Below are positions 1-64,000 of a DNA stretch of 64,000 nucleotides, piece after piece. Within the stretch, counting starts at the first letter, position 1; each line of letters begins with the position of its first letter. Both the position numbers and the translations under genes were made by a program. The notes under the pieces are model-generated. The model was not told the DNA's origin. It saw nothing but the letters and a program-made list of their open reading frames with translations, and searched no databases. This stretch comes from Obrimoposthia wandeli (Eukaryota). The stretch spans positions 310,001 to 374,000 of the forward strand of contig CDROCS010002866.1 in assembly GCA_977020255.1 (NCBI GenBank). The letters run 5' to 3'.

Positions 1-660
1 CCATCTGTATGGACAATAGATTTAGGTGATATGTTGTCTTCAATAAAAGGTATTAAGTGGTGTGAATCGCCTTTATCTATTCTTCTTATTCAAACTCTTC
101 CAAACCCTTTAGGCGAGTTGCACTTCAACAGCAATAACGACAAGTATTTTCTTAGTGTTACTTTTTCTTCCCTTTGGTGACAAGGGATCTAGACGATCAG
201 TTAACGCTAAATACGTTTCATCAACCTCGACAAGACCTGATAGTAAACTCCGATTAGCCTGCATCATAGACTGCCTTAGTTTGTGAAGCATAGTCCAAAC
301 TGTCTCATAGCTGCCAAGGCCTAAAACTCTCTGTAATCCTAAAGCACTAATCCCATTTTTCTGATTAGTAATATACCAAATAGCTGCGAACCAAATGCGT
401 AACTCTGTACGTGTTTTATTGAAGATAGTCCCAGCTGTCACTGTCGCTTGATATTTGCAGGAACGGCAAATAAATCTAGCTCTACTAGACTTGTTCGTGC
501 TGTCGGTTAGCCTGCATTTTGGGCAAGTAAACCCAGTCGGCCATCTCAGGTTTTCTAAGTAGTTACGACATAATTCTTCAGAGTGAAACCAATCGAGAAA
601 CTGGCTCCAAGTAGTGGGGTAATCGACACCAGCAATAGGCATTTTTTTAGAAGAGGTCAT
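1..660 (-). pseudogene. IS1595-family (ISSod11-like) transposase, frameshifted and with premature stop; runs off window edge
   Basis: N-terminal YLENLRWPTGFTCPKC zinc-finger motif and VEVDETY first catalytic Asp. ORF stops at 109-111 but a shifted frame continues SPKGFGRV*IRRIDKGDSHHLIPFIEDNISPKSIVHTDG (TGA at 90-92). Probable left end GGGGTATCCCCTTAGCTCC ending near 699. Confidence 0.85.
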
Positions 661-715
661 TCAATGATTTTAATCGTTTTGGAGCTAAGGGGATACCCCT
701 TATATAATATCAGTA

Positions 716-1693
716 ATGATTGCATATACAGAATTACGTATCATGAAAATATTTGATTTTAACAAGTTAAAACAAACGATTAGTGAACTCTCTCCTAGAC
801 AAAAGAATGATCTAGAAAAGCACTTGCTAAATCCCGAATCCCAACCTGAAGTACTTAAATTACTTGAAAAAGCGTTAAGTGGATGCCCTCATTGCCAGCA
901 TAATTATTCCTATAAATGGGGCACATCTAAAAGGCGTCAACGGTATCGTTGTAAGTCATGTTCAAAAACCTATAATGCGCTTACTGGTTCGCAATTGAGT
1001 GGGCTACATAAACCTGAACGGTGGGAGCAATACTGCCAAACGATGGTGGACTCAAAAACACTACGCGTTGCTGCAAAAGAGTGTCAAATTAATCTGACTA
1101 CTGCCTTCATGTGGCGTCATAAATTTCTAAAATTGGCAGATTTACTCATGAGTGAACAGCTTGAAGGCATTGTCGAAATAGATGAAACATGGTTCAAGTA
1201 TTCTGAAAAAGGCAGCCGTCATTTGACCGCCGAAAAGCCACGTAAACGTGGTAATGACAAGGCTTCTAAGGTAAAGGCTGTGATTGGTATCGATCGGAGT
1301 GGACACGTTGAAAATCAGGTTGTCGTTAGCTTTACGCTGTCTCAACTGAAAGCTGACTTTTTACCTAAGCTGGCTGAAGATCTTGTCCTCTGTACAGATG
1401 GTCATATCAATTATGAATACCTAGCGAAACAGGAAAAAATCAATCACGTGGTATTAAATCAAAGCCTTGGTGAGCGCGTAAAAGACAAAGTTTTTCATAT
1501 TCAAATCGTCAATGCATATCATATGAGATTAAAGCGATGGTTGACGCGTTTTTATGGCGTTGCAACGAAAAATTTGCAGAAATATATAGGGTGGTTTCGT
1601 TGGTTTGAGCTTAATAAACAGGTCGAAATATCGTCAGCAAGCTTCATGAAGGATATGTTGTGCACTGCGTTTCAACAAACTTCCCGAACATAG
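716..1693 (+). CDS. IS1595-family (ISPna2-like) transposase; true start may be ATG at 743
   Basis: CPHC...CKSC zinc finger, VEIDETWF, CTDG, HIQIVNAYH (DDN-type triad). Stop codon lies in a right-end sequence GAACATAGC shared with the element at 3330-4349. No matching left IR found. Confidence 0.9.
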   Translation: MIAYTELRIMKIFDFNKLKQTISELSPRQKNDLEKHLLNPESQPEVLKLLEKALSGCPHCQHNYSYKWGTSKRRQRYRCKSCSKTYNALTGSQLSGLHKPERWEQYCQTMVDSKTLRVAAKECQINLTTAFMWRHKFLKLADLLMSEQLEGIVEIDETWFKYSEKGSRHLTAEKPRKRGNDKASKVKAVIGIDRSGHVENQVVVSFTLSQLKADFLPKLAEDLVLCTDGHINYEYLAKQEKINHVVLNQSLGERVKDKVFHIQIVNAYHMRLKRWLTRFYGVATKNLQKYIGWFRWFELNKQVEISSASFMKDMLCTAFQQTSRT

Positions 1694-1837
1694 CTTTTAT
1701 AGAGATGTTTAATCTAATAGTCTGTCTTCTAACGTTTTCTCTTCTTTAGGCTTTTCCATGCGGTTGCTTTAGCGACTCTTTCTGATTGCAAAACCGCTTT
1801 CTTACAGATTTAAAAGACTGCGATATCTAAAGGATAT

Positions 1838-2124
1838 ATATGGACGCTCCCTAGATGTCAAGGTGCTGCTCTGCCTTCAGTGCTTTTATCACTGATTATT
1901 TTCTCTCTGTTCATCTGTCAATTGCTCTAAAGGCTTAGTCTAAAAGTTATCAGTACCAACATATAGACAGGCTCAATGTTAGAAATGATTTAACATTTCT
2001 GGCCTCGAATGAATTCCGTACCCTAGTCTGGTTTTAATTAGGTAGGCCAGACCTTTTCTTCATCAACTTTTAGCTGATTTTAATCGAAAAATCAAAGTGT
2101 TATTACGAATCCTGCCTCTAAAAA
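1838..2124 (-). mobile_element. Right-end remnant of an IS110-family (IS1111-type) element: decayed transposase tail plus 3' non-coding region
   Basis: Subterminal IR-like ATGGACGCTCCC at 1840-1851; outward-facing TTGACA (tgtcaa 1856-1861); degenerate tail ...NQLKVDEEKVWPT*; hairpins in the intervening ~200 nt. Confidence 0.55.
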
Positions 2125-3352
2125 TTAAGCGGTCATTCAGGGGCTAGATTACCCCATTATCGCTAAATCTGGCGTTAAATTTTGATCTGTAAACTTGTTT
2201 TTCCATCGCCTAGGCGTTAGCTCTTCAATTTTTGAATCAGGGTGCAAACTTACTTGCTGTAATACATCAACTAAGTAGGTATAAGGATTGATCTCATGTA
2301 AGCGACAGGTCACCAACAAGCTCTGTAAGATGCCTAAATGCTCAGCGCCGAGTTCTGTCCAGCAGAACAGGTAGTTTTTTCTACCCATCGGTATCACTCG
2401 TAGCGCGCTCTAAATGATTAGTATCCATCGCGACGGTGGGATTGCTCAAGAATACCTTTAACTCATCTTACCGCTCCCCCACATAATGCAGAGCACGCGA
2501 TAATGGGTTCGTCGGAAGTAAATCAGCGCGTTGGCGCTGCTCATAGACCAAGCTCAAAAAAGCCGTGACTAAAGGCTTGCTGTGTTTCTACCTATAGGCA
2601 ATCACTTCGCTTGGCTCTCGTAGATTGGTTTCGATATGCTTTTCTATTCGGTACAGTGCCCCGATCTGATCTATAGCACACTTAGCCATTTCGGGCTCTA
2701 TTAAGAGTGCTTTATCAAAATAACGGCGGACATGCACCCAGCACATTGCGTGGAAAATGTATTTTCTTGTTGGTTTAGTTGCTTCACTATCCGGCTATAG
2801 GCCGCAATAAAACACTGCTAAACTCTGCTAACGGCTCCTTTTCATGCACCATTGATTTACTTTTAGACCAAGTAAACGCTACTTCATCGCGACCACCAAA
2901 CATCGGCCAGTAGTAAGTTGTCGCATTTTTCCTTTACTCTTACGACCCGCTTTTATCGGTACTTCATCCATAGCCAATACTTTTGAATCAATGATGGATT
3001 GAAATTGCGCCCGATAGATAGGTTTTATCAACTCAATGCCTTTTTTCATCCAGTTAATCAAGGTGGCGCGGCTAATATGAATGCCGGAATCGATCATTCT
3101 CTGATGCTGGCAATACAGAGGTAAGTGATAAACGCCTTTGTCGACCATTAAACCCGCAATTAGCGAGACATCAGCATAACACCCATCCAGCACATTGCTG
3201 GGTGCGGATGGGGCGGAGACTGTTTGGGTTTGTTTATGTCGAACGACAGGACGGCGGTAGATTAAGATTGTGTAGCTGTCTGATTGCTGGGCTAGACACG
3301 TCGTTTCTTTATAGTCGATAATTTCATAAGGCTATGTTCCCGTCAGATAGTG

Positions 3353-3378
3353 CTATACTGATAATATTATCAGTATAG
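3353..3378. promoter_or_regulatory. Perfect 26-bp palindrome, LexA-box-like, overlapping a TATACT -10 hexamer upstream of the transposase
   Basis: CTATACTGATAATATTATCAGTATAG contains TACTG-N10-CAGTA; TATACT at 3354-3359. Confidence 0.5.
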
Positions 3379-3384
3379 AGGTGT

Positions 3385-4347
3385 TTGATTATGATCATCA
3401 CAGAATTCAATAAGCTTTTGAGTGCGCTTACTCAGTTAACCGACCAGCAAACAAAAAGAGTGGAAGAAGCTTTAAAAAGTGATAACCCAGCCCAAATAAT
3501 TATCAATGCCTTAGAGCAAAGAATGGTTACTAATCCAGAATGCCCACATTGCCACTCAGATCAAATAAAGCGTAATGGAAAGCTAAATATGATGCAGCGT
3601 TATCGATGTAAACACTGCTCTAAAACATTCAATGCAACGACAAAAACGCCATTAGCTAAGTTGCATTATAAGGACAAATGGCTGACTTATTTTTCTTGTA
3701 TGATTGAAGGTGATGTATTGAGAAAGTCAGCGATCAAATGCAATATTAATCTCAAGACGTCTTTTCGTTGGAGGCATCGCTTATTAGAGCTACCTTCATT
3801 GCTAAAGGCCACTTCACTGCAAGGGATTGTGGAGATGGATGAAACCTTTTTTCCTTATTCAGAAAAAGGAAGTAGGTGTCTTAGTAGACCCGCGAAGAAG
3901 CGAGGTGAAAAAGCAAAAAAACCAGGTAGGTCTAAAGAGGATTGGGTAGCAGTAATGACAGCACGAGACAGATCTAAGCATACATATGAAGCGGTTTTGT
4001 GTTCCGTGACATCAGCAGAACTAAACCGTAATTTAATGGGGAGAATAGAAGAAGACAGTGTTTTGTGCTCTGACGGTTACAGAGCTTATATTCGTGTAGC
4101 AGCGGCGAATAAGATGGAGCACAAACAACTCAATGTATCTGCTGGAATACGAGTAATTGATAAGGTTTTTCATATTCAAAATGTTAACGCCTACCACCAA
4201 AGATTGAAAAGTTGGATAAAACGTTTTCATGGAGTTGCTACAAAATACCTTGAACACTACTTAGGTTGGTTTAGATTTTTAGATACATCAGAAAACCCTA
4301 ATGAAAACAGTCTCTTTGAAGCACAGCAACACTTAACGGGAACATAG
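3385..4347 (+). CDS. IS1595-family transposase (apparently intact)
   Basis: CPHC...CKHC zinc finger, VEMDETFF, CSDG, HIQNVNAYH; stop codon inside the right IR. Confidence 0.93.
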   Translation: MIMIITEFNKLLSALTQLTDQQTKRVEEALKSDNPAQIIINALEQRMVTNPECPHCHSDQIKRNGKLNMMQRYRCKHCSKTFNATTKTPLAKLHYKDKWLTYFSCMIEGDVLRKSAIKCNINLKTSFRWRHRLLELPSLLKATSLQGIVEMDETFFPYSEKGSRCLSRPAKKRGEKAKKPGRSKEDWVAVMTARDRSKHTYEAVLCSVTSAELNRNLMGRIEEDSVLCSDGYRAYIRVAAANKMEHKQLNVSAGIRVIDKVFHIQNVNAYHQRLKSWIKRFHGVATKYLEHYLGWFRFLDTSENPNENSLFEAQQHLTGT

Positions 4348-4721
4348 CCTTTCATAATCATCGGCATTCTCACCTTGTAACTCAGGCGCAGGGATATCGA
4401 TTATCTTGGTGGGCACGAAGGCGTCAAAGCGCAGCCCCGTCTCGTTGACTTCGTCGACACTGAACTGCTTATTTGACTTGCGCTTATGAGCAGGAATATC
4501 AATGCTTTGATCAACCGCGACTGAATCAGGAGCAATGGCAAATAAGCTGTCTTAGGCGGGGTTTTCGATAATCTGTTTTTCAGATTTACGACCAAACATT
4601 TCGCGTTTAAACCATTCGACTTGCTGTTTAAGCACAGCAATCCGCTCTTTTAACTGAGCGGATTCACCGAAAGATTGAGGCTTGGATTTGGTTGTTTTCA
4701 TGTGCGATATTATAACAATGC

Positions 4722-5063
4722 TTATCGATAGAAGCGCTTGTTTTGTGGTACTTTTTGCCAATTAACACCCTCAATAAAACACTGCAATTGCGCCCAGTTT
4801 AACGGCATTTTTTCACTGTTATGGGTTGGCATCGAAAAGCAGCCTCGCTCAAGTCTCTTGCTCCACAGGCAGTAACCACCTCGACTATAATAGAGTATTT
4901 TAGCTTGGTTTTTATGACGATTGATGAAGACAAATAAGTCGCCGTTGCTAGCGTTTAACTTCATTTTAGATTGCGCCAGTGCCACTAAGCCATTGAACTG
5001 ATTTCTCATATTCGTTGGGTGGGCATAAAGCCAGACGGATAAGTTCGGGTCTTGCAGTAACAT
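4722..5063 (-). CDS. tnpB: IS66 accessory protein TnpB
   Basis: VWLYAHPTNMRNQFNGL...GDLFVFINR...KILYY...GYCLWSKRLERGCF; ATG at 5063 overlaps the tnpA stop. Confidence 0.9.
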   Translation of the reverse strand: MLLQDPNLSVWLYAHPTNMRNQFNGLVALAQSKMKLNASNGDLFVFINRHKNQAKILYYSRGGYCLWSKRLERGCFSMPTHNSEKMPLNWAQLQCFIEGVNWQKVPQNKRFYR

Positions 5064-5338
5064 CAAGTGTGCTTCGTGCGTATAATAACGCCGTTGGGCA
5101 AACTCAACTCTATGTCCCAATGCACTTGCGCAAGAGGCTCGCTAGGGACGTTATACCAATCGTCCCCGCTTGAAGTCGTTGAGTTCGTGTTGGTGTTCAT
5201 TAATTTGGAGCGCCATTGGTAAAAGCAGGATAATTAAACATTGTGCTGCTGACAGTAAACTTTAGTGGTTAAGCCACTTTCAGGCAGTTGATCTATTAGA
5301 GCTTGCCATTGAGCGCTGGTACATCAGGTCTTGGTCAT
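5063..5338 (-). pseudogene. tnpA: IS66 TnpA (HTH), two in-frame stops
   Basis: Manual translation MTKT*CTSAQWQALIDQLPESGLTTKVYCQQHNV*LSCFYQWRSKL...WDIELSLPNGVIIRTKHT. Confidence 0.8.
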
Positions 5339-5671
5339 TATAAACTTCTCGTTAATTGATAATGACTAATAGCTTAGTGGGTTTGAAACTTATGAGAAGA
5401 CGGCCTAAAATAACCGCTTACTTTTTAGTAACCTAATATTCAAATTCATAATGTCGCTGTTCGTGGGGGTCGATCGTTAACCCTGCACCATTTTATTCAC
5501 CAAGATAGGCCGCTAACTGATTCAGTGACGGATGTATTATCACATTTACACAAGCTTTGGGGATTCAATATAAAGCTAGAATCTATAAACAATAAAGGAG
5601 AAGTACTCAAGAAATACCATTTCCCACAGCACCAAACTTAAACTTTCTAATCATTCAAATTATGAGGTGTT

Positions 5672-6775
5672 TCATTCTGCTTTTACAGCTAATGTAGTTA
5701 ATAATGCCAGCTCATTAGCTAAACTAGTCATCGCATCATTTAATAAATCCATATCTATTTGGGAGGAGTTATCTCCTGACCAATATTCGATATAGTACTC
5801 ACCACTGTGATATTGTCGAAAAGCAGGAAGTAGTGCTAAATCGTGTTTATTAATGACATGCGCCAGCGCTTTTTTCAGCTCTTCTGGTTCTATTGTAAAA
5901 CGCACATGAAACATATTACATTGTGGTATTAGTGGTACCGTTTTAAGACCTGAAATCATGTTTAAGCGCTTAGCGAATGCTTTAGCGAACTCCCAATAAC
6001 TAGTCATTCTATTGCCACGCAATGCTAATGCATGTTTAGCTGTTAGTACATATGGATATAAATGATATAGATCGCCGCCATGACGCCTTTTCCAAATTCT
6101 GGCTTGATCCATAAAAGGTGTACTTGCCGCTAGCATGGCACCACAAACTCCTCCTAATCCTTTATAAAATGAAATGTAGACGGAATCGAATAAAGTACAA
6201 ACTTGTGCAGCGCTCTTTTCATAAAAAGGCAGTACTTCGAACAGCCTAGCGCCATCTAAATGTGTGTGAATACCTTGGTGTTTACACCAATTACACATTT
6301 CAACCAATGCATCCCAGCTAGGAAGCTGACCACCTATTTCTCTTTGTGGTAATTCAAATAATACTGCTGATACCTCTTCTAACTTGGCTAAATCTTGTAA
6401 ATCAAATAATCGATTTGCATCGCCTATTAAACAACCTTCAATTTTGTGCAATTCTTTTAACCCTTGTTGCTCGTGTATCTGCAAATGGCAAAAGGGGTGA
6501 AAAGCAACTTTTGCTAAGTTTTTTTGATCACAAGCAATACGCATCGCAATCTGCTGCGCCATTGTGCCACTTGGGAAAAAAATAGAACGCTCTTTGCCTA
6601 ATAGCTCAGATATCTGATCTTCAAAATCATTAATGACACTACCTGTACCATAATAATCACTTTGAGCATCTTTAGGGGTGTTACAAATTACTGCCAAGCT
6701 TTCAGCCATACTCTGAGTTGGATGCCCGTGCATCTGGTAATCAGCGCTTGATATCAGCTGTTCATATGTTTTCAT
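5672..6775 (-). CDS. Low-specificity L-threonine aldolase / beta-eliminating lyase family (PLP)
   Basis: FFPSGTMAQQIA, HLDGARLFE, SFYKGLGG (PLP lysine) motifs. Confidence 0.85.
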   Translation of the reverse strand: MKTYEQLISSADYQMHGHPTQSMAESLAVICNTPKDAQSDYYGTGSVINDFEDQISELLGKERSIFFPSGTMAQQIAMRIACDQKNLAKVAFHPFCHLQIHEQQGLKELHKIEGCLIGDANRLFDLQDLAKLEEVSAVLFELPQREIGGQLPSWDALVEMCNWCKHQGIHTHLDGARLFEVLPFYEKSAAQVCTLFDSVYISFYKGLGGVCGAMLAASTPFMDQARIWKRRHGGDLYHLYPYVLTAKHALALRGNRMTSYWEFAKAFAKRLNMISGLKTVPLIPQCNMFHVRFTIEPEELKKALAHVINKHDLALLPAFRQYHSGEYYIEYWSGDNSSQIDMDLLNDAMTSLANELALLTTLAVKAE

Positions 6776-6786
6776 AAAGCTAATTC

Positions 6787-7347
6787 TCAGTAATTGTTAA
6801 CTGTTTTCGGGTAGTGAATAATATTATGAAATACGGCAGTTTCTTCAGTTAAATTACGATATCCATGCGCCTTATCTGCGCGAAACCGCAAAGTATCTCC
6901 GGCTTTCAAACTTTGCCAATGTCCATCAGTTAACATTTCAAATTCTCCAGAAATAACAATAATATCTTCAATAACCCCAGTGTCGTGCGCATTAGATAAA
7001 TGAGTGCTATTTGCAGCCAGCCTGTGAGCAAATATTTCACAACAAACGATCGGATCAAAAGCAAATAACACCTGAAACTCTAATTGGCTATCAAATGAAT
7101 ATTTTATGTTTTTGTCAACAATAGGTAATATCTCGCAATTAGGTTGCTGTTCTAATAACGCAGATAATGGTAAATGAAACCCTTTTGCTATTTTCCACAT
7201 TGTTAAAATGGTAGGACTCGATTCTTCGCGCTCAATTTGGCCTAACATTGCCTTACTGACGGTTGTCTCTATTGCGGCTTTGCTCAAACTCCATTGCCGA
7301 ATTTTACGATTCCTTTTTAAATTATTAGCAATAATTGATTTCAGCAT
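6787..7347 (-). CDS. XRE-family HTH plus cupin transcriptional regulator (SutR/YdcN-like)
   Basis: VSKAMLGQIEREESSPT HTH; C-terminal cupin (H...VIEDIIV...F.ADK.HGYRN); divergent from a BenE gene as in E. coli ydcN-ydcO. Confidence 0.88.
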   Translation of the reverse strand: MLKSIIANNLKRNRKIRQWSLSKAAIETTVSKAMLGQIEREESSPTILTMWKIAKGFHLPLSALLEQQPNCEILPIVDKNIKYSFDSQLEFQVLFAFDPIVCCEIFAHRLAANSTHLSNAHDTGVIEDIIVISGEFEMLTDGHWQSLKAGDTLRFRADKAHGYRNLTEETAVFHNIIHYPKTVNNY

Positions 7348-7539
7348 ACTGGCTATTACCTATAAATTTAGTTTGTGCGTTAAAGCGCACAATGCTATTC
7401 TTCTCGTACACTATAACGCACGAATTGCAAAATAAGAATTTTTTCATAAATTTTATACTCAATATCTATTAAAATTTTATAAAAAAATTTATCTAAAAAA
7501 GCATAAATCACTATCAACTAATTCGAAGGGTTAAATGGA

Positions 7540-8715
7540 ATGATCAAATCACTCAAATTAACGCATATATCAGCGGGCTTTATTGCTGTTTTAGTTGGTT
7601 ACACCAGTAGTGTTGCTATCATTTTCCAAGCAGCAGAATCCTTAGGCACTTCTCAAGCACAACTCAATAGCTGGATGCTAGCTCTAGGCGTGGGTATGGG
7701 AATTACGTCTATCTTTTTATCAGTGGTTTTTCGTATGCCGATTATCACGGCATGGTCCACTCCTGGTGCTGCTCTATTAGTAACCTCCTTAGCTGGCGTT
7801 GATATATCTTTAGCCATCGGCAGTTTTATAATTAGCGGCTTATTAATCACCATTTGTGGCATTACAGGCTGGTTTGAAAAAATACAGCATCTAATTCCCA
7901 GCTCAATCGCCAATGCTATGCTAGCAGGTATTCTATTTGAGTTCGGCTTGGAAATTTTTTCTGCACTGCAACAAGAAATTCTATTAATTACTATAATGAT
8001 AACGAGCTATCTATTAGGAAAACCACTATTTAAAAACTTTAACATTCCAATAGTACTTATAATCGGAATATTTATTTGCTGGCAACAAAACCTCTTTATC
8101 GATCAAAAATTAGCACTGACTTTAGCCAGCCCTGTATGGATAATGCCCAGCTTTTCGATAGCGACTATCATTAGCGTTGCCATACCTCTATTCATTGTAA
8201 CCATGACATCGCAAAATGTACCCGGCATAGCAACTTTAAAAGCTGCAGGTTATAAGCCTCCCGTGTCGTCAGCGCTATGCGTAACTGGTATAGCAACCAT
8301 GCTGCTGGCACCACTTGGCGGATTTTCTTATAATTTAGCGGCCATCACCGCGGCCATATGTTGCGCTGAAGAGGTTGACTCTAATAAAAACACCCGCTTT
8401 ATTGCCGGGATTACAACGGGGATTTTTTACATAATAATTGGTTTGTTTGGCGCAACGGTTGTCAGCTTTTTCCTGATAGCACCTAAAGCACTGATTGCCG
8501 CTATTGCTGGCTTAGCTCTTTTAAATACCTTAGCCAATAGCTTGTCTAACGCACTTGCAGATACGAGCGAGCGAGAAGCAGCTTTAATCACGCTTTTAGT
8601 CACTGTTTCAGGCACTACTTTTTTCTCTATAGGATCTGCTTTTTGGGGCTTATTACTGGGCATGGTGTTTTTGTATGTATCTAAAATCATGAATAAAAAT
8701 AAAACTATAATATGA
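7540..8715 (+). CDS. BenE-family benzoate/H+ symporter-like transporter (YdcO-like)
   Basis: AGFIAVLVGYTSS, MPIITAWSTPGAALL, VTMTSQNVPG motifs; multiple TM segments. Confidence 0.9.
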   Translation: MIKSLKLTHISAGFIAVLVGYTSSVAIIFQAAESLGTSQAQLNSWMLALGVGMGITSIFLSVVFRMPIITAWSTPGAALLVTSLAGVDISLAIGSFIISGLLITICGITGWFEKIQHLIPSSIANAMLAGILFEFGLEIFSALQQEILLITIMITSYLLGKPLFKNFNIPIVLIIGIFICWQQNLFIDQKLALTLASPVWIMPSFSIATIISVAIPLFIVTMTSQNVPGIATLKAAGYKPPVSSALCVTGIATMLLAPLGGFSYNLAAITAAICCAEEVDSNKNTRFIAGITTGIFYIIIGLFGATVVSFFLIAPKALIAAIAGLALLNTLANSLSNALADTSEREAALITLLVTVSGTTFFSIGSAFWGLLLGMVFLYVSKIMNKNKTII

Positions 8716-8789
8716 ACTGCGCCACACATTTACCCCTGTTAAGTTGTATAATTTAATTCAACTTTAAACGTATTAACTAAGCGAGATTA

Positions 8790-9125
8790 ATGATGGATTG
8801 TTTATTCTGTAAAATTATAAACCGTGAAATCCCAGCAACGATACATTACGAAGATGATGAAATAATTGCTTTTGATGACATCAACCCTAAAGCGCCTTAT
8901 CATTTTTTAATAATACCCAAAAAACATATTAACACTCTAAATGATGTATCGGATGAAGACACACCTTTGATAGGCAGAATGGTTAAAATCGCGAGTATGT
9001 TAGCTAAAAAAGTAGGTATCGCAGAAGATGGTTATCGAACCGTTTTTAACTGTAATAAAGATGGTGGGCAAATAGTATTCCATATTCATCTACACATGAT
9101 AGGTGGAAAGAAACTATCATTTTAA
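8790..9125 (+). CDS. hinT: HIT-family purine nucleoside phosphoramidase
   Basis: DCLFCKII start; HIHLH histidine triad. Confidence 0.9.
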   Translation: MMDCLFCKIINREIPATIHYEDDEIIAFDDINPKAPYHFLIIPKKHINTLNDVSDEDTPLIGRMVKIASMLAKKVGIAEDGYRTVFNCNKDGGQIVFHIHLHMIGGKKLSF

Positions 9126-9516
9126 AACCTATAAAATTAATTTCATATGAATCAAAAGCACCCAGAATTAAATAAACCTATTATATTTTACAAATAGCAC
9201 CTTAATAAATAATTTTTATTCATATTTTAAAAATATAGAATAGGTATAATTTCTGCAAAGTAATACTCAAGAGTCCCTATTTGAAGGGGCTATAGTATAC
9301 TCAGGATATAAATAATCACTCTTTCACTTATATGTAATCCCAATAGTAATCATTTATATAACATCCTTCCAGACGTTAGATGACAGTAATTATTGATTAA
9401 AATTCAAATCCCTGTAGAAAACAAATAAGTTTATTCTTAATTTATCCTGAATATTTGCTATTATACTTAGCAGAACAACTTACTGCCCCATCATAAAATA
9501 CTCACAAGGAAAGAAT

Positions 9517-10557
9517 ATGAAATTAAAATCATATGGTTTTACAGTGGCTGCGTTAAGCCTTGCAATTTTAAGCGGCTGTGCAAATAACATTAAACAAGAT
9601 TACTCATCTACGGCTTTAAGCGATGATCAAAACAGAATTGCGCAACTAGAAGCTGAACTAAGCAAGTTAAAAGGTTCTGATTTAGCTCAAACACTCACGC
9701 CACCTAATGCAAAAGCGGGTGAATGTTGGGCACGCGTGCTAACACCAGCAAAGTACAAATCGCAAAGCCAAACAATTCAAACTCTTGCGCCTTCACAGCG
9801 TATCGAAACAACCAAGGCGCAATACGCAAACTCAACGCAACGTGTTGTAGCGACAGGAGAAAGTACTCGCTTAAGAATTATCCCTGCTACTTTTAAATCA
9901 ATCACTGAAACAATTGTTGTTCAAGAAGCTTCTACAAGATTAGTGAAAACACCCGCAACATTTAAAACAACTTCTGAGAAAGTCCTGGTATCCCCTGAAA
10001 GAACTGAATGGAAAAAAGGCCGTGGCCCAATCCAGAAGATTGATACATTAACAGGTGAAATAATGTGCCTAGTAAAAGTGCCTGCTGTATATAAAACAGT
10101 TAGTAAGCGTGTTGTTGATCGTCCAGCTAGCGTTGAAACAATAGTGGTACCCGCTGAAACTAAAACCATTACTCGTCGTGTGGTAGATCAAGCAGCTACC
10201 ACTCGTTCTGAAGTGGTTCCTGCTACTTACAAGAACATTCATGTTCATAAATTAGTACAACCTGCCACTCAACGAACAATCGAAATTCCAGGAAAAAGCA
10301 AATCAGTTACAACGCGCGTGAAAGTGATAGACGCTAAGCTTGAGTGGAGATCTATCCTTTGTGAAACAAATACCAATGGTGATGTTGTAAGACGCTTACA
10401 GCGCGCTCTGAAAGCTGAAAACTACAACCCAGGCCCTATTGATGGTATTTTGGGTAGAGAGACGTTAAGTGCTGTTAATGGTTACCAAAAAGCCAACAAC
10501 CTAGCTTCTGGTCAGTTGACTATAGCAACGCTGAATAAACTTGGCGTAGCGCAATAA
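9517..10557 (+). CDS. Lipoprotein with internal PAx(Y/F)Kxxxx(V/I)V repeats and C-terminal peptidoglycan-binding domain
   Basis: Lipobox LSGC; about 8 repeats; C-terminal VRRLQRALKAENYNPGPIDGILGRETLSAVNGYQKAN (PG_binding_1-like). Confidence 0.75.
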   Translation: MKLKSYGFTVAALSLAILSGCANNIKQDYSSTALSDDQNRIAQLEAELSKLKGSDLAQTLTPPNAKAGECWARVLTPAKYKSQSQTIQTLAPSQRIETTKAQYANSTQRVVATGESTRLRIIPATFKSITETIVVQEASTRLVKTPATFKTTSEKVLVSPERTEWKKGRGPIQKIDTLTGEIMCLVKVPAVYKTVSKRVVDRPASVETIVVPAETKTITRRVVDQAATTRSEVVPATYKNIHVHKLVQPATQRTIEIPGKSKSVTTRVKVIDAKLEWRSILCETNTNGDVVRRLQRALKAENYNPGPIDGILGRETLSAVNGYQKANNLASGQLTIATLNKLGVAQ

Positions 10558-10612
10558 TTCAAATTGAACATCTGAAGCCGTAACATCATTACTGCTTCAG
10601 ATTATTTGATAT

Positions 10613-10636
10613 AAAAACCGCATTAGCGGTTTTTTT
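10613..10636. terminator. Bidirectional intrinsic terminator
   Basis: AAAAACCGC-ATTA-GCGGTTTTTT between convergent genes; a second hairpin ATCTGAAGC/GCTTCAGAT at 10570-10602. Confidence 0.75.
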
Positions 10637-10645
10637 CGATATAAA

Positions 10646-11389
10646 CTACGCTTTACTGCGCTGCCTTACCGCTTCGTATAAACACACGCCCGCGGCGACT
10701 GACACATTCAAACTGCTCACTTCTCCTGCCATTGGAAGCTTAAGCAGGAAATCACAGTTTTCTTGAGTTAGCCTGCGCATTCCTTTACCTTCCGCACCCA
10801 TAACAATTGCAAGGGGCCCTTCTAGATTTGCTTGGTAAAGGTTTTGCTCTGCATCACCTGAAGTACCCGCGATCCAAATACCTCTTTGCTGTAGCTGTTG
10901 TAACGTTCTAGATAAGTTAGTTACTTGTACGTAGGGAATAACATCTGTGGCCCCACAGGCAACTTTAGCGACTGTTGCATTTAAAGGGGCTGAGTTATTT
11001 TTAGGCGCAATAACAGCATGCACTCCAGCTGCATCGGCACTACGAATGCAAGCACCCAAATTGTGCGGGTCAGTGACGCCATCTAGTACTAACAAGAAAG
11101 CGGGATCTTCTAATTTTTCAAGTAGTTCATTAAGAAATTTTTCATCTTCCGCTTTAATTGGTTCACAAAGTACAACAACACCTTGGTGGCTAGCTTTATC
11201 TGTAAGCTCATCTAATATTTTGCGATTACAACGCTCAATCTCAATATCTAATTGCTGTGCTGTATCGATAACTTCTCCTATACGATCATCTTTACGATCA
11301 GCAATAATCAGCATTTTTTGGATACGTGATGCATTGTATTTCAAAGTTGTTTTCACTGCATGAAAACCAAAAAGTACATCAGGTTTCAA
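10646..11389 (-). CDS. rlmB: 23S rRNA Gm2251 2'-O-methyltransferase
   Basis: FGFHAV start region, LDGVTDPHNLGACIRSADAAG, GAEGKG, SLNVSVA (SPOUT). Start reassigned to TTG at 11389, overlapping the hemH stop. Confidence 0.92.
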   Translation of the reverse strand: MKPDVLFGFHAVKTTLKYNASRIQKMLIIADRKDDRIGEVIDTAQQLDIEIERCNRKILDELTDKASHQGVVVLCEPIKAEDEKFLNELLEKLEDPAFLLVLDGVTDPHNLGACIRSADAAGVHAVIAPKNNSAPLNATVAKVACGATDVIPYVQVTNLSRTLQQLQQRGIWIAGTSGDAEQNLYQANLEGPLAIVMGAEGKGMRRLTQENCDFLLKLPMAGEVSSLNVSVAAGVCLYEAVRQRSKA

Positions 11390-12410
11390 TTGTTTCTCCC
11401 AGCCAATCTGCGGCTTGTTGTTGTAAAATAGTAGAAAGTGTATCGATGAAAAGTGGCTGGGCATTTAAAGCTGCGATATAACGATACTCACTGCCACCAT
11501 TTTCAATAAAAATTTGTTTGTTCGTTTGTGCTATTTCTTCTAATGTTTCCAAGCAATCTGCAGAAAAAGCAGGACAAATAACATCTATAGATTCGATTCC
11601 ATCCTTAGCTAACTGCTCCAAGGTAACATCTGTATAAGGCTCTACCCATTTAGTAACGCCAAATCGAGATTGAAAACTACTAATAATATTATTAGCATGC
11701 GCAGCAAATGACCCACAAAGCAGTGCTTCTTTCACTAATCGTGTCGTTTCAAAACACTGTCGTGGATACGGGTCTCCATCATCGGCGTATTGCTGAGGAA
11801 TACCATGATAAGAAAACATTATTTTCTGTGCAGGCCCATGCTCACTCCAATGTTTTTCAATGCTTTGAGTAAGGGCTTGGATATATAAAGGGTGATTGTA
11901 GTAAGATTTTAGGATTCTAATATCTAATACATCACGCGCATTCTTTTGAAATTGGGCTACTTTATCGTATACAGGGCCAGTAGATGTCGCTGAATACTGT
12001 GGGAAAAGTGGCATAACAAAAACTTGGCTATATCCTTGCTGCTGTAATTGTTGTAACACTGAGGTTAAATTAGACGCTCCATATGTCATTGCTGCAAACA
12101 CTTGTGGGGGATTACTATATATATGCGTTAACGATTTTTGCAGTTCAGCCACTTGGTTTTGTAAAATAATGCGCATTGGAGAATCTTCTTGCCATATCTC
12201 TTGATAAAGCTTGGCTACTTTTTTGGGGCGCGTGCGCAACACAATCAAGTTCAATATCGCAAGCCATAGCCATCGCCTAGGCCCACGCCCTTCTATTACT
12301 CTTGAATCTGCTAAAAACTCACCTAGAAATGCTCTAACAGATTGCTCACTTGCTTGCTCTGGAGTACCTAGATTTACTAACACTACGGCCGTTTTTTCAA
12401 CCTGAGACAT
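11379..12410 (-). CDS. hemH: Ferrochelatase
   Basis: VLVNLGTPE, PLFPQYSATS, FSYHGIP, SFQSRFG, FSADCLETLEEI motifs. Confidence 0.96.
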   Translation of the reverse strand: MSQVEKTAVVLVNLGTPEQASEQSVRAFLGEFLADSRVIEGRGPRRWLWLAILNLIVLRTRPKKVAKLYQEIWQEDSPMRIILQNQVAELQKSLTHIYSNPPQVFAAMTYGASNLTSVLQQLQQQGYSQVFVMPLFPQYSATSTGPVYDKVAQFQKNARDVLDIRILKSYYNHPLYIQALTQSIEKHWSEHGPAQKIMFSYHGIPQQYADDGDPYPRQCFETTRLVKEALLCGSFAAHANNIISSFQSRFGVTKWVEPYTDVTLEQLAKDGIESIDVICPAFSADCLETLEEIAQTNKQIFIENGGSEYRYIAALNAQPLFIDTLSTILQQQAADWLGETIET

Positions 12411-12441
12411 TTATACTCACTACTTATTTTAAAAAAGCACA

Positions 12442-12468
12442 AAAAAAGCCGCTCATGGCGGCTTTTTT
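12442..12468 (-). terminator. Intrinsic terminator downstream of adk
   Basis: AAAAAAGCCGC-TCATG-GCGGCTTTTTT hairpin with A/T tracts on both sides. Confidence 0.75.
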
Positions 12469-12482
12469 AATTATAAAGCTTA

Positions 12483-13163
<681 letters not shown>

Positions 13164-13412
13164 TTAAAAAAATGGTTTAGTCGCATTTACACTTAATGTT
13201 CTCTATTGTGTTATCACTAGTATCTATAAGTATGGACAGGATACCTTATATATTTTTATACACTATAGGACATAAGTAGCAACGCTTAGCCTTAACGCAT
13301 TGGAGCTGCGCTAAGCTTAATATTTCAGTTTACTTAAAACTACAAAGCAGCCGAGAGTAATCTAAAGCGCTTTAGGACTCAACCATTATTAACATTAAAT
13401 AGGGTATTTAAC

Positions 13413-14252
13413 TTACAAACCTCGTTTTTTAGCATCATTCCAAAAGCCATCTAACTCCACTAGGTGAAATTCTTCCCAATCTCTTTCACTAGTAACAACT
13501 TGTTGCTCTACATATTTAAAACGGCGATAAAATTTTTGATTAGTTCCTCTTAATGCCTCTTCTGCATTTACGCCTAAATGCCGTGCTAAATTAACTTGAG
13601 CAAAAATAAAATCACCCATTTCATCTTTAACAGCATCGATGTTTTTACTGGCTACCGCTTCTTTTAGCTCTGCTAACTCTTCTTCAATTTTTGCTATGAC
13701 AGGATCTAAATCACTCCAATCAAAGCCTACTTTGGCAGCACGATTTTGCAATTTTTGCGCTCTTAGTAAAGCAGGTAATGCTTTAGGAACATCATCCAAA
13801 ATAGAATTATTACTGTTGCGAGCAATACTTTTTTGTTCACGCTCCCACTGCTTTATTTTTTCCCAACTTTGACCAATTTCTTCTTCACTAGGCTTTTGGG
13901 TAACCTTTACTTCCAATTGTTGATCTAAAAAAACATGTGGATGGCGGCGAATAAGCTTACTCACTAACTGATGAATCACATCGGAAAAATCAAATAAGCG
14001 TTGCTCACTTGCCATTTGACTGTAGAAAATTATCTGAAAAAGTAAATCACCTAATTCTTCCGACAAGTGTGCCCAATCTTTTGCTTCGATGGCATCAATC
14101 ACCTCATAGCATTCTTCTAATGTATAAGGCACTACACTTGCAAAATCTTGTTTTATATCCCAAGGGCAGCCAAATTCTGGGTCCCTTAACCGCTCCATTA
14201 AATAAACAAGATCTGTTAGAGCATATCTTCTATCAAGTGATTCATTACTCAC
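13413..14252 (-). CDS. mazG: Nucleoside triphosphate pyrophosphohydrolase
   Basis: LRDPEFGCPWD, EECYEVIDAI, EELGDLLFQ; tandem MazG domains; follows relA. Confidence 0.96.
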   Translation of the reverse strand: MSNESLDRRYALTDLVYLMERLRDPEFGCPWDIKQDFASVVPYTLEECYEVIDAIEAKDWAHLSEELGDLLFQIIFYSQMASEQRLFDFSDVIHQLVSKLIRRHPHVFLDQQLEVKVTQKPSEEEIGQSWEKIKQWEREQKSIARNSNNSILDDVPKALPALLRAQKLQNRAAKVGFDWSDLDPVIAKIEEELAELKEAVASKNIDAVKDEMGDFIFAQVNLARHLGVNAEEALRGTNQKFYRRFKYVEQQVVTSERDWEEFHLVELDGFWNDAKKRGL

Positions 14253-14261
14253 TACTCATCC

Positions 14262-16532
14262 TCAATTCTTAACATTTCTATTACGGTGAACACTGATAAC
14301 ATTAGGTACTTGATTTAACTTATCCATTAAGCGCCCCAAACTTTCCAACCTAGAGACTTCAATGGTAAAGATTGATTCAGCAGTGCTATTTTGTCGATCA
14401 GTTTTCGTATTTGCCGAAACAACATTGCTTTGCTCATTAGCGAAAACATTCATAAGGTCTCTTAATAAACCAGAACGATCATACGCAAGGATCACGACAT
14501 CAACAGGAAAAGTTCGCCCCCCTTTTTCACCCCATTCCACAGGTACGACTCGCACTGCATCATTAGCACGTAATGTCATCAAGTTAGAGCAGTCGTCACG
14601 GTGTATTGACACGCCCTTGCTTAACGTAATATAACCATTAATGATATCTCCTGGGACTGGCTGGCAACACGAAGCAATATTTGTTAATAAATTCCCAACC
14701 CCTAGAATACTGATACCTGTATCGCCTAATGAGTTATTCGATGGTTTTTTACCTTCTGTTAAAGCAAGTGGTAATTGATCATCTACCTCTTTTTCCCCCA
14801 GTTGTGACTGCGCAGCATTTAGTATTTGCGATAGCCTTACATCACCCGCCCCAAGAGCAGCGTACATGTCATCAACTTGATGATAATTCACTTCTTTGGC
14901 TACTACTTTAAGGTCTATTTCGTTACTATTAATAGCTAATCTTACAAATTCTCTGTCAATAATATTACGACCTGCAATAATATTCTTATCCCTATCTTGC
15001 AGTTTAAACCAGTGGGCAACCCTAGCTCTTGCTTTAGAGGTTGTCACATAACCTAAATTGGCATTTAGCCAATCTCTACGAGGGCGCTGCTCTGACCCCG
15101 TTAAAATTTCAACTTGATCCCCTGTCGTCAATGGCTTATTTAACGTCACGATTCGACCATTTACTTTTGCACCGCAGCAACGATGACCAATTTCAGTATG
15201 TACACGATAAGCAAAATCGACAGCAGTAGAGCCTTTTTGCATATCAATGACATGACCATCAGGTGTAAATAAATACAGCCTATCTTGTACGACGTCTGTT
15301 CTTAGTATTTCTCCTAAGCCTTCGGCCTCACCTAAGTCTTCATGCCATTCTAGTACTTGTCGTAACCAAGTGATTTTATCTTCATAAGAATCACTATTTG
15401 AATCTGTATCAGTGCCTTTATATACATGATGCGCACAAACGCCTAATTCCGCTTCTTCATGCATTTCTGGAGTACGTATTTGGATTTCAAGTACTTTACC
15501 TTCAGGACCAAATACAGCCGTATGCAATGACCGATAACCGTTAGGTTTAGGTGAAGCAATGTAATCGTCGAATTCATGGGGAATATTGCGCCATATACCG
15601 TGAACAATGCCTAATGCTGCATAACAATCTCGAACATTAGGCACTAAAACTCGCACTGCGCGCATATCGTAAACTTGCGAAAATTCAATATTTTTACGCT
15701 GCATTTTACGCCAAATACTATAGATATGCTTAGCACGCCCTTCTACATCAGATTCAATATTTTGCTCTAGTAATTTGCTGTAAACAGTTTCCACAGCAGT
15801 ATCGATAAATTCTTGGCGCTCGATACGCTTACCATCTAACATGTTGGCAATTGTTTTGTAGTCATTGGGCTTTAGATAGCGAAACGAAAGATCTTCAAGC
15901 TCCCACTTTATATGACCAATGCCTAATCTGTGCGCGAGAGGAGCATAGATATCAAACACCTCTCGCGCCACTAAATAGCGCTTCATTCTATCGGCATTTT
16001 TTACATTTCGAATAGCACAGGTACGCTCTGCTATTTTGATCAACGCGACGCGCACATCATCAATCATAGCTACTAACATTTTCCGCACAGTATCAACTTG
16101 CGGAGCATCAGAACCTAACACCGCCTCACCAGTGCGTGGGTTGATACGACTACCGATTGCCGCCATTTGTAGCACCCCTTCAATACAGGTACTAATTTTT
16201 ACGCCAAACGATTGCTTCACACGCTCAATTGATAGCTTTTGCTCTCTTACTGAGCGGTACAAAATAGCGGCGATGATAGAATCTTCATCTTGTTGCAGTT
16301 CAGATAAGATTTGCGCCATTTCTAGCCCAATAAGAAAACTACCACTACCGTATTTGCTCCAATCTTCATCAATATTTTGCTGCTGGTCAAAAGCATCCCT
16401 TGCCATTTCGCACGCTTGATAGACTTTATCTGGATTTTCAAGACTGACTTGCTCTTCAATCATTGAAATCCAAAGTGTAATATCTACTGTGCCATCTTCA
16501 TGCACAGGATGGTCGTCTCTTACCTTTACCAT
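14262..16532 (-). CDS. relA: GTP pyrophosphokinase, (p)ppGpp synthetase I
   Basis: YAPLAHRLG, GRAKHIYSIWRKM, PKPNGYRSLHT, EIQIRT; TGS, zinc-finger and ACT domains; degenerate HD hydrolase motif. Confidence 0.97.
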   Translation of the reverse strand: MVKVRDDHPVHEDGTVDITLWISMIEEQVSLENPDKVYQACEMARDAFDQQQNIDEDWSKYGSGSFLIGLEMAQILSELQQDEDSIIAAILYRSVREQKLSIERVKQSFGVKISTCIEGVLQMAAIGSRINPRTGEAVLGSDAPQVDTVRKMLVAMIDDVRVALIKIAERTCAIRNVKNADRMKRYLVAREVFDIYAPLAHRLGIGHIKWELEDLSFRYLKPNDYKTIANMLDGKRIERQEFIDTAVETVYSKLLEQNIESDVEGRAKHIYSIWRKMQRKNIEFSQVYDMRAVRVLVPNVRDCYAALGIVHGIWRNIPHEFDDYIASPKPNGYRSLHTAVFGPEGKVLEIQIRTPEMHEEAELGVCAHHVYKGTDTDSNSDSYEDKITWLRQVLEWHEDLGEAEGLGEILRTDVVQDRLYLFTPDGHVIDMQKGSTAVDFAYRVHTEIGHRCCGAKVNGRIVTLNKPLTTGDQVEILTGSEQRPRRDWLNANLGYVTTSKARARVAHWFKLQDRDKNIIAGRNIIDREFVRLAINSNEIDLKVVAKEVNYHQVDDMYAALGAGDVRLSQILNAAQSQLGEKEVDDQLPLALTEGKKPSNNSLGDTGISILGVGNLLTNIASCCQPVPGDIINGYITLSKGVSIHRDDCSNLMTLRANDAVRVVPVEWGEKGGRTFPVDVVILAYDRSGLLRDLMNVFANEQSNVVSANTKTDRQNSTAESIFTIEVSRLESLGRLMDKLNQVPNVISVHRNRNVKN

Positions 16533-16828
16533 GGCAAATAGCCACTCCTTGTTGGTAATGTGATTACCTAAAAATTCACCACGTTTTATAGTTTTCTATT
16601 AGTACAAAAATCTACAAAACGCATTGTTAACTGCACATTTCGATATTTAAAATTATTGCTGCCTGGTTAAAAAGTGTAAGCACTTTATTCATTGATTTGT
16701 GTTTTTTAGCATAGGTAATTGGGCATTTTTAGCCAAATAACACTTGTGGTTAACGTGAAATCAATGATTTAAAAAACAACAAAAATTAAAGCCGTTGACT
16801 GAAATTACAAAATGTAATCTCTATACAC

Positions 16829-17725
16829 TTATTTAAAAACCCCTGTCGATAAATACCTATCGCCACGGTCGCATATAATACAAACAATCACAGAGTTTGA
16901 TACACGCTTCGCTATCTCTAATGCCCCTGCCACCGCTCCACCAGAAGACACTCCACAAAAAATACCTTCCTCTGTGGCCAAGGCGCGCATTGTTTGCTCT
17001 GCATCTTGTTGGTTTATATCTAATATAGTATCAATTTTACTTTCATCAAATATTTCTGGTAGATATGCTTTAGGCCAACGACGTATTCCCGGTATAGAGG
17101 CTCCATCTGCAGGCTGCAGGCCAACAATTTCAATATCGGCGTTTTGCTCTTTAAGATAGGCAGAAGTTCCCATGATAGTTCCTGTTGTGCCCATAGAACT
17201 TACGAAGTGCGTTATTCTGCCTTCAGTTTGCTGCCATATTTCAGGTCCTGTACCTTCATAATGCGCAATAGGATTATCAGCATTTGAGAATTGATCTAAC
17301 ACCACGCCTTCACCACGTTCATGCATCTGTTTAGCTAAATCTCTAGCGTACTCCATTCCCTGCTCTGCGCTAACTTCGATCAATTTTGCTCCATAAGCAC
17401 TCATTGATGTTTTTCGCTCTGCGCTCATATTATCTGGCATGATTAGTACCATTTTGTAGCCTTTAATCGCAGCCGCCATAGCTAATGCGATACCGGTATT
17501 ACCTGAAGTCGCTTCAATTATTGTATCTCCCTGCTGTATATCTCCACGTTGCTCTGCACGATTAATCATCGACATTGCCGGGCGATCTTTAACAGATCCA
17601 GCTGGGTTGTTGCCCTCTAATTTGCACAACACAGTATTGTTATTAGCCACTTGAAGGCGCTGTAATCTAACCAACGGGGTATTGCCAATGTAATCTTCAA
17701 TTGTAGGAAATTGTTTTGTCATCAC
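16829..17725 (-). CDS. cysM: Cysteine synthase B
   Basis: KLEGNNPAGSVKDR, EATSGNTGIALA, GTTGT; upstream of relA as in pseudomonads. Confidence 0.95.
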   Translation of the reverse strand: MMTKQFPTIEDYIGNTPLVRLQRLQVANNNTVLCKLEGNNPAGSVKDRPAMSMINRAEQRGDIQQGDTIIEATSGNTGIALAMAAAIKGYKMVLIMPDNMSAERKTSMSAYGAKLIEVSAEQGMEYARDLAKQMHERGEGVVLDQFSNADNPIAHYEGTGPEIWQQTEGRITHFVSSMGTTGTIMGTSAYLKEQNADIEIVGLQPADGASIPGIRRWPKAYLPEIFDESKIDTILDINQQDAEQTMRALATEEGIFCGVSSGGAVAGALEIAKRVSNSVIVCIICDRGDRYLSTGVFK

Positions 17726-17845
17726 TTAACCTTTTCAAGTATTAACACTTACTTATATGCGTATGTGCATTGGTTATATCAAATTAGTTCTAATACAATG
17801 AGCGTATAATTCCATGATTTAATTCATTCAATTAAGCGCTAAAAA

Positions 17846-18217
17846 TTATTCTAACACTGCCATAGCAACGACAAATTCTCGCTCATCACTGTAAGATAAA
17901 TGGCAATGGGTAGCCTCTAGTAGCTCTGCTCTTTGCTTTGCACCTAAGCTAAGTGTTACTAAAGGCTTACCTAATGCACCTTTAACTATTTCAATATGTT
18001 GCCAGCCAACACCATTACCAATTCCCGTACCTAATGCTTTGACTATCGCCTCTTTAGCCGCAAAGCGTTTTGCTAAGTATCGGCCCGGTTGCGTAGACAC
18101 TGAAAATTCCGCTAATTCTGCTGGCGATAAAATCCGTTCTGCAAATTTTACATTACGCGCTAGTACATTTTCAATACGCGAAACTTTTAATAAATCCGTA
18201 CCTATACCTTTAATCAT
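17846..18217 (-). CDS. acpS: Holo-[acyl-carrier-protein] synthase
   Basis: GIGTDL, RFAAKEA, LSYSDE motifs. Confidence 0.95.
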   Translation of the reverse strand: MIKGIGTDLLKVSRIENVLARNVKFAERILSPAELAEFSVSTQPGRYLAKRFAAKEAIVKALGTGIGNGVGWQHIEIVKGALGKPLVTLSLGAKQRAELLEATHCHLSYSDEREFVVAMAVLE

Positions 18218-18398
18218 TTATTGTCATCTACCTAGCGCATTTAAATTCATAGGGACTCTATCTTGTTACTGCTTCGTGAGTCTCAGTGATAAATAATTAA
18301 TTATAGCTATAAACTGCAGTTTTCGGTTATCCGTGCTGACGTCATTTCATCTTTACTTGCTGGCTCGCCACTTCGCAAAAAAATCATTCACAATATTA

Positions 18399-19097
18399 TC
18401 AGCGCGGTTTAACGTTTAGTAACTGACGACTATTAAGCTCTTTACCTTGCATCAAATTATCTATTTGTAATCGATTAAACCTTTTAGCGCTCATACGTAT
18501 TGCTTTACTGGGATAGTCATCATTGGCAATTGCATTTAAATGCTCGCCTAAAAAGCAATTTGATTTATGTTTGTCTTCTATAGTGACCATTTTTTTTAAA
18601 ACAAGTTGAACTGGATCAAAAAAATAAATGCTAGATCCATCAATATCCAAGAGATCTATCCCGTAACCTAAAACACTTATTAGCTTTCGTTCAAAAATGC
18701 GCAATGGAATTTCTATATCTTGATTGACCAAGGCTGTAATTAAATACTGATAATAAACAAAGAGCTTAGGATATGGCTCAAAAGTAGGTAATAATTTCAA
18801 CAACAATTCGTTGACGTACAAACCACAAATTAATGCTTTACCTGATAACAGACCTATATGACCAGTACTTTCTATTAAAGTTAGGGTTTTTAAATCGTTT
18901 CGCCCCTGCCATGCAACTTGAAGAGGGACAAAAGGTTGTAAAATTGCTCTGGATTTAGAACCAGGACGGCGCATTCCACGGCTCACTGCGCCGATTCTGC
19001 CATGCTCTAAAGTAAACAGTTCCACTATGGCGCTGCTATCTCGATATGGACGAGTATGTAATACGTAAGCCGCTTGCCCTTCAACACGATACTTCAA
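18399..19097 (-). CDS. recO: DNA repair protein RecO
   Basis: AYVLHTRPYRDSS, LQPF, GLYVNELL; follows era. Confidence 0.95.
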   Translation of the reverse strand: MKYRVEGQAAYVLHTRPYRDSSAIVELFTLEHGRIGAVSRGMRRPGSKSRAILQPFVPLQVAWQGRNDLKTLTLIESTGHIGLLSGKALICGLYVNELLLKLLPTFEPYPKLFVYYQYLITALVNQDIEIPLRIFERKLISVLGYGIDLLDIDGSSIYFFDPVQLVLKKMVTIEDKHKSNCFLGEHLNAIANDDYPSKAIRMSAKRFNRLQIDNLMQGKELNSRQLLNVKPR

Positions 19098-19251
19098 TAA
19101 ATCACCTAGTTAGCATTTAAGTAAAAACTATAAATAGCTTCAATAACGCCAAAAAAATTTCAATCCGTATATCACTCAGCTTTACATCTTATTGTGATAA
19201 AGCCAGTAACTATGTCCAAAGAACAAGTGCCATATATCTAATAATAAGTCG

Positions 19252-20190
19252 TTATGAATTTAAATCATAACCTAAGCTGCGTAGAGCTCGTTCGTCGTCA
19301 GCCCAACCTCGACGCACTTTAACCCAAAGCTTTAACATTACTTTAGATTCATATAAGTGCTCTATATCTAAGCGTGCATCGCGGCCTATCGTTTTCATTC
19401 GATCGCCTTTATCGCCGATTAAAATCCTTTTTTGCCCTTCTCGCTCTACTAAAATCAATGCACTTATAGTCAATAATTCGCTATCACGCACAAACTCTTC
19501 TATTTCAACCGTGGCACCATAAGGCACTTCATCACCGACATTACGCATTACTTTTTCACGCACAATTTCAGCAACCATAAAACGGCCACTTTTATCCGTT
19601 ATTTGATCTTCGGGAAAGTGATGCTCTCCATCTGGCATATAGCTATTAATTAATGCTTCTAGCTTATCAACGTTGGTACCTACTTTAGCTGAAATCGGCA
19701 TGATTTCTGCAAAGTCCATCATCGCTGAAACTTTTTCTATCTGTGGAAAAAGGTCGCTTTTATCTGCCAATTGATCAACTTTATTAATTACCAATATAAC
19801 TGGACAGGGGCTGTGCCTCACTTTCTCTAGCACTATTTGATCTTCTTCAGTCCAAGCCGTTCTATCTATAATAAAAACAACTAGGTCTACACCACGTAAT
19901 GCTTCAGTCGCCGCTTTATTCATGTAGCGGTTAAGCGCAATATCTTTCTCTTTATGTAAACCTGGGGTATCTACATAGACCACTTGTCGGTCTTTTTCAG
20001 TTTTAATACCAAAAATTTGATGCCGAGTTGTTTGGGGCTTCTTTGAAGTAATACTTAGCTTTTGACCCAATATGGTATTCATTAAAGTAGATTTACCCAT
20101 ATTAGGGCGACCTACGATGGCGACAAAGCCACATTTTTGATCCAACTTACCTTCAGCGGTAAAAAAGTCGTTCAATAAGTTGTCGCTCAT
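19252..20190 (-). CDS. era: GTPase Era
   Basis: [17 protein letters not shown] and C-terminal KH domain. Confidence 0.97.
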
Positions 20191-20879
20191 ATTTTTACAC
20201 CTTGTATTTCTAACTGATCAAGTGCTGCTTTAGCTGACTCTTGTTCTGCTTGTCTTCTGCTATTCGCCACGCCGAAAGTAGGATTGGCCAATTCAGAAAT
20301 AGTACATTTTATATAGAAAGTCTGATCATGAGCATCACCTTTTACATTCTCTAAATGATATTCAGGCAATGAGAGCCTTCTACTTTGCAAGAACTCTTGT
20401 AATCGAGTTTTAGAATCTTTCATTGTTTGATCTAAGCTCAATAGGCTTAAACGTGTTTCAAACCAAGCAAGAATATGATTTCTAACCACATCCATATCTG
20501 AATCGAGGTAAATAGCGCCAATGAGTGATTCTACTGAATCAGCTAAAATAGATTCTCGGCGACATCCGCCACTTTTAAGCTCTCCTGAGCCTAAGCGCAG
20601 GAAGTCTCCCATTTCCATATCTCTAGCAATTTCAGCAAGTGTTTTACCTTTTACCATCTGAGCACGTAAGCGACTTAACTGCCCTTCTTTAGCGGCTGGG
20701 AAGCGTTTAAACAAATCTTCAGCGATGACAAAATTGACGATTGAATCTCCGAGAAACTCTAAACGTTCATTATTCTTCTTCCCACAGCTTCTATGCGTGA
20801 GGGCCAATTCACAAAGACTGCTATCTTTGAATTGGTAGTTGATGCGGCGCATCAATACTTCAGGTGATTTAATTATCAA
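20187..20879 (-). CDS. rnc: Ribonuclease III
   Basis: [11 protein letters not shown] signature; dsRBD. Confidence 0.97.
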
Positions 20880-20934
20880 TGTTATAACTTCGTTTATCTT
20901 TACAGTTTCATTTTATTAAACTTATGCGAACATT

Positions 20935-21735
20935 CTATTTGATCAATCTTGCAGCACTTACATCAGGGATGCTTAAAAATTCCGGCCAATGCATCCAGAC
21001 AGCAAATGCCTTACCAACCATCAATGAATCGGGAACAAATCCCCAATAACGGCTGTCGTTACTATTATCGCGATTATCACCCATGACAAAATACTTACCT
21101 ACAGGCACTGTCCACTCACCTTCTTTACCAATGCGTGAACCCGTGTTATAAATTTGGTGATCTACACCTGATAAGCTCTCATCCATAAGTGTATCGGGTG
21201 TTAAATTAGCAACAAATGTTTGCTCTTGTGCTACACCATTTACGTAAACAATTTTATCGTGATAGGCAATAATATCTCCAGGTAAACCAACGAGACGTTT
21301 AATATAGTTAACCGACGGGTCGTTTGGAAACTTAAAGACGACCACATCACCGCGCTGAGGATCATTTATAGCAACGATTTTGGTATTAATGACTGGTAAA
21401 CGCAGCCCATAACTAAATTTATTGACCAAGATAAAATCGCCAATTTTCAATGTCGGAATCATCGACCCTGAAGGTATCTGAAAAGGCTCTACGATAAAAG
21501 ATCTAAGTACTAATACAAAAGCAAGTACAGGAAACATTGAGCGCGATAAATCAGCCCATGTAGGTAAATTTTCAATCCCACGAATTTGCTCTTCACTCAA
21601 AGCCTGTGGAGCCGCTTTCACAGCTGCATCTAATCTATCTTGCCTATCCGCTGCAAACCAGATTTTATCTACGAACCAGCCTATACCTGCCACCAAAGTA
21701 AGTACAACCAACACTAAGGCAAAATCAAAATTCAT
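20935..21735 (-). CDS. lepB: Signal peptidase I
   Basis: EPFQIPSGSMIPTL, YIKRLVG, GDNRDNSNDSR. Confidence 0.97.
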   Translation of the reverse strand: MNFDFALVLVVLTLVAGIGWFVDKIWFAADRQDRLDAAVKAAPQALSEEQIRGIENLPTWADLSRSMFPVLAFVLVLRSFIVEPFQIPSGSMIPTLKIGDFILVNKFSYGLRLPVINTKIVAINDPQRGDVVVFKFPNDPSVNYIKRLVGLPGDIIAYHDKIVYVNGVAQEQTFVANLTPDTLMDESLSGVDHQIYNTGSRIGKEGEWTVPVGKYFVMGDNRDNSNDSRYWGFVPDSLMVGKAFAVWMHWPEFLSIPDVSAARLIK

Positions 21736-21826
21736 TTAATGTCCTTTCATTTTTTAATTAAAACTTATTTTTGAAACTTGATAAATCTATGCTTCAATAG
21801 CTATTTACGATTTAGATTAAACCTGA

Positions 21827-23626
21827 TCATCCATCAATTTTTAATACTGCTAGGAAAGCTGCTTGTGGTATTTCTACATTACCAACTTGCTTCATACGCT
21901 TTTTACCCGCTTTCTGCTTTTGTAACAATTTTTTCTTACGGCTCACATCGCCGCCATAGCATTTTGCGATAACGTTTTTACGTAATGCCTTAACGGTTGT
22001 TCTGGCGATAATTTTTCCACCTAACGCAGCTTGAATAGCCACATCAAACATTTGACGCGGAATAAGCTCTTTCATCTTATCGCACAACAAACGGCCCCGG
22101 TATTGTGAGTTCGATTTATGTAGAATTAAAGATAGTGCATCTACCTTTTCGCCGTTTATCAAAATATCCATTCGCACCAATTGTGCAGGATCGAAACGAA
22201 TAAAGTTATACTCCAAAGAGGCGTAACCACGGCTCACTGACTTCAAACGATCAAAGAAATCTAACACCACTTCAGCCATCGGTAATTCATAGCTAACTTG
22301 TACTTGATTACCCACGTATAAAATATGCTTTTGGATACCTCTTTTTTCCACACATAGCCCGATTACCTGACCTAAGTATTCTTGAGGAACTAAGATATTC
22401 GCTTTAACAACCGGCTCATTCATACCTTTTATACGGGCCGGATCTGGCAATTTAGAAGGACTATCGATTTGTACTACATCGCCGTTGTTTAATTCAATTT
22501 CGTAGATAACCGTTGGGGCAGTGGTGATTAAATCGAGATTGTACTCACGCTCTAAACGCTCTTGTATAATTTCCATGTGCAGCATGCCTAAAAAGCCGCA
22601 GCGAAAACCAAAACCAAGTGCATCTGAGCTTTCAGGCTCAAAGAACAAAGAGGCGTCATTGAGGCGTAACTTATCTAACGCTTCACGAAAGTCTTCATAA
22701 TCATCAGAGCTGGTCGGAAACAGTCCTGCGTACACTTGCGGCTGAACTTTTTTAAATCCATCTAATGATTTAGTATCTTTAGTTTTCAGGTGAGTAATAG
22801 TATCTCCCACAGGAGCACCGTGGATATCTTTAATCCCCGCAACAACGTAGCCTACTTCGCCTGCCTTTAAGCTATCAACAGATTTCCTTTTAGGGGTAAA
22901 AATACCAACAGAGTCGACCAAATAATTCTGACCTGTGGTTTTCATGTAAATTTTATCTTTCTTGCGAATAGTGCCATTTTTAACACGCACTAAAGAGACA
23001 ACACCTAAATATGAATCAAACCATGAGTCAATGATAAGTGCTTGCAGATCGCCATCAACATCACCTTCTGGCGCTGGGATTGTTTTAACTAATGCCTCAA
23101 GCACTTCTTCAATGCCTAAGCCACTTTTTGCTGAACAAAGCACAACATCCGTAGCGTCTATGCCAATGACTTCTTCTATTTCTTCTTGCACTTTTTCAGG
23201 ATCCGCTTGCGGCAAATCCATTTTATTTAGTATTGGCAGTACTTCTAGGCCTTGTTCTAGGGCTGTATAACAATTTGCAACAGATTGTGCTTCAACGCCT
23301 TGTGCAGCATCTACCACTAATAACGCACCTTCACAAGCAGCTAAAGAGCGTGACACTTCATATGAAAAATCTACGTGCCCTGGAGTGTCAATAAAGTTAA
23401 GCTGATAAACTTTCCCATCCTTTGCTGAATAGTCCAAAGTTACACTTTGTGCCTTAATGGTAATCCCTCGCTCACGTTCTATATCCATAGAATCAAGAAC
23501 TTGAGCGGCCATTTCACGACTAGACAACCCTCCACAATGTTGAATGAAGCGATCGGACAATGTTGATTTGCCATGATCTATATGAGCTATAATGGAAAAA
23601 TTTCGGATATGATCTAGGTTACTCAA
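21827..23626 (-). CDS. lepA: Elongation factor 4
   Basis: [32 protein letters not shown]. Confidence 0.98.
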
Positions 23627-23879
23627 AATGGCATCTCAAACTTAACAAAGGTTAATATATACAAAAGCGGGCTATTTTATCCTATTACACTGCACTGGGA
23701 TACCTGTTTAACTTAAATTAGCGTGGCTTTTCGTGAGCATCGATCGTTTATCAGCTTTATAAAAAACAAAACTCCGGCAACCGCCAGAGTTATATGAATA
23801 TTGCATTAATTAAACCCTGCAATGAAATCTGATAATAGCGATTTAAAGAAAGCACCTCAAAACCGTTTACCTATACTCA

Positions 23880-25331
23880 TTACGGGTTTAATTTAATCGG
23901 TATAAACAGAGGCGACCCTCTTCGCACTATCCTCATCGCTAACTGTTTGTCTTTAGGCGCCTCTTCCAATACTGTTAACAAATGAGACACTGATTGAATT
24001 TTAGTACCGTTCAACATAGTGATGATATCAGCTGGAATCAGCCCAGCTCTTGCCCCTACACCTTCTTTTATCTGTTTTACAAGTACACCGCTACTCAAGT
24101 TAAATTTTTCTTTCTGCTGTTGCGTAATATCCGCTAACATTACGTTCAGTGGGTTTTCTACAAAAGCATTACTTTTAGGAACACCATTATCTGCTACAAC
24201 CTTCTCTTCACCAGGCAATACACCAATAACCAAAGATAGCACTATTGTTTCTCCGCCTCTAACAACTAACATCTCGGCTTCGTTTCCAGGGGGAACAACA
24301 CCTACTTTATGCGGCAAGTCAGCCGAGAGATTAATGGCACTGCCCTCAAACTTAAGAATAATATCGCCTTCTTGTAAGCCGCCCTTTTGCGCGGGACTAT
24401 TCGGTAATACTTTAACTACTAATGCTCCTTCTGCTTTTTCCAAACCAAAAGATTCAGCCAAATCTTTACTTACCTCTTGAATAATAACACCCAACCAGCC
24501 ACGACTAACAAACCCTTTGACTCTTAGCTGATCTACAACGTTCATTGCAATATCAATAGGAATAGCAAAAGACAACCCCATAAAGCCGCCTGACCTTGTA
24601 TATATTTGTGAATTAATTCCGACCACTTCGCCAACTAAATTAAACAGAGGTCCTCCAGAGTTACCTGGGTTAATTGCAACATCTGTTTGGATAAAAGGTA
24701 CGTATGTTTCACTGCGCAAGGCGCGCCCGGTTGCACTAACAATACCTGCCGTCACTGAATGATCAAAGCCAAACGGAGATCCTATCGCCAAAACCCATTC
24801 ACCAGGCTCAAGTTTTGCCGAGCTTCCTATTTTTACAATAGGAAGCTCGGTTGCATCAATTTTAAGAAGCGCAATATCTGAACGCTTATCCGATCCAATA
24901 ATTTTTGCCTCTAACTCTCTTCTATCGTTTAATCTAACAATTACCTTTTCAGCATCTTTCACAACATGATGATTTGTTAAAATATAACCATCTTGACTGA
25001 TAATAAACCCTGATCCTAAAGATTCTGGCTTATCCTTACCCTCTGGTGATCCAGGACCATTAGGAGAAGGCAGGAACGGCTTAAATATATCAGGGATGTC
25101 TTCACCCTTTGGTCCTTTAAAACCGAATGCATTTAAGCTTTTCTTTTTCTTCTTCTTTATCGTTGCTATATTCACAACAGCAGGCGATGACTCTCTTACC
25201 AATGATTTAAAATCAGGTAGCTGTGCGTAACTAAAAGAGGACAATCCTGATAAAGACACAGCTAACAATAATAAAAGAGCTACTTTTAACATATTGTTAA
25301 AATAATGTTCGCTCATAACCTTACTAATCAT
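23880..25331 (-). CDS. mucD: DegP/DegQ-family periplasmic serine endoprotease (MucD-like)
   Basis: LTNHHV, SDIALL, NPGNSGG triad; two PDZ domains; position between rseC and lepA. Confidence 0.92.
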   Translation of the reverse strand: MISKVMSEHYFNNMLKVALLLLLAVSLSGLSSFSYAQLPDFKSLVRESSPAVVNIATIKKKKKKSLNAFGFKGPKGEDIPDIFKPFLPSPNGPGSPEGKDKPESLGSGFIISQDGYILTNHHVVKDAEKVIVRLNDRRELEAKIIGSDKRSDIALLKIDATELPIVKIGSSAKLEPGEWVLAIGSPFGFDHSVTAGIVSATGRALRSETYVPFIQTDVAINPGNSGGPLFNLVGEVVGINSQIYTRSGGFMGLSFAIPIDIAMNVVDQLRVKGFVSRGWLGVIIQEVSKDLAESFGLEKAEGALVVKVLPNSPAQKGGLQEGDIILKFEGSAINLSADLPHKVGVVPPGNEAEMLVVRGGETIVLSLVIGVLPGEEKVVADNGVPKSNAFVENPLNVMLADITQQQKEKFNLSSGVLVKQIKEGVGARAGLIPADIITMLNGTKIQSVSHLLTVLEEAPKDKQLAMRIVRRGSPLFIPIKLNP

Positions 25332-25393
25332 TTAACACCTTCCATAAAATAGTTATTTATACACATAAATATTCATTGCCCATCACGTTTCAA

Positions 25394-25831
25394 TTACTTA
25401 ATGACTTCCAAAATCTGCATTTGATAGCTAGAACGCTGCTCAAGCTTTTTACTGATAAACCGAACCAGATAAAAACTGCAGAACAAACCACAAAAGGCAG
25501 ATATAATTACCTGCCACTCTAAAGCATCCACACTAGTGGCAAAAAAAGCGACTACAAACATTACTACCAGAGGCAAAAAGTATAACAATAAAGAAGCCTT
25601 TAGAAAGCTGTTCTCGTTAATCCCAACAAGCACCGAATCACCCACTTGTAACGCTAGATCAAACGGCTTTGCTACTTCTATATTAACCATTTTTGAAGCC
25701 GCCCACTGCGCAATTGAGCTTTGGCCGCAATCACTTTTAGAAGCGCATTGCCCACAAGCAGAACTTCTCGTAGCCGATATTGTTACCTCATTATTAGATA
25801 CCGCAACAACTAGTGCTTTCTCTTCAATCAT
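25394..25831 (-). CDS. rseC: SoxR-reducing system / sigmaE regulator RseC (MucC)
   Basis: MIEE start, CGQCASKSDCG Cys motif, LLLYFLPL TM segment. Confidence 0.9.
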   Translation of the reverse strand: MIEEKALVVAVSNNEVTISATRSSACGQCASKSDCGQSSIAQWAASKMVNIEVAKPFDLALQVGDSVLVGINENSFLKASLLLYFLPLVVMFVVAFFATSVDALEWQVIISAFCGLFCSFYLVRFISKKLEQRSSYQMQILEVIK

Positions 25832-26202
25832 CTTTAATCATACTTCATAAATTTATTACGGAAAAATTCAGATTAGCTGTTATCTTGCGAAAAACAAGAT
25901 AACTTTAATATATAGGCGGGGTACTTATTTTTTGTAATGGATAACATTAAAACGGTGGATTTAATGAATAACTGTAAAGTAAATTTCTCAATAAACGCCA
26001 GTAACCATAAGCAGCCAAGCTTCAGCTAAAATCAAATATGACAGGCAAACTATTTTCAGCCACCTTACTCATCAATACCAATGTTTATCAGAGCTTCTAA
26101 ATCAAACATACAGGGGAATATATTTAATTTAAGAAACTCCAAAAAACAAACTGAAAACTGACTCATAATCACTTAGTTTTTAACTATAGATTGAATTTAC
26201 AG

Positions 26203-27045
26203 CTATTGAGCTTTCGCGGCGCCAATTGATGCCGCTATTTTTGCTGCCTGCTTTGATGAAACCTGCCCAACGACAGTAATAAACCGATCACCCGAGCGCA
26301 CTCCATAAGCTAACAAATCCTCTGTTCCTAATACACCTTGAGAAGCTACTTGCACTCCCAAAGGTTCTATATTCACGGATATTGTCGAATCACCTTTTTT
26401 ATAAAGCAATACTTCTGATTTAGCTGTTACTCTATGCTTTAGCTCTTGATAACCTTTTGGAAGCCAGTTTACTTGCCAGTTTGCTGCCTGACCATAAGTT
26501 AAGTCCCGATGCTTTTGTATATACTGTTCCATCCCATAAGCATTGCGAGTCATTTCTGATTGAACTGATTTAGCAGAGACAGTTGATAGCTCATTACCGA
26601 AACGACTCTTAGGTAAGTTACTATTTAAACTTGCACCTGCTAGCTCATTGCTAGGTTGAGCTATTGGGTCTACACCATACTGCTGAGCACCCAAGAGCAC
26701 TACCGCAGTCACTGAAGCAGCCATCGCCATACTTGCCAATGGTTTCCACCACTGAGTATCGTTTGGACGCTCTTCACTGCGTGCTTGTTTTGGCTCCTCA
26801 TTTACAACAGCAGAGCTATAACTAGGCTCCGATTCTAATGCTGCACTTACTCTAGAAACCAAGTCTATTTTTTGAGTTACTTGAACTTCTCGCCCTTGCA
26901 TAACATCTTGAGCTAAATGAAATCTAAGCCACTTATCTTTCAACTCTTGATCATTTGAAGTACGTTCAATAATTCTGCGCAGTTCAAACTCTTCAATTTC
27001 ACCATCCATCATAGCTGACATTGGCTCAAGTGATTTATCGTACAT
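26203..27045 (-). CDS. rseA: Anti-sigmaE factor RseA/MucA with an extra C-terminal RseB/MucB-C-like domain
   Basis: SAMMDGE...KWLRFHLAQDVMQG (RseA_N), TM WWKPLASMAMAASV, MEQYIQKH (RseA_C-like), then WQVNWLPKGY...LLY..G..TISVNIEP...ITVVGQV...AAKIAASI. Confidence 0.85.
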   Translation of the reverse strand: MYDKSLEPMSAMMDGEIEEFELRRIIERTSNDQELKDKWLRFHLAQDVMQGREVQVTQKIDLVSRVSAALESEPSYSSAVVNEEPKQARSEERPNDTQWWKPLASMAMAASVTAVVLLGAQQYGVDPIAQPSNELAGASLNSNLPKSRFGNELSTVSAKSVQSEMTRNAYGMEQYIQKHRDLTYGQAANWQVNWLPKGYQELKHRVTAKSEVLLYKKGDSTISVNIEPLGVQVASQGVLGTEDLLAYGVRSGDRFITVVGQVSSKQAAKIAASIGAAKAQ

Positions 27046-27292
27046 TATTCAGACACTCCTAACACAAATTCATTTTTATTCTTTAAGAAATTTCTACAAA
27101 CCTAATGCGCTTAATAACGTTTCACAAAAATTCGACTAGCTTAGTTCACCCTATAATAGCAAACCAAACAATATCAACTTTTGCACCTTACCTTAGCCGC
27201 GCTCAGCATCTTGCAGAGCATTACCTATTTAAAAACTCTTGCACAATTTTTGTGCCCAATCTATTTCTCTTTGAAATAACACTTCCTACCCT

Positions 27293-27877
27293 TTATTTTA
27301 GGAAAGGTGATACCTCTTTATCTATTGCTTCTCTAGCTCTAAATATCCTTGACCTAACCGTCCCTACAGGGCAGTCCATAATTATGGAGATATCTTCATA
27401 GCTCATATCTTCATATTCACGCAGAGTAAGTGCTACTCTTAAATCAACAGGCAACTGATCAAGTACCGTTTTTATCACTTGGTCAATCTCTTCCCTAATT
27501 AAGTTACTTTCAGGACTCCCTAGATCATGTAATTTGTTTTCGCCTTCAAAATATTGCGCATCGCTGACATCAACATCGACATCAGGTGGCCTTCTTCCTC
27601 TAGACACTAGATGATTTTTTGCAGTATTTATTGCGATCCTGTAAAGCCAAGTGTAAAAAGCACTATCACCTCTAAACCTAGGCAGCGCCCTGTATGCTTT
27701 AATAAAAGCTTCTTGTGATATATCTAACGCTTCATCTTGGTCGTATACATAACGGCCTATCAGGGCAATTATTTTGTGTTGATATTTAGCGACTAACAAA
27801 TCGAATGCTCGCTTATCGCCCTCCTGTACTCTTTTAACTAACTGCTTATCTATTTCAGCATTTTGCTCGCCAGACAC
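27293..27877 (-). CDS. rpoE: ECF sigma factor sigmaE (AlgU)
   Basis: FRGDSAFYTWLYRIAINTAKNHL, CPVGTVRSRIFRAREAID. Confidence 0.97.
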   Translation of the reverse strand: MSGEQNAEIDKQLVKRVQEGDKRAFDLLVAKYQHKIIALIGRYVYDQDEALDISQEAFIKAYRALPRFRGDSAFYTWLYRIAINTAKNHLVSRGRRPPDVDVDVSDAQYFEGENKLHDLGSPESNLIREEIDQVIKTVLDQLPVDLRVALTLREYEDMSYEDISIIMDCPVGTVRSRIFRAREAIDKEVSPFLK

Positions 27878-28121
27878 TAGAAACCCTTACTTTTTATGCT
27901 TTTACCATACTCAGCACTTAAAAATTAAAATCTGCAAACCTTGTACGCAGCTTAATTTTTTAGCATCTAAGTCACTCAAGACAATTTAAATTATCTTTGA
28001 TTACCCTGTATTGTTACTTATTTCTTTAGCGGTAATTTCAAACACATCACTTGCACTTTTAAAATTACCGACACATAGTAAATTTGTTATATTTCACAAG
28101 TCTATGTGCTATTCCTGTTAA

Positions 28122-28148
28122 TATGAGTGAAGGTTGATTAAATAGTTC
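28122..28148 (-). promoter_or_regulatory. Putative sigmaE-dependent autoregulatory promoter of rpoE
   Basis: Minus strand GAACTA-N16-TCATA resembles the GAACTT-N16-TCNNA consensus. Confidence 0.45.
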
Positions 28149-28278
28149 CAATTTTAATATTTTTTTTCATAAATTTAGCACTCAACCCGATAAACACCTA
28201 ATAACGACCTTAGACAATTTAAATCTATTGATAGTTACTATTAATAGTTATTAGCATTTTTTAAAGCACTCAATCTAA

Positions 28279-28332
28279 GGAACATGCGATTAAGCCCCTA
28301 AATCTTCTCTGTGGGACTTGATCGCATGTTCC
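28279..28332. repeat. 54-bp imperfect palindrome flanked by CTAA direct repeats
   Basis: GGAACATGCGAT-TAAG-CCC...GGG-A-CTTG-ATCGCATGTTCC; CTAA at 28275-28278 and 28333-28336. Confidence 0.6.
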
Positions 28333-28560
28333 CTAAGCAATCAACCTGAAATTATTCTAACTACAACATTAGATAGTAGTTTGTAATTTCGTTCCCCTAT
28401 ATTTGCATGAATAAAGAACCCGCTATTACAACGAATCATTTTCAATATTAAAAATACGTTAGCGGCTATTTACCACTAGCTTTTTAAACGCTAAAGTCGT
28501 TAAATCCGTGCATACTTTTCTAATTAAACATTACTCAGCATTTAAATTATTTAGGCCGCT

Positions 28561-30171
28561 ATGAAATCCCAGTTTGAATTTGATATCTTGATTATTGGCA
28601 GTGGCGCTGCCGGTTTGACTCTAGCTTTGAAATTAGCACCTTTTGCTAACATTGCCGTGCTTAGTAAAGGAGATCTAACTAGCGGCTCTACTTGGCTTGC
28701 TCAAGGAGGCGTTGCTGCTGTTGTCGATAAAACTGATGTCGCAGAAAACCATGCTGAAGACACATTAACTGCCGGTAGCTTTCTTTCGCATTTCGATGCA
28801 GTTAACTTAACTGTAGAACACGGACGTCAATCGATTGATTGGCTAATTGATCAAGGGGTACCTTTTAGTACTGAAAACGGTGAACTACATTTAACCAAGG
28901 AAGGCGGGCACAGCCATCGCCGTATCATCCACGCTGCGGATTCTACCGGCAAAGCAATTTTAAAAACGCTTATATCAAATGTAAAAAAAGAAGCTTCTGT
29001 TCAATTATTTGATCACAGCATGGCGATTGATTTAATCACGACAACTAAAATGGGCTTAGCTGGTGATAAATGCCTAGGCGCTTACGTACTTAATAGCAAA
29101 AGTGGCGAGATTAATGTTTTTAAAGCCAAACAAACCATCTTAGCCACAGGTGGAGCTTCAAAATCCTACCTATACACTAGCAATTCTGATGGCGCTAGTG
29201 GTGATGGAATTGCTATGGCTTGGCGCTCAGGCTGTAGAGTAGCAAATTTAGAATTCAACCAATTTCATCCAACTTGCCTTTATCACCCTCAAGCTAAATC
29301 TTTTTTAATTAGTGAAGCAGTACGCGGTGAAGGCGGAAAGCTACGCCTACCTGATGGTAGTCCATTTATGCATAAATTTGATCAAAGAGCTGAGCTTGCA
29401 CCTCGAGACATCGTAGCCAGAGCAATTGATCATGAAATGAAACGTCTAGGCGCCGATTGTTTATACCTTGATATTTCACATCGGGATGACGCGTTTATCA
29501 AAAACCACTTCCCCAATATTTATAAGCGCTGTAATGAGCTAGGAATAGACATTTGTAGCCAAGCAATTCCTATTGTTCCCGCTGCACATTACACTTGTGG
29601 TGGTGTTATGAGCGATATTAACGGTAATACTGACTTAAGTGGTTTATATGCAATAGGTGAAACGGCTTTCACAGGCTTGCACGGTGCTAATAGATTAGCT
29701 TCTAATTCCCTGTTAGAGTGCATTGTTTTTGCCTCTGCTTGCGCCAGTGATATCAAGACTAAACTTAGCGCTCCTGCCAATTTTATACACATTCCTTCTT
29801 GGGACGAATCTCAAGTAACAGACTCAGATGAAGATGTTATCATTGCTCACAACTGGGACGAATTACGCCGTTTTATGTGGGATTACGTCGGCATTGTACG
29901 GACGGACAAACGCTTACAAAGAGCGAAACATCGTTCTGATTTATTACAAGGAGAGATAGCAGAATATTATAGCAATTATAAAATAAGCAAAGATCTATTA
30001 GAATTACGTAATTTAGCCCTAGTAGCAGAACTCATCATAAAATCTGCAATGTTACGTAAAGAAAGCCGCGGATTACACTTTACCTTGGACTACCCCGACC
30101 TTTCACCACAGGCAAGAGACACCATTTTGACACCAATTAATTACCAGTGGCCGCAGCATAATATAAACTAG
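28561..30171 (+). CDS. nadB: L-aspartate oxidase
   Basis: IIGSGAAG, AQGGVAAV, EGGHSHRRIIH, QFHPT, GLHGANRLASNSLLE; divergent from rpoE. Confidence 0.97.
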   Translation: MKSQFEFDILIIGSGAAGLTLALKLAPFANIAVLSKGDLTSGSTWLAQGGVAAVVDKTDVAENHAEDTLTAGSFLSHFDAVNLTVEHGRQSIDWLIDQGVPFSTENGELHLTKEGGHSHRRIIHAADSTGKAILKTLISNVKKEASVQLFDHSMAIDLITTTKMGLAGDKCLGAYVLNSKSGEINVFKAKQTILATGGASKSYLYTSNSDGASGDGIAMAWRSGCRVANLEFNQFHPTCLYHPQAKSFLISEAVRGEGGKLRLPDGSPFMHKFDQRAELAPRDIVARAIDHEMKRLGADCLYLDISHRDDAFIKNHFPNIYKRCNELGIDICSQAIPIVPAAHYTCGGVMSDINGNTDLSGLYAIGETAFTGLHGANRLASNSLLECIVFASACASDIKTKLSAPANFIHIPSWDESQVTDSDEDVIIAHNWDELRRFMWDYVGIVRTDKRLQRAKHRSDLLQGEIAEYYSNYKISKDLLELRNLALVAELIIKSAMLRKESRGLHFTLDYPDLSPQARDTILTPINYQWPQHNIN

Positions 30172-30225
30172 CTGTATACTCTTTACCCTCAGTATCAAAG
30201 GTATTTAAAATCCACTATAGCAGAG

Positions 30226-30376
30226 CATTAGTGTCCGGTTTAATTTCTGTTGTTCTTTAACTCATTGATTTTACTTTAACAACAAATGTTATTTAGCTTA
30301 AAAAACCAATTACCTATGCTAGAAAACCACAAATCAATGAGCTAGAGAGCCTACACTTATTAACCCCACAGCAATG
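30226..30376 (+). mobile_element. MITE family A copy 1 (151 bp, CATT...AATG)
   Basis: Ends CATTAGTGTCCGGTTTAA / TTAACCCCACAGCAATG; similar along its length to 54513-54656; 9-bp flanks ATAGCAGAG / ATAGCAAAT (7/9). Confidence 0.8.
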
Positions 30377-30441
30377 ATAGCAAATTAGGGTCTCATCACG
30401 AACTATCCGCTGCCGTTAGATCCGTTACGATAGGAGCTATG

Positions 30442-31233
30442 TTATTTTATTACCGATGAATCCATTGTACGTAACGATAAGCTGATTGGGTAGTGATCAG
30501 AAGAGTGGATATCTGTATGTACCTGTGCACTAACTACCTCTAATCCACGATAGTAAATATGATCAAGATGCTTAAATAAATGGTTTAGCCTTGGCTGACG
30601 AATCAATTCTACTTCCTTTAACGAAAACGACATTGCAAGCTCATGAAAATACTTTAATCTTTTCCCATTCCATGTATTAAAGTCTCCCGCTAATAATAGT
30701 GGCCCATTATGATACTCTAGCGTTTGGAATACTTGATCTAGATGTGCTTTAAATTTTTCGAAAGAAACAAAATTAATAATGTGGGAATTTACAACGAGTA
30801 ATGATTGTTCATGAATATTTAATGGGTACACGGTTGCCAGTAACATTTTTTTTGTTCTTGTAATTGGTTCACTGTGGATTGATGCAGAGAAATGATGTTG
30901 TTTTGCCGCAACAGTCGAACCTGTTTTAACACCCGTTTCAATGTTGGTTTTTACATTTCTGAAGCTGCGCGCCATAATCCATTGGTGATGTAACGATTTT
31001 TCAAAATGGACGTCCAAGGGTGAGTTTAAAATGGCTTCCTGCAACAGAATTAAATCTTTGTCGCACATGAGTGTTGCAAAATCTTCGCGCCAACCATTTT
31101 TCCTGCATTTAAAAACATTCCACAGTAATACTTCAATGTTTGGTCCCATCAGCTGCTTCGAAGCGGTACCCATTATTGTTAGAGATTCAACGATACTAAA
31201 TCGATTCTTAATCATAAAAAGAAAATCCTTCAA
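30442..31233 (-). CDS. Endonuclease/exonuclease/phosphatase family protein (YafD-like)
   Basis: LLWNVFK, ILLQEA, LLAGDFNTW, LDHIYY, SSDHYP motifs. Confidence 0.88.
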   Translation of the reverse strand: MKDFLFMIKNRFSIVESLTIMGTASKQLMGPNIEVLLWNVFKCRKNGWREDFATLMCDKDLILLQEAILNSPLDVHFEKSLHHQWIMARSFRNVKTNIETGVKTGSTVAAKQHHFSASIHSEPITRTKKMLLATVYPLNIHEQSLLVVNSHIINFVSFEKFKAHLDQVFQTLEYHNGPLLLAGDFNTWNGKRLKYFHELAMSFSLKEVELIRQPRLNHLFKHLDHIYYRGLEVVSAQVHTDIHSSDHYPISLSLRTMDSSVIK

Positions 31234-31274
31234 TAAATATTTTGACAGTAAAGTACATTAATACACGCTCAGCA

Positions 31275-32738
31275 TTACAAGTATGACGAAAACAAACGAA
31301 ACAAGTTGTTACGAATTTTTATGTAGCTTGGCAAATCATTAATATCGTCCTCAATAACAGGTATAGCATTTTGTTTTTTAGAGGCGAATAACTCTGTTAA
31401 CTCTGTATTGAGATTTGTATCGAAGCATTCTAGATTGATTTCAAAATTGAATTCCAAACTTCTGGCATCCCAGTTACTGGAACCTATAAATGACCATATA
31501 TCATCAATAATAACGATTTTACTGTGATCAAAAGGTCTTTTGTTTTGATATATTTGTATACCGTGCTCTATTATTCTAGAAAAATTTGCTTTCATTACCC
31601 AGTCAATAAAAGGTACATCACTGCGTTCAGGAACAATAATCTCGATTAATACTCCACGCAATGCCGTTGTATGAAGAGCTGCCATTAGTATTTGGTCTGG
31701 AATAAAATAGGGAGTCATGATTTTTACGCTGGTTTGTGCACAGATTAATGCATTAATTAATGTCCACCGTATTCTGTTGTGATGCTCATCTGGACCATCT
31801 TGAATAACTTGAGCAACGACAGTCTTATTGTTTGTATGCGACGATGTACTTGGGTTATATCGAGGAAATTCAATTAACTCACGTGTAGCAAAATACCAAT
31901 CCTCAATAAATACCTGACTAATCTGGTCAATTACGGGACCTGTCACTTTAAACTGAATATCATCAATGGGGTGTAGTGCTGATTTCACCACATTATTTTT
32001 GCTTATATTCATTCCACCAATGTAAGCAACATCACCGTCCACACAAAGTGTTTTTCTGTGATTTCTTAGGTTGATAAAACGAATATTGGTCAGCGAATTG
32101 GCAGGTAAAAAATAAGCCGTTTTCACCCCTAGCTTTTTTAAAGCTCGGTCTGATTTATGCCAGCTATATCCAATGCCGATTCCGTCCAGTAAAACATTCA
32201 CAATGACACCTCGTTGATGCGCTTGGGCTAACGCGTTTATAAACTGGAGTCCAAGTGAATCACAATCAAATATATAGCTAGATAAAATGATATACCGCTT
32301 AGCACAATGAATGGATTGAATCATTACTGGGTAGGCCGCATCTCCATTAATGAGCGGTTCAACACTGTTGTGGGCAACATAATCAACACAATTAATTGTA
32401 TGCCCAGCGATGATTGCTGAATGCCAGTTTCTAGGCAGATGGTGGTACTTAATAGGTGTTTCTTGATGGCGAAAATCTTGTTTAAGTGTTTGAAGGTGCT
32501 TTTTGTGCGCTGAACGCTTGATACGATTTATTCCAAATAACCAATAAAACAAGCTTCCTACTACGGGTGAAAATATAACAAGGCCAATCCAGGCTAATGA
32601 TGTTCGTTCGTTTTCTTTGTACAGAAGCACATGGACTGATGTCACAAGGGACAAGCTAATATGGAAAACAACTATGAAGGTTACCCAATGGATGGTAATC
32701 CATTGCACCAATGTTTCAAATATTTGCATAAGATCCAA
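31275..32738 (-). CDS. cls: Cardiolipin synthase (phospholipase D family)
   Basis: Two N-terminal TM segments; two HKD motifs HRKTLCVD and HSKIVIID; GSSNWDARS. Confidence 0.88.
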   Translation of the reverse strand: MDLMQIFETLVQWITIHWVTFIVVFHISLSLVTSVHVLLYKENERTSLAWIGLVIFSPVVGSLFYWLFGINRIKRSAHKKHLQTLKQDFRHQETPIKYHHLPRNWHSAIIAGHTINCVDYVAHNSVEPLINGDAAYPVMIQSIHCAKRYIILSSYIFDCDSLGLQFINALAQAHQRGVIVNVLLDGIGIGYSWHKSDRALKKLGVKTAYFLPANSLTNIRFINLRNHRKTLCVDGDVAYIGGMNISKNNVVKSALHPIDDIQFKVTGPVIDQISQVFIEDWYFATRELIEFPRYNPSTSSHTNNKTVVAQVIQDGPDEHHNRIRWTLINALICAQTSVKIMTPYFIPDQILMAALHTTALRGVLIEIIVPERSDVPFIDWVMKANFSRIIEHGIQIYQNKRPFDHSKIVIIDDIWSFIGSSNWDARSLEFNFEINLECFDTNLNTELTELFASKKQNAIPVIEDDINDLPSYIKIRNNLFRLFSSYL

Positions 32739-32842
32739 TTCAAAATTGGGTAATAATTAGCAGCGCATTAGCTTAGGAACATGAGTACCCATTGTTTTAG
32801 GCATCGCCAAACGACTATTAAAATTTTAACACCTACCCTTAG

Positions 32843-33268
32843 TTACAACTGTTCTTCTTTTAAACTTGCCCATCGAGCAGCCACGCGTAATCTTCGATAA
32901 CTATTGTTGTCTACGCTATCCTTGAAGATTAGTAAATTCAAATCACTTTGCGCCTGCCTTCTAATCTGTAAAAACAGCATTCCAAAGATTAAATGAACTT
33001 TAGTTATCCCCAAAGTTTGCTGTAAAGGCCCTTTGTTAATTGCCACACTCACTTTACGGCTGACTAAATCCCAGTGTAATGTAACGATTGGCTGGCGGTG
33101 CTTACATTCATACACGGCACTGAGTACTATCATAGAAATAAGAAACAATTGCCAATACCCAGCTAAGCGAGTCGCAACAATGCAAAACACTGCCAACAAA
33201 TGAACAGTAATATACAGCCCCCGTTTGAATAGAGAGGGCCTAATGATAATATTAAGCGGGCTGAACAC
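32843..33268 (-). CDS. ygfX: Inner membrane protein YgfX-like
   Basis: Two TM segments; C-terminal IFKDSVDNNSYRRLRV; directly downstream of sdhE. Confidence 0.75.
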   Translation of the reverse strand: MFSPLNIIIRPSLFKRGLYITVHLLAVFCIVATRLAGYWQLFLISMIVLSAVYECKHRQPIVTLHWDLVSRKVSVAINKGPLQQTLGITKVHLIFGMLFLQIRRQAQSDLNLLIFKDSVDNNSYRRLRVAARWASLKEEQL

Positions 33269-33506
33269 GCTTCAAAATCAGCTCCACCATATACTGCAAT
33301 TGTGGATCCTCCGATGTACTTCTTCGCATTAGCCATGCGAATAAATCTGGATCTTCACAGGCCAGTAGCTTCACAAATATATCCTTATCTTCCTCGGTTA
33401 AATCTCTAAAAGCTTCTTCCATAAAGGGTATAAACAATACATCTAACTCTAACATACCGCGACGGCTCTGCCACGTTAAACGCCTTACATCTTCTTCCGT
33501 ATACAT
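33252..33506 (-). CDS. sdhE: FAD assembly factor SdhE
   Basis: RRLTWQSRRGMLELD, LLACEDPDLFAW; start reassigned to MYTEED. Confidence 0.93.
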   Translation of the reverse strand: MYTEEDVRRLTWQSRRGMLELDVLFIPFMEEAFRDLTEEDKDIFVKLLACEDPDLFAWLMRRSTSEDPQLQYMVELILKRVQPA

Positions 33507-33748
33507 GGTCAAATCCTGAGATAAGATAAATATGAACATTAGAGCAAAGCTATCCATAAATGCCAAGCACAAATGCAGCCAATCAAACTACTTAACTAAT
33601 TCTTATCAGCAACAAGCCCTAAAGCGGCTTAAAAAATATTTAATTAAAGCTCAACAGACTAGTTGCTATGGATTAGTCATCAGATCAGGTAAAGTATCGA
33701 GCACTTACTCATCAGTCATTTTTAAGAACTTCTTCTTAAGGCATTTAA

Positions 33749-34843
33749 ATGAACAGCAGCGCCGATTATTTATCAATTATTTTAAACGACACTCCATTAT
33801 TTGATGTCAGAGCTCCCATTGAGCATATTAAAGGCAGCATCAACAATGCCATTAATCTCCCTTTGATGGATGATAAAGAAAGAGAATTAGTCGGCACCTG
33901 CTATAAAGAATTTGGGCAAGAGCAGGCGATAGCCTTAGGTAGGCAATTAGTCACGCCTCAGTTGCAAACACAGCGAACTCAAACATGGCTAAAGTTTAGT
34001 AAAGATCACCCAACAGGTTATTTATATTGTTTTCGCGGTGGTCTACGTTCCAAAATAAGCCAGCAATGGTTACAAGAATCAGGCGTAGCCTACCCTTTCA
34101 TTGAAGGTGGCTACAAAGCAATGCGCCGCTTTCTTATTGACGAGTTAGAAAATAGCATAGCGCAATTACCTATGATGCTAATCAGTGGAAGAACCGGTTG
34201 CGGTAAAACGCGCTTACTCGCAGAGCTAACTAACAACATCGATTTAGAAGGGCTGGCTAATCATCGGGGATCAAGTTTTGGTGCTGCGGTAAACAATCAG
34301 CCTAGCCAAATTGATTTTGAGAATGCTATTTCTAGCCAATTGTTAAAGCAACGCTATCAACAACCACCTAGCAAAACCGTTTTTTTAGAAGATGAGGGGC
34401 GTTTAATAGGATCACTTACCTTGCCTATATCCCTTAAAGCTAAAATGGAAACACTAAACCACATCACTCTTGAAACGCCACTTGATCAACGCATCGATTT
34501 TGCAGTGGAAGATTATATTATCTCTTTGATGGACACTTACCAACAAACCTTAAACCCTGATGCAGCTATAGAGTTATTGGCGAATCGCCATCGACAAAGT
34601 TTGTTTAAAATCCGAAAACGCCTTGGCCAAGAGCGATATATAGTCGCTTGTGAACTATTAGATAAAGGTATTCGTGCGCACCAAAATCAAAACAGCACTG
34701 CTGAATATCGAGATTTCATCGAATTGGTATTAACCCAATACTACGACCCGATGTACGACTATCAACTTACAAAAAAACAGAACCGCTGTCTTTTTCGTGG
34801 CAGTAATGCACAAATCCAACAGTATATCCAGCAATCAAATTAA
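33749..34843 (+). CDS. mnmH: tRNA 2-selenouridine synthase
   Basis: Rhodanese DVRAP and YCFRGGLRS; GRTGCGKT P-loop; DLEGLANHRGSSFG. Confidence 0.95.
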   Translation: MNSSADYLSIILNDTPLFDVRAPIEHIKGSINNAINLPLMDDKERELVGTCYKEFGQEQAIALGRQLVTPQLQTQRTQTWLKFSKDHPTGYLYCFRGGLRSKISQQWLQESGVAYPFIEGGYKAMRRFLIDELENSIAQLPMMLISGRTGCGKTRLLAELTNNIDLEGLANHRGSSFGAAVNNQPSQIDFENAISSQLLKQRYQQPPSKTVFLEDEGRLIGSLTLPISLKAKMETLNHITLETPLDQRIDFAVEDYIISLMDTYQQTLNPDAAIELLANRHRQSLFKIRKRLGQERYIVACELLDKGIRAHQNQNSTAEYRDFIELVLTQYYDPMYDYQLTKKQNRCLFRGSNAQIQQYIQQSN

Positions 34844-34922
34844 CTTCAGATTTTACATAATAGAAGCAGTATACTCTTTGTTTACTGATGCCAACATTTC
34901 AACTTATAACCAGTAGATTTTC

Positions 34923-37262
34923 ATGTTATCAAGCGATATTAAATACCAAGATATAGTATTAATCGGCGGCGGCCACTCTCATGCAATTGTGATTAAAATG
35001 TGGGGAATGAAACCTGTTGCTGGAGTTCGTCTCACGCTTATATCCAATGCCGTTGACACCCCCTACTCCGGTATGTTACCTGGATTAGTTAGCGGCCATT
35101 ACAGTTTTGATGAAACACATATTGACCTATTCAAGCTATGTGCCTGGGCTGACGTACGCTTTCTTAAAGCCGATGTCACAGGTTTAGATTTAAGACGAAA
35201 AAGAATATCGTTATTAAATCGTCCTAGCATTGACTATGATATCGTTTCAATTAACACAGGTTCGACACCCAATATCCATGAGACGCTCGGCGCCGCTCAA
35301 TATGCCACTGGCGTAAAGCCGATTGCGCAGTTTTACCAAAAATGGCAACAGCTGCAACAAAACATGCAAAGCGCACAAAAGCCATTGAGCATTGCTTTAG
35401 TTGGAGCTGGCGCGGGCGGTTTTGAATTAATTTTAGCCATGCACCATGCCTGGCAGAAAATAAACTCACAAAGGGCTGATAACACACAGCAAAACCATGA
35501 TTTAGAGCACTTGTTTCATTGGATTGTTTCAGGAGATAAAGTACTAACTGGCCATAATCAATCAGTGCAAAAAAAAGCTCTACAACACTGCCAAACACTG
35601 GGGATCAAAGTACATTTCAATTTTGTGGTAAAACAGGTTAGCGAACACCAGCTAATATCCATAGATGCAAATAACGGAAAATCACTCGCTGTCGATCAAG
35701 TTATTTGGTGCACGGCAGCAAGCGCTGCTAACTGGCCTGGGGTAGCTGGACTTTCTCTTGATAAACAAGGGTTCATAGCCATCAATGACCAACTGCAATC
35801 ACTTTCTCACAAGGAAGTCTTTGCCGCCGGCGATGTCGCGACTCAGGTCAATTCACCTAGGCCAAAAGCAGGTGTTTTTGCCGTTAGGCAAGGACCTGTG
35901 TTATTTAAAAACTTGTGTCGCGCTATTTTACACAAACCATTACTCACACATCGGCCACAGCATAATTTTTTGAGCCTATTAGCCACTGGTAACAAATATG
36001 CTATCGCCAGCAAAGGACCTTTTTCCATTAGTGGAGACTGGGTTTGGCGATGGAAAAATCATATCGATCAAACATTCATGAACATGCTCAAAATACTGCC
36101 AGCAAAAGGCACGATGCAATTCACGCAATGTGATCCAATTTTAACTAAAGATAGCGACACTGCTAGTGATCAACAATTTATAAAGCAATTAAAGAAAAAC
36201 GCTATCCAAAATACAGACATCATGCGCTGCGGAGGGTGTGGAGCAAAAGTTGCCAGCTCAATATTGAGTGAAACGCTGGCTCGAGTCACAACAGATATTC
36301 CGATACAAAGCCGGTCTGATGTATTAATAGGCCTTGAGTCTCCTGATGACGCCGCTGTTATAGATCCTGCTCATCATGCAATCGCACAAAGCGTTGATCA
36401 ATTTCGCAGTATCATCGACGACCCTTATCAATTTGCTAAAATAGCAACCAATCACGCACTGAGTGATTTATTTGCAATGGGCAGTGAAGCACAATCTGCA
36501 CTGTCTCTGGTCGCTATGCCTTATGCTGCCAGCAATATTCAAAAACGGGAGTTATACCAACTTACGTACGGGATTATTGAAACGCTTAATCAAGCCCAAT
36601 GCGCCCTTATTGGTGGACATACAAGTGAAGCATCTGAACTTAGTTTAGGCTTAACCGTTAATGGTTTAATTAATCCTAATAGCCTTAAAACCAAATCTGG
36701 AGTTAGCGCAGGGCAACAATTAATCATTACCAAGCCGATAGGCACCGGTGTGATTATGGCAGGTCACATGCAATTTCAGGCGCAGGGTAGAGATGTTCAA
36801 AACTGTTTAGATACTATGTTGCAAAGCAATCAGTTAGCCAGCACGATACTACAAGAGTATCACTGTACAACGATGACTGATTTAACAGGCTTTGGTCTAA
36901 TTGGTCATTTATTGGAAATGTTAAGAAATAGTGATATTCAATGCCAGTTAGCCATTACTAAAATTCCCTTACTAAACGGCGCCCTCTCTTTATCTAAACA
37001 AGGTATTAGCAGTACTTTATTAGAAAAAAATATTGAAGCTCGCCATTTCGTAGAACAAAGCGCTGCACTACTGCAGTCATCACTATATCCACTGTTATTT
37101 GATCCACAAACCAGTGGCGGATTATTGGCTTGGGTTGAACCAGCGCAAGCTCAACAATGTATAGAAAAATTACGTAGTGCTGGCTATCTGGACAGCCAAA
37201 TAATCGCTAATGCACAGCTTAAATCAACGACAAAAAGCGCAGCTATTTGCTTAACGCAGTAG
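34923..37262 (+). CDS. selD: Selenophosphate synthetase SelD fused to an N-terminal FAD/NADH oxidoreductase domain
   Basis: LIGGGHSH, YSGMLPG, FAAGD, PKAGVFAVRQGP followed by CGGCGAKV, DDAAV, GGHT, TDLTGFGL, LFDPQTSGGLL. Confidence 0.92.
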   Translation: MLSSDIKYQDIVLIGGGHSHAIVIKMWGMKPVAGVRLTLISNAVDTPYSGMLPGLVSGHYSFDETHIDLFKLCAWADVRFLKADVTGLDLRRKRISLLNRPSIDYDIVSINTGSTPNIHETLGAAQYATGVKPIAQFYQKWQQLQQNMQSAQKPLSIALVGAGAGGFELILAMHHAWQKINSQRADNTQQNHDLEHLFHWIVSGDKVLTGHNQSVQKKALQHCQTLGIKVHFNFVVKQVSEHQLISIDANNGKSLAVDQVIWCTAASAANWPGVAGLSLDKQGFIAINDQLQSLSHKEVFAAGDVATQVNSPRPKAGVFAVRQGPVLFKNLCRAILHKPLLTHRPQHNFLSLLATGNKYAIASKGPFSISGDWVWRWKNHIDQTFMNMLKILPAKGTMQFTQCDPILTKDSDTASDQQFIKQLKKNAIQNTDIMRCGGCGAKVASSILSETLARVTTDIPIQSRSDVLIGLESPDDAAVIDPAHHAIAQSVDQFRSIIDDPYQFAKIATNHALSDLFAMGSEAQSALSLVAMPYAASNIQKRELYQLTYGIIETLNQAQCALIGGHTSEASELSLGLTVNGLINPNSLKTKSGVSAGQQLIITKPIGTGVIMAGHMQFQAQGRDVQNCLDTMLQSNQLASTILQEYHCTTMTDLTGFGLIGHLLEMLRNSDIQCQLAITKIPLLNGALSLSKQGISSTLLEKNIEARHFVEQSAALLQSSLYPLLFDPQTSGGLLAWVEPAQAQQCIEKLRSAGYLDSQIIANAQLKSTTKSAAICLTQ

Positions 37263-37300
37263 TCATTCAATGTTGTTGATATTTAATGAAAGGTAAAAAA

Positions 37301-37338
37301 TTAGCTTTGGCCCCTACAGGTGGGCAAGCCAAAGCTAA
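37301..37338. terminator. Bidirectional terminator-like hairpin
   Basis: TTAGCTTTGGC...GCCAAAGCTAA flanked by A tracts, between convergent selD and glpD. Confidence 0.6.
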
Positions 37339-37441
37339 ACAAAAAAATAAACGCTCAAGTCCGTAGTTGAATAGACTACCTAAGCGTTCTATGATCTGTG
37401 GTCTACTATGTAAGTACTCTTATATATTTCCAAGCAGCATA

Positions 37442-38989
37442 CTAAACTGCTTGTTGTTGCAGAGCGCCTGCATCGGGTAGATTTTTATTCTTAGTTACTT
37501 TTTCTTCAATATAATTTTGCAATATCTGTTGTTGCTCGAACGATAAATACATGGCCAATTTGGTTCTACGCCAAGTAACGTCATCGACGCTCATTGCCCA
37601 CTCGCTATTAATTAAGTAATCAACTTCTGCTTGGTAAAGACCAGCACCAAAACTCAAACCTAAATCTTCGATCGCGGCCGTTCCTTCAAGAAACTTATAG
37701 CATAATGTGCCATAAGTGCGGACATAGCGCTTGATCAAATCATCAGCTAGCCAGTTATATTTCGATTTTACAGTAAGCTGAAGTGCTTCTCTGTTAAGAA
37801 AGTCACCGCCAGGTAAAACAGCTTCTTTAGTCCAAGCTTTACCTGCATTGGGAAAGTACTCACATAATTTATTAACCGCGGCTTCCGATAGTTTTCTATA
37901 AGTTGTTATTTTTCCACCAAATACTGACAATAAAGGCCACTTTTCATTTTCAGTGGTCACTTCAAAAGTATAATCCCGTGTGACTGCTTGCGCTGAATTA
38001 GATTCATCATTGAGCAGTGGACGCACTCCCGAAAATGTATTCACAACATCCTGAGCACTAATCTGAACTTTAAAGTGGTGGTTTGTCACGTCAACTAAAT
38101 AATCAATTTCATCTTGATCTATAACTGCTTTTGCTGGGTCACCATGATATTCAACATCTGTCGTCCCTATTAAAGAAAAATTATCTTCATAAGGGATAAC
38201 AAACACAATACGCCCGTCCTTATTTTGTAAAATATAAGCTTGGGGCTGATCATGTATACGCGGCACAATGATATGACTGCCTTTTATTAATCGAATGCTC
38301 TTTGGTGACTTCTCCTTCATGACATCATCAAAAAGACTAGCCACCCAAGGCCCAGCGGCATTCGCTATCGCTTTTGCATATACTTGGTGCTGCTCCCCGT
38401 CACTGTTTTCTAGCGTAATTGACCAGCCTTTATCTGTACGATCAGCTTTCACACACTTAGTTCTGACCAAAATTTTTGCATCGTTTTGCTGTGCAGCAAT
38501 TGCATTTAAAACAACTAATCTAGCATCGTCAACAGCTGCGTCAGAGTATTCAAACCCTTTGGTCATTAAATTATTTAGCGGGCTATTATCCCCGAAACGA
38601 ATACTGGTCGATTTTGCTAAAGTTGCTCTTTTGGCTAAGTTGTCATACAAAAACAACCCTGCTCTAATCATCCATGCTGGTCGTAAATGCGGACGATGAG
38701 GTAGTTGAAAGCGTAATGGAGCAATAATGTGCGGCGCATTTTTTAATAATACTTCACGCTCAGCTAGCCCTTCACGCACCAAACGGAATTCATAGTATTC
38801 TAAGTAGCGCAAACCGCCATGAATCAACTTACTACTATTAGATGATGTAGCGCTAGCCAAGTCATTCATCTCACATAGCAGCACTTTCAAGCCACGTCCA
38901 GCAGCATCAGCGGCAATCCCTGTACCGTTAACTCCTCCACCAATAACGACGAGATCGTAAAGGCTGCTATTTAAAGTTTGTGTTTGCAC
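37442..38989 (-). CDS. glpD: Aerobic glycerol-3-phosphate dehydrogenase
   Basis: IGGGVNGTG, ATSSNSSKLIHGGLRYLE, GGKITTYRKL. Confidence 0.96.
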   Translation of the reverse strand: MQTQTLNSSLYDLVVIGGGVNGTGIAADAAGRGLKVLLCEMNDLASATSSNSSKLIHGGLRYLEYYEFRLVREGLAEREVLLKNAPHIIAPLRFQLPHRPHLRPAWMIRAGLFLYDNLAKRATLAKSTSIRFGDNSPLNNLMTKGFEYSDAAVDDARLVVLNAIAAQQNDAKILVRTKCVKADRTDKGWSITLENSDGEQHQVYAKAIANAAGPWVASLFDDVMKEKSPKSIRLIKGSHIIVPRIHDQPQAYILQNKDGRIVFVIPYEDNFSLIGTTDVEYHGDPAKAVIDQDEIDYLVDVTNHHFKVQISAQDVVNTFSGVRPLLNDESNSAQAVTRDYTFEVTTENEKWPLLSVFGGKITTYRKLSEAAVNKLCEYFPNAGKAWTKEAVLPGGDFLNREALQLTVKSKYNWLADDLIKRYVRTYGTLCYKFLEGTAAIEDLGLSFGAGLYQAEVDYLINSEWAMSVDDVTWRRTKLAMYLSFEQQQILQNYIEEKVTKNKNLPDAGALQQQAV

Positions 38990-39171
38990 GTGTGGTATTC
39001 CTCTTGAACAATAAGTCCAGCATTGGGATAAGCATGATGATAAACGTTATCTAGTTAGACAAAATCTCTATCATGCCACTAAAGCTCATTTATGTTGATA
39101 ATTGCTAAACTTGCTTATGATATGTTAATGCAAACCACTATAAAGGTAATTTATGAAAATAAAAAGATAAA

Positions 39172-39190
39172 AACGAACATTTTCGAATAT
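39172..39190. promoter_or_regulatory. Possible GlpR-type operator half-sites upstream of glpD
   Basis: AACGAACATT matches the E. coli glp operator half-site, followed by TTCGAATAT; AT-rich context makes chance matches likely. Confidence 0.3.
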
Positions 39191-39512
39191 TTTTTATAAA
39201 AAAGAAGACAGCTTAGAAAAAGATAAATAAGCTTTATCGTTAAGTATTTGTTGCCATAAACAACGCATAAATTTAAATAAAGCATTCAGAAATAGATACT
39301 TAGCAGCTAAAAATGATGCTTATGATAAAAGTGAAGGAAGTAGAATTAGAAAAAAGACGAATGAGTTTCACTAGTAAAAGAGTATTAACTAAGCGTCAGA
39401 AAAATGTAGTCAAGGGCAAGAATATCGAGAATGTTTAGAGGCTTAATATCTTTTAAGCGTGTGAAGTATTTGAAAAACCAGCGATAACAGGTACCGCTGG
39501 TTATAAAGTGCT

Positions 39513-40439
39513 TTATAGCGCGCTTGTAAGCTCTGGTACCGCTTCGAATAAATCTGCAACCAAACCATAATCTGCAATAGAGAAGATAGGGGCTTCTTCA
39601 TCTTTATTGATAGCAACAATTACTTTAGAGTCTTTCATGCCTGCTAAATGCTGAATAGCGCCAGAAATACCCACAGCAATATACAAATCAGGGGCTACGA
39701 TTTTTCCTGTTTGCCCAACTTGCATGTCATTTGACACAAAACCAGCATCCACTGCCGCTCTAGAGGCGCCAACTGCCGCACCGAGTTTATCAGCTACAGC
39801 TTCCAAAATACTGAAGTTTTCACCATTACCCATTCCACGACCACCTGAAATAATCACCTTTGCAGAGGTTAATTCAGGGCGCTCAGAGTCAACCGTTTCT
39901 TCACCAATATAGCTTGATAAGCCAGCATCTTTAACAACTGCGATAGCTTCAATTGTAGCCGCGCCGCTAAGCTGTGCTTCTTCAAAAGCTGTGGTTCTAA
40001 CAGTAAGCACTTTAACAGCATCTAAAGATTCAACTTTAGCCACTGCATTACCAGCATAAATAGGGCGTTCAAAAACTGATGCGCTTTCTACTTTGATAAT
40101 TTCTGATATCTGTGCAACATCCAATAAAGCGGCAACACCTGGCATAATATTTTTACCAGAAGTGGTGGCTGGTGCCAATATATGTGTTGCTCCAGCAGCA
40201 AGTTCAATAATTAGAGGCTGCATATTCTCAGCCAATTGATGTGCATACACAGCATTATCTGCTACCAACACTTTACTAACACCAGCAATTTTAGCGGCTT
40301 CTTGAGCTACGCCTTGGCAATCACTTCCAGCAACAAGGACGCTAATTTCACCACCAATGGCAGCTGCAGCTGTCACTGTATTTAATGTAGTGCTTTTTAA
40401 AGTGGTGTTATCATGTTCTGCTATAACTAAAATAGACAT
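39513..40439 (-). CDS. etfA: Electron transfer flavoprotein alpha subunit
   Basis: [41 protein letters not shown]. Confidence 0.97.
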
Positions 40440-40591
40440 AATTATTTCTCTACTCAATAATATTTTTTTGAAATATTTTTCAAACCAGCAACTAAGTATT
40501 TCGTTATAAAATCACTTAAATAGGTGATTTTGTGATAAATAAATTAGCGACCACATTCAGTTAAATACTTCATTTTAAGCAAAATGCAATA

Positions 40592-41341
40592 TCAAATTAC
40601 TTTGGCTTCGTTTTTAAGCTTATCAACTAATTCAGCAACATCGGCAACTTTAATCCCCGCTTTGCGCTCTTCTGGAGCACTTACAGCTAACAATTTAGTA
40701 TGTGCTTTAATGCTAACCCCTAATTCTTCAGTGGTTTTAACTTCTAAAGGCTTACGTTTTGCTTTCATAATATTAGGTAATGAAGCGTAACGAGGCTCGT
40801 TTAAACGTAAATCAGTGGTTGCTATAATAGGCATCGCCAATTCAATTGTTTGTAAGCCACCATCAACTTCTCTAGTGACTAGTGCTTTATCACCTTTAAT
40901 ATCGATGTTCGATGCAAAAGTACCTTGCGCCATACCCGTTAGCGCCGCTAGCATTTGCCCTGTTTGGTTGTTATCTGTATCTATTGCTTGCTTGCCTAAA
41001 ATCACAATGCCAGGTTGTTCAATTTCAACAACTTTAGCCAGCAGTTTAGCAACGTTTAACGATTCTAATTCTTGCTCTGATTCAACGTGAATCGCACGAT
41101 CGGCACCTAACGCTAAAGCAGTACGCAACTGCTCTTGGCAAGCTTTCGCACCAACTGATACTGCTATTACTTCTGTGGCCACACCCGCTTCTTTTAATCT
41201 AATAGCTTCTTCAACTGCTATTTCACAGAATGGGTTCATTGCCATCTTAACGTTATTAAGATCGACACCGCTGTTATCTGCTTTGACTCTCACTTTAACG
41301 TTGTAGTCGATAACACGCTTGACCGTTACTAATACTTTCAT
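40592..41341 (-). CDS. etfB: Electron transfer flavoprotein beta subunit
   Basis: [45 protein letters not shown]. Confidence 0.97.
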
Positions 41342-41349
41342 AAAAACAC

Positions 41350-43137
41350 CTAGTTCACATGAGAAAAAAACTGTTGCTCTGTTAGTGACATTATAGTGTC
41401 ACCACCAGCTCTAATACTTGCTAAGCAAGTTTTGGTTCTAACTAAATAATGCTGCGAATAAAACTCACTCGTCACTAACTTAGCTTTTAAATAGTCGTTG
41501 TCACCAACGCCTTTATCTAACTGTTGCTGTGCGGCTAACAAAGATTTGGCCATTAACCATCCCCCTATCAAAAAACCCCACAACTGTAAATAGTATGCAG
41601 CAATGCAGCTGCCCTGTTGTGGATTTTTTTGCAGCCATAATAGCGCTTTTTGCCCATCAACCAGTGCACTAGCTAACGCACTGGACATGCCTTTTGCTGT
41701 ACTGCACAACTTTAATTGCGTTATTGTTTGTGCTATTTCTGCAAAAAACAACTCAGCTTGTGCACCATTATCTAACAATGTTTTACGTATTGTTAAGTCC
41801 AGTGCTTGAATTCCGGTAGTACCTTCATAAATTGTCAATATGCGTGCGTCTCTAACGTGTTGAGCGACGCCAGTTTCTTCAATGTACCCTGCTCCACCGT
41901 GCACTTGCATCGCAAATGAGACTAGTTCTTGCGTCAATTCAGTGCACCAACCTTTTACGATTGGCGTTAAAAAAGCAATGCGTGATTCTATCGCTAATGC
42001 CGCTGCATTATCACCTTTAATTTGCACTGCTTTCTTATCCGCTTCAAAGCCGGCGTAATAACATAATGCACGCATTGCTTCAGTGCCCGATTTCATCATC
42101 ATCAACATTCTGCGTACATCACCAAATTCTACAATCCTTTGGCTGTTTCCTTGCTTATCATGCCCTTGAACACGATTAACAGCGTACTCTAAAGATTCTT
42201 GATAAGCTCTTTCAGAAACACCTAAACCTTGTACTGCAACACCTTGGCGTGCATGGTTCATCATACTAAACATATAACGAATACCACAATGCTCTTCACC
42301 GACTAAGTAGCCAATAGCACCTCCATTGTCACCATAACTCATTACACAAGTTGGACTACCATGGATGCCTAATTTATGCTCTAAAGATAAACAGCGTAAA
42401 TCATTTGCTTCTTTAGGTTGCCCTTCATCATCTAACAAATACTTGGGTACTAAAAATAGCGAAATACCTTTCATACCTGACGGTGCATTTGGCAACCTAG
42501 CTAATACTAAGTGCACTATGTTTTTGGCCATTTGATGATCACCCCAAGTGATGAAAATCTTTTGCCCTGTTATTTTGTACTGGCCATTATCTAATACTGC
42601 TTGGGTTTGTATCGCCGCTAAATCTGTACCCGCACCTGCTTCTGTGAGGTTCATGGTACCCGTCCACTCACCGCTAATTAGCTTTGACAAAAACTGCGCT
42701 TTTAATGCATCACTACCGTGTTTTTCTATTGCAGTAATTGCTCCTTGTCCTAATAAAGGACAAAGTGAAAATGCTAAGTTAGCACTTTGCCAAATCTCAT
42801 TGCAAGCAACCGACAACAAGTTAGGTAAGCCTTGTCCTCCATACTTTACGGCGCCACTTAATGATGGCCAGCCTTGCTCTACAAACTTTTGATATGCTTG
42901 TGCAAAGCCCGGTGTTTCAAACACCTTTTCAGCTTTTAATTGAGCAGGTTGTAAATCTCCCTGCCTATTTAAATCGACCAATTCTGTCAGTGCAAATTTC
43001 TCTGCTTCAGCCAACACGGCTTTAGCAAAATCACTATTAACATCTTCTAGTTCATGCTGCGTGCAAAATTGGTCAAACTCCAATAAATTGCGAATAATAA
43101 AATCTGCTTCTTTGTACGGGTGTTTATAAATACTCAT
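41350..43137 (-). CDS. Acyl-CoA dehydrogenase (long, ~600-aa type)
   Basis: [49 protein letters not shown]. Confidence 0.92.
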
Positions 43138-43288
43138 TGAATTGATACTCCCATTAGTCCTTTACTATACAAAAACGCCCGTTATTAAAGCTAAAAAAAG
43201 ATGCGATAACAAGTGATATTATGGAACATAGATATAGCATAATAACAAATAGTTTAAACTTAAAGCTTTCATGTTCGTTTGCGATTAA

Positions 43289-44053
43289 TTATTTGGCACT
43301 CATTCTCAACGCGCCATCTAAACGTATAACTTCTCCATTCAAATAACCATTATCAATAATATGTGCAACCATTTTTGCATACTCTATCGGAGCACCGAAT
43401 CGCTGCGGACTTTGCACCATTGCAATTAAAGGCTCGCGCACCTCATCAGTCATTGCTTGCATCATAGGGGTATCAAAAATTCCTGGTGCAATTGTCATAT
43501 TACGGATATTTAATTTTGCGAGATCACGCGCTACAGGTAATGTCATACCTGCTATTCCAGCCTTGCTTGCACTGTAAGCCGCTTGGCCCATCTGGCCATC
43601 AAAAGCTGCCACTGATGCAGTATTAATAATCACGCCACGCTCACCGCTTTCATCAGGCTGGTTGTTTGCCATTTGCTCTGCTGCTAATCGCAACACATTA
43701 AAGCTGCCAATCAGGTTTATATTAATCACTTGGCTAAATTTTTGTAAATCCAATGCACCATTGCGTCCAACTGTTTTACCACCAGGTGCTATACCTGCAC
43801 AGTTAACCAATATGTGAATAGCCGAAAATTCATCGAGCGCACGATTTATACCTGCTGCCACCGACGCCTCATCCGTCACATCTACTTTTACAAAAATAGC
43901 TGATGATAGTTGTTCAGCCAAAGCTTCTCCTGCTGTGATATTTAAATCAAAAATAACAACCTTCGCCCCTGCCGCTGATAAATGCTGGCAAGTCACTAAT
44001 CCTAATCCTGACGCGCCACCGGTTACAATAACCACTTTTTCTGCTAATTTCAT
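43289..44053 (-). CDS. 3-hydroxyacyl-CoA dehydrogenase type II (SDR, HSD17B10-like)
   Basis: TGGASGLG, NTASVAAFDGQMGQAAYSASK, NGEVIRLDGALRM. Confidence 0.9.
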   Translation of the reverse strand: MKLAEKVVIVTGGASGLGLVTCQHLSAAGAKVVIFDLNITAGEALAEQLSSAIFVKVDVTDEASVAAGINRALDEFSAIHILVNCAGIAPGGKTVGRNGALDLQKFSQVININLIGSFNVLRLAAEQMANNQPDESGERGVIINTASVAAFDGQMGQAAYSASKAGIAGMTLPVARDLAKLNIRNMTIAPGIFDTPMMQAMTDEVREPLIAMVQSPQRFGAPIEYAKMVAHIIDNGYLNGEVIRLDGALRMSAK

Positions 44054-44136
44054 GAATATCCTAAAGTTTTAAATTATGCTAGTGAATGAGAGGTGTTCCT
44101 GCTCTTTAAAGCTGAATTTGAGTAACTTATTTAACT

Positions 44137-45294
44137 TCATGTAACCTCACTTAACAGCGCCTTAGAAATGATAACGCGCTGTATCTCACTGGTTCCTTCA
44201 TAAATAGCGGTAATACGTACATCCCTAGCATAACGCTCTAACGGATATTCTTTAATGTAACCATAACCACCTAATAACTGTAGTGCGCTATAACAAGCTT
44301 CATTGGCTTTTTCAGATGAAAATAACTTAGCCATAGAAGCCGCCTTAGCAAATGGCAATTTCTTCTCTTTTAAATCCGCAGCATTCATAAGTAATAAACG
44401 CGCTGCTTCTAATGCTGTATATGCATCGCTCATCATCCACTGTAAACCTTGAAACTTGGCGATCGCTTGGCCAAACTGTTCGCGTTCCAGCATATAGTTA
44501 CGCGCATAATCCATCGCAGCAAGCCCTACTCCTAATGCCAGAGAGCCAATACCAATGCGCCCTCCTGCTAATTCTGTCACCGCTATTTTGTAACCAGTAT
44601 TAAGTTCACCCATCAATGCATCTTTAGGAATACGACAATTATCAAACACCACTTCGTTAGTCACTGAAGCTTTTTGTCCCATTTTTTGTTCAGCCTTAGA
44701 AATACTCATTCCAACAGTATCTTGCTCAACTAAAAAACAGGAGATACCTTTTCCTTTGCTAACACTGAAATCTGTAACGGCCCAAACCACCATCACACCG
44801 GCATATTCAGCGCTGGTGATAAACTGCTTAGCCCCATTTAAAACCCAATACTCACCTTCAAGTTTTGCGGTGGTTTTCATGTTTGCTGGATCCGAACCCG
44901 CTGTGGTTTCAGTTAAACAAAAAGCACCTGCTGTGTATTCGCCACTGCATAGCTTGGGTAAATAACATTGCTTTTGCGATTCACTGGCAACAGATTGAAT
45001 TACTTCTGCCACCATATTAGTGACAGACATCGTTACCGCTGTGGAGGCGCATGCTCTCGCAATTTCTGTAATAGCCACACTAAAGGCAACAGTACCTGCT
45101 TCACTTCCACCGTATTGGCTATCAATATTTAAACCCATAAATCCTAACTCAGCGAGTTGTTTTAGGTTTGATAAAAAGGCGGGGTTATCTCCTTCTTCAT
45201 CAAGTTTGGCTGCTATTGGCGCCAGTTCGCTAGCGGCAAATTTACTTGCCACCTCTTTTATCATTAACTGATCTTCACTGAGACTAAGATCCAT
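44137..45294 (-). CDS. Acyl-CoA dehydrogenase (short/branched-chain type)
   Basis: FCLTETTAGSD, GAKQFIT, KMGQKAS, GGYGY...YEGTSEIQR. Confidence 0.92.
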   Translation of the reverse strand: MDLSLSEDQLMIKEVASKFAASELAPIAAKLDEEGDNPAFLSNLKQLAELGFMGLNIDSQYGGSEAGTVAFSVAITEIARACASTAVTMSVTNMVAEVIQSVASESQKQCYLPKLCSGEYTAGAFCLTETTAGSDPANMKTTAKLEGEYWVLNGAKQFITSAEYAGVMVVWAVTDFSVSKGKGISCFLVEQDTVGMSISKAEQKMGQKASVTNEVVFDNCRIPKDALMGELNTGYKIAVTELAGGRIGIGSLALGVGLAAMDYARNYMLEREQFGQAIAKFQGLQWMMSDAYTALEAARLLLMNAADLKEKKLPFAKAASMAKLFSSEKANEACYSALQLLGGYGYIKEYPLERYARDVRITAIYEGTSEIQRVIISKALLSEVT

Positions 45295-45394
45295 TGCATT
45301 TCATCCTGGGAAAAGTTAGACAATTTTGTCGATCTACTAGCAACATATTAAAAATATGATAGCTAGTATTTAACATTAAACTTCATATTATTTG

Positions 45395-46582
45395 CTATAT
45401 AAGCTCTATCGCGACAGCCGTTGCTTCACCACCACCAATGCATAAAGATGCGACGCCTTTACTCTTACCTTGATTTTGTAGAGCATATATAAGCGAGACT
45501 AAAATTCTTGCCCCTGAGCACCCTATTGGATGCCCCAAAGCGCACGCCCCACCATTTATGTTCACTTTTTGAGCATCTAAGTTCAATTCTTGCATCGCTA
45601 TCATCGTGACAACCGCAAAAGCTTCATTGATTTCATACAGATCAACTTCTTCACTACTCCAAGCTATTTTTTTCAACAGCTTTTGTAAGGCATTCACAGG
45701 TGCTATGGTAAACTCAGCAGGCTCTTGAGCATGGGAGCTATGGCCTACAATGCGTGCAATAGGGGTTAAGTTACGCGCTTTTGCTTCACTCTCTGTCATC
45801 ATCACTAAAGCGGCTGCACCATCAGAAATCGAGCTAGAGTTGGCAGCTGTAACTGTGCCATCTTTTTTGAAAGCGGGCCTTAAATTCGGAATTTTCTCGA
45901 TGTTAGCTGCAAATGGCTGCTCATCTTGATTTACCACGGTGTCCCCTTTGCGGCTTTTAACCGTAACCGGTGCTATTTCGCTTTCGAAACGTTTCTCTTC
46001 AATAGCTTTTTGTGCCCGTGTTAAAGAGCGAATGGCGAAATCGTCCATGGCTTTTCTAGAAAAACCATAATCATCTGCCGTTTGTTGTGCAAAAACGCCC
46101 ATCAATTTACCGTCATAGGCATTTTCTAAACCATCGTAGAACATTGAATCCAGCACTTGCCCATGCCCCATACGCAAGCCCGTACGTACTTTAGGTAATA
46201 GGTAAGGAGATTGACTCATGTTTTCCATGCCGCCCGCGACCATCACACTAGCACTGCCAGCTTTTAGCTGATCATGTGCAAACATCACCGCTTTCATACC
46301 AGAGCCACACATTTTATTAATCGTTGTACAATTAGCTGCCAAGCTTAACCCAGCGCCCAATGCTGCTTGGCGCGCAGGTGCTTGGCCTAATCCACCGGCA
46401 AGTACGCATCCCATTACCACTTCTTCAACAGCATCAAAGTCTATATTTGCGCGGCTAACGGCCTCTTTAATAGCAAAAGAAGCTAAATTAGGTGCGGTTA
46501 CTGAACTAAGTACACCTTGCATGCCACCGATGGCTGTTCTTGCAGCTGATACAATTACAATTGATTGTGTTGAATTTGACAT
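45395..46582 (-). CDS. Acetyl-CoA C-acyltransferase (thiolase)
   Basis: NKMCGSG, YEINEAF, GHPIGCSG, CIGGG; start reassigned to MSNSTQ. Confidence 0.94.
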   Translation of the reverse strand: MSNSTQSIVIVSAARTAIGGMQGVLSSVTAPNLASFAIKEAVSRANIDFDAVEEVVMGCVLAGGLGQAPARQAALGAGLSLAANCTTINKMCGSGMKAVMFAHDQLKAGSASVMVAGGMENMSQSPYLLPKVRTGLRMGHGQVLDSMFYDGLENAYDGKLMGVFAQQTADDYGFSRKAMDDFAIRSLTRAQKAIEEKRFESEIAPVTVKSRKGDTVVNQDEQPFAANIEKIPNLRPAFKKDGTVTAANSSSISDGAAALVMMTESEAKARNLTPIARIVGHSSHAQEPAEFTIAPVNALQKLLKKIAWSSEEVDLYEINEAFAVVTMIAMQELNLDAQKVNINGGACALGHPIGCSGARILVSLIYALQNQGKSKGVASLCIGGGEATAVAIELI

Positions 46583-46718
46583 AATAACTCTCCAATAATT
46601 TATAGGCATTACTATAGTGAAATTACTATAGTAATAAAATGACATTAGCTTACTATATTGATCACATTTTATTACAATATAATGAGATATTTATGCACAA
46701 GAACTGATGGAGTAAGCA

Positions 46719-47723
46719 GTGGCAACAGTTGATATACATTACGCAAAGGCCATTTTACAGTGCAATGTACGGCGCAATCTGAATGTTGATCAGTTAATGA
46801 ATGAAGTGGGATTGAATGATGCCCTATTAGCACAAACAGATACGCGCATTGCCGGTGAAAAAATAACGCACATGATCAAACATACTTGGGCCCGCTTGAA
46901 TGATGAGTTTATGGGCTGTACTGAGCACCCTTGTAAACATGGCGTATTTGCCTTGATGTGTAAATATGCTTTAGGTCACGATAGCTTACAGCAGGTATTA
47001 GCAAAAGGTATTCATTTCTATAGTTTATTTACTGACGATCTTTACATGCAATTAGTCACAAAAGCTAAAACAGCAGAACTGACCATCAGCTTTACTAAAC
47101 CCGAACTGGATATTGACAATTTCTTTCAAGAATTTTGGCTAATGATTTGGCATCGATTTGCCAGCTGGGTAATTGGCAAAAAAATAGTACTGTATCAAGT
47201 CGCTTTCCCCTACCCGAAACCTGAACACCATACTGAGCTAAAATACGCCTTTCCCTGTCGTAACCTGTTTGAGCAAAGTGCATTAAAACTAAGCTTTAGT
47301 ATTGACTACCTAGCTGTTGCACCAGTGAGAACCAAGCGTGATTTATCAATTTTTTTGAAAAACTCTCCCGCTGATTTTATTACTATTCCAGGGGAAGAAA
47401 AAAGCTATCAAGCAAAAATTCGTAGCTTATTGATTCATCAACAACACAGCATCTTACACTGTCCAAGCTTTGAACATCTAGCTGCACATTTTAATGTTAG
47501 CTCGCAAACACTACGGCGTAAATTAAAAGCAGAAAAAACCTCTTACCCACAAATCAAAGATGAGATTAGACGTGATATAGCCATACAAAAGCTGATAGCC
47601 AATAGCGTTTCTATTACCCATATTGCCCGTTCATTAGGCTTTAGCGAACCTAGATCTTTCACACGTGCATTCAAGAAGTGGACGGGATACAACCCAAGTG
47701 AATATAAAGAAAGCCTTGGATAG
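46719..47723 (+). CDS. AraC-family transcriptional regulator
   Basis: Long N-terminal sensing domain; TLRRKLKAE and LGFSEPRSFTRAFKKWTG HTH; divergent from the thiolase cluster. Confidence 0.92.
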   Translation: MATVDIHYAKAILQCNVRRNLNVDQLMNEVGLNDALLAQTDTRIAGEKITHMIKHTWARLNDEFMGCTEHPCKHGVFALMCKYALGHDSLQQVLAKGIHFYSLFTDDLYMQLVTKAKTAELTISFTKPELDIDNFFQEFWLMIWHRFASWVIGKKIVLYQVAFPYPKPEHHTELKYAFPCRNLFEQSALKLSFSIDYLAVAPVRTKRDLSIFLKNSPADFITIPGEEKSYQAKIRSLLIHQQHSILHCPSFEHLAAHFNVSSQTLRRKLKAEKTSYPQIKDEIRRDIAIQKLIANSVSITHIARSLGFSEPRSFTRAFKKWTGYNPSEYKESLG

Positions 47724-47967
47724 TCAGCAAAAACGCTGCATATATCCTTATTAGATATGTGTAAAGAAGACTGGGTCTATGAGGACCGATAATAGAATAA
47801 AGCCGCGAGCACGATGAAGATGGCTATTTTAACTAGGCTTAGGGTTTAACCAAATACAGCGAAATCAGGGAACTTACTTCTTTGCTATTGAGCCCGTATT
47901 TAACATAGACATACATACTCAACAGCCAAAATTCATCTAATTAAGGCTGTTGGTGTATTAAATCAAT

Positions 47968-49536
47968 TTAAGCTAAGCTGTCGTCCGCCACTCTATACTT
48001 AGGATCTTCATCTTCATTAGCCTCAACTAGTGAACCTGATTTCTCTAATAGCGCCGTACACTCAGCACTTAAATGACGTAAGTGTAAAACAGTACCTGCA
48101 GCAATATATTTGTCAGCAATAGCATCAATCGCCTCAATACCTGAATGATCAACTACACGTGCATCTTTGAAATCAATAATCACATCCTTAGGGTCGGCAC
48201 TGGGTGTAAAATTATCTTTAAAACTTTGCGCTGATGCAAAAAACAATGGCCCGTGCGGCAAATATACTTTGGTTTTATCTTCTATGCGCGTTTCCATCTC
48301 AACGTGCTTGGCATGGCGCCAAGCAAAGATAAGCGCTGACATAATAACACCCACCACTACCGCTATCGCCAAATCAGTAAATACAGTGACTACCGCTACT
48401 GTTATACCGACACAAGTATCCCCTAGTGGAATACGCCCTAGTAAACGAAAGCTAGCCCATTCAAACGTCCCTAACACTACCATGAACATCACACCCACTA
48501 ACGCCGCTAGTGGGATCATTTCAATGTAGGCTGAACCAAACAGAATAAAGGCTAATAAGAATAACGCAGCAGAGACACCTGATATACGAGTACGACCACC
48601 TGAGTTAATATTGATCATACTTTGACCAATCATTGCACAACCACCCATACCACCGAAAAAGCCGGTCGCAACGTTAGCCACACCTTGACCTATACATTCT
48701 TTATTACCGCGTCCTCGTGTATTAGTTATTTCATCAATCAACGTTAAGGTTAACAATGACTCTATTAAGCCAATTGCCGCTAAAATAATGGCATAAGGGA
48801 AGATAATAACCAACGTTTCCATATTCAATGGCACCATTGGGAAATGAAATTCAGGCAAACCCGCTGCTATAGTAGCGTTTATGTCACCCGTTTTCTCTTG
48901 TAGAAAGTTAACTACCGTTAACGTTTCAAGATCAAAACCTAACACCAGTAAAGTCACTACTACAATTGCCACTAAAGCCGAGGGAACAGCAGTGGTCACT
49001 AACGGTAAAAAACGAATGATAGACATCGTTAATACGATCAAACCAAGCATAATCCAAAGCGCTGAATCACTAAGCCAAGTTCCAGACATCCAACCCCATT
49101 TGCCTTCAGGTGTGTCTGATTGCAACATCGGTACTTGTGATAAAAAGATAACAATCGCCAAACCGTTCACAAAACCTAACATTACTGGATGGGGCACTAA
49201 GCGAATAAACTTACCTAAGCGAAACACTCCTGCTAGTACTTGCAGTATTCCCATCAGTACAACGGTGGCAAAAAGATACTCAACACCGTGATCGGCAACT
49301 AACGCGACCATCACTACTGCTAATGCACCGGTAGCACCTGAAATCATACCCGGACGACCACCAATAAGTGCCGTTATTAAACCCACCATAAACGCGGCAT
49401 AAAGACCTACTAGCGGCGCTACTCCCGCTACGAAAGCAAAGGCCACTGCCTCTGGAACAAGCGCTAAAGCGACAGTTAAACCAGAGAGTACGTCATTTTT
49501 CATACTCTGTGATTTGGAAACAAGCATTTGGAACAT
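47968..49536 (-). CDS. SulP-family inorganic anion transporter with STAS domain
   Basis: [35 protein letters not shown]; C-terminal STAS (GPLFFASA). Confidence 0.93.
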
Positions 49537-49805
49537 GTAGTTTGAAACCTTCTATCCGATATCACTGGATAAGCCCAGCGAAAAATGGCGACAAGTTTAG
49601 CAAATAGATTAACCAGATAGTAGTAAATAAGCGCAGATCATTGCTAATTTCAATATATTATATACAAGATAGACGCATTTCATTTTTCACAAGAAATACT
49701 TTGCCGCTGCATTTTAATCTAAAATTAAGCACTATTATTTAAGGTATACCGGCACGATAGTCCCACTTGCAGCTTCATGGAGCGCTGAAGAAGATTACAA
49801 TGTGC

Positions 49806-49970
49806 TAGGAGGCTATCCTAGAACTGCGATTGTAACGAGAGCCAAGCTCTTTGAGTCAAATTTAGCTGTCATTTGAGGAGAATAGTTATTCTATTTAATA
49901 AAAATGAACGTTGAATTTGGCCAAATAGATTGATTCGCAGTAGATCTGTCTGTTCTAGGATAGCCTCCTA
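49806..49970. mobile_element. MITE family B copy 1 (TA-flanked, 165 bp)
   Basis: Perfect 19-bp terminal IRs TAGGAGGCTATCCTAGAAC / GTTCTAGGATAGCCTCCTA, beginning and ending in TA. Confidence 0.8.
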
Positions 49971-50068
49971 AAAGGCTCTTCGAGAACGGCGATTGTAGCG
50001 AGAGCCAGGATATCTTAGTCGAATAGATTGGTTAACAGTAGATCAGTCTGCTCTTGGATAACCTACTA
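49969..50068. mobile_element. MITE family B copy 2 (shortened, degenerate), overlapping the dinB 3' end
   Basis: Ends TAAAAGGCTCTTCGAGAAC and GCTCTTGGATAACCTACTA; internal GAACGGCGATTGTAGCGAGAGCC and AATAGATTGGTTAACAGTAGATCAGTCTG match copy 1; shares one TA with copy 1. Confidence 0.7.
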
Positions 50069-51125
50069 GCTCAAGCTCTAAAGGTAACTGTTGATAGGCA
50101 TTTTTTGAAATAGGTGACAAGCGATAGCCCAATCCAATCAAGCGCACTGGTTTATTACCGCGGTTATATGCCTGGCTTAACAGATAAGAAAACAAAGATT
50201 GTTGATTGATACTCGCTTGCTGTTCAACAGTTGTTTGTGTGAAATCATGAAACTTAAGCTTTACAAATAAGCCTGAAACTCTACGTGGCTGCTTAAGTCT
50301 TGTGTAGCGTTCACTGAGCTCTTGTTGTAGGGCATCGATCTTTTCTATACACGTAGCGCACTCTTGAATATCGCTGGAGAAAGTATGCTCTACGCTGATT
50401 GATTTAGTATCACGGGTAGTGCTAACCGCTCGATTATCAATACCTTGACTTAGCTCATATAACCTTTCACCAAAGCTACCAAAATGTTGTTGTAGAAAAT
50501 CCACACCGCGCTCACGCAAATGATGGCAATTTTCAATACCTAAAGCATACATTTTTTCAGCTGTTTTATGGCCAACCCCATGAATTTTTTTAACCGGCAA
50601 GAACTCAACAAATGCACTGATATCTTCTGGTGCTATCACCTTTAAGCCGTTTGGTTTATTCCAATCACTGGCAATTTTAGCTAAAAATTTATTAGGTGCT
50701 ACACCTGCCGAAATAGTAATGCCCACTTCTTTTTCCACTTTATATCTTAAATACTGCGCTAAGCGGGTAGCACTTCCTGAAAAACGTGGCGAATCACTAA
50801 CATCCAAAAAAGCCTCATCCAAAGACAAAGGCTCCAAAAGTTCAGTGAATTCCCTATAAATCGCAAAAATTTGCTGTGAAGCTTCTTTGTATTTTTGCAT
50901 ATTGCCGTTAATCAAATGCAAATGCGGACAGCGCTTTAAAGCCTGAGCACTAGACATAGCAGAATGGATACCAAACTCACGTGCCGGATAATTACAAGTG
51001 GAGATCACACCACGTCGATCAGACCTCCCTCCTATTGCAATAGGGATATTAGCCAATGCTGGGTTGTCACGCATTTCCACAGCTGCGTAAAAGCAATCAC
51101 AATCACAATGAATTATTTTTCGCAT
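50043..51125 (-). CDS. dinB: DNA polymerase IV
   Basis: RKIIHCDCDCFYAAVE, CNYPAREFG, SLDEAFLD, NKFLAKIASDWNKPNG. Confidence 0.97.
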   Translation of the reverse strand: MRKIIHCDCDCFYAAVEMRDNPALANIPIAIGGRSDRRGVISTCNYPAREFGIHSAMSSAQALKRCPHLHLINGNMQKYKEASQQIFAIYREFTELLEPLSLDEAFLDVSDSPRFSGSATRLAQYLRYKVEKEVGITISAGVAPNKFLAKIASDWNKPNGLKVIAPEDISAFVEFLPVKKIHGVGHKTAEKMYALGIENCHHLRERGVDFLQQHFGSFGERLYELSQGIDNRAVSTTRDTKSISVEHTFSSDIQECATCIEKIDALQQELSERYTRLKQPRRVSGLFVKLKFHDFTQTTVEQQASINQQSLFSYLLSQAYNRGNKPVRLIGLGYRLSPISKNAYQQLPLELELVGYPRAD

Positions 51126-51136
51126 CAACCCTGCTC

Positions 51137-51156
51137 TACTGTATTTTTATACAGTA
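51137..51156. promoter_or_regulatory. LexA (SOS) box upstream of dinB
   Basis: TACTGTATTTTTATACAGTA, near-consensus, about 10 bp from the start codon. Confidence 0.92.
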
Positions 51157-51549
51157 TATAGCGACTAAATTTAATTTGGTAGAGTATTTCTTACATTACT
51201 TTTAGGATAGCAGCTAGATGAGCGAAAATTAGATGTAACAAAGCCTTTGTAGAACGCATCGATTGACAGTAATATAAAAAACATGTTGAGCGCAAAAAAA
51301 GGAAAGCTTTGAAGCTCTACAAATTCAAGAATTAAGACCAACTCTTCACTAATGAAAATCTATTATTCAGTGAGATCTATCTCGACTTTCTAGAAAGGAG
51401 TTTTTAACCACGAAAGACACGGGGAAAACTTAGAAGGATGAGCTAATTAATTTTTTAGCGCAAAAAAAAGCCCTATAACTCATTAATCTACTCTTGAGTA
51501 AAATTAACTTGTTATAGAGCCAAAAAAACACGCTAAGGGGTGTAAATAT

Positions 51550-51762
51550 TTACTTCGCTAGCTTTTCTATTAAAAACATATTAGCAGCTGAAGTGTTATT
51601 CTGGGTTAAAGCTAAAAGATGGCTTTTAACAGCACTATAAGCTTTAGCTATCAATTTTAGTAAAAACTCGCTGCGTAAACGATTTGCTTCTCTGTTGTAA
51701 TACTCAACATCGATGGCGCCTGACTTAGTTCTTACTAATTGATCACTTGATTGGTTAGTCAT
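51550..51762 (-). CDS. Small protein, RSP_7527-like family
   Basis: IDVEYYNREANRLRSEF motif; good RBS (AAGGAG); divergent from a GcvA-like LysR. Confidence 0.65.
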   Translation of the reverse strand: MTNQSSDQLVRTKSGAIDVEYYNREANRLRSEFLLKLIAKAYSAVKSHLLALTQNNTSAANMFLIEKLAK

Positions 51763-51924
51763 GGTAAAACTCCTTATTTGGCCAGGAGTCTCAGTGCTTA
51801 GGAGTATTTCCTAAGTCGAGCACCCTGTGAATTAATATGCGCGTAGTTTAATACCTTTGTAGCACTTGCACAAAATATCAATTTTCAGCACAATGATGAA
51901 AATAATTCAGCAATGGTTTTTTTA

Positions 51925-52821
51925 ATGTTACGTCTTCCACCTCTCAATACTTTACGCAGTTTTGAAGCCGCTGCTCGAACTGGCAGCTTTGTTCAAGCAG
52001 CACAAGAACTTGCAGTTACCTCTTCTGCTGTTAGCCATCAAATTAAAGGGTTAGAAAACTATTTAGGGGTGAGTTTATTTGACAGAGTAAAACGCCATGC
52101 GCAGCTCACTCCCAGTGGTGAAAAATACTTAACTTCGATTAAGCACGCATTAAGAGAAATTGCTGAAGCGACTGAACAATTAAAATCAAGTGTAGAAACC
52201 GACACGATTACGATAAGCATGACACCTCACTTTCTAACGCGCTGGATGATGCCCCGTTTAGGAAAGTTTCAGGATTTATATCCTGAAATTGAACTACAAA
52301 TAAACGCATCAATGGGGTTAATCGATTTTGATAAGAGCAGCACTGATATGGCCATTTATTTCGGTAATGGGAATTGGCCCGACGTTCAAGTGCATTTTTT
52401 AAAAGATATCTACCTTGTTCCTATCTGTAGCCCCGCGATCATCAGCCAAAGAAAACCGTTATCGGATCCACAAGACATTCGCCATCATCCATTAATTCAT
52501 GTAAGTAAACGTTTACCCGAGTGGAGCCAATGGTTGGAATTAGCAGGTGTTAAGTTCAAAGAGCGCAAAAAAGGCCTACAGCTATCTAATAGTATGCTTA
52601 CCAACGCAGCAGCAGCTGAGAAGCTCGGTATTGCGCTAGGTGACCCAACATTGTTAGGGCCAGAATTAGAATCAGGTAAGCTAATTATCCCCTTTGATCT
52701 CCCTTTAAACATTCATCGATCATTTTATCTTGTTTATCAAAAAGATCGCACACTTAGCTATGCTATGAATGTTTTTAAACAATGGGTCATGCTAGAAATG
52801 CAAACAAAAACGCTAGAGTAA
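51925..52821 (+). CDS. LysR-family regulator (GcvA-like)
   Basis: MLRLPPLNTLRSFEAAAR...SAVSHQIK.LE HTH; WMMPRLGKF. Confidence 0.93.
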   Translation: MLRLPPLNTLRSFEAAARTGSFVQAAQELAVTSSAVSHQIKGLENYLGVSLFDRVKRHAQLTPSGEKYLTSIKHALREIAEATEQLKSSVETDTITISMTPHFLTRWMMPRLGKFQDLYPEIELQINASMGLIDFDKSSTDMAIYFGNGNWPDVQVHFLKDIYLVPICSPAIISQRKPLSDPQDIRHHPLIHVSKRLPEWSQWLELAGVKFKERKKGLQLSNSMLTNAAAAEKLGIALGDPTLLGPELESGKLIIPFDLPLNIHRSFYLVYQKDRTLSYAMNVFKQWVMLEMQTKTLE

Positions 52822-53387
52822 TAATGCTACAGGCTTAAAGGCTACCAAGTTACCAGATTATAAAACGCTGACGAAGGCAGCTAACAGCCAGGTGCCGTTA
52901 TTTTGCGATCAGCGGCATAAAGATTTGGATCGTTCTGTTATAGGTATTTTTTATTTAAACTTTAAATTTAATTTGTTATAAAAGTGCAGTAATGCCCTGT
53001 CTTTATCGTCTCTAACTTCCTTGCCGTTATCGGTCAAGTAGCTATTTGACGGGTGTGAAATCAAGTTTTCAAGAGCATACACCCCTTCTTTAATATTTAA
53101 ATATCCAAGCTGAATAAGAATTTAGTCCTAAATACTCAGATCTAGCCGTAATTGTAAAATTTGGTAAAATAGCCGAGTAAAATATCACTAGCAGGGAAGT
53201 TACTAATTCATATTCAAACAATCCTTTCCTGCTGCCAATATTTAATCTAGATTTAAGTGGCAGTTTCTATCAGTTCGTTATGGGTGCTGACTCAATAAAT
53301 AATGTAGCGGTTACAGGTTTTTTTTAGTATCCGTTTTAATTTTACAATACCGCGTTACTCTCAACTTTCATGTTGTGAGCAGTGCCG

Positions 53388-53463
53388 TATTAACAAGTTT
53401 AGGCACAGCGAATTGTCTCCGCTGCTTCGCAGCTCCACCAATCGCGTGCTAAAAGCGTTATGT
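53388..53463 (+). other. attC site (apparently intact)
   Basis: TATTAAC...GTTATGT; arms TTTAGGCACAGCGAATTG / CAATCGCGTGCTAAAA pair with extrahelical bases. Confidence 0.82.
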
Positions 53464-53481
53464 TTATAAATAGGTCTGAGT

Positions 53482-53868
53482 ATGAATCAAGTTAGAGGTT
53501 TTGCTGTTTCATGTGTAATAGTCGTTATTATATTTTTAGTTTCAGCAATATCTGCTGGGTTAATTGCTGATTTCTTTGGCGTTTGGAAAAAGCCAATCAT
53601 TGGTTCTTTTGCTGCTTTTTTTGTGGTGATATCTGGTTATGCCACGGCACCTAGTCATAAACAAATAGCTGCAGTCGTTTGGTTAATTGTAGGCGCTGTT
53701 TCAGCTTGGATTTTAGCAGGTGATTCATACTATCCTGAAGATTATGAACATGCATATCAGCTTACTATAATTCCTTTACTCGCAACTTACCTTAGCGGTA
53801 TATTTGCATTATTGTTATGTATGGTGTGGCACAAAAAACATAACAAGAAAATCAACAAGGACACGTAA
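53482..53868 (+). CDS. Hypothetical membrane protein (cassette gene)
   Basis: Four hydrophobic segments; C-terminal HNKKINKDT is read through the attC left arm. Confidence 0.75.
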   Translation: MNQVRGFAVSCVIVVIIFLVSAISAGLIADFFGVWKKPIIGSFAAFFVVISGYATAPSHKQIAAVVWLIVGAVSAWILAGDSYYPEDYEHAYQLTIIPLLATYLSGIFALLLCMVWHKKHNKKINKDT

Positions 53869-53940
53869 CAGCTGGCTACGTTTCGCTTCGCTACACAATT
53901 TCAGCCATCTATTACTTAGCCTATTATTTGGCCCTTAAAT
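53838..53940 (+). other. Degenerate attC site
   Basis: ACATAACAAGAAAATCAACAAGGAC...TATTATTTGGCC-CTTAAAT; R' GTT changed to CTT. Confidence 0.65.
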
Positions 53941-53994
53941 TGAAAATTAGAATCAGCCTCGAATTCTGAACTATATAACTAACACTGGAGAGTT

Positions 53995-54399
53995 ATGAGA
54001 AACATTCAACAAGGTGGTTGCCGTTGTGGTTCTGCGCAGTATGAAATTGATCTAGCGGGAGCGCACACTCTAAACTGCCATTGCTTAGATTGCCAAAAGC
54101 ATCTTGGAGCGCCTTTTTCTGTGTTTACTGTAGTACCGAGTAACCAATTTAAATGGCTTACAAAGCCTTCTGGTTTTATAGCTTTTAGTGATATCGCAAA
54201 CCGCATCTTCTGTAATAAATGCGGTACCTATTTAAAATGGGAAGGTGCCAGCAATAGTCATGAAGCCGAAATTAACGCAATGACGTTAGATGATCCCTCT
54301 TCAATCAAAGTTGATGAAGAGATATTTGTTCGATCAAGACTTTCTTGGTTAAAGGCATTAGAAGGCGTGGCACAATTTGAAGCTGATAGAAACGCTTAA
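53995..54399 (+). CDS. GFA / CENP-V family zinc-binding protein
   Basis: GGCRCG, CHCLDCQ, FCNKCGT. Confidence 0.9.
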   Translation: MRNIQQGGCRCGSAQYEIDLAGAHTLNCHCLDCQKHLGAPFSVFTVVPSNQFKWLTKPSGFIAFSDIANRIFCNKCGTYLKWEGASNSHEAEINAMTLDDPSSIKVDEEIFVRSRLSWLKALEGVAQFEADRNA

Positions 54400-54512
54400 A
54401 AATAGTTAGTAAAATAGTATTTATCCAATGCTAATTAACAAAGCAAGCAATCAAACTGCGCAAACGATCGCGTTTTTTAATCAGCAGGAAGGCAAGTTTC
54501 ATTACCTATTCT

Positions 54513-54656
54513 CATTAGTGTCCGGTTTAATTTTTGTTGCTGTATAACTCATTAATTTTACGTTAACGATAAGTGTTAGTTGGCTCGAATTAACGATGCT
54601 AGAAAACTACAAATCAATGAGTTATAGAGCTTACATTTTTTAACCGGACAGCAATG
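54513..54656 (+). mobile_element. MITE family A copy 2 (144 bp)
   Basis: CATTAGTGTCCGGTTTAA...TTAACCGGACAGCAATG; 9-bp flanks ACCTATTCT / ACCTATTTA (7/9). Confidence 0.85.
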
Positions 54657-54665
54657 ACCTATTTA

Positions 54666-55172
54666 CTAAATAAAGAAACTATTGATGAAAGCTGATAAAT
54701 ATAAGCCTAAGCCAAATACTGTATGAGCCATTAAACTTCGGATGCGTGCTACATTTGGTTTCGGGGTCTTTGCTGCGGCAATACCAAATCCAAAACTTGG
54801 CTGCATAACAAAATAAGGAAAAATAACGGTCAATATACCGAAGATAATAGAAGGGGTAATGGTTGGTTCAATTAACCAACTATTACCCGTAATTACAATT
54901 ATTATAGCTGCAAATATGACACCTATGGCATAATGCGCAAACCAACCGATTACTGATTCCATGTTAACGGGCTGAGTTAACAGAATATTTTTATGGCGAT
55001 AAATCCCTTTCGATATATATATAAGCCAGCGACCGACTAGCGCATAATTAAGTGGCACAATCGAAAAAAAACGTTGCTGAAATAATGCCAAAAAATCCAT
55101 AAATAGAGTTGCACCTATACCGATAACCACTGCATTCATAATAATATCTGATAACAATAATTCTTCATTCAT
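54666..55172 (-). CDS. DUF2938-family membrane protein
   Basis: GIGATLFMD, LNYALVGRW, GWFAHYAIG, MQPSFGFGIAAAKTP, HTVFGLGLY. Confidence 0.85.
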   Translation of the reverse strand: MNEELLLSDIIMNAVVIGIGATLFMDFLALFQQRFFSIVPLNYALVGRWLIYISKGIYRHKNILLTQPVNMESVIGWFAHYAIGVIFAAIIIVITGNSWLIEPTITPSIIFGILTVIFPYFVMQPSFGFGIAAAKTPKPNVARIRSLMAHTVFGLGLYLSAFINSFFI

Positions 55173-55204
55173 AGTTAATTTCCTAATTTTTGATTAAGTT
55201 AATT

Positions 55205-55243
55205 CATTGCAGTCCGGTTAAAAATGTAAGCCGGACACTAATG
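55205..55243 (-). mobile_element. MITE family A mini-copy (39 bp) with perfect 9-bp target duplication
   Basis: CATTGCAGTCCGGTTAAAAATGTAAGC-CGGACACTAATG; AAGTTAATT at 55196-55204 and 55244-55252. Confidence 0.88.
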
Positions 55244-55303
55244 AAGTTAATTGGTTAATATAAACAGGCGTCGTTTAACTTGTAGTTAACTTTCACTTTG
55301 ACT

Positions 55304-55334
55304 ATGATCGCACTTAAAGTTAACTTGAGGTCAA
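55304..55334 (-). promoter_or_regulatory. MerR/SoxR-type promoter-operator for the DUF2938 gene
   Basis: Minus strand TTGACC, 19-bp spacer, GATCAT; dyad CCTCAAGTTAACTTTAAG closely resembles the SoxR box CCTCAAGTTAACTTGAGG. Confidence 0.75.
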
Positions 55335-55342
55335 TGGTTAAA

Positions 55343-55762
55343 ATGGAAAATAACACATTAGATATTGCTGAGGTTGTTAAACTGTCTGGACTACCTGCAT
55401 CAACCTTGAGATTCTACGAAGAAAAAGGTTTAATAAAATCAATTGGACGTCATGGATTGCGCCGGATATTTGGTGTTGGTGTGCTAGATCTACTTTCTTT
55501 AATTTCGTTAGGAAGATTGGCTGGTTTTTCATTAGATGAAATCAACGAAATGTTTATCACTGATGGTCATTCACAAATTAACAGACCATTGCTTTCAGCT
55601 AAAGCGGATGAATTAGATAAAACCATCACCCAGCTCACCGCTATGCGTGATGGGCTTCGCCATGCAGTAAACTGCCCAGCACCCAATCATTTTGAATGCC
55701 CTAAGTTTAATAAAATGTTGCGTATTGCTAATCAACGAATACGAAGATCAGATAAACCATAA
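55343..55762 (+). CDS. MerR-family transcriptional regulator
   Basis: LDIAEVVKLSGLPASTLRFYEEKGLI HTH; C-terminal CPAPNHFECP; start reassigned to MENN. Confidence 0.9.
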   Translation: MENNTLDIAEVVKLSGLPASTLRFYEEKGLIKSIGRHGLRRIFGVGVLDLLSLISLGRLAGFSLDEINEMFITDGHSQINRPLLSAKADELDKTITQLTAMRDGLRHAVNCPAPNHFECPKFNKMLRIANQRIRRSDKP

Positions 55763-55806
55763 TATATTGTATGTAGTTACTTTAGCTTTCTATCAGTCAA
55801 TAACAC

Positions 55807-55843
55807 AGCTAACAAGAACTTCACAAAAAATTAGGCGTTATGC
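55807..55843 (+). other. Collapsed attC remnant (37 bp)
   Basis: AGCTAACAAG...TTAGGCGTTATGC; central part deleted. Confidence 0.55.
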
Positions 55844-55858
55844 CCAAGAGAATCTAAT

Positions 55859-56437
55859 TTGATGCCTGAACCTGATCCATTGAGAATCATGACATTTGTA
55901 ACACCCAAAGACCTTGGCCAGTGGCTCAAAGTGAATCACGCCGCTGAAAGTGAGCTATGGGTGAAGATATACAAGAAAAGCACAGCAATTAAGAGCGTGA
56001 CTTTGAATGATGTTGTGATCGAAGTGCTATGTTGGGGCTGGATCGATGGTGTTAAAAAGTCAATTGATGATCAAGCCTATCTGCAACGCATTACTCCCAG
56101 AAAAACGCGAAGCAACTGGTCTAAAAGGAACACAGAGCATGCTGAGCGCTTGATAAGTGAGGACAGGATGATGGAATCGGGGCTGGTGCATATTCGTGCT
56201 GCAAAAGCGGACGGACGTTGGGAAAACGCCTATGTGGTAAGTGAAATGGAAGTGCCCGCGGATTTCCTAGTTGCACTAGAAAGCAATTTGAATGCTAAAC
56301 AGTTTTTTGAAACTCTCAATAAATCGAGTCGTTATGTTATCGCGTACGGACTGATAAGTGCCAAGAAATCAGAAACCAGACTAAGGCGGTTTGAAAAATT
56401 CATGAACATGCTTGCCCACGAAGAAAAGCCTAAATAA
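55859..56437 (+). CDS. YdeI/OmpD-associated family protein
   Basis: WLKVNH...ELWVKIYKK, LCWGWIDG, ITPRK.RSNWSKRN, KKSETRLRRFEK. Confidence 0.88.
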   Translation: MMPEPDPLRIMTFVTPKDLGQWLKVNHAAESELWVKIYKKSTAIKSVTLNDVVIEVLCWGWIDGVKKSIDDQAYLQRITPRKTRSNWSKRNTEHAERLISEDRMMESGLVHIRAAKADGRWENAYVVSEMEVPADFLVALESNLNAKQFFETLNKSSRYVIAYGLISAKKSETRLRRFEKFMNMLAHEEKPK

Positions 56438-56523
56438 GTTGCTCAAATGGACACAAACAGCTGGCTGTGATCCTTTTGGCTATTATCGCCAGCCATTTTT
56501 AGCCGCTTAATAAAATGTTACGG
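56428..56523 (+). other. Degenerate attC site
   Basis: GCCTAAATAAGTTGCTCAAATGGAC...CCGCTTAATAAAATGTTACGG; TAAC box altered. Confidence 0.6.
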
Positions 56524-56553
56524 CTCGTTTATCACTTACTTAGGTATAATTTA

Positions 56554-56988
56554 ATGAAATACCAACAAGCAATGCATTCTGATCTAGATGCAATCAAAGA
56601 ATTGCTAGAGTCTTCTGGATTACCAGCAAATGACATCGAAGCTCATCTGGTAAATTTTATCGTAGCTAAAGAGTCCAATGAAGTGATAGGCGTCGGCGGC
56701 TGGGAAACATGTAACGAATTTGCACTATTACGATCATTTGCTGTGAATAAAAATCACAAATGTTTAGGAGTTGCTGAAAGAATCCTGACAATAGTTGAGG
56801 AACACGCTGTTTCTTCGGGCGTAAGAGGCTTTTATCTGCTTACTGATACCGCTGTCAATTATTTCGAGCGCTTTGGCTTCTATGTATGTAGCCGTAAGGA
56901 TGCATCTGAGTCAATTAGAAAGACTAAACAATTTAGCGAGCTGTGTCCTGACACAGCAACTATGATGTACAAGAATCTATGTGCATAA
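56554..56988 (+). CDS. GNAT acetyltransferase, ArsN2-like
   Basis: LLESSGLP, ALLRSFAV, FYLLTDTA..YFERFGF, QFSELCPDTA; start reassigned to MKYQ. Confidence 0.8.
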   Translation: MKYQQAMHSDLDAIKELLESSGLPANDIEAHLVNFIVAKESNEVIGVGGWETCNEFALLRSFAVNKNHKCLGVAERILTIVEEHAVSSGVRGFYLLTDTAVNYFERFGFYVCSRKDASESIRKTKQFSELCPDTATMMYKNLCA

Positions 56989-56995
56989 ATTTAAG

Positions 56996-57067
56996 CCATC
57001 ACAAACGCTTCAATATGGATGACCAAACCGCTACTGGCTTTATCTATTGGTCTAGCAGGCGTTAATC
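56996..57067 (+). other. Degenerate attC site
   Basis: CATCACAAACGCTTCAATATGGATGACCAA...TTGGTCTAGCAGGCGTTAATC. Confidence 0.55.
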
Positions 57068-57610
57068 TTCATATAAAAACACCCTGCTTTGTATCCAGAG
57101 CCGCTATTTTACTAGTTTTTTATGAAGGTTTCTCGCTTAAGTTTTTGTTGTTATTATAAATTTTTTATAAAAATATAGCACTGAGAAATATACCTCTCTT
57201 CAAATACATAATTCTTCCATAGAATAAGCCTACACTAATTGTCTTATTAACCTGGCATCCTTACCTTTAATGTTGTCTATTTTACTATGATTCAGTACAT
57301 ATCGAATCAAGCTTCTCAATAGCATACTCCCTGCTCCAAGATGCAAATATTGAAACTGAGTTCTGTATTAATACACTCATTAGTAATTACTTCTTAATCA
57401 CCTTATTAGTTACCTAATGAGGCACTGTCTGTATTGACTGCCAATAATACGGAAATGCAAATATTGCAGGAGCAATATATTTGTCATCAAGTTAGCTTTT
57501 CTCTGTTGATGAACTCAGAGAAACCAAGGCATACATAGAACAGGACCTTACTGCTAGCTTAGTACCTTCAAGTAATGATCGCTTATTAAGTAGGCCTCCC
57601 AATTTTTTTA

Positions 57611-57963
57611 ATATTAAAAAGGGGCATGAACTTTCACTGCGATACCCCATCTTTACGGTGGCTGCGCTCTCTAACAAAAGGTATCACATGGCTTCGTCGT
57701 CTTGGACCCAAAGCGTTTCACGTGGCCAGCTTTGCCAACTCGATTATTACCTCTAACTTCAAGCCTGCGCCTAATATGATGTTTTTATTCATCAGCTCGC
57801 CTTGCCTTAACACAGAAGGGCTAGGGGCTTCCTACGGACAGATCGCACGATCAAGCCCTTGCCATTCGCTAGTCGTTAACGTTTAATAACAGTGTGTTAA
57901 ATAAACAGTGATTTTCCCACAGAGGACTTTCACCTCATTAATTCATGCCCATGCTGGGCGTAC
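57611..57963 (-). mobile_element. ORF-less group IIC-like intron derivative (~353 nt) inserted antisense in an attC R'' box
   Basis: Minus strand TTGT|GTACGCCCAGCATGGGCATG...GGTGAAAGTCC...TAGCGAATGGCAAGGG...GGAAG, resembling IIC domain I; ends ...GCCCCTTTTTAATAT; removal restores TA|ACAAGGC. 3' boundary inferred. Confidence 0.65.
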
Positions 57964-57982
57964 ACAAGGCGTTAAGGGGCAT

Positions 57983-58680
57983 ATGAAACTAGTTACCAAA
58001 ATTCTAGATAATTGGGAGCCAACACATAGAAAGAGTGTTGATCTTGGAGAGTTGATATCTAGAAATAAAATGGCTCATAAATGGAAGTCAACCTATCGAG
58101 TAACAGTGCTCCGTGAGCTGGTGTTCTGGAGAGCTATGGATATCCTGAGACAAATGGTTCTTCTTGTGGAAAACAAGCATTTACTTGGTGGTCGAATACT
58201 CCTACGAAGTGCCCTTGAAACTATCAGTGTGCTTTTTTACTTAAATGTAAAAATGCAAGCTGTAATGGAAGGGAAAATTACTTTAGATGAGTTTGGTGAA
58301 CCACATCAAAACTTATGCTAGGCTCAAAAAATGACACTACAAGGTTCAAGGCAGTTAATGTTCTTACAATAATAACTAAGCATTGTGAGAGAAAGTATAG
58401 TGGCATTTCTGATATTTACGCAAATCTTTCAGAAAGTGCACACCCTAATTATGACGGGATGTGTAGTGGTTACTCATATGTCGATGAAGATGAATACACT
58501 ACGCATTTTAAAAATAGGTGGTTAGAAAAAAATAATAACAATATTGAAGATCAAGCTATTGTAATACTTCGGATATTAGAAGAAGAATACAATAACGTCT
58601 TTATTCAAGAATTTGAAAAGCTAGAGCAGTGGCTGGTTGATAACGACGAAAAGCTTGAGGCTCTGCGTGCTGCTCCTTAA
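57983..58680 (+). pseudogene. Frameshifted cassette gene, HEPN-like / DUF5677-like hypothetical protein
   Basis: Two ORFs rejoin with +1 nt at about 58300 (EFGE-TTSKLMLGSK); LRSALET and YANLSESAHPNY motifs; stop TAA lies in the attC TAAC box. Confidence 0.7.
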
Positions 58681-58789
58681 CAAGCGCAGTCAATTTGACA
58701 GTCTAAAACTGTCACCTTTTGTGTAAAAGGAACGCACAAAAACCGCCTATTTTAGCCAACAATTATTGCCTCTTATTGAGGCGTAAGAT
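58675..58789 (+). other. Degenerate, possibly chimeric attC site
   Basis: CCTTAACAAGCGCAGTCAATTTGAC...TTTTAGCCAACAATTATTGCCTCTTATTGAGGCGTAAGAT; R' GTT changed to GTA. Confidence 0.7.
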
Positions 58790-58819
58790 AACAATGCAAC
58801 TCTTGAGGCTAAGCGCAGT

Positions 58820-59287
58820 ATGATAGCAAAACTTGAAAATTCGAATGAAATTACCGGGAATCGAATTCATACTATTTTTCAAAACTCTTATAAAATTGAA
58901 GCTCAGCTTATTGGCACTCGTGATTTCCCACCCTTATTACGCAATGTTCAAAACATAATTAATTCAAAAACTGATTTTTATGGCTATAGTGATAATAATT
59001 GTCTTGCAGCCATCATTGAAATAAAAATAGATAACAAGCACTTAGATATTCATAGTTTAACTGTTGATCCAAAGTATTTTAGAAAAGGTATAGCAAATAA
59101 ATTAATTAGCTATGTCCTGAAATCTTTTGATATTACCGTTGCTACAGTAGAGACCGCTGTTGTCAATAAACCTGCGATTAATTTATACCAGAAACATGGG
59201 TTCCTTGAATATAGAAGATGGACTCCATCACATGGTATTGAAAAACTAGCAATGTCAGTAAATTTCACTATTGAACAAAACACTTAA
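58820..59287 (+). CDS. GNAT-family N-acetyltransferase
   Basis: SLTVDPKYFRKGIA, N.PAINLYQKHGF. Confidence 0.88.
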   Translation: MIAKLENSNEITGNRIHTIFQNSYKIEAQLIGTRDFPPLLRNVQNIINSKTDFYGYSDNNCLAAIIEIKIDNKHLDIHSLTVDPKYFRKGIANKLISYVLKSFDITVATVETAVVNKPAINLYQKHGFLEYRRWTPSHGIEKLAMSVNFTIEQNT

Positions 59288-59368
59288 AAGGACCAATAAC
59301 AATTGGCTATTTGCCCTTTCGTCGCCTATTTTAGCCAACAATTATTAGCCTCTTAATCAACTTTAGAT
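59270..59368 (+). other. Degenerate attC site
   Basis: ATTGAACAAAACACTTAAAAGGACC...TTTTAGCCAACAATTATTAGCCTCTTAATCAACTTTAGAT; both core triplets altered. Confidence 0.62.
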
Positions 59369-59549
59369 TTTATCGTATTCCCACTATTAAATCGTTGGTA
59401 ATTTTAATTTTACTTAGCTGTAATGCTAATACCCTTGCCCATTCTAAAACAGTGGATGTAAGCATCCAATACAACTCAGAGCTTGGGAAATAGTAAACGC
59501 TAATCCAAACTACTATTTAGAGTTTGTTAGTGAATTACAAAAAACAAAA

Positions 59550-59647
59550 ACCTAACAATGCACTCAAAAGTCAAATAACAGTTGGTTTTTGCTCCTTCGT
59601 CGCTTATTTTAACCAACTATTATTTGCCTCTCAGTGAGGCGTTGGCA
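59550..59647 (+). other. attC site (apparently intact core boxes)
   Basis: ACCTAAC...AATAACAGTTGG...CCAACTATTATTTGCCTCTCAGTGAGGCGTTGGCA; a decayed upstream reading frame ends ...ELQKTKT* in the TAAC box. Confidence 0.8.
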
Positions 59648-59651
59648 CTAG

Positions 59652-59987
59652 GTGGAATCTGAATTGGCATACTCTTTAAGTTTTATTTTTAATGTAGTGC
59701 TTCTTATATTGGTGATTTATCACTTTAGAAGAAAAGTAGTGCGCAATCAACAGCAGGGAAAGTCTGCGAAAAATTGGTTTAGTTGTGTATATGCTATCGT
59801 AGCTATTCTTGTTTCTGTATATAGTTATGAGTATATTGCTCTAGTTTTTGAATTTTATGGTGTGAGCATTGATCATGGCCATGCGGGGATTGCATATTTG
59901 GCATCAGGGTTTTTTAATATTATCATAAGCCTTGCAGGCATCATTATTGGCCGATTAATAATAGGCTGGAAAACTTCTGAATTGTAA
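59652..59987 (+). CDS. Hypothetical membrane protein (cassette gene)
   Basis: Three hydrophobic segments; bounded by attC sites; start uncertain (GTG). Confidence 0.6.
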   Translation: MESELAYSLSFIFNVVLLILVIYHFRRKVVRNQQQGKSAKNWFSCVYAIVAILVSVYSYEYIALVFEFYGVSIDHGHAGIAYLASGFFNIIISLAGIIIGRLIIGWKTSEL

Positions 59988-59989
59988 GC

Positions 59990-60063
59990 ACATAACAAAA
60001 ATAGGCATAGCGGCTGGCCTACGCTGCTTTGCCGCTCCAACCATTGCATTATAAGCATTAACA
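59990..60063 (+). other. Degenerate attC site, same subfamily as 53388-53463
   Basis: ACATAACAAAAATAGGCATAGCG...CGCTGCTTTGCCGCTCCAACCATTGCATTATAAGCATTAACA; R' GTT changed to ATT. Confidence 0.65.
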
Positions 60064-60229
60064 TCATGGGCTTCATTTACTCTAGCTTGGCACTAATTTT
60101 GGCAACGCACTAAAGAGTAACCCTACAGATTACCGGTGCAGCTATTTGCTAAACTACCGGAGCGAGGCGACAGGATATCGTATAGAGAGAGCCATGAATG
60201 GCTCTATCAAGTGGCCGCTAATTTAGTAA

Positions 60230-60432
60230 ATAGTATAGGAGCCTTTCGGTAATCGTGAGTGGCCTTTTTATGTACGGAACATACGGTATTAGCAGCTTCC
60301 TCCAGATCAGATTCCACGATCAATCCCTTGCCATTCGCTAGCTGTTAACGTTTAATAACAGTATGTTAAATAAAGGCTATTTCTCCTACAGAGGACTTTC
60401 AGCTGATTAGTTCTTGCCCATGCTGGGTGTAC
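60230..60432 (-). mobile_element. Second, shorter ORF-less group IIC-like intron derivative (~203 nt) inserted antisense in an attC site
   Basis: Minus strand TTGT|GTACACCCAGCATGGGCAAG...TGAAAGTCC...AACAGCTAGCGAATGGCAAGGGATTGATCGTGGAATCTGA...GGAAG; ends CCGAAAGGCTCCTATACTAT|T; first ~130 nt closely match the 57611-57963 element. Confidence 0.68.
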
Positions 60433-60505
60433 ACAAGCGCCTGAAACGCGATGTATTTCCACTCTTTAGTCGTTCCAAAATACGCGTTTTACGCGAGCGT
60501 CATTT
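60433..60505 (+). other. attC body downstream of the intron-like insertion
   Basis: ACAAGCGCCTGAAACGCGATGTATTT...AAATACGCGTTTTACGCGAGC-GTCATTT hairpin; R' GTT changed to GTC. Confidence 0.68.
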
Positions 60506-60553
60506 TTTCTACATCCAAGTTAATTTTGTACATATTCCACAAGGATCAATATT

Positions 60554-60970
60554 TTGCCAGTCATCACTATCCAGCAATCCCCAGGTCGTAGTAAAGAACA
60601 GAAACAGTTACTGATTAAACGAATCACCGAGGCGTTCGAAGAAGCATATGAGCTCCCTCCTGAAGCGGCAATGTATAGTGCATCAAAGCATGGCTTGGAG
60701 GGGCTTACTCATTCAGTTGCACTGGAAGCCATAAAAGATGGCATTAGGATTAATTCTGTTGCGCCAGGCGTAACTTGGACACCACGTTGGGAAGAGCAGC
60801 AAGCATCAAATAACCCAAATATACGTAGCGAAGTAGAATCTGCGGTACCCATGGGCCGGTTTGCTGAAGCCATAGAAGTGGTGAATGCGATTGACTGGTT
60901 GAGTTCAGAAAAAGCTAGTTATGTTGTGGGCCACACACTCGTTGTTGATGGTGGTTTATCCTTGGCTTAA
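60554..60970 (+). pseudogene. Chimeric ORF: 4-oxalocrotonate tautomerase N-terminus fused to an SDR C-terminus
   Basis: (M)PVITIQQSPGRSKEQKQLLIKRITEAF joined to MYSASKHG...IRINSVAPG...SYVVGHTLVVDGG; SDR NAD-binding half absent. Confidence 0.8.
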
Positions 60971-60975
60971 ATCAC

Positions 60976-61051
60976 CGTTAGCAAGTTTGTCAAAATTGGC
61001 TGGGCTTGCAAAAATTTTGACTTTTTCTGGGCCGTTACAAAAACGTTTTAC
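60976..61051 (+). other. Degenerate attC site
   Basis: CGTTAGCAAGTTTGTCAAAATTGG...CCGTTACAAAAACGTTTTAC. Confidence 0.55.
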
Positions 61052-61067
61052 ACGAAGGTATCTACCA

Positions 61068-61493
61068 TTGAAACTAGAAATAATTCGTAAAGATAAACTG
61101 TCACAAAAAGAGCAACATGCCCTATGGGATGGAATCGAGGACTTTACCCAATCTATAGTTGGTGATACTGGGCGCCATGAATTATCTTTTTTACTGCATA
61201 ATGACAATGCTGAAATTGTGGGTGGAGTACAGGGAAATTATGATAATTTTGGTTGGCTTTGGATCGACTCATTGTGGGTATCAAAAAGTGTTAGGGGACA
61301 AGGTTTGGGGATCCAATTATTAAATAAAATAGAAGATGTAGCGGTAGAAAATGGCTGTAAAAATTCTCATTTAACCAGTTTTAGCTACCAAGCAGCTGAC
61401 TTTTATATAAAACAAGGCTATCAAGTATTTGGTGAACTTGAAAATTATACTAAAGAGCATAGTCGTTGCTGGCTGAAAAAAGAACTCGTCTAA
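61068..61493 (+). CDS. GNAT-family N-acetyltransferase
   Basis: WLWIDSLWV...RGQGLG, LTSFSYQAADFYIKQGY; start reassigned to TTG at 61068. Confidence 0.88.
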   Translation: MKLEIIRKDKLSQKEQHALWDGIEDFTQSIVGDTGRHELSFLLHNDNAEIVGGVQGNYDNFGWLWIDSLWVSKSVRGQGLGIQLLNKIEDVAVENGCKNSHLTSFSYQAADFYIKQGYQVFGELENYTKEHSRCWLKKELV

Positions 61494-61524
61494 GTCAGGT
61501 GTAAAGTTGCGAGTTGCGAGTTGC

Positions 61525-61623
61525 GTATAATAAGGGTTTTAATAGGGGAAAAAACAGTTGGCTTTTGCGGGTGCTTTGCCTATTTTTTTCACTATTTTAT
61601 TGCCAATTAAAAGAGCGTATTTT
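61525..61623 (+). other. Strongly degenerate attC site (array end)
   Basis: GTATAATAAGGGTTTTAATAGGGG-AAAAAACAGTTGGCTTTTGC...CTATTTTATTGCCAATTAAAAGAGCGTATT resembles the 59550 subfamily. Confidence 0.55.
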
Positions 61624-61864
61624 TCGCTAGCGATTTAAATAGCTTATTTAAAAGAGGTTGATTTAAATAGCCACTTAAGCTATTTAAATCAACCCCCTTA
61701 TTCTTATGCTTAATATGCCCTCTTTTTTGCGCCGCTTTTCTATCCAAATGGCACTGAGCTTTATTAAAAGTTTTAGCAAACTTAGCTACTATATTACGCC
61801 TTTTAACTAAGGGCGCTGATGCAGTAGATGAATGGGTATTTTTAATTTGTTTAGCTTTACGCAT
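61607..61864 (-). CDS. Small basic hypothetical protein
   Basis: RNIVAKFAKTFNKAQCHLDRKAAQKRGHIKHK motif; RBS GGAG upstream; C-terminus runs through a hairpin. Confidence 0.6.
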   Translation of the reverse strand: MRKAKQIKNTHSSTASAPLVKRRNIVAKFAKTFNKAQCHLDRKAAQKRGHIKHKNKGVDLNSLSGYLNQPLLNKLFKSLAKNTLF

Positions 61865-61996
61865 GGTATCTCCATGTTAATTTAGTCTAGAAGCCTGTAG
61901 GGCTCATCATTAATCTACTATGAAAAATCAGAATATGATTAACAAATGCAGCTTAAATGATTAGGCTTTATAAATATAGGCCCGCAACCAGCATTA

Positions 61997-62659
61997 CTAA
62001 ATATTGAAGAGATCTTCAGCCTTTAACAATTGTAAGGATGGGGTTATTTGATAAGCGATATCTCTTACAATAGCGCTAGTCGGGACAAGATCGGGGATTT
62101 GAACAACTGAAATGGCTGCTGCGTGAGCCGCAAGCACTCCATTTTCGGAGTCTTCAAAAGCAATACACTCATGCAATTCTAATCTATGCTTTTGAGCGGC
62201 CTTTAAGTAGATCTCTGGATGCGGCTTGCTTTTCAACACTTGATCCCCGCCAATCACAAAATCAAAGTAACCCAGTAAACCAGCGTTTGTTAATTTAACT
62301 TTTGCATTGTTATAAGCCGTTGACGTTGCCACCCCCATTGGCACCCCTAAAGCAGCAAGCGCTTGTAAAAATGTTTCCGCTCCCAATTTGAGTGGTACAG
62401 GTTGATTGAACGCTCTATCAGCATATAAAGCATCCCAGCGCTTACAAATTTCTGTGTAGGGCATATTGCTGTGACCATCGATTAACAACTGTTTTGTTCG
62501 CTGTTTGTTAGAACCTATGCAACTAAGATATACCGCTTTATCTGCAACAAATCCGACATCATCGCAAGCTGTTAAGAAGCACTGCATGCAAATTTTCTCA
62601 GAATCTAGTAACAAACCATCCATATCAAAAATCGCCGCTTTAAAGAGCATTATATCCAA
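61997..62659 (-). CDS. HAD-superfamily phosphatase (beta-PGM/CbbY-like)
   Basis: FDMDGLLLDSE, ATST, KSKPHPEIY, FEDSENG. Confidence 0.92.
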   Translation of the reverse strand: MDIMLFKAAIFDMDGLLLDSEKICMQCFLTACDDVGFVADKAVYLSCIGSNKQRTKQLLIDGHSNMPYTEICKRWDALYADRAFNQPVPLKLGAETFLQALAALGVPMGVATSTAYNNAKVKLTNAGLLGYFDFVIGGDQVLKSKPHPEIYLKAAQKHRLELHECIAFEDSENGVLAAHAAAISVVQIPDLVPTSAIVRDIAYQITPSLQLLKAEDLFNI

Positions 62660-62745
62660 CCTTTATAATGGGAATTTACAAAATACCATGCTTCATAAAT
62701 AGCAGATAACAAAAAACAAGAACAATCAATAACACAACAAAAAAT

Positions 62746-64000
62746 TTAGGTACCGCAAAAAGTTGTGTAACTGCCAAACCCTTTAGGTGCTGGTTCGCTG
62801 TAAGCTACCCGCTCTGCTTTCTCATCAAACGGTTGTTGAAGTGCCGCTAATAACTGTTTAAACGGTGCAAAGTTATTTTCACGTTCTGCCGCTTGTAAAG
62901 CTTCTTCAACTTTGTGATTACGAGCAATATAGATAGGATTAGTTTGCTGCATCTGAGTAACTATATCCGCAACTGACTGCCCTTCAACTATCAAGCGCTG
63001 AACCCAACGAACATGCCATTCTTGAAGAGATTGCATCGCTTTTGTCTTACCCTTTATAGCGAGCACTTTAAAGCAGTTTGTTAAATCAGTTTGTATAACG
63101 CCAACTTCACAACGACTAATAGTGTCAGCTAATGAACGGAACAGTTGGGTAAAATCCAACTTGTACTTAGCCATGATAGCGAGTAAATCATTAACTAATG
63201 CCTGATTTAAATCATCAGAGCTAATCAAAGCCAATTTTTGGTACATCCCTTTTAACCAATACGCTTGAAATTTTTCGTCAAACTTTTCAACCACTCCAGT
63301 TGCCATCTCTACCGCTTTATCTTCGCTTTCGTCTAGTAAAGGTAACAGTGTTTCTGCAAAGCGTGCCAAATTCCATTTTCCGATACTCGGCTGATTGGCA
63401 TATGCATAGCGCCCTTGCGTATCAATAGAGCTAAATACTTGGCTAGGGTTATATGCATCTAAAAAAGCACAGGGGCCATAGTCGATAGTTTCGCCACATA
63501 TAGTACTGTTGTCGGTGTTCATAACCCCGTGAACAAAACCAATGTTCATCCATTTAGCAATTAATGATGCTTGTTGATCTGCAACCTTTTCAATTAAAGC
63601 AAGATAAGGCTGTGTGTGAGCTTGCAGTGCTGGATAATGGCGCGCAATACTATAATCCGCTAACGTTTTTACCTTTTCGGTTTGACCGCGCGCTGCACAA
63701 TACTGAAAAGTGCCCACACGAATATGACTAGTCGCCACTCTGGCAAGCACTGCGCCTGGCAGTGCTTTATCACGCATTACTTTTTCGCCGGTAATAGTCG
63801 CCGCTAACGCTCTGGTAGTAGGTACGTGAAGATGATGCATTGCCTCTGCTAACAAATACTCTCGCAGCACTGGTGCTAGTGCTGCTTTGCCATCTCCACC
63901 GCGCGAAAAAATGGTGCGCCCTGAACCTTTCAGATGAATATCACAGCGCTGTCCTGCCCTATTTAAAACCTCACCTAATAGTAATGCTCGCCCATCACCT
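62746..64000 (-). CDS. selO: Protein adenylyltransferase SelO (5' end beyond window)
   Basis: GDGRALLLGE, LKGSG.T.FSRGGDGKA, GFVHGVMNTDN, IDYGPCAF. Confidence 0.95.
   Translation of the reverse strand, partial: GDGRALLLGEVLNRAGQRCDIHLKGSGRTIFSRGGDGKAALAPVLREYLLAEAMHHLHVPTTRALAATITGEKVMRDKALPGAVLARVATSHIRVGTFQYCAARGQTEKVKTLADYSIARHYPALQAHTQPYLALIEKVADQQASLIAKWMNIGFVHGVMNTDNSTICGETIDYGPCAFLDAYNPSQVFSSIDTQGRYAYANQPSIGKWNLARFAETLLPLLDESEDKAVEMATGVVEKFDEKFQAYWLKGMYQKLALISSDDLNQALVNDLLAIMAKYKLDFTQLFRSLADTISRCEVGVIQTDLTNCFKVLAIKGKTKAMQSLQEWHVRWVQRLIVEGQSVADIVTQMQQTNPIYIARNHKVEEALQAAERENNFAPFKQLLAALQQPFDEKAERVAYSEPAPKGFGSYTTFCGT

What the first reader, a model, noticed from the sequence alone, without database searches (positions are those of the whole stretch)
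57611..57963. ORF-less group IIC-like intron derivative precisely inserted antisense into an attC core box
Seen: on the minus strand the element starts right after TTGT with GTACGCCCAGCATGGGC, contains GGTGAAAGTCC and TAGC...GCAAGGG...GGAAG blocks, ends in AT, and its removal restores TA|ACAAGG, the TAAC of an attC site. Established: group IIC-attC introns target the attC bottom strand at TTGT|T, and IIC introns start GUGYGCCCGGCAUGGG; they normally carry an RT/maturase ORF. Inference: this ~350-nt copy keeps most of domain I and a 3' end but no ORF, so it may be a non-autonomous mini-intron mobilised in trans. I could not fold a convincing domain V by eye (candidate CGC plus AAAG-loop hairpin near 57633-57670 pairs imperfectly).
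Basis: partly seen in the sequence, partly recalled or inferred. Interest (0 to 1): 0.75.

Follow-up and report, generated by a model that had tools for sequence, protein, structure and literature searches.

The report
Decayed group IIC-attC intron 5' remnant
This is the broken front part of a mobile self-splicing intron left in a bacterial gene-cassette array, not a working mini-intron; its one feature that could still function is an outward-facing promoter already described for this intron lineage.

Summary
The 5' end is real. At 57963 (minus strand) a group IIC-attC intron begins right after TTGT, antisense to the cassette genes.

Closer relatives found in Oceanospirillaceae-like genomes (L104, L105) align with the window from 57963 on through 57484 and again over 57435-57390. 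So the 'AT' terminus and the 'restored TAAC' are chance readings inside domain II.

The element is a remnant of about 584 nt, 57380-57963(-). It holds domain I, domain II and the start of domain III, with a 49-nt insertion. It has no reverse transcriptase/maturase ORF and no domain V or VI, so it cannot splice or move.

Seven other copies in the same assembly stop at different points. Four separate 3'-only fragments also exist.

The published P1out promoter of IIC-attC introns (TTGCCA-N17-TTTAAT at intron positions 77-105, antisense) is intact at 57859-57887(+). It points into the next ORF (ATG 57983), and all eight copies keep it. Whether it is active here is untested.

The finding is an ordinary member of a known kind and of low interest.

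The parts
57380..57963 (-). 3'-truncated remnant of a group IIC-attC intron: domain I, domain II and the first part of the D3 region. The 3' limit is approximate, within about 10 nt, because homology fades.
   Evidence: blastn against L104: positions 1497-1934 match window 57967-57484 at 77% (E 2e-107), and 1934-1979 match 57435-57390 at 85%. Alignments A2 and A3. L104 is a 1759-nt intron with RVT_1 and GIIM ORF fragments and a ...GGCTACCCGAT 3' end.
57623..57854 (-). Distal domain I (kappa-zeta region and the EBS1 hairpin, down to the closing strands).
   Evidence: Rfam RF02001 group-II-D1D4-3 covers all 170 model positions at 18.6 bits, E 0.35. The same model scores 132 bits on the full-length intron L009 and 74/69 bits on L104/L105.
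57436..57484 (-). Insertion of about 49 nt inside domain II relative to L104, L105, the full-length intron L009 and L111.
   Evidence: Gap in all other rows of alignment A3. The blastn match breaks at L104 position 1934.
57859..57887 (+). P1out-type outward promoter: -35 TTGCCA (57859-57864), 17-nt spacer, -10 TTTAAT (57882-57887). This equals intron positions 105-77 on the antisense strand.
   Evidence: Exact pattern match. Only 2 sites occur in the window against 0.04 expected. The hexamers, spacing and position are those published for P1out of S.ma.I2 and Sh.ba.I2 (PMC3001079, Table 3). The hexamers are invariant at 11 of 12 positions in 8 copies.
57964..57977 (-). 5' exon junction and vestigial attC. 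The bottom strand reads CTTAAC-GCC-TTGT|; the + strand reads AC AAGGC GTTAAGG.
   Evidence: Related copies have a full attC bottom strand, YTAACGCC...N40-90...TTGT|, upstream of the intron. Here only the two ends are present. An L115-type site with the stretch between its two AACGCC repeats removed gives exactly this sequence (inference).
57983..58321 (+). First ORF downstream of the promoter (112 aa, weak DUF5677-like match), preceded by AAGGGG. It is followed by an overlapping 121-aa ORF at 58315-58680.
   Evidence: ORF list. Pfam PF18928 at E 1.9e-4, below its cut-off. No terminator-like site in 57100-58100.
60290..60432 (-). Second, shorter remnant of the same intron lineage (first ~142 nt only). 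It has its own P1out at 60328-60356(+) and sits at the R'' end of an attC at about 60433-60520.
   Evidence: 85-86% identity to L104 and to the first copy over positions 1-142. Pattern match. No Rfam D5/D6 hit in L003.
56990..57066 (+). attC of the preceding GNAT cassette. It marks the left edge of the ORF-less 'cassette' that holds the remnant.
   Evidence: Read directly from the sequence. Its bottom strand reads TTAACGCCTGC...GCGTTTGT, the same pattern as the 5' exons. GNAT ORF 56515-56988.

Best explanation
A group IIC-attC intron once retrohomed into the bottom strand of an attC site, at TTGT|T, in a cluster of gene cassettes that has no integrase nearby. The host is an Oceanospirillaceae-like gammaproteobacterium. 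Later a deletion removed everything 3' of early domain III: the RT/maturase ORF, domains V and VI, the 3' splice site, the 3' exon and probably part of the neighbouring cassette. The interior of the target attC was also lost.

What remains at 57380-57963(-) is catalytically dead and immobile. Its antisense strand still carries the lineage's outward promoter P1out (57859-57887, +). That promoter is positioned to start transcription near 57894 and to read through about 90 nt into the ORF at 57983.

Shown: homology, extent, absence of the missing parts, presence of the promoter sequence. Inferred: the order of events, the attC collapse, and promoter activity in this host.
For: Extent and identity of the remnant:
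- The intron 5' end is followed by 584 nt collinear with the introns L104 and L105.
- A full-length relative in the same assembly shows what is missing. L009:318-2234 is 1917 nt, with D1D4-3 at 132 bits, D1D4-1 at 57 bits, a 455-aa RVT_1+GIIM ORF (TIGR04416, 388 bits) and RF00029 at 48.5 bits.

Missing parts:
- No RF00029 hit appears in the window at the gathering score, nor at E<=10 in 56900-58400.
- tblastn with the intron-encoded protein and blastn with the 3' parts of five relatives found nothing below 57390.

Other copies:
- The other copies have variable 3' ends, and there are separate 3'-only fragments.

Context:
- The 5' exons of about 30 copies are attC bottom strands ending in TTGT|.
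- Neighbours are small + strand ORFs (three GNATs, MerR, OmdA) separated by attC-like repeats.
- There is no intI in the window.

Promoter and literature:
- P1out matches exactly and is conserved. Its activity in E. coli was shown by CAT assay and 5'-RACE (PMC3001079).
- Truncated introns in cassette arrays are documented (PMC7923331).
Against: - The Rfam score on the window copy itself is below threshold (18.6 against 32 bits), so the domain assignment rests on homology to better-scoring relatives.
- The 3' limit (57376-57390) is a fade-out, not a sharp junction, so decay in place cannot be separated from deletion.
- Promoter activity is untested here, and no RNA run holds this sequence.
- Conservation of the hexamers could simply be inherited from recently active introns.
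- The downstream ORF has only a sub-threshold family match and may itself be decaying.
Confidence: 0.85

Rival explanations
1. One reading: a discrete ~350-nt ORF-less mini-intron (57611-57963) with both termini, inserted precisely in an attC core and mobilised in trans by the reverse transcriptase of a full-length relative.
For: - The 5' end and target motif are genuine.
- A full-length RT-encoding relative exists in the assembly.
- ORF-deleted copies with both ends do exist in related genomes: L109, L111 and L107.
Against: - Intron homology continues about 230 nt past 57611.
- There is no domain V/VI and no 3' splice site.
- The proposed domain V aligns to the 3' strand of domain I.
- No other copy shares the end, and the ends vary.
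Confidence: 0.02
2. A domesticated promoter module: the 5' remnant persists because selection keeps P1out to express the downstream cassette. The stretch from 57067 to about 57977 would then act as a promoter-bearing ORF-less cassette derived from an intron.
For: - P1out is intact in both window copies and in all eight copies in the assembly. The hexamers are invariant at 11 of 12 positions against 37 of 110 columns overall (hypergeometric P 2e-5). The spacer varies in sequence but is always 17 nt.
- Every copy has an ORF reading away from the intron 5' end within 20-176 nt.
- No terminator lies between the promoter and the ORF.
- P1out activity is published (PMC3001079). Promoter-bearing ORF-less cassettes are a known category (PMC8876359).
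Against: - Seven 5' fragments against four 3'-only fragments is not a significant excess.
- The whole first ~110 nt is well conserved, not only the hexamers.
- The copies are related, so the invariance may be inherited.
- There are no expression data.
- The attC next to it is vestigial, so the unit is probably no longer a mobile cassette.
Confidence: 0.3
3. An intron split by a later insertion or rearrangement: the 3' half (ORF, domains V-VI) survives elsewhere nearby, so the copy is interrupted and not truncated.
For: - There is a 49-nt insertion inside domain II.
- 3'-only fragments exist on other contigs: C3797, C5920, C3765 and C2105.
Against: - The whole 64-kb window has no RF00029 hit.
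- The full-length intron L009 finds only the two 5' fragments in the window, plus a 31-nt chance match at 39274.
- The attC of the upstream GNAT cassette lies only about 310 nt beyond the fade-out, which leaves no room.
Confidence: 0.04

Closest known systems
Group IIC-attC introns (S.ma.I2, Sh.ba.I2, E.c.I7 and others; Quiroga, Léon, Roy, Centrón)
   Same: - The 5' sequence and domain I architecture.
- Insertion after TTGT in the attC bottom strand, antisense to the cassettes.
- P1out TTGCCA-N17-TTTAAT at intron positions 77-105, identical in hexamers, spacing and position to S.ma.I2 and Sh.ba.I2 (PMC3001079).
- Occurrence in clusters of attC sites that lack an integrase (PMC7923331).
   Different: Only the first ~584 nt survive. 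There is no intron-encoded protein, no domains IV-VI and no 3' exon junction, and the target attC is reduced to its two ends.
Fragmented or truncated group II introns in cassette arrays (UHB.F1, H.ha.F1/F2; Mob DNA 2021, PMC7923331)
   Same: Dead intron pieces inside cassette arrays. That paper states that fragments are commoner than full-length copies in bacterial genomes.
   Different: Those described are 5'-truncated (3' ends kept), as incomplete reverse transcription would produce. This one is 3'-truncated (5' end kept), which needs a later deletion.
Promoter-containing ORF-less integron cassettes and outward promoters of mobile elements (review PMC8876359)
   Same: A non-coding stretch between two attC remnants that carries a sigma-70-type promoter facing the next cassette.
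   Different: The promoter here is recognisably derived from an intron. Mobility as a cassette is doubtful because the flanking attC is vestigial.
ORF-less group II introns mobilised in trans (bacterial and organellar examples reviewed in PMC4424553)
   Same: Lack of an intron-encoded protein.
   Different: Those keep all six RNA domains and both splice sites. This element lacks the catalytic domain V and the 3' splice site.

Membership tests
Group II intron, class C, attC lineage (by descent) | Conserved 5' end (GUGYG-like) followed by the IIC 5' hairpin and the GGUGAAAGUCC block | tested here: met
   GTACGCCCAGCATGGGC...GAGGTGAAAGTCC at 57963 downward. It is 82-92% identical over the first ~110 nt to seven other copies and to the full-length intron L009.
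Group II intron, class C, attC lineage (by descent) | Domain I fold recognised by a covariance model | tested here: inconclusive
   RF02001 scores 18.6 bits, E 0.35, below the gathering score of 32. The aligned relatives score 132, 74 and 69 bits, and the window is 77% identical to L104 over 486 columns.
Group II intron, class C, attC lineage (by descent) | Insertion after TTGT in the attC bottom strand, antisense to cassette genes | tested here: met
   The 5' exon ends ...CTTAACGCCTTGT|. About 30 related copies show YTAACGCC...TTGT|. The neighbouring ORFs are all on the + strand. The target rule is given in PMC7923331. The 3' exon side cannot be checked because it is lost.
Group II intron, class C, attC lineage (by descent) | Outward promoter P1out in domain I | tested here: met
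   TTGCCA-N17-TTTAAT at intron positions 105-77, window 57859-57887(+), compared with Table 3 of PMC3001079.
Functional (splicing or mobile) group II intron | Catalytic domain V and branch-site domain VI with a 3' splice site | tested here: not met
   There is no RF00029 hit at the gathering score in the window, nor at E<=10 in 56900-58400. The full-length intron L009 scores 48.5 bits.
Functional (splicing or mobile) group II intron | Intron-encoded RT/maturase in domain IV (or supplied in trans to an otherwise complete RNA) | tested here: not met
   There is no ORF, and tblastn with the 455-aa intron-encoded protein finds nothing in 56001-58000. The RNA is also incomplete.
   Copies in the assembly end at about 105, 111, 142, 186, 263, 290, 310 and 584 nt. 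None shares the 57611 end as a terminus.
Integron / CALIN cassette array (context) | Small co-oriented ORFs separated by attC sites; integron integrase adjacent (integron) or absent (CALIN) | tested here: met
   attC-like imperfect palindromes were read by eye after the ORFs at 56420-56510, 56990-57066, 58675-58795, 59295-59350 and 59555-59650; no attC model was run. No intI lies in the window. The nearest TIGR02249 hit on this contig is about 270 kb away and carries a TAG stop. This fits a CALIN.

The most novel reading that the evidence does not exclude
In these marine gammaproteobacteria, 5' stumps of IIC-attC introns may be kept by selection as ready-made promoters. They would turn dead introns into promoter-bearing ORF-less cassettes that switch on otherwise silent cassettes far from any integron Pc promoter. 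The pattern that fits this is invariant -35 and -10 hexamers, a fixed 17-nt spacing with a variable spacer sequence, and a downstream ORF at every copy.
Probability: 0.3. Interest if true: 0.45.

Novelty: new member of a known kind. Interest (0 to 1): 0.2.

Why it matters
It matters little on its own. Broken group II introns are common, and both the attC targeting and the outward promoter of this lineage were described in 2008-2010.

The useful outcome is a correction. The element is about 584 nt, not 353 nt, and it has no 3' terminus, so it gives no evidence for trans-mobilised mini-introns in integrons.

Two modest points may interest integron specialists:
- The assembly and its relatives hold many 3'-truncated copies that keep their 5' ends, all with P1out intact. 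This would let one test whether intron stumps serve as cassette promoters in integrase-less arrays.
- Related genomes hold genuine ORF-deleted copies with both ends, for example L109.

Tried and rejected
- Rfam at the gathering threshold over the whole window gave no hit.
- I looked for a paralogous empty site in the assembly, using the right flank with its ORF and then the left flank. Only self matches came back.
- The search for related loci with the downstream 112-aa ORF in genome contigs found no relative, so no intron-free version of this cassette junction was found.
- I took an 11-bp inverted repeat spanning the supposed insertion site (GGCTCCCAATT / AATTGGGAGGCC) as possible support for a precise insertion. 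I rejected it: its right arm lies inside intron domain II, as the L104/L105 alignment shows, and about 0.08 such repeats are expected by chance.
- I compared the stretch below 57611 with the attC bottom strand by eye. That comparison was superseded by the same alignment.
- I looked for the missing 3' half with blastn of five relatives' 3' parts, tblastn of the intron-encoded protein, and a lax Rfam scan of 56900-57560. Nothing was found.
- A search for RNA evidence of promoter use found no RNA run holding the stretch. Read laying was not used, because contigs cannot show transcription starts.
- The sigma-70 scan tool does not report P1out, because it requires A at position 2 of the -10 hexamer. 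An explicit pattern search found the promoter.

Full report
**Observation.** On the minus strand the sequence ...CCCCTTAACGCCTTGT is followed at 57963 by GTACGCCCAGCATGGGCATGAA. Rfam at gathering thresholds finds nothing in the 64-kb window. With lax thresholds the only relevant hit is group-II-D1D4-3 at 57623-57854(-), at 18.6 bits and E 0.35. No domain V/VI model (RF00029) matches even at E<=10.

**Host and context.** The window is G000:C2866:310001-374000, part of a 1.35-Gb, 6912-contig assembly.
- The contig is bacterial. Its LepA is 84-85% identical to that of Neptuniibacter marinus and of an uncultured Oceanospirillaceae MAG.
- From about 53 to 62.5 kb the window holds small + strand ORFs: three GNAT acetyltransferases, MerR, an OmdA-domain protein, a weak DUF5677-like ORF and a tautomerase/SDR chimera.
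- These ORFs are separated by attC-like imperfect palindromes.
- The flanking genes are DinB, a GcvA-like LysR regulator and SelO. There is no integron integrase in the window.
- The nearest integrase on this contig is about 270 kb away and carries a TAG stop.
- The setting is therefore a cluster of attC sites without a neighbouring integrase (CALIN), with the intron antisense to the cassettes. This is the published habit of group IIC-attC introns (PMC3001079 and PMC7923331).

**A full-length relative in the same assembly.** G000:C253:3663717-3665633 (L009:318-2234) is a 1917-nt intron with these features:
- D1D4-3 at 132 bits and D1D4-1 at 57 bits;
- a 455-aa ORF with RVT_1 and GIIM (TIGR04416, 388 bits);
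- RF00029 at 48.5 bits, ending ...GGCTACCCGAT.

The window element matches only its first ~200 nt by BLAST and its domain I by the covariance model.

**The decisive result.** I searched 151 genomes of the Neptuniibacter family with the element. Several copies matched almost its whole length. Two of them, L104 and L105, belong to the same sub-lineage as the window copy.
- L104 is a 1759-nt intron with broken RVT_1 and GIIM ORF pieces and a ...GGCTACCCGAT|TA 3' end.
- Aligning them with the window shows that homology does not stop at 57611. It continues through TAAAAAAATTGGGAGGCCTACTTAATAAGCGATC... to 57484, at 77% over 486 columns (E 2e-107).
- It then skips a 49-nt insertion in the window and resumes at 57435-57390 (85%).
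- It fades inside the conserved GTGATTAAGCAGAAGTCAGC stretch that Rfam D1D4-1 covers (D3 region).

The 11-bp inverted repeat that I first took as support for a precise insertion has one arm inside the intron and is coincidental.

Below about 57380 there is no trace of the intron-encoded protein, domain V or domain VI. The attC of the preceding GNAT cassette lies only about 310 nt further on.

**Other copies.** The assembly contains seven further 5' copies with different 3' limits:
- window 60290-60432, about 142 nt;
- L004, positions 1-111 plus 180-263;
- L005, positions 22-186;
- L006, positions 4-105;
- L007, about 290 nt;
- L008/L010, about 310 nt with no ORF.

It also holds four 3'-only fragments and one divergent copy.

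**Target site.** About 30 copies have a 5' exon that is an attC bottom strand: YTAACGCC..., then 40-90 nt of imperfect palindrome, then ...TTGT|. This agrees with the published TTGT/T target.
- EBS1 appears to covary with IBS1 between two copies: ACAAG with CTTGT in L004, and CAAG with CTTG in L009 (read).
- The window copy has only CTTAAC-GCC-TTGT|.
- An L115-type attC (CTTAACGCC...AACGCCTTGT) with the stretch between its two AACGCC repeats removed gives exactly this string. I therefore infer that the attC has collapsed, but this is not shown.

**What may still work.** Léon et al. (PMC3001079) showed that IIC-attC introns carry an outward promoter, P1out. It reads TTGCCA-N17-TTTAAT at intron positions 76-104 or 77-105 on the antisense strand, and was active in E. 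coli by CAT assay and 5'-RACE.
- The window has exactly this at 57859-57887(+), which is intron positions 105-77, and again at 60328-60356(+). These are the only two matches in 64 kb, against 0.04 expected.
- In the eight copies of the assembly the two hexamers are invariant at 11 of 12 positions. The one change gives TCTAAT, the other published variant.
- Only 37 of 110 columns are invariant overall (P about 2e-5). The spacer sequence varies, but its length is always 17 nt.
- Each copy has an ORF reading away from the intron 5' end within 20-176 nt. Here that is ATG 57983, preceded by AAGGGG, with no terminator-like site between.
- This fits a promoter that drives the next cassette. But the copies are related, the whole first 110 nt is conserved, 5' fragments (7) do not significantly outnumber 3' fragments (4), and no RNA data exist. 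I rate promoter domestication at about 0.3.

**Comparison and novelty.** By descent this is a group IIC-attC intron. As a functional intron it fails on domains V/VI, on the intron-encoded protein and on the 3' splice site. Fragmented introns in cassette arrays are documented (PMC7923331), although the published ones are 5'-truncated while this one is 3'-truncated. Outward promoters from mobile elements and promoter-bearing ORF-less cassettes are also known (PMC8876359). The finding is a new member of a known kind.

**Limits.** No intron-free version of this junction was found. Read laying was not used. attC sites were judged by eye and by comparison, not with a dedicated model.

Noticed in passing
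window 60290-60432 (-), with 60328-60356 (+): A second remnant of the same intron lineage. Only the first ~142 nt are homologous and there is no domain V/VI. It sits at the R'' end (TA|ACAAGCGCC...) of an attC and has its own intact P1out.
   Followed up: partly
L109 (G145:C112, reverse strand 1772..971); L111:1501-2226; L107:1501-2212: Related genomes hold ORF-deleted copies of about 710-800 nt that keep both intron ends. L109 keeps an intact domain V-VI (RF00029, 47.7 bits) and ends ...CCCGAT|TA. L111 and L107 have a damaged domain V. L109 is a genuine candidate for a non-autonomous IIC-attC intron.
   Followed up: partly
L103 (G137:C111) 25-354 and 901-1228: Two 5' fragments of the same sub-lineage lie 876 bp apart in another genome. 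The first stops at the end of domain I and the second runs on into domain II. 3'-truncated copies therefore recur in cassette arrays of this bacterial family.
   Followed up: no
window 30226-30377 and 54513-54657; also 55208-55246: A ~150-bp repeat, 85% identical between its two copies. Its ends (CATTAGTGTCCGG ... CCGGACAGCAATG) look like terminal inverted repeats, so it resembles a MITE. A short version lies on the other side of the ORF at 54666-55172.
   Followed up: no
window 60554-60970 (+): This ORF joins a tautomerase N-terminus (residues 2-38) to the C-terminal third of a short-chain dehydrogenase. It looks like a fused or decayed cassette.
   Followed up: no
G000 as a whole; C2866:96936-97898; C253:3527248-3528195: The assembly (1.35 Gb, 6912 contigs) has four integron integrases above the cut-off and more than 100 tyrosine-recombinase hits, so it seems to contain many bacterial genomes. 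The integrase on the window's own contig has an in-frame TAG. An intact one lies on the 4.7-Mb contig that carries the full-length intron.
   Followed up: no
window 57983-58321 and 58315-58680 (+): Two overlapping small ORFs lie downstream of the remnant. Only the first has a family match, and it is weak (DUF5677). They may be two genes or one gene with a frameshift.
   Followed up: no
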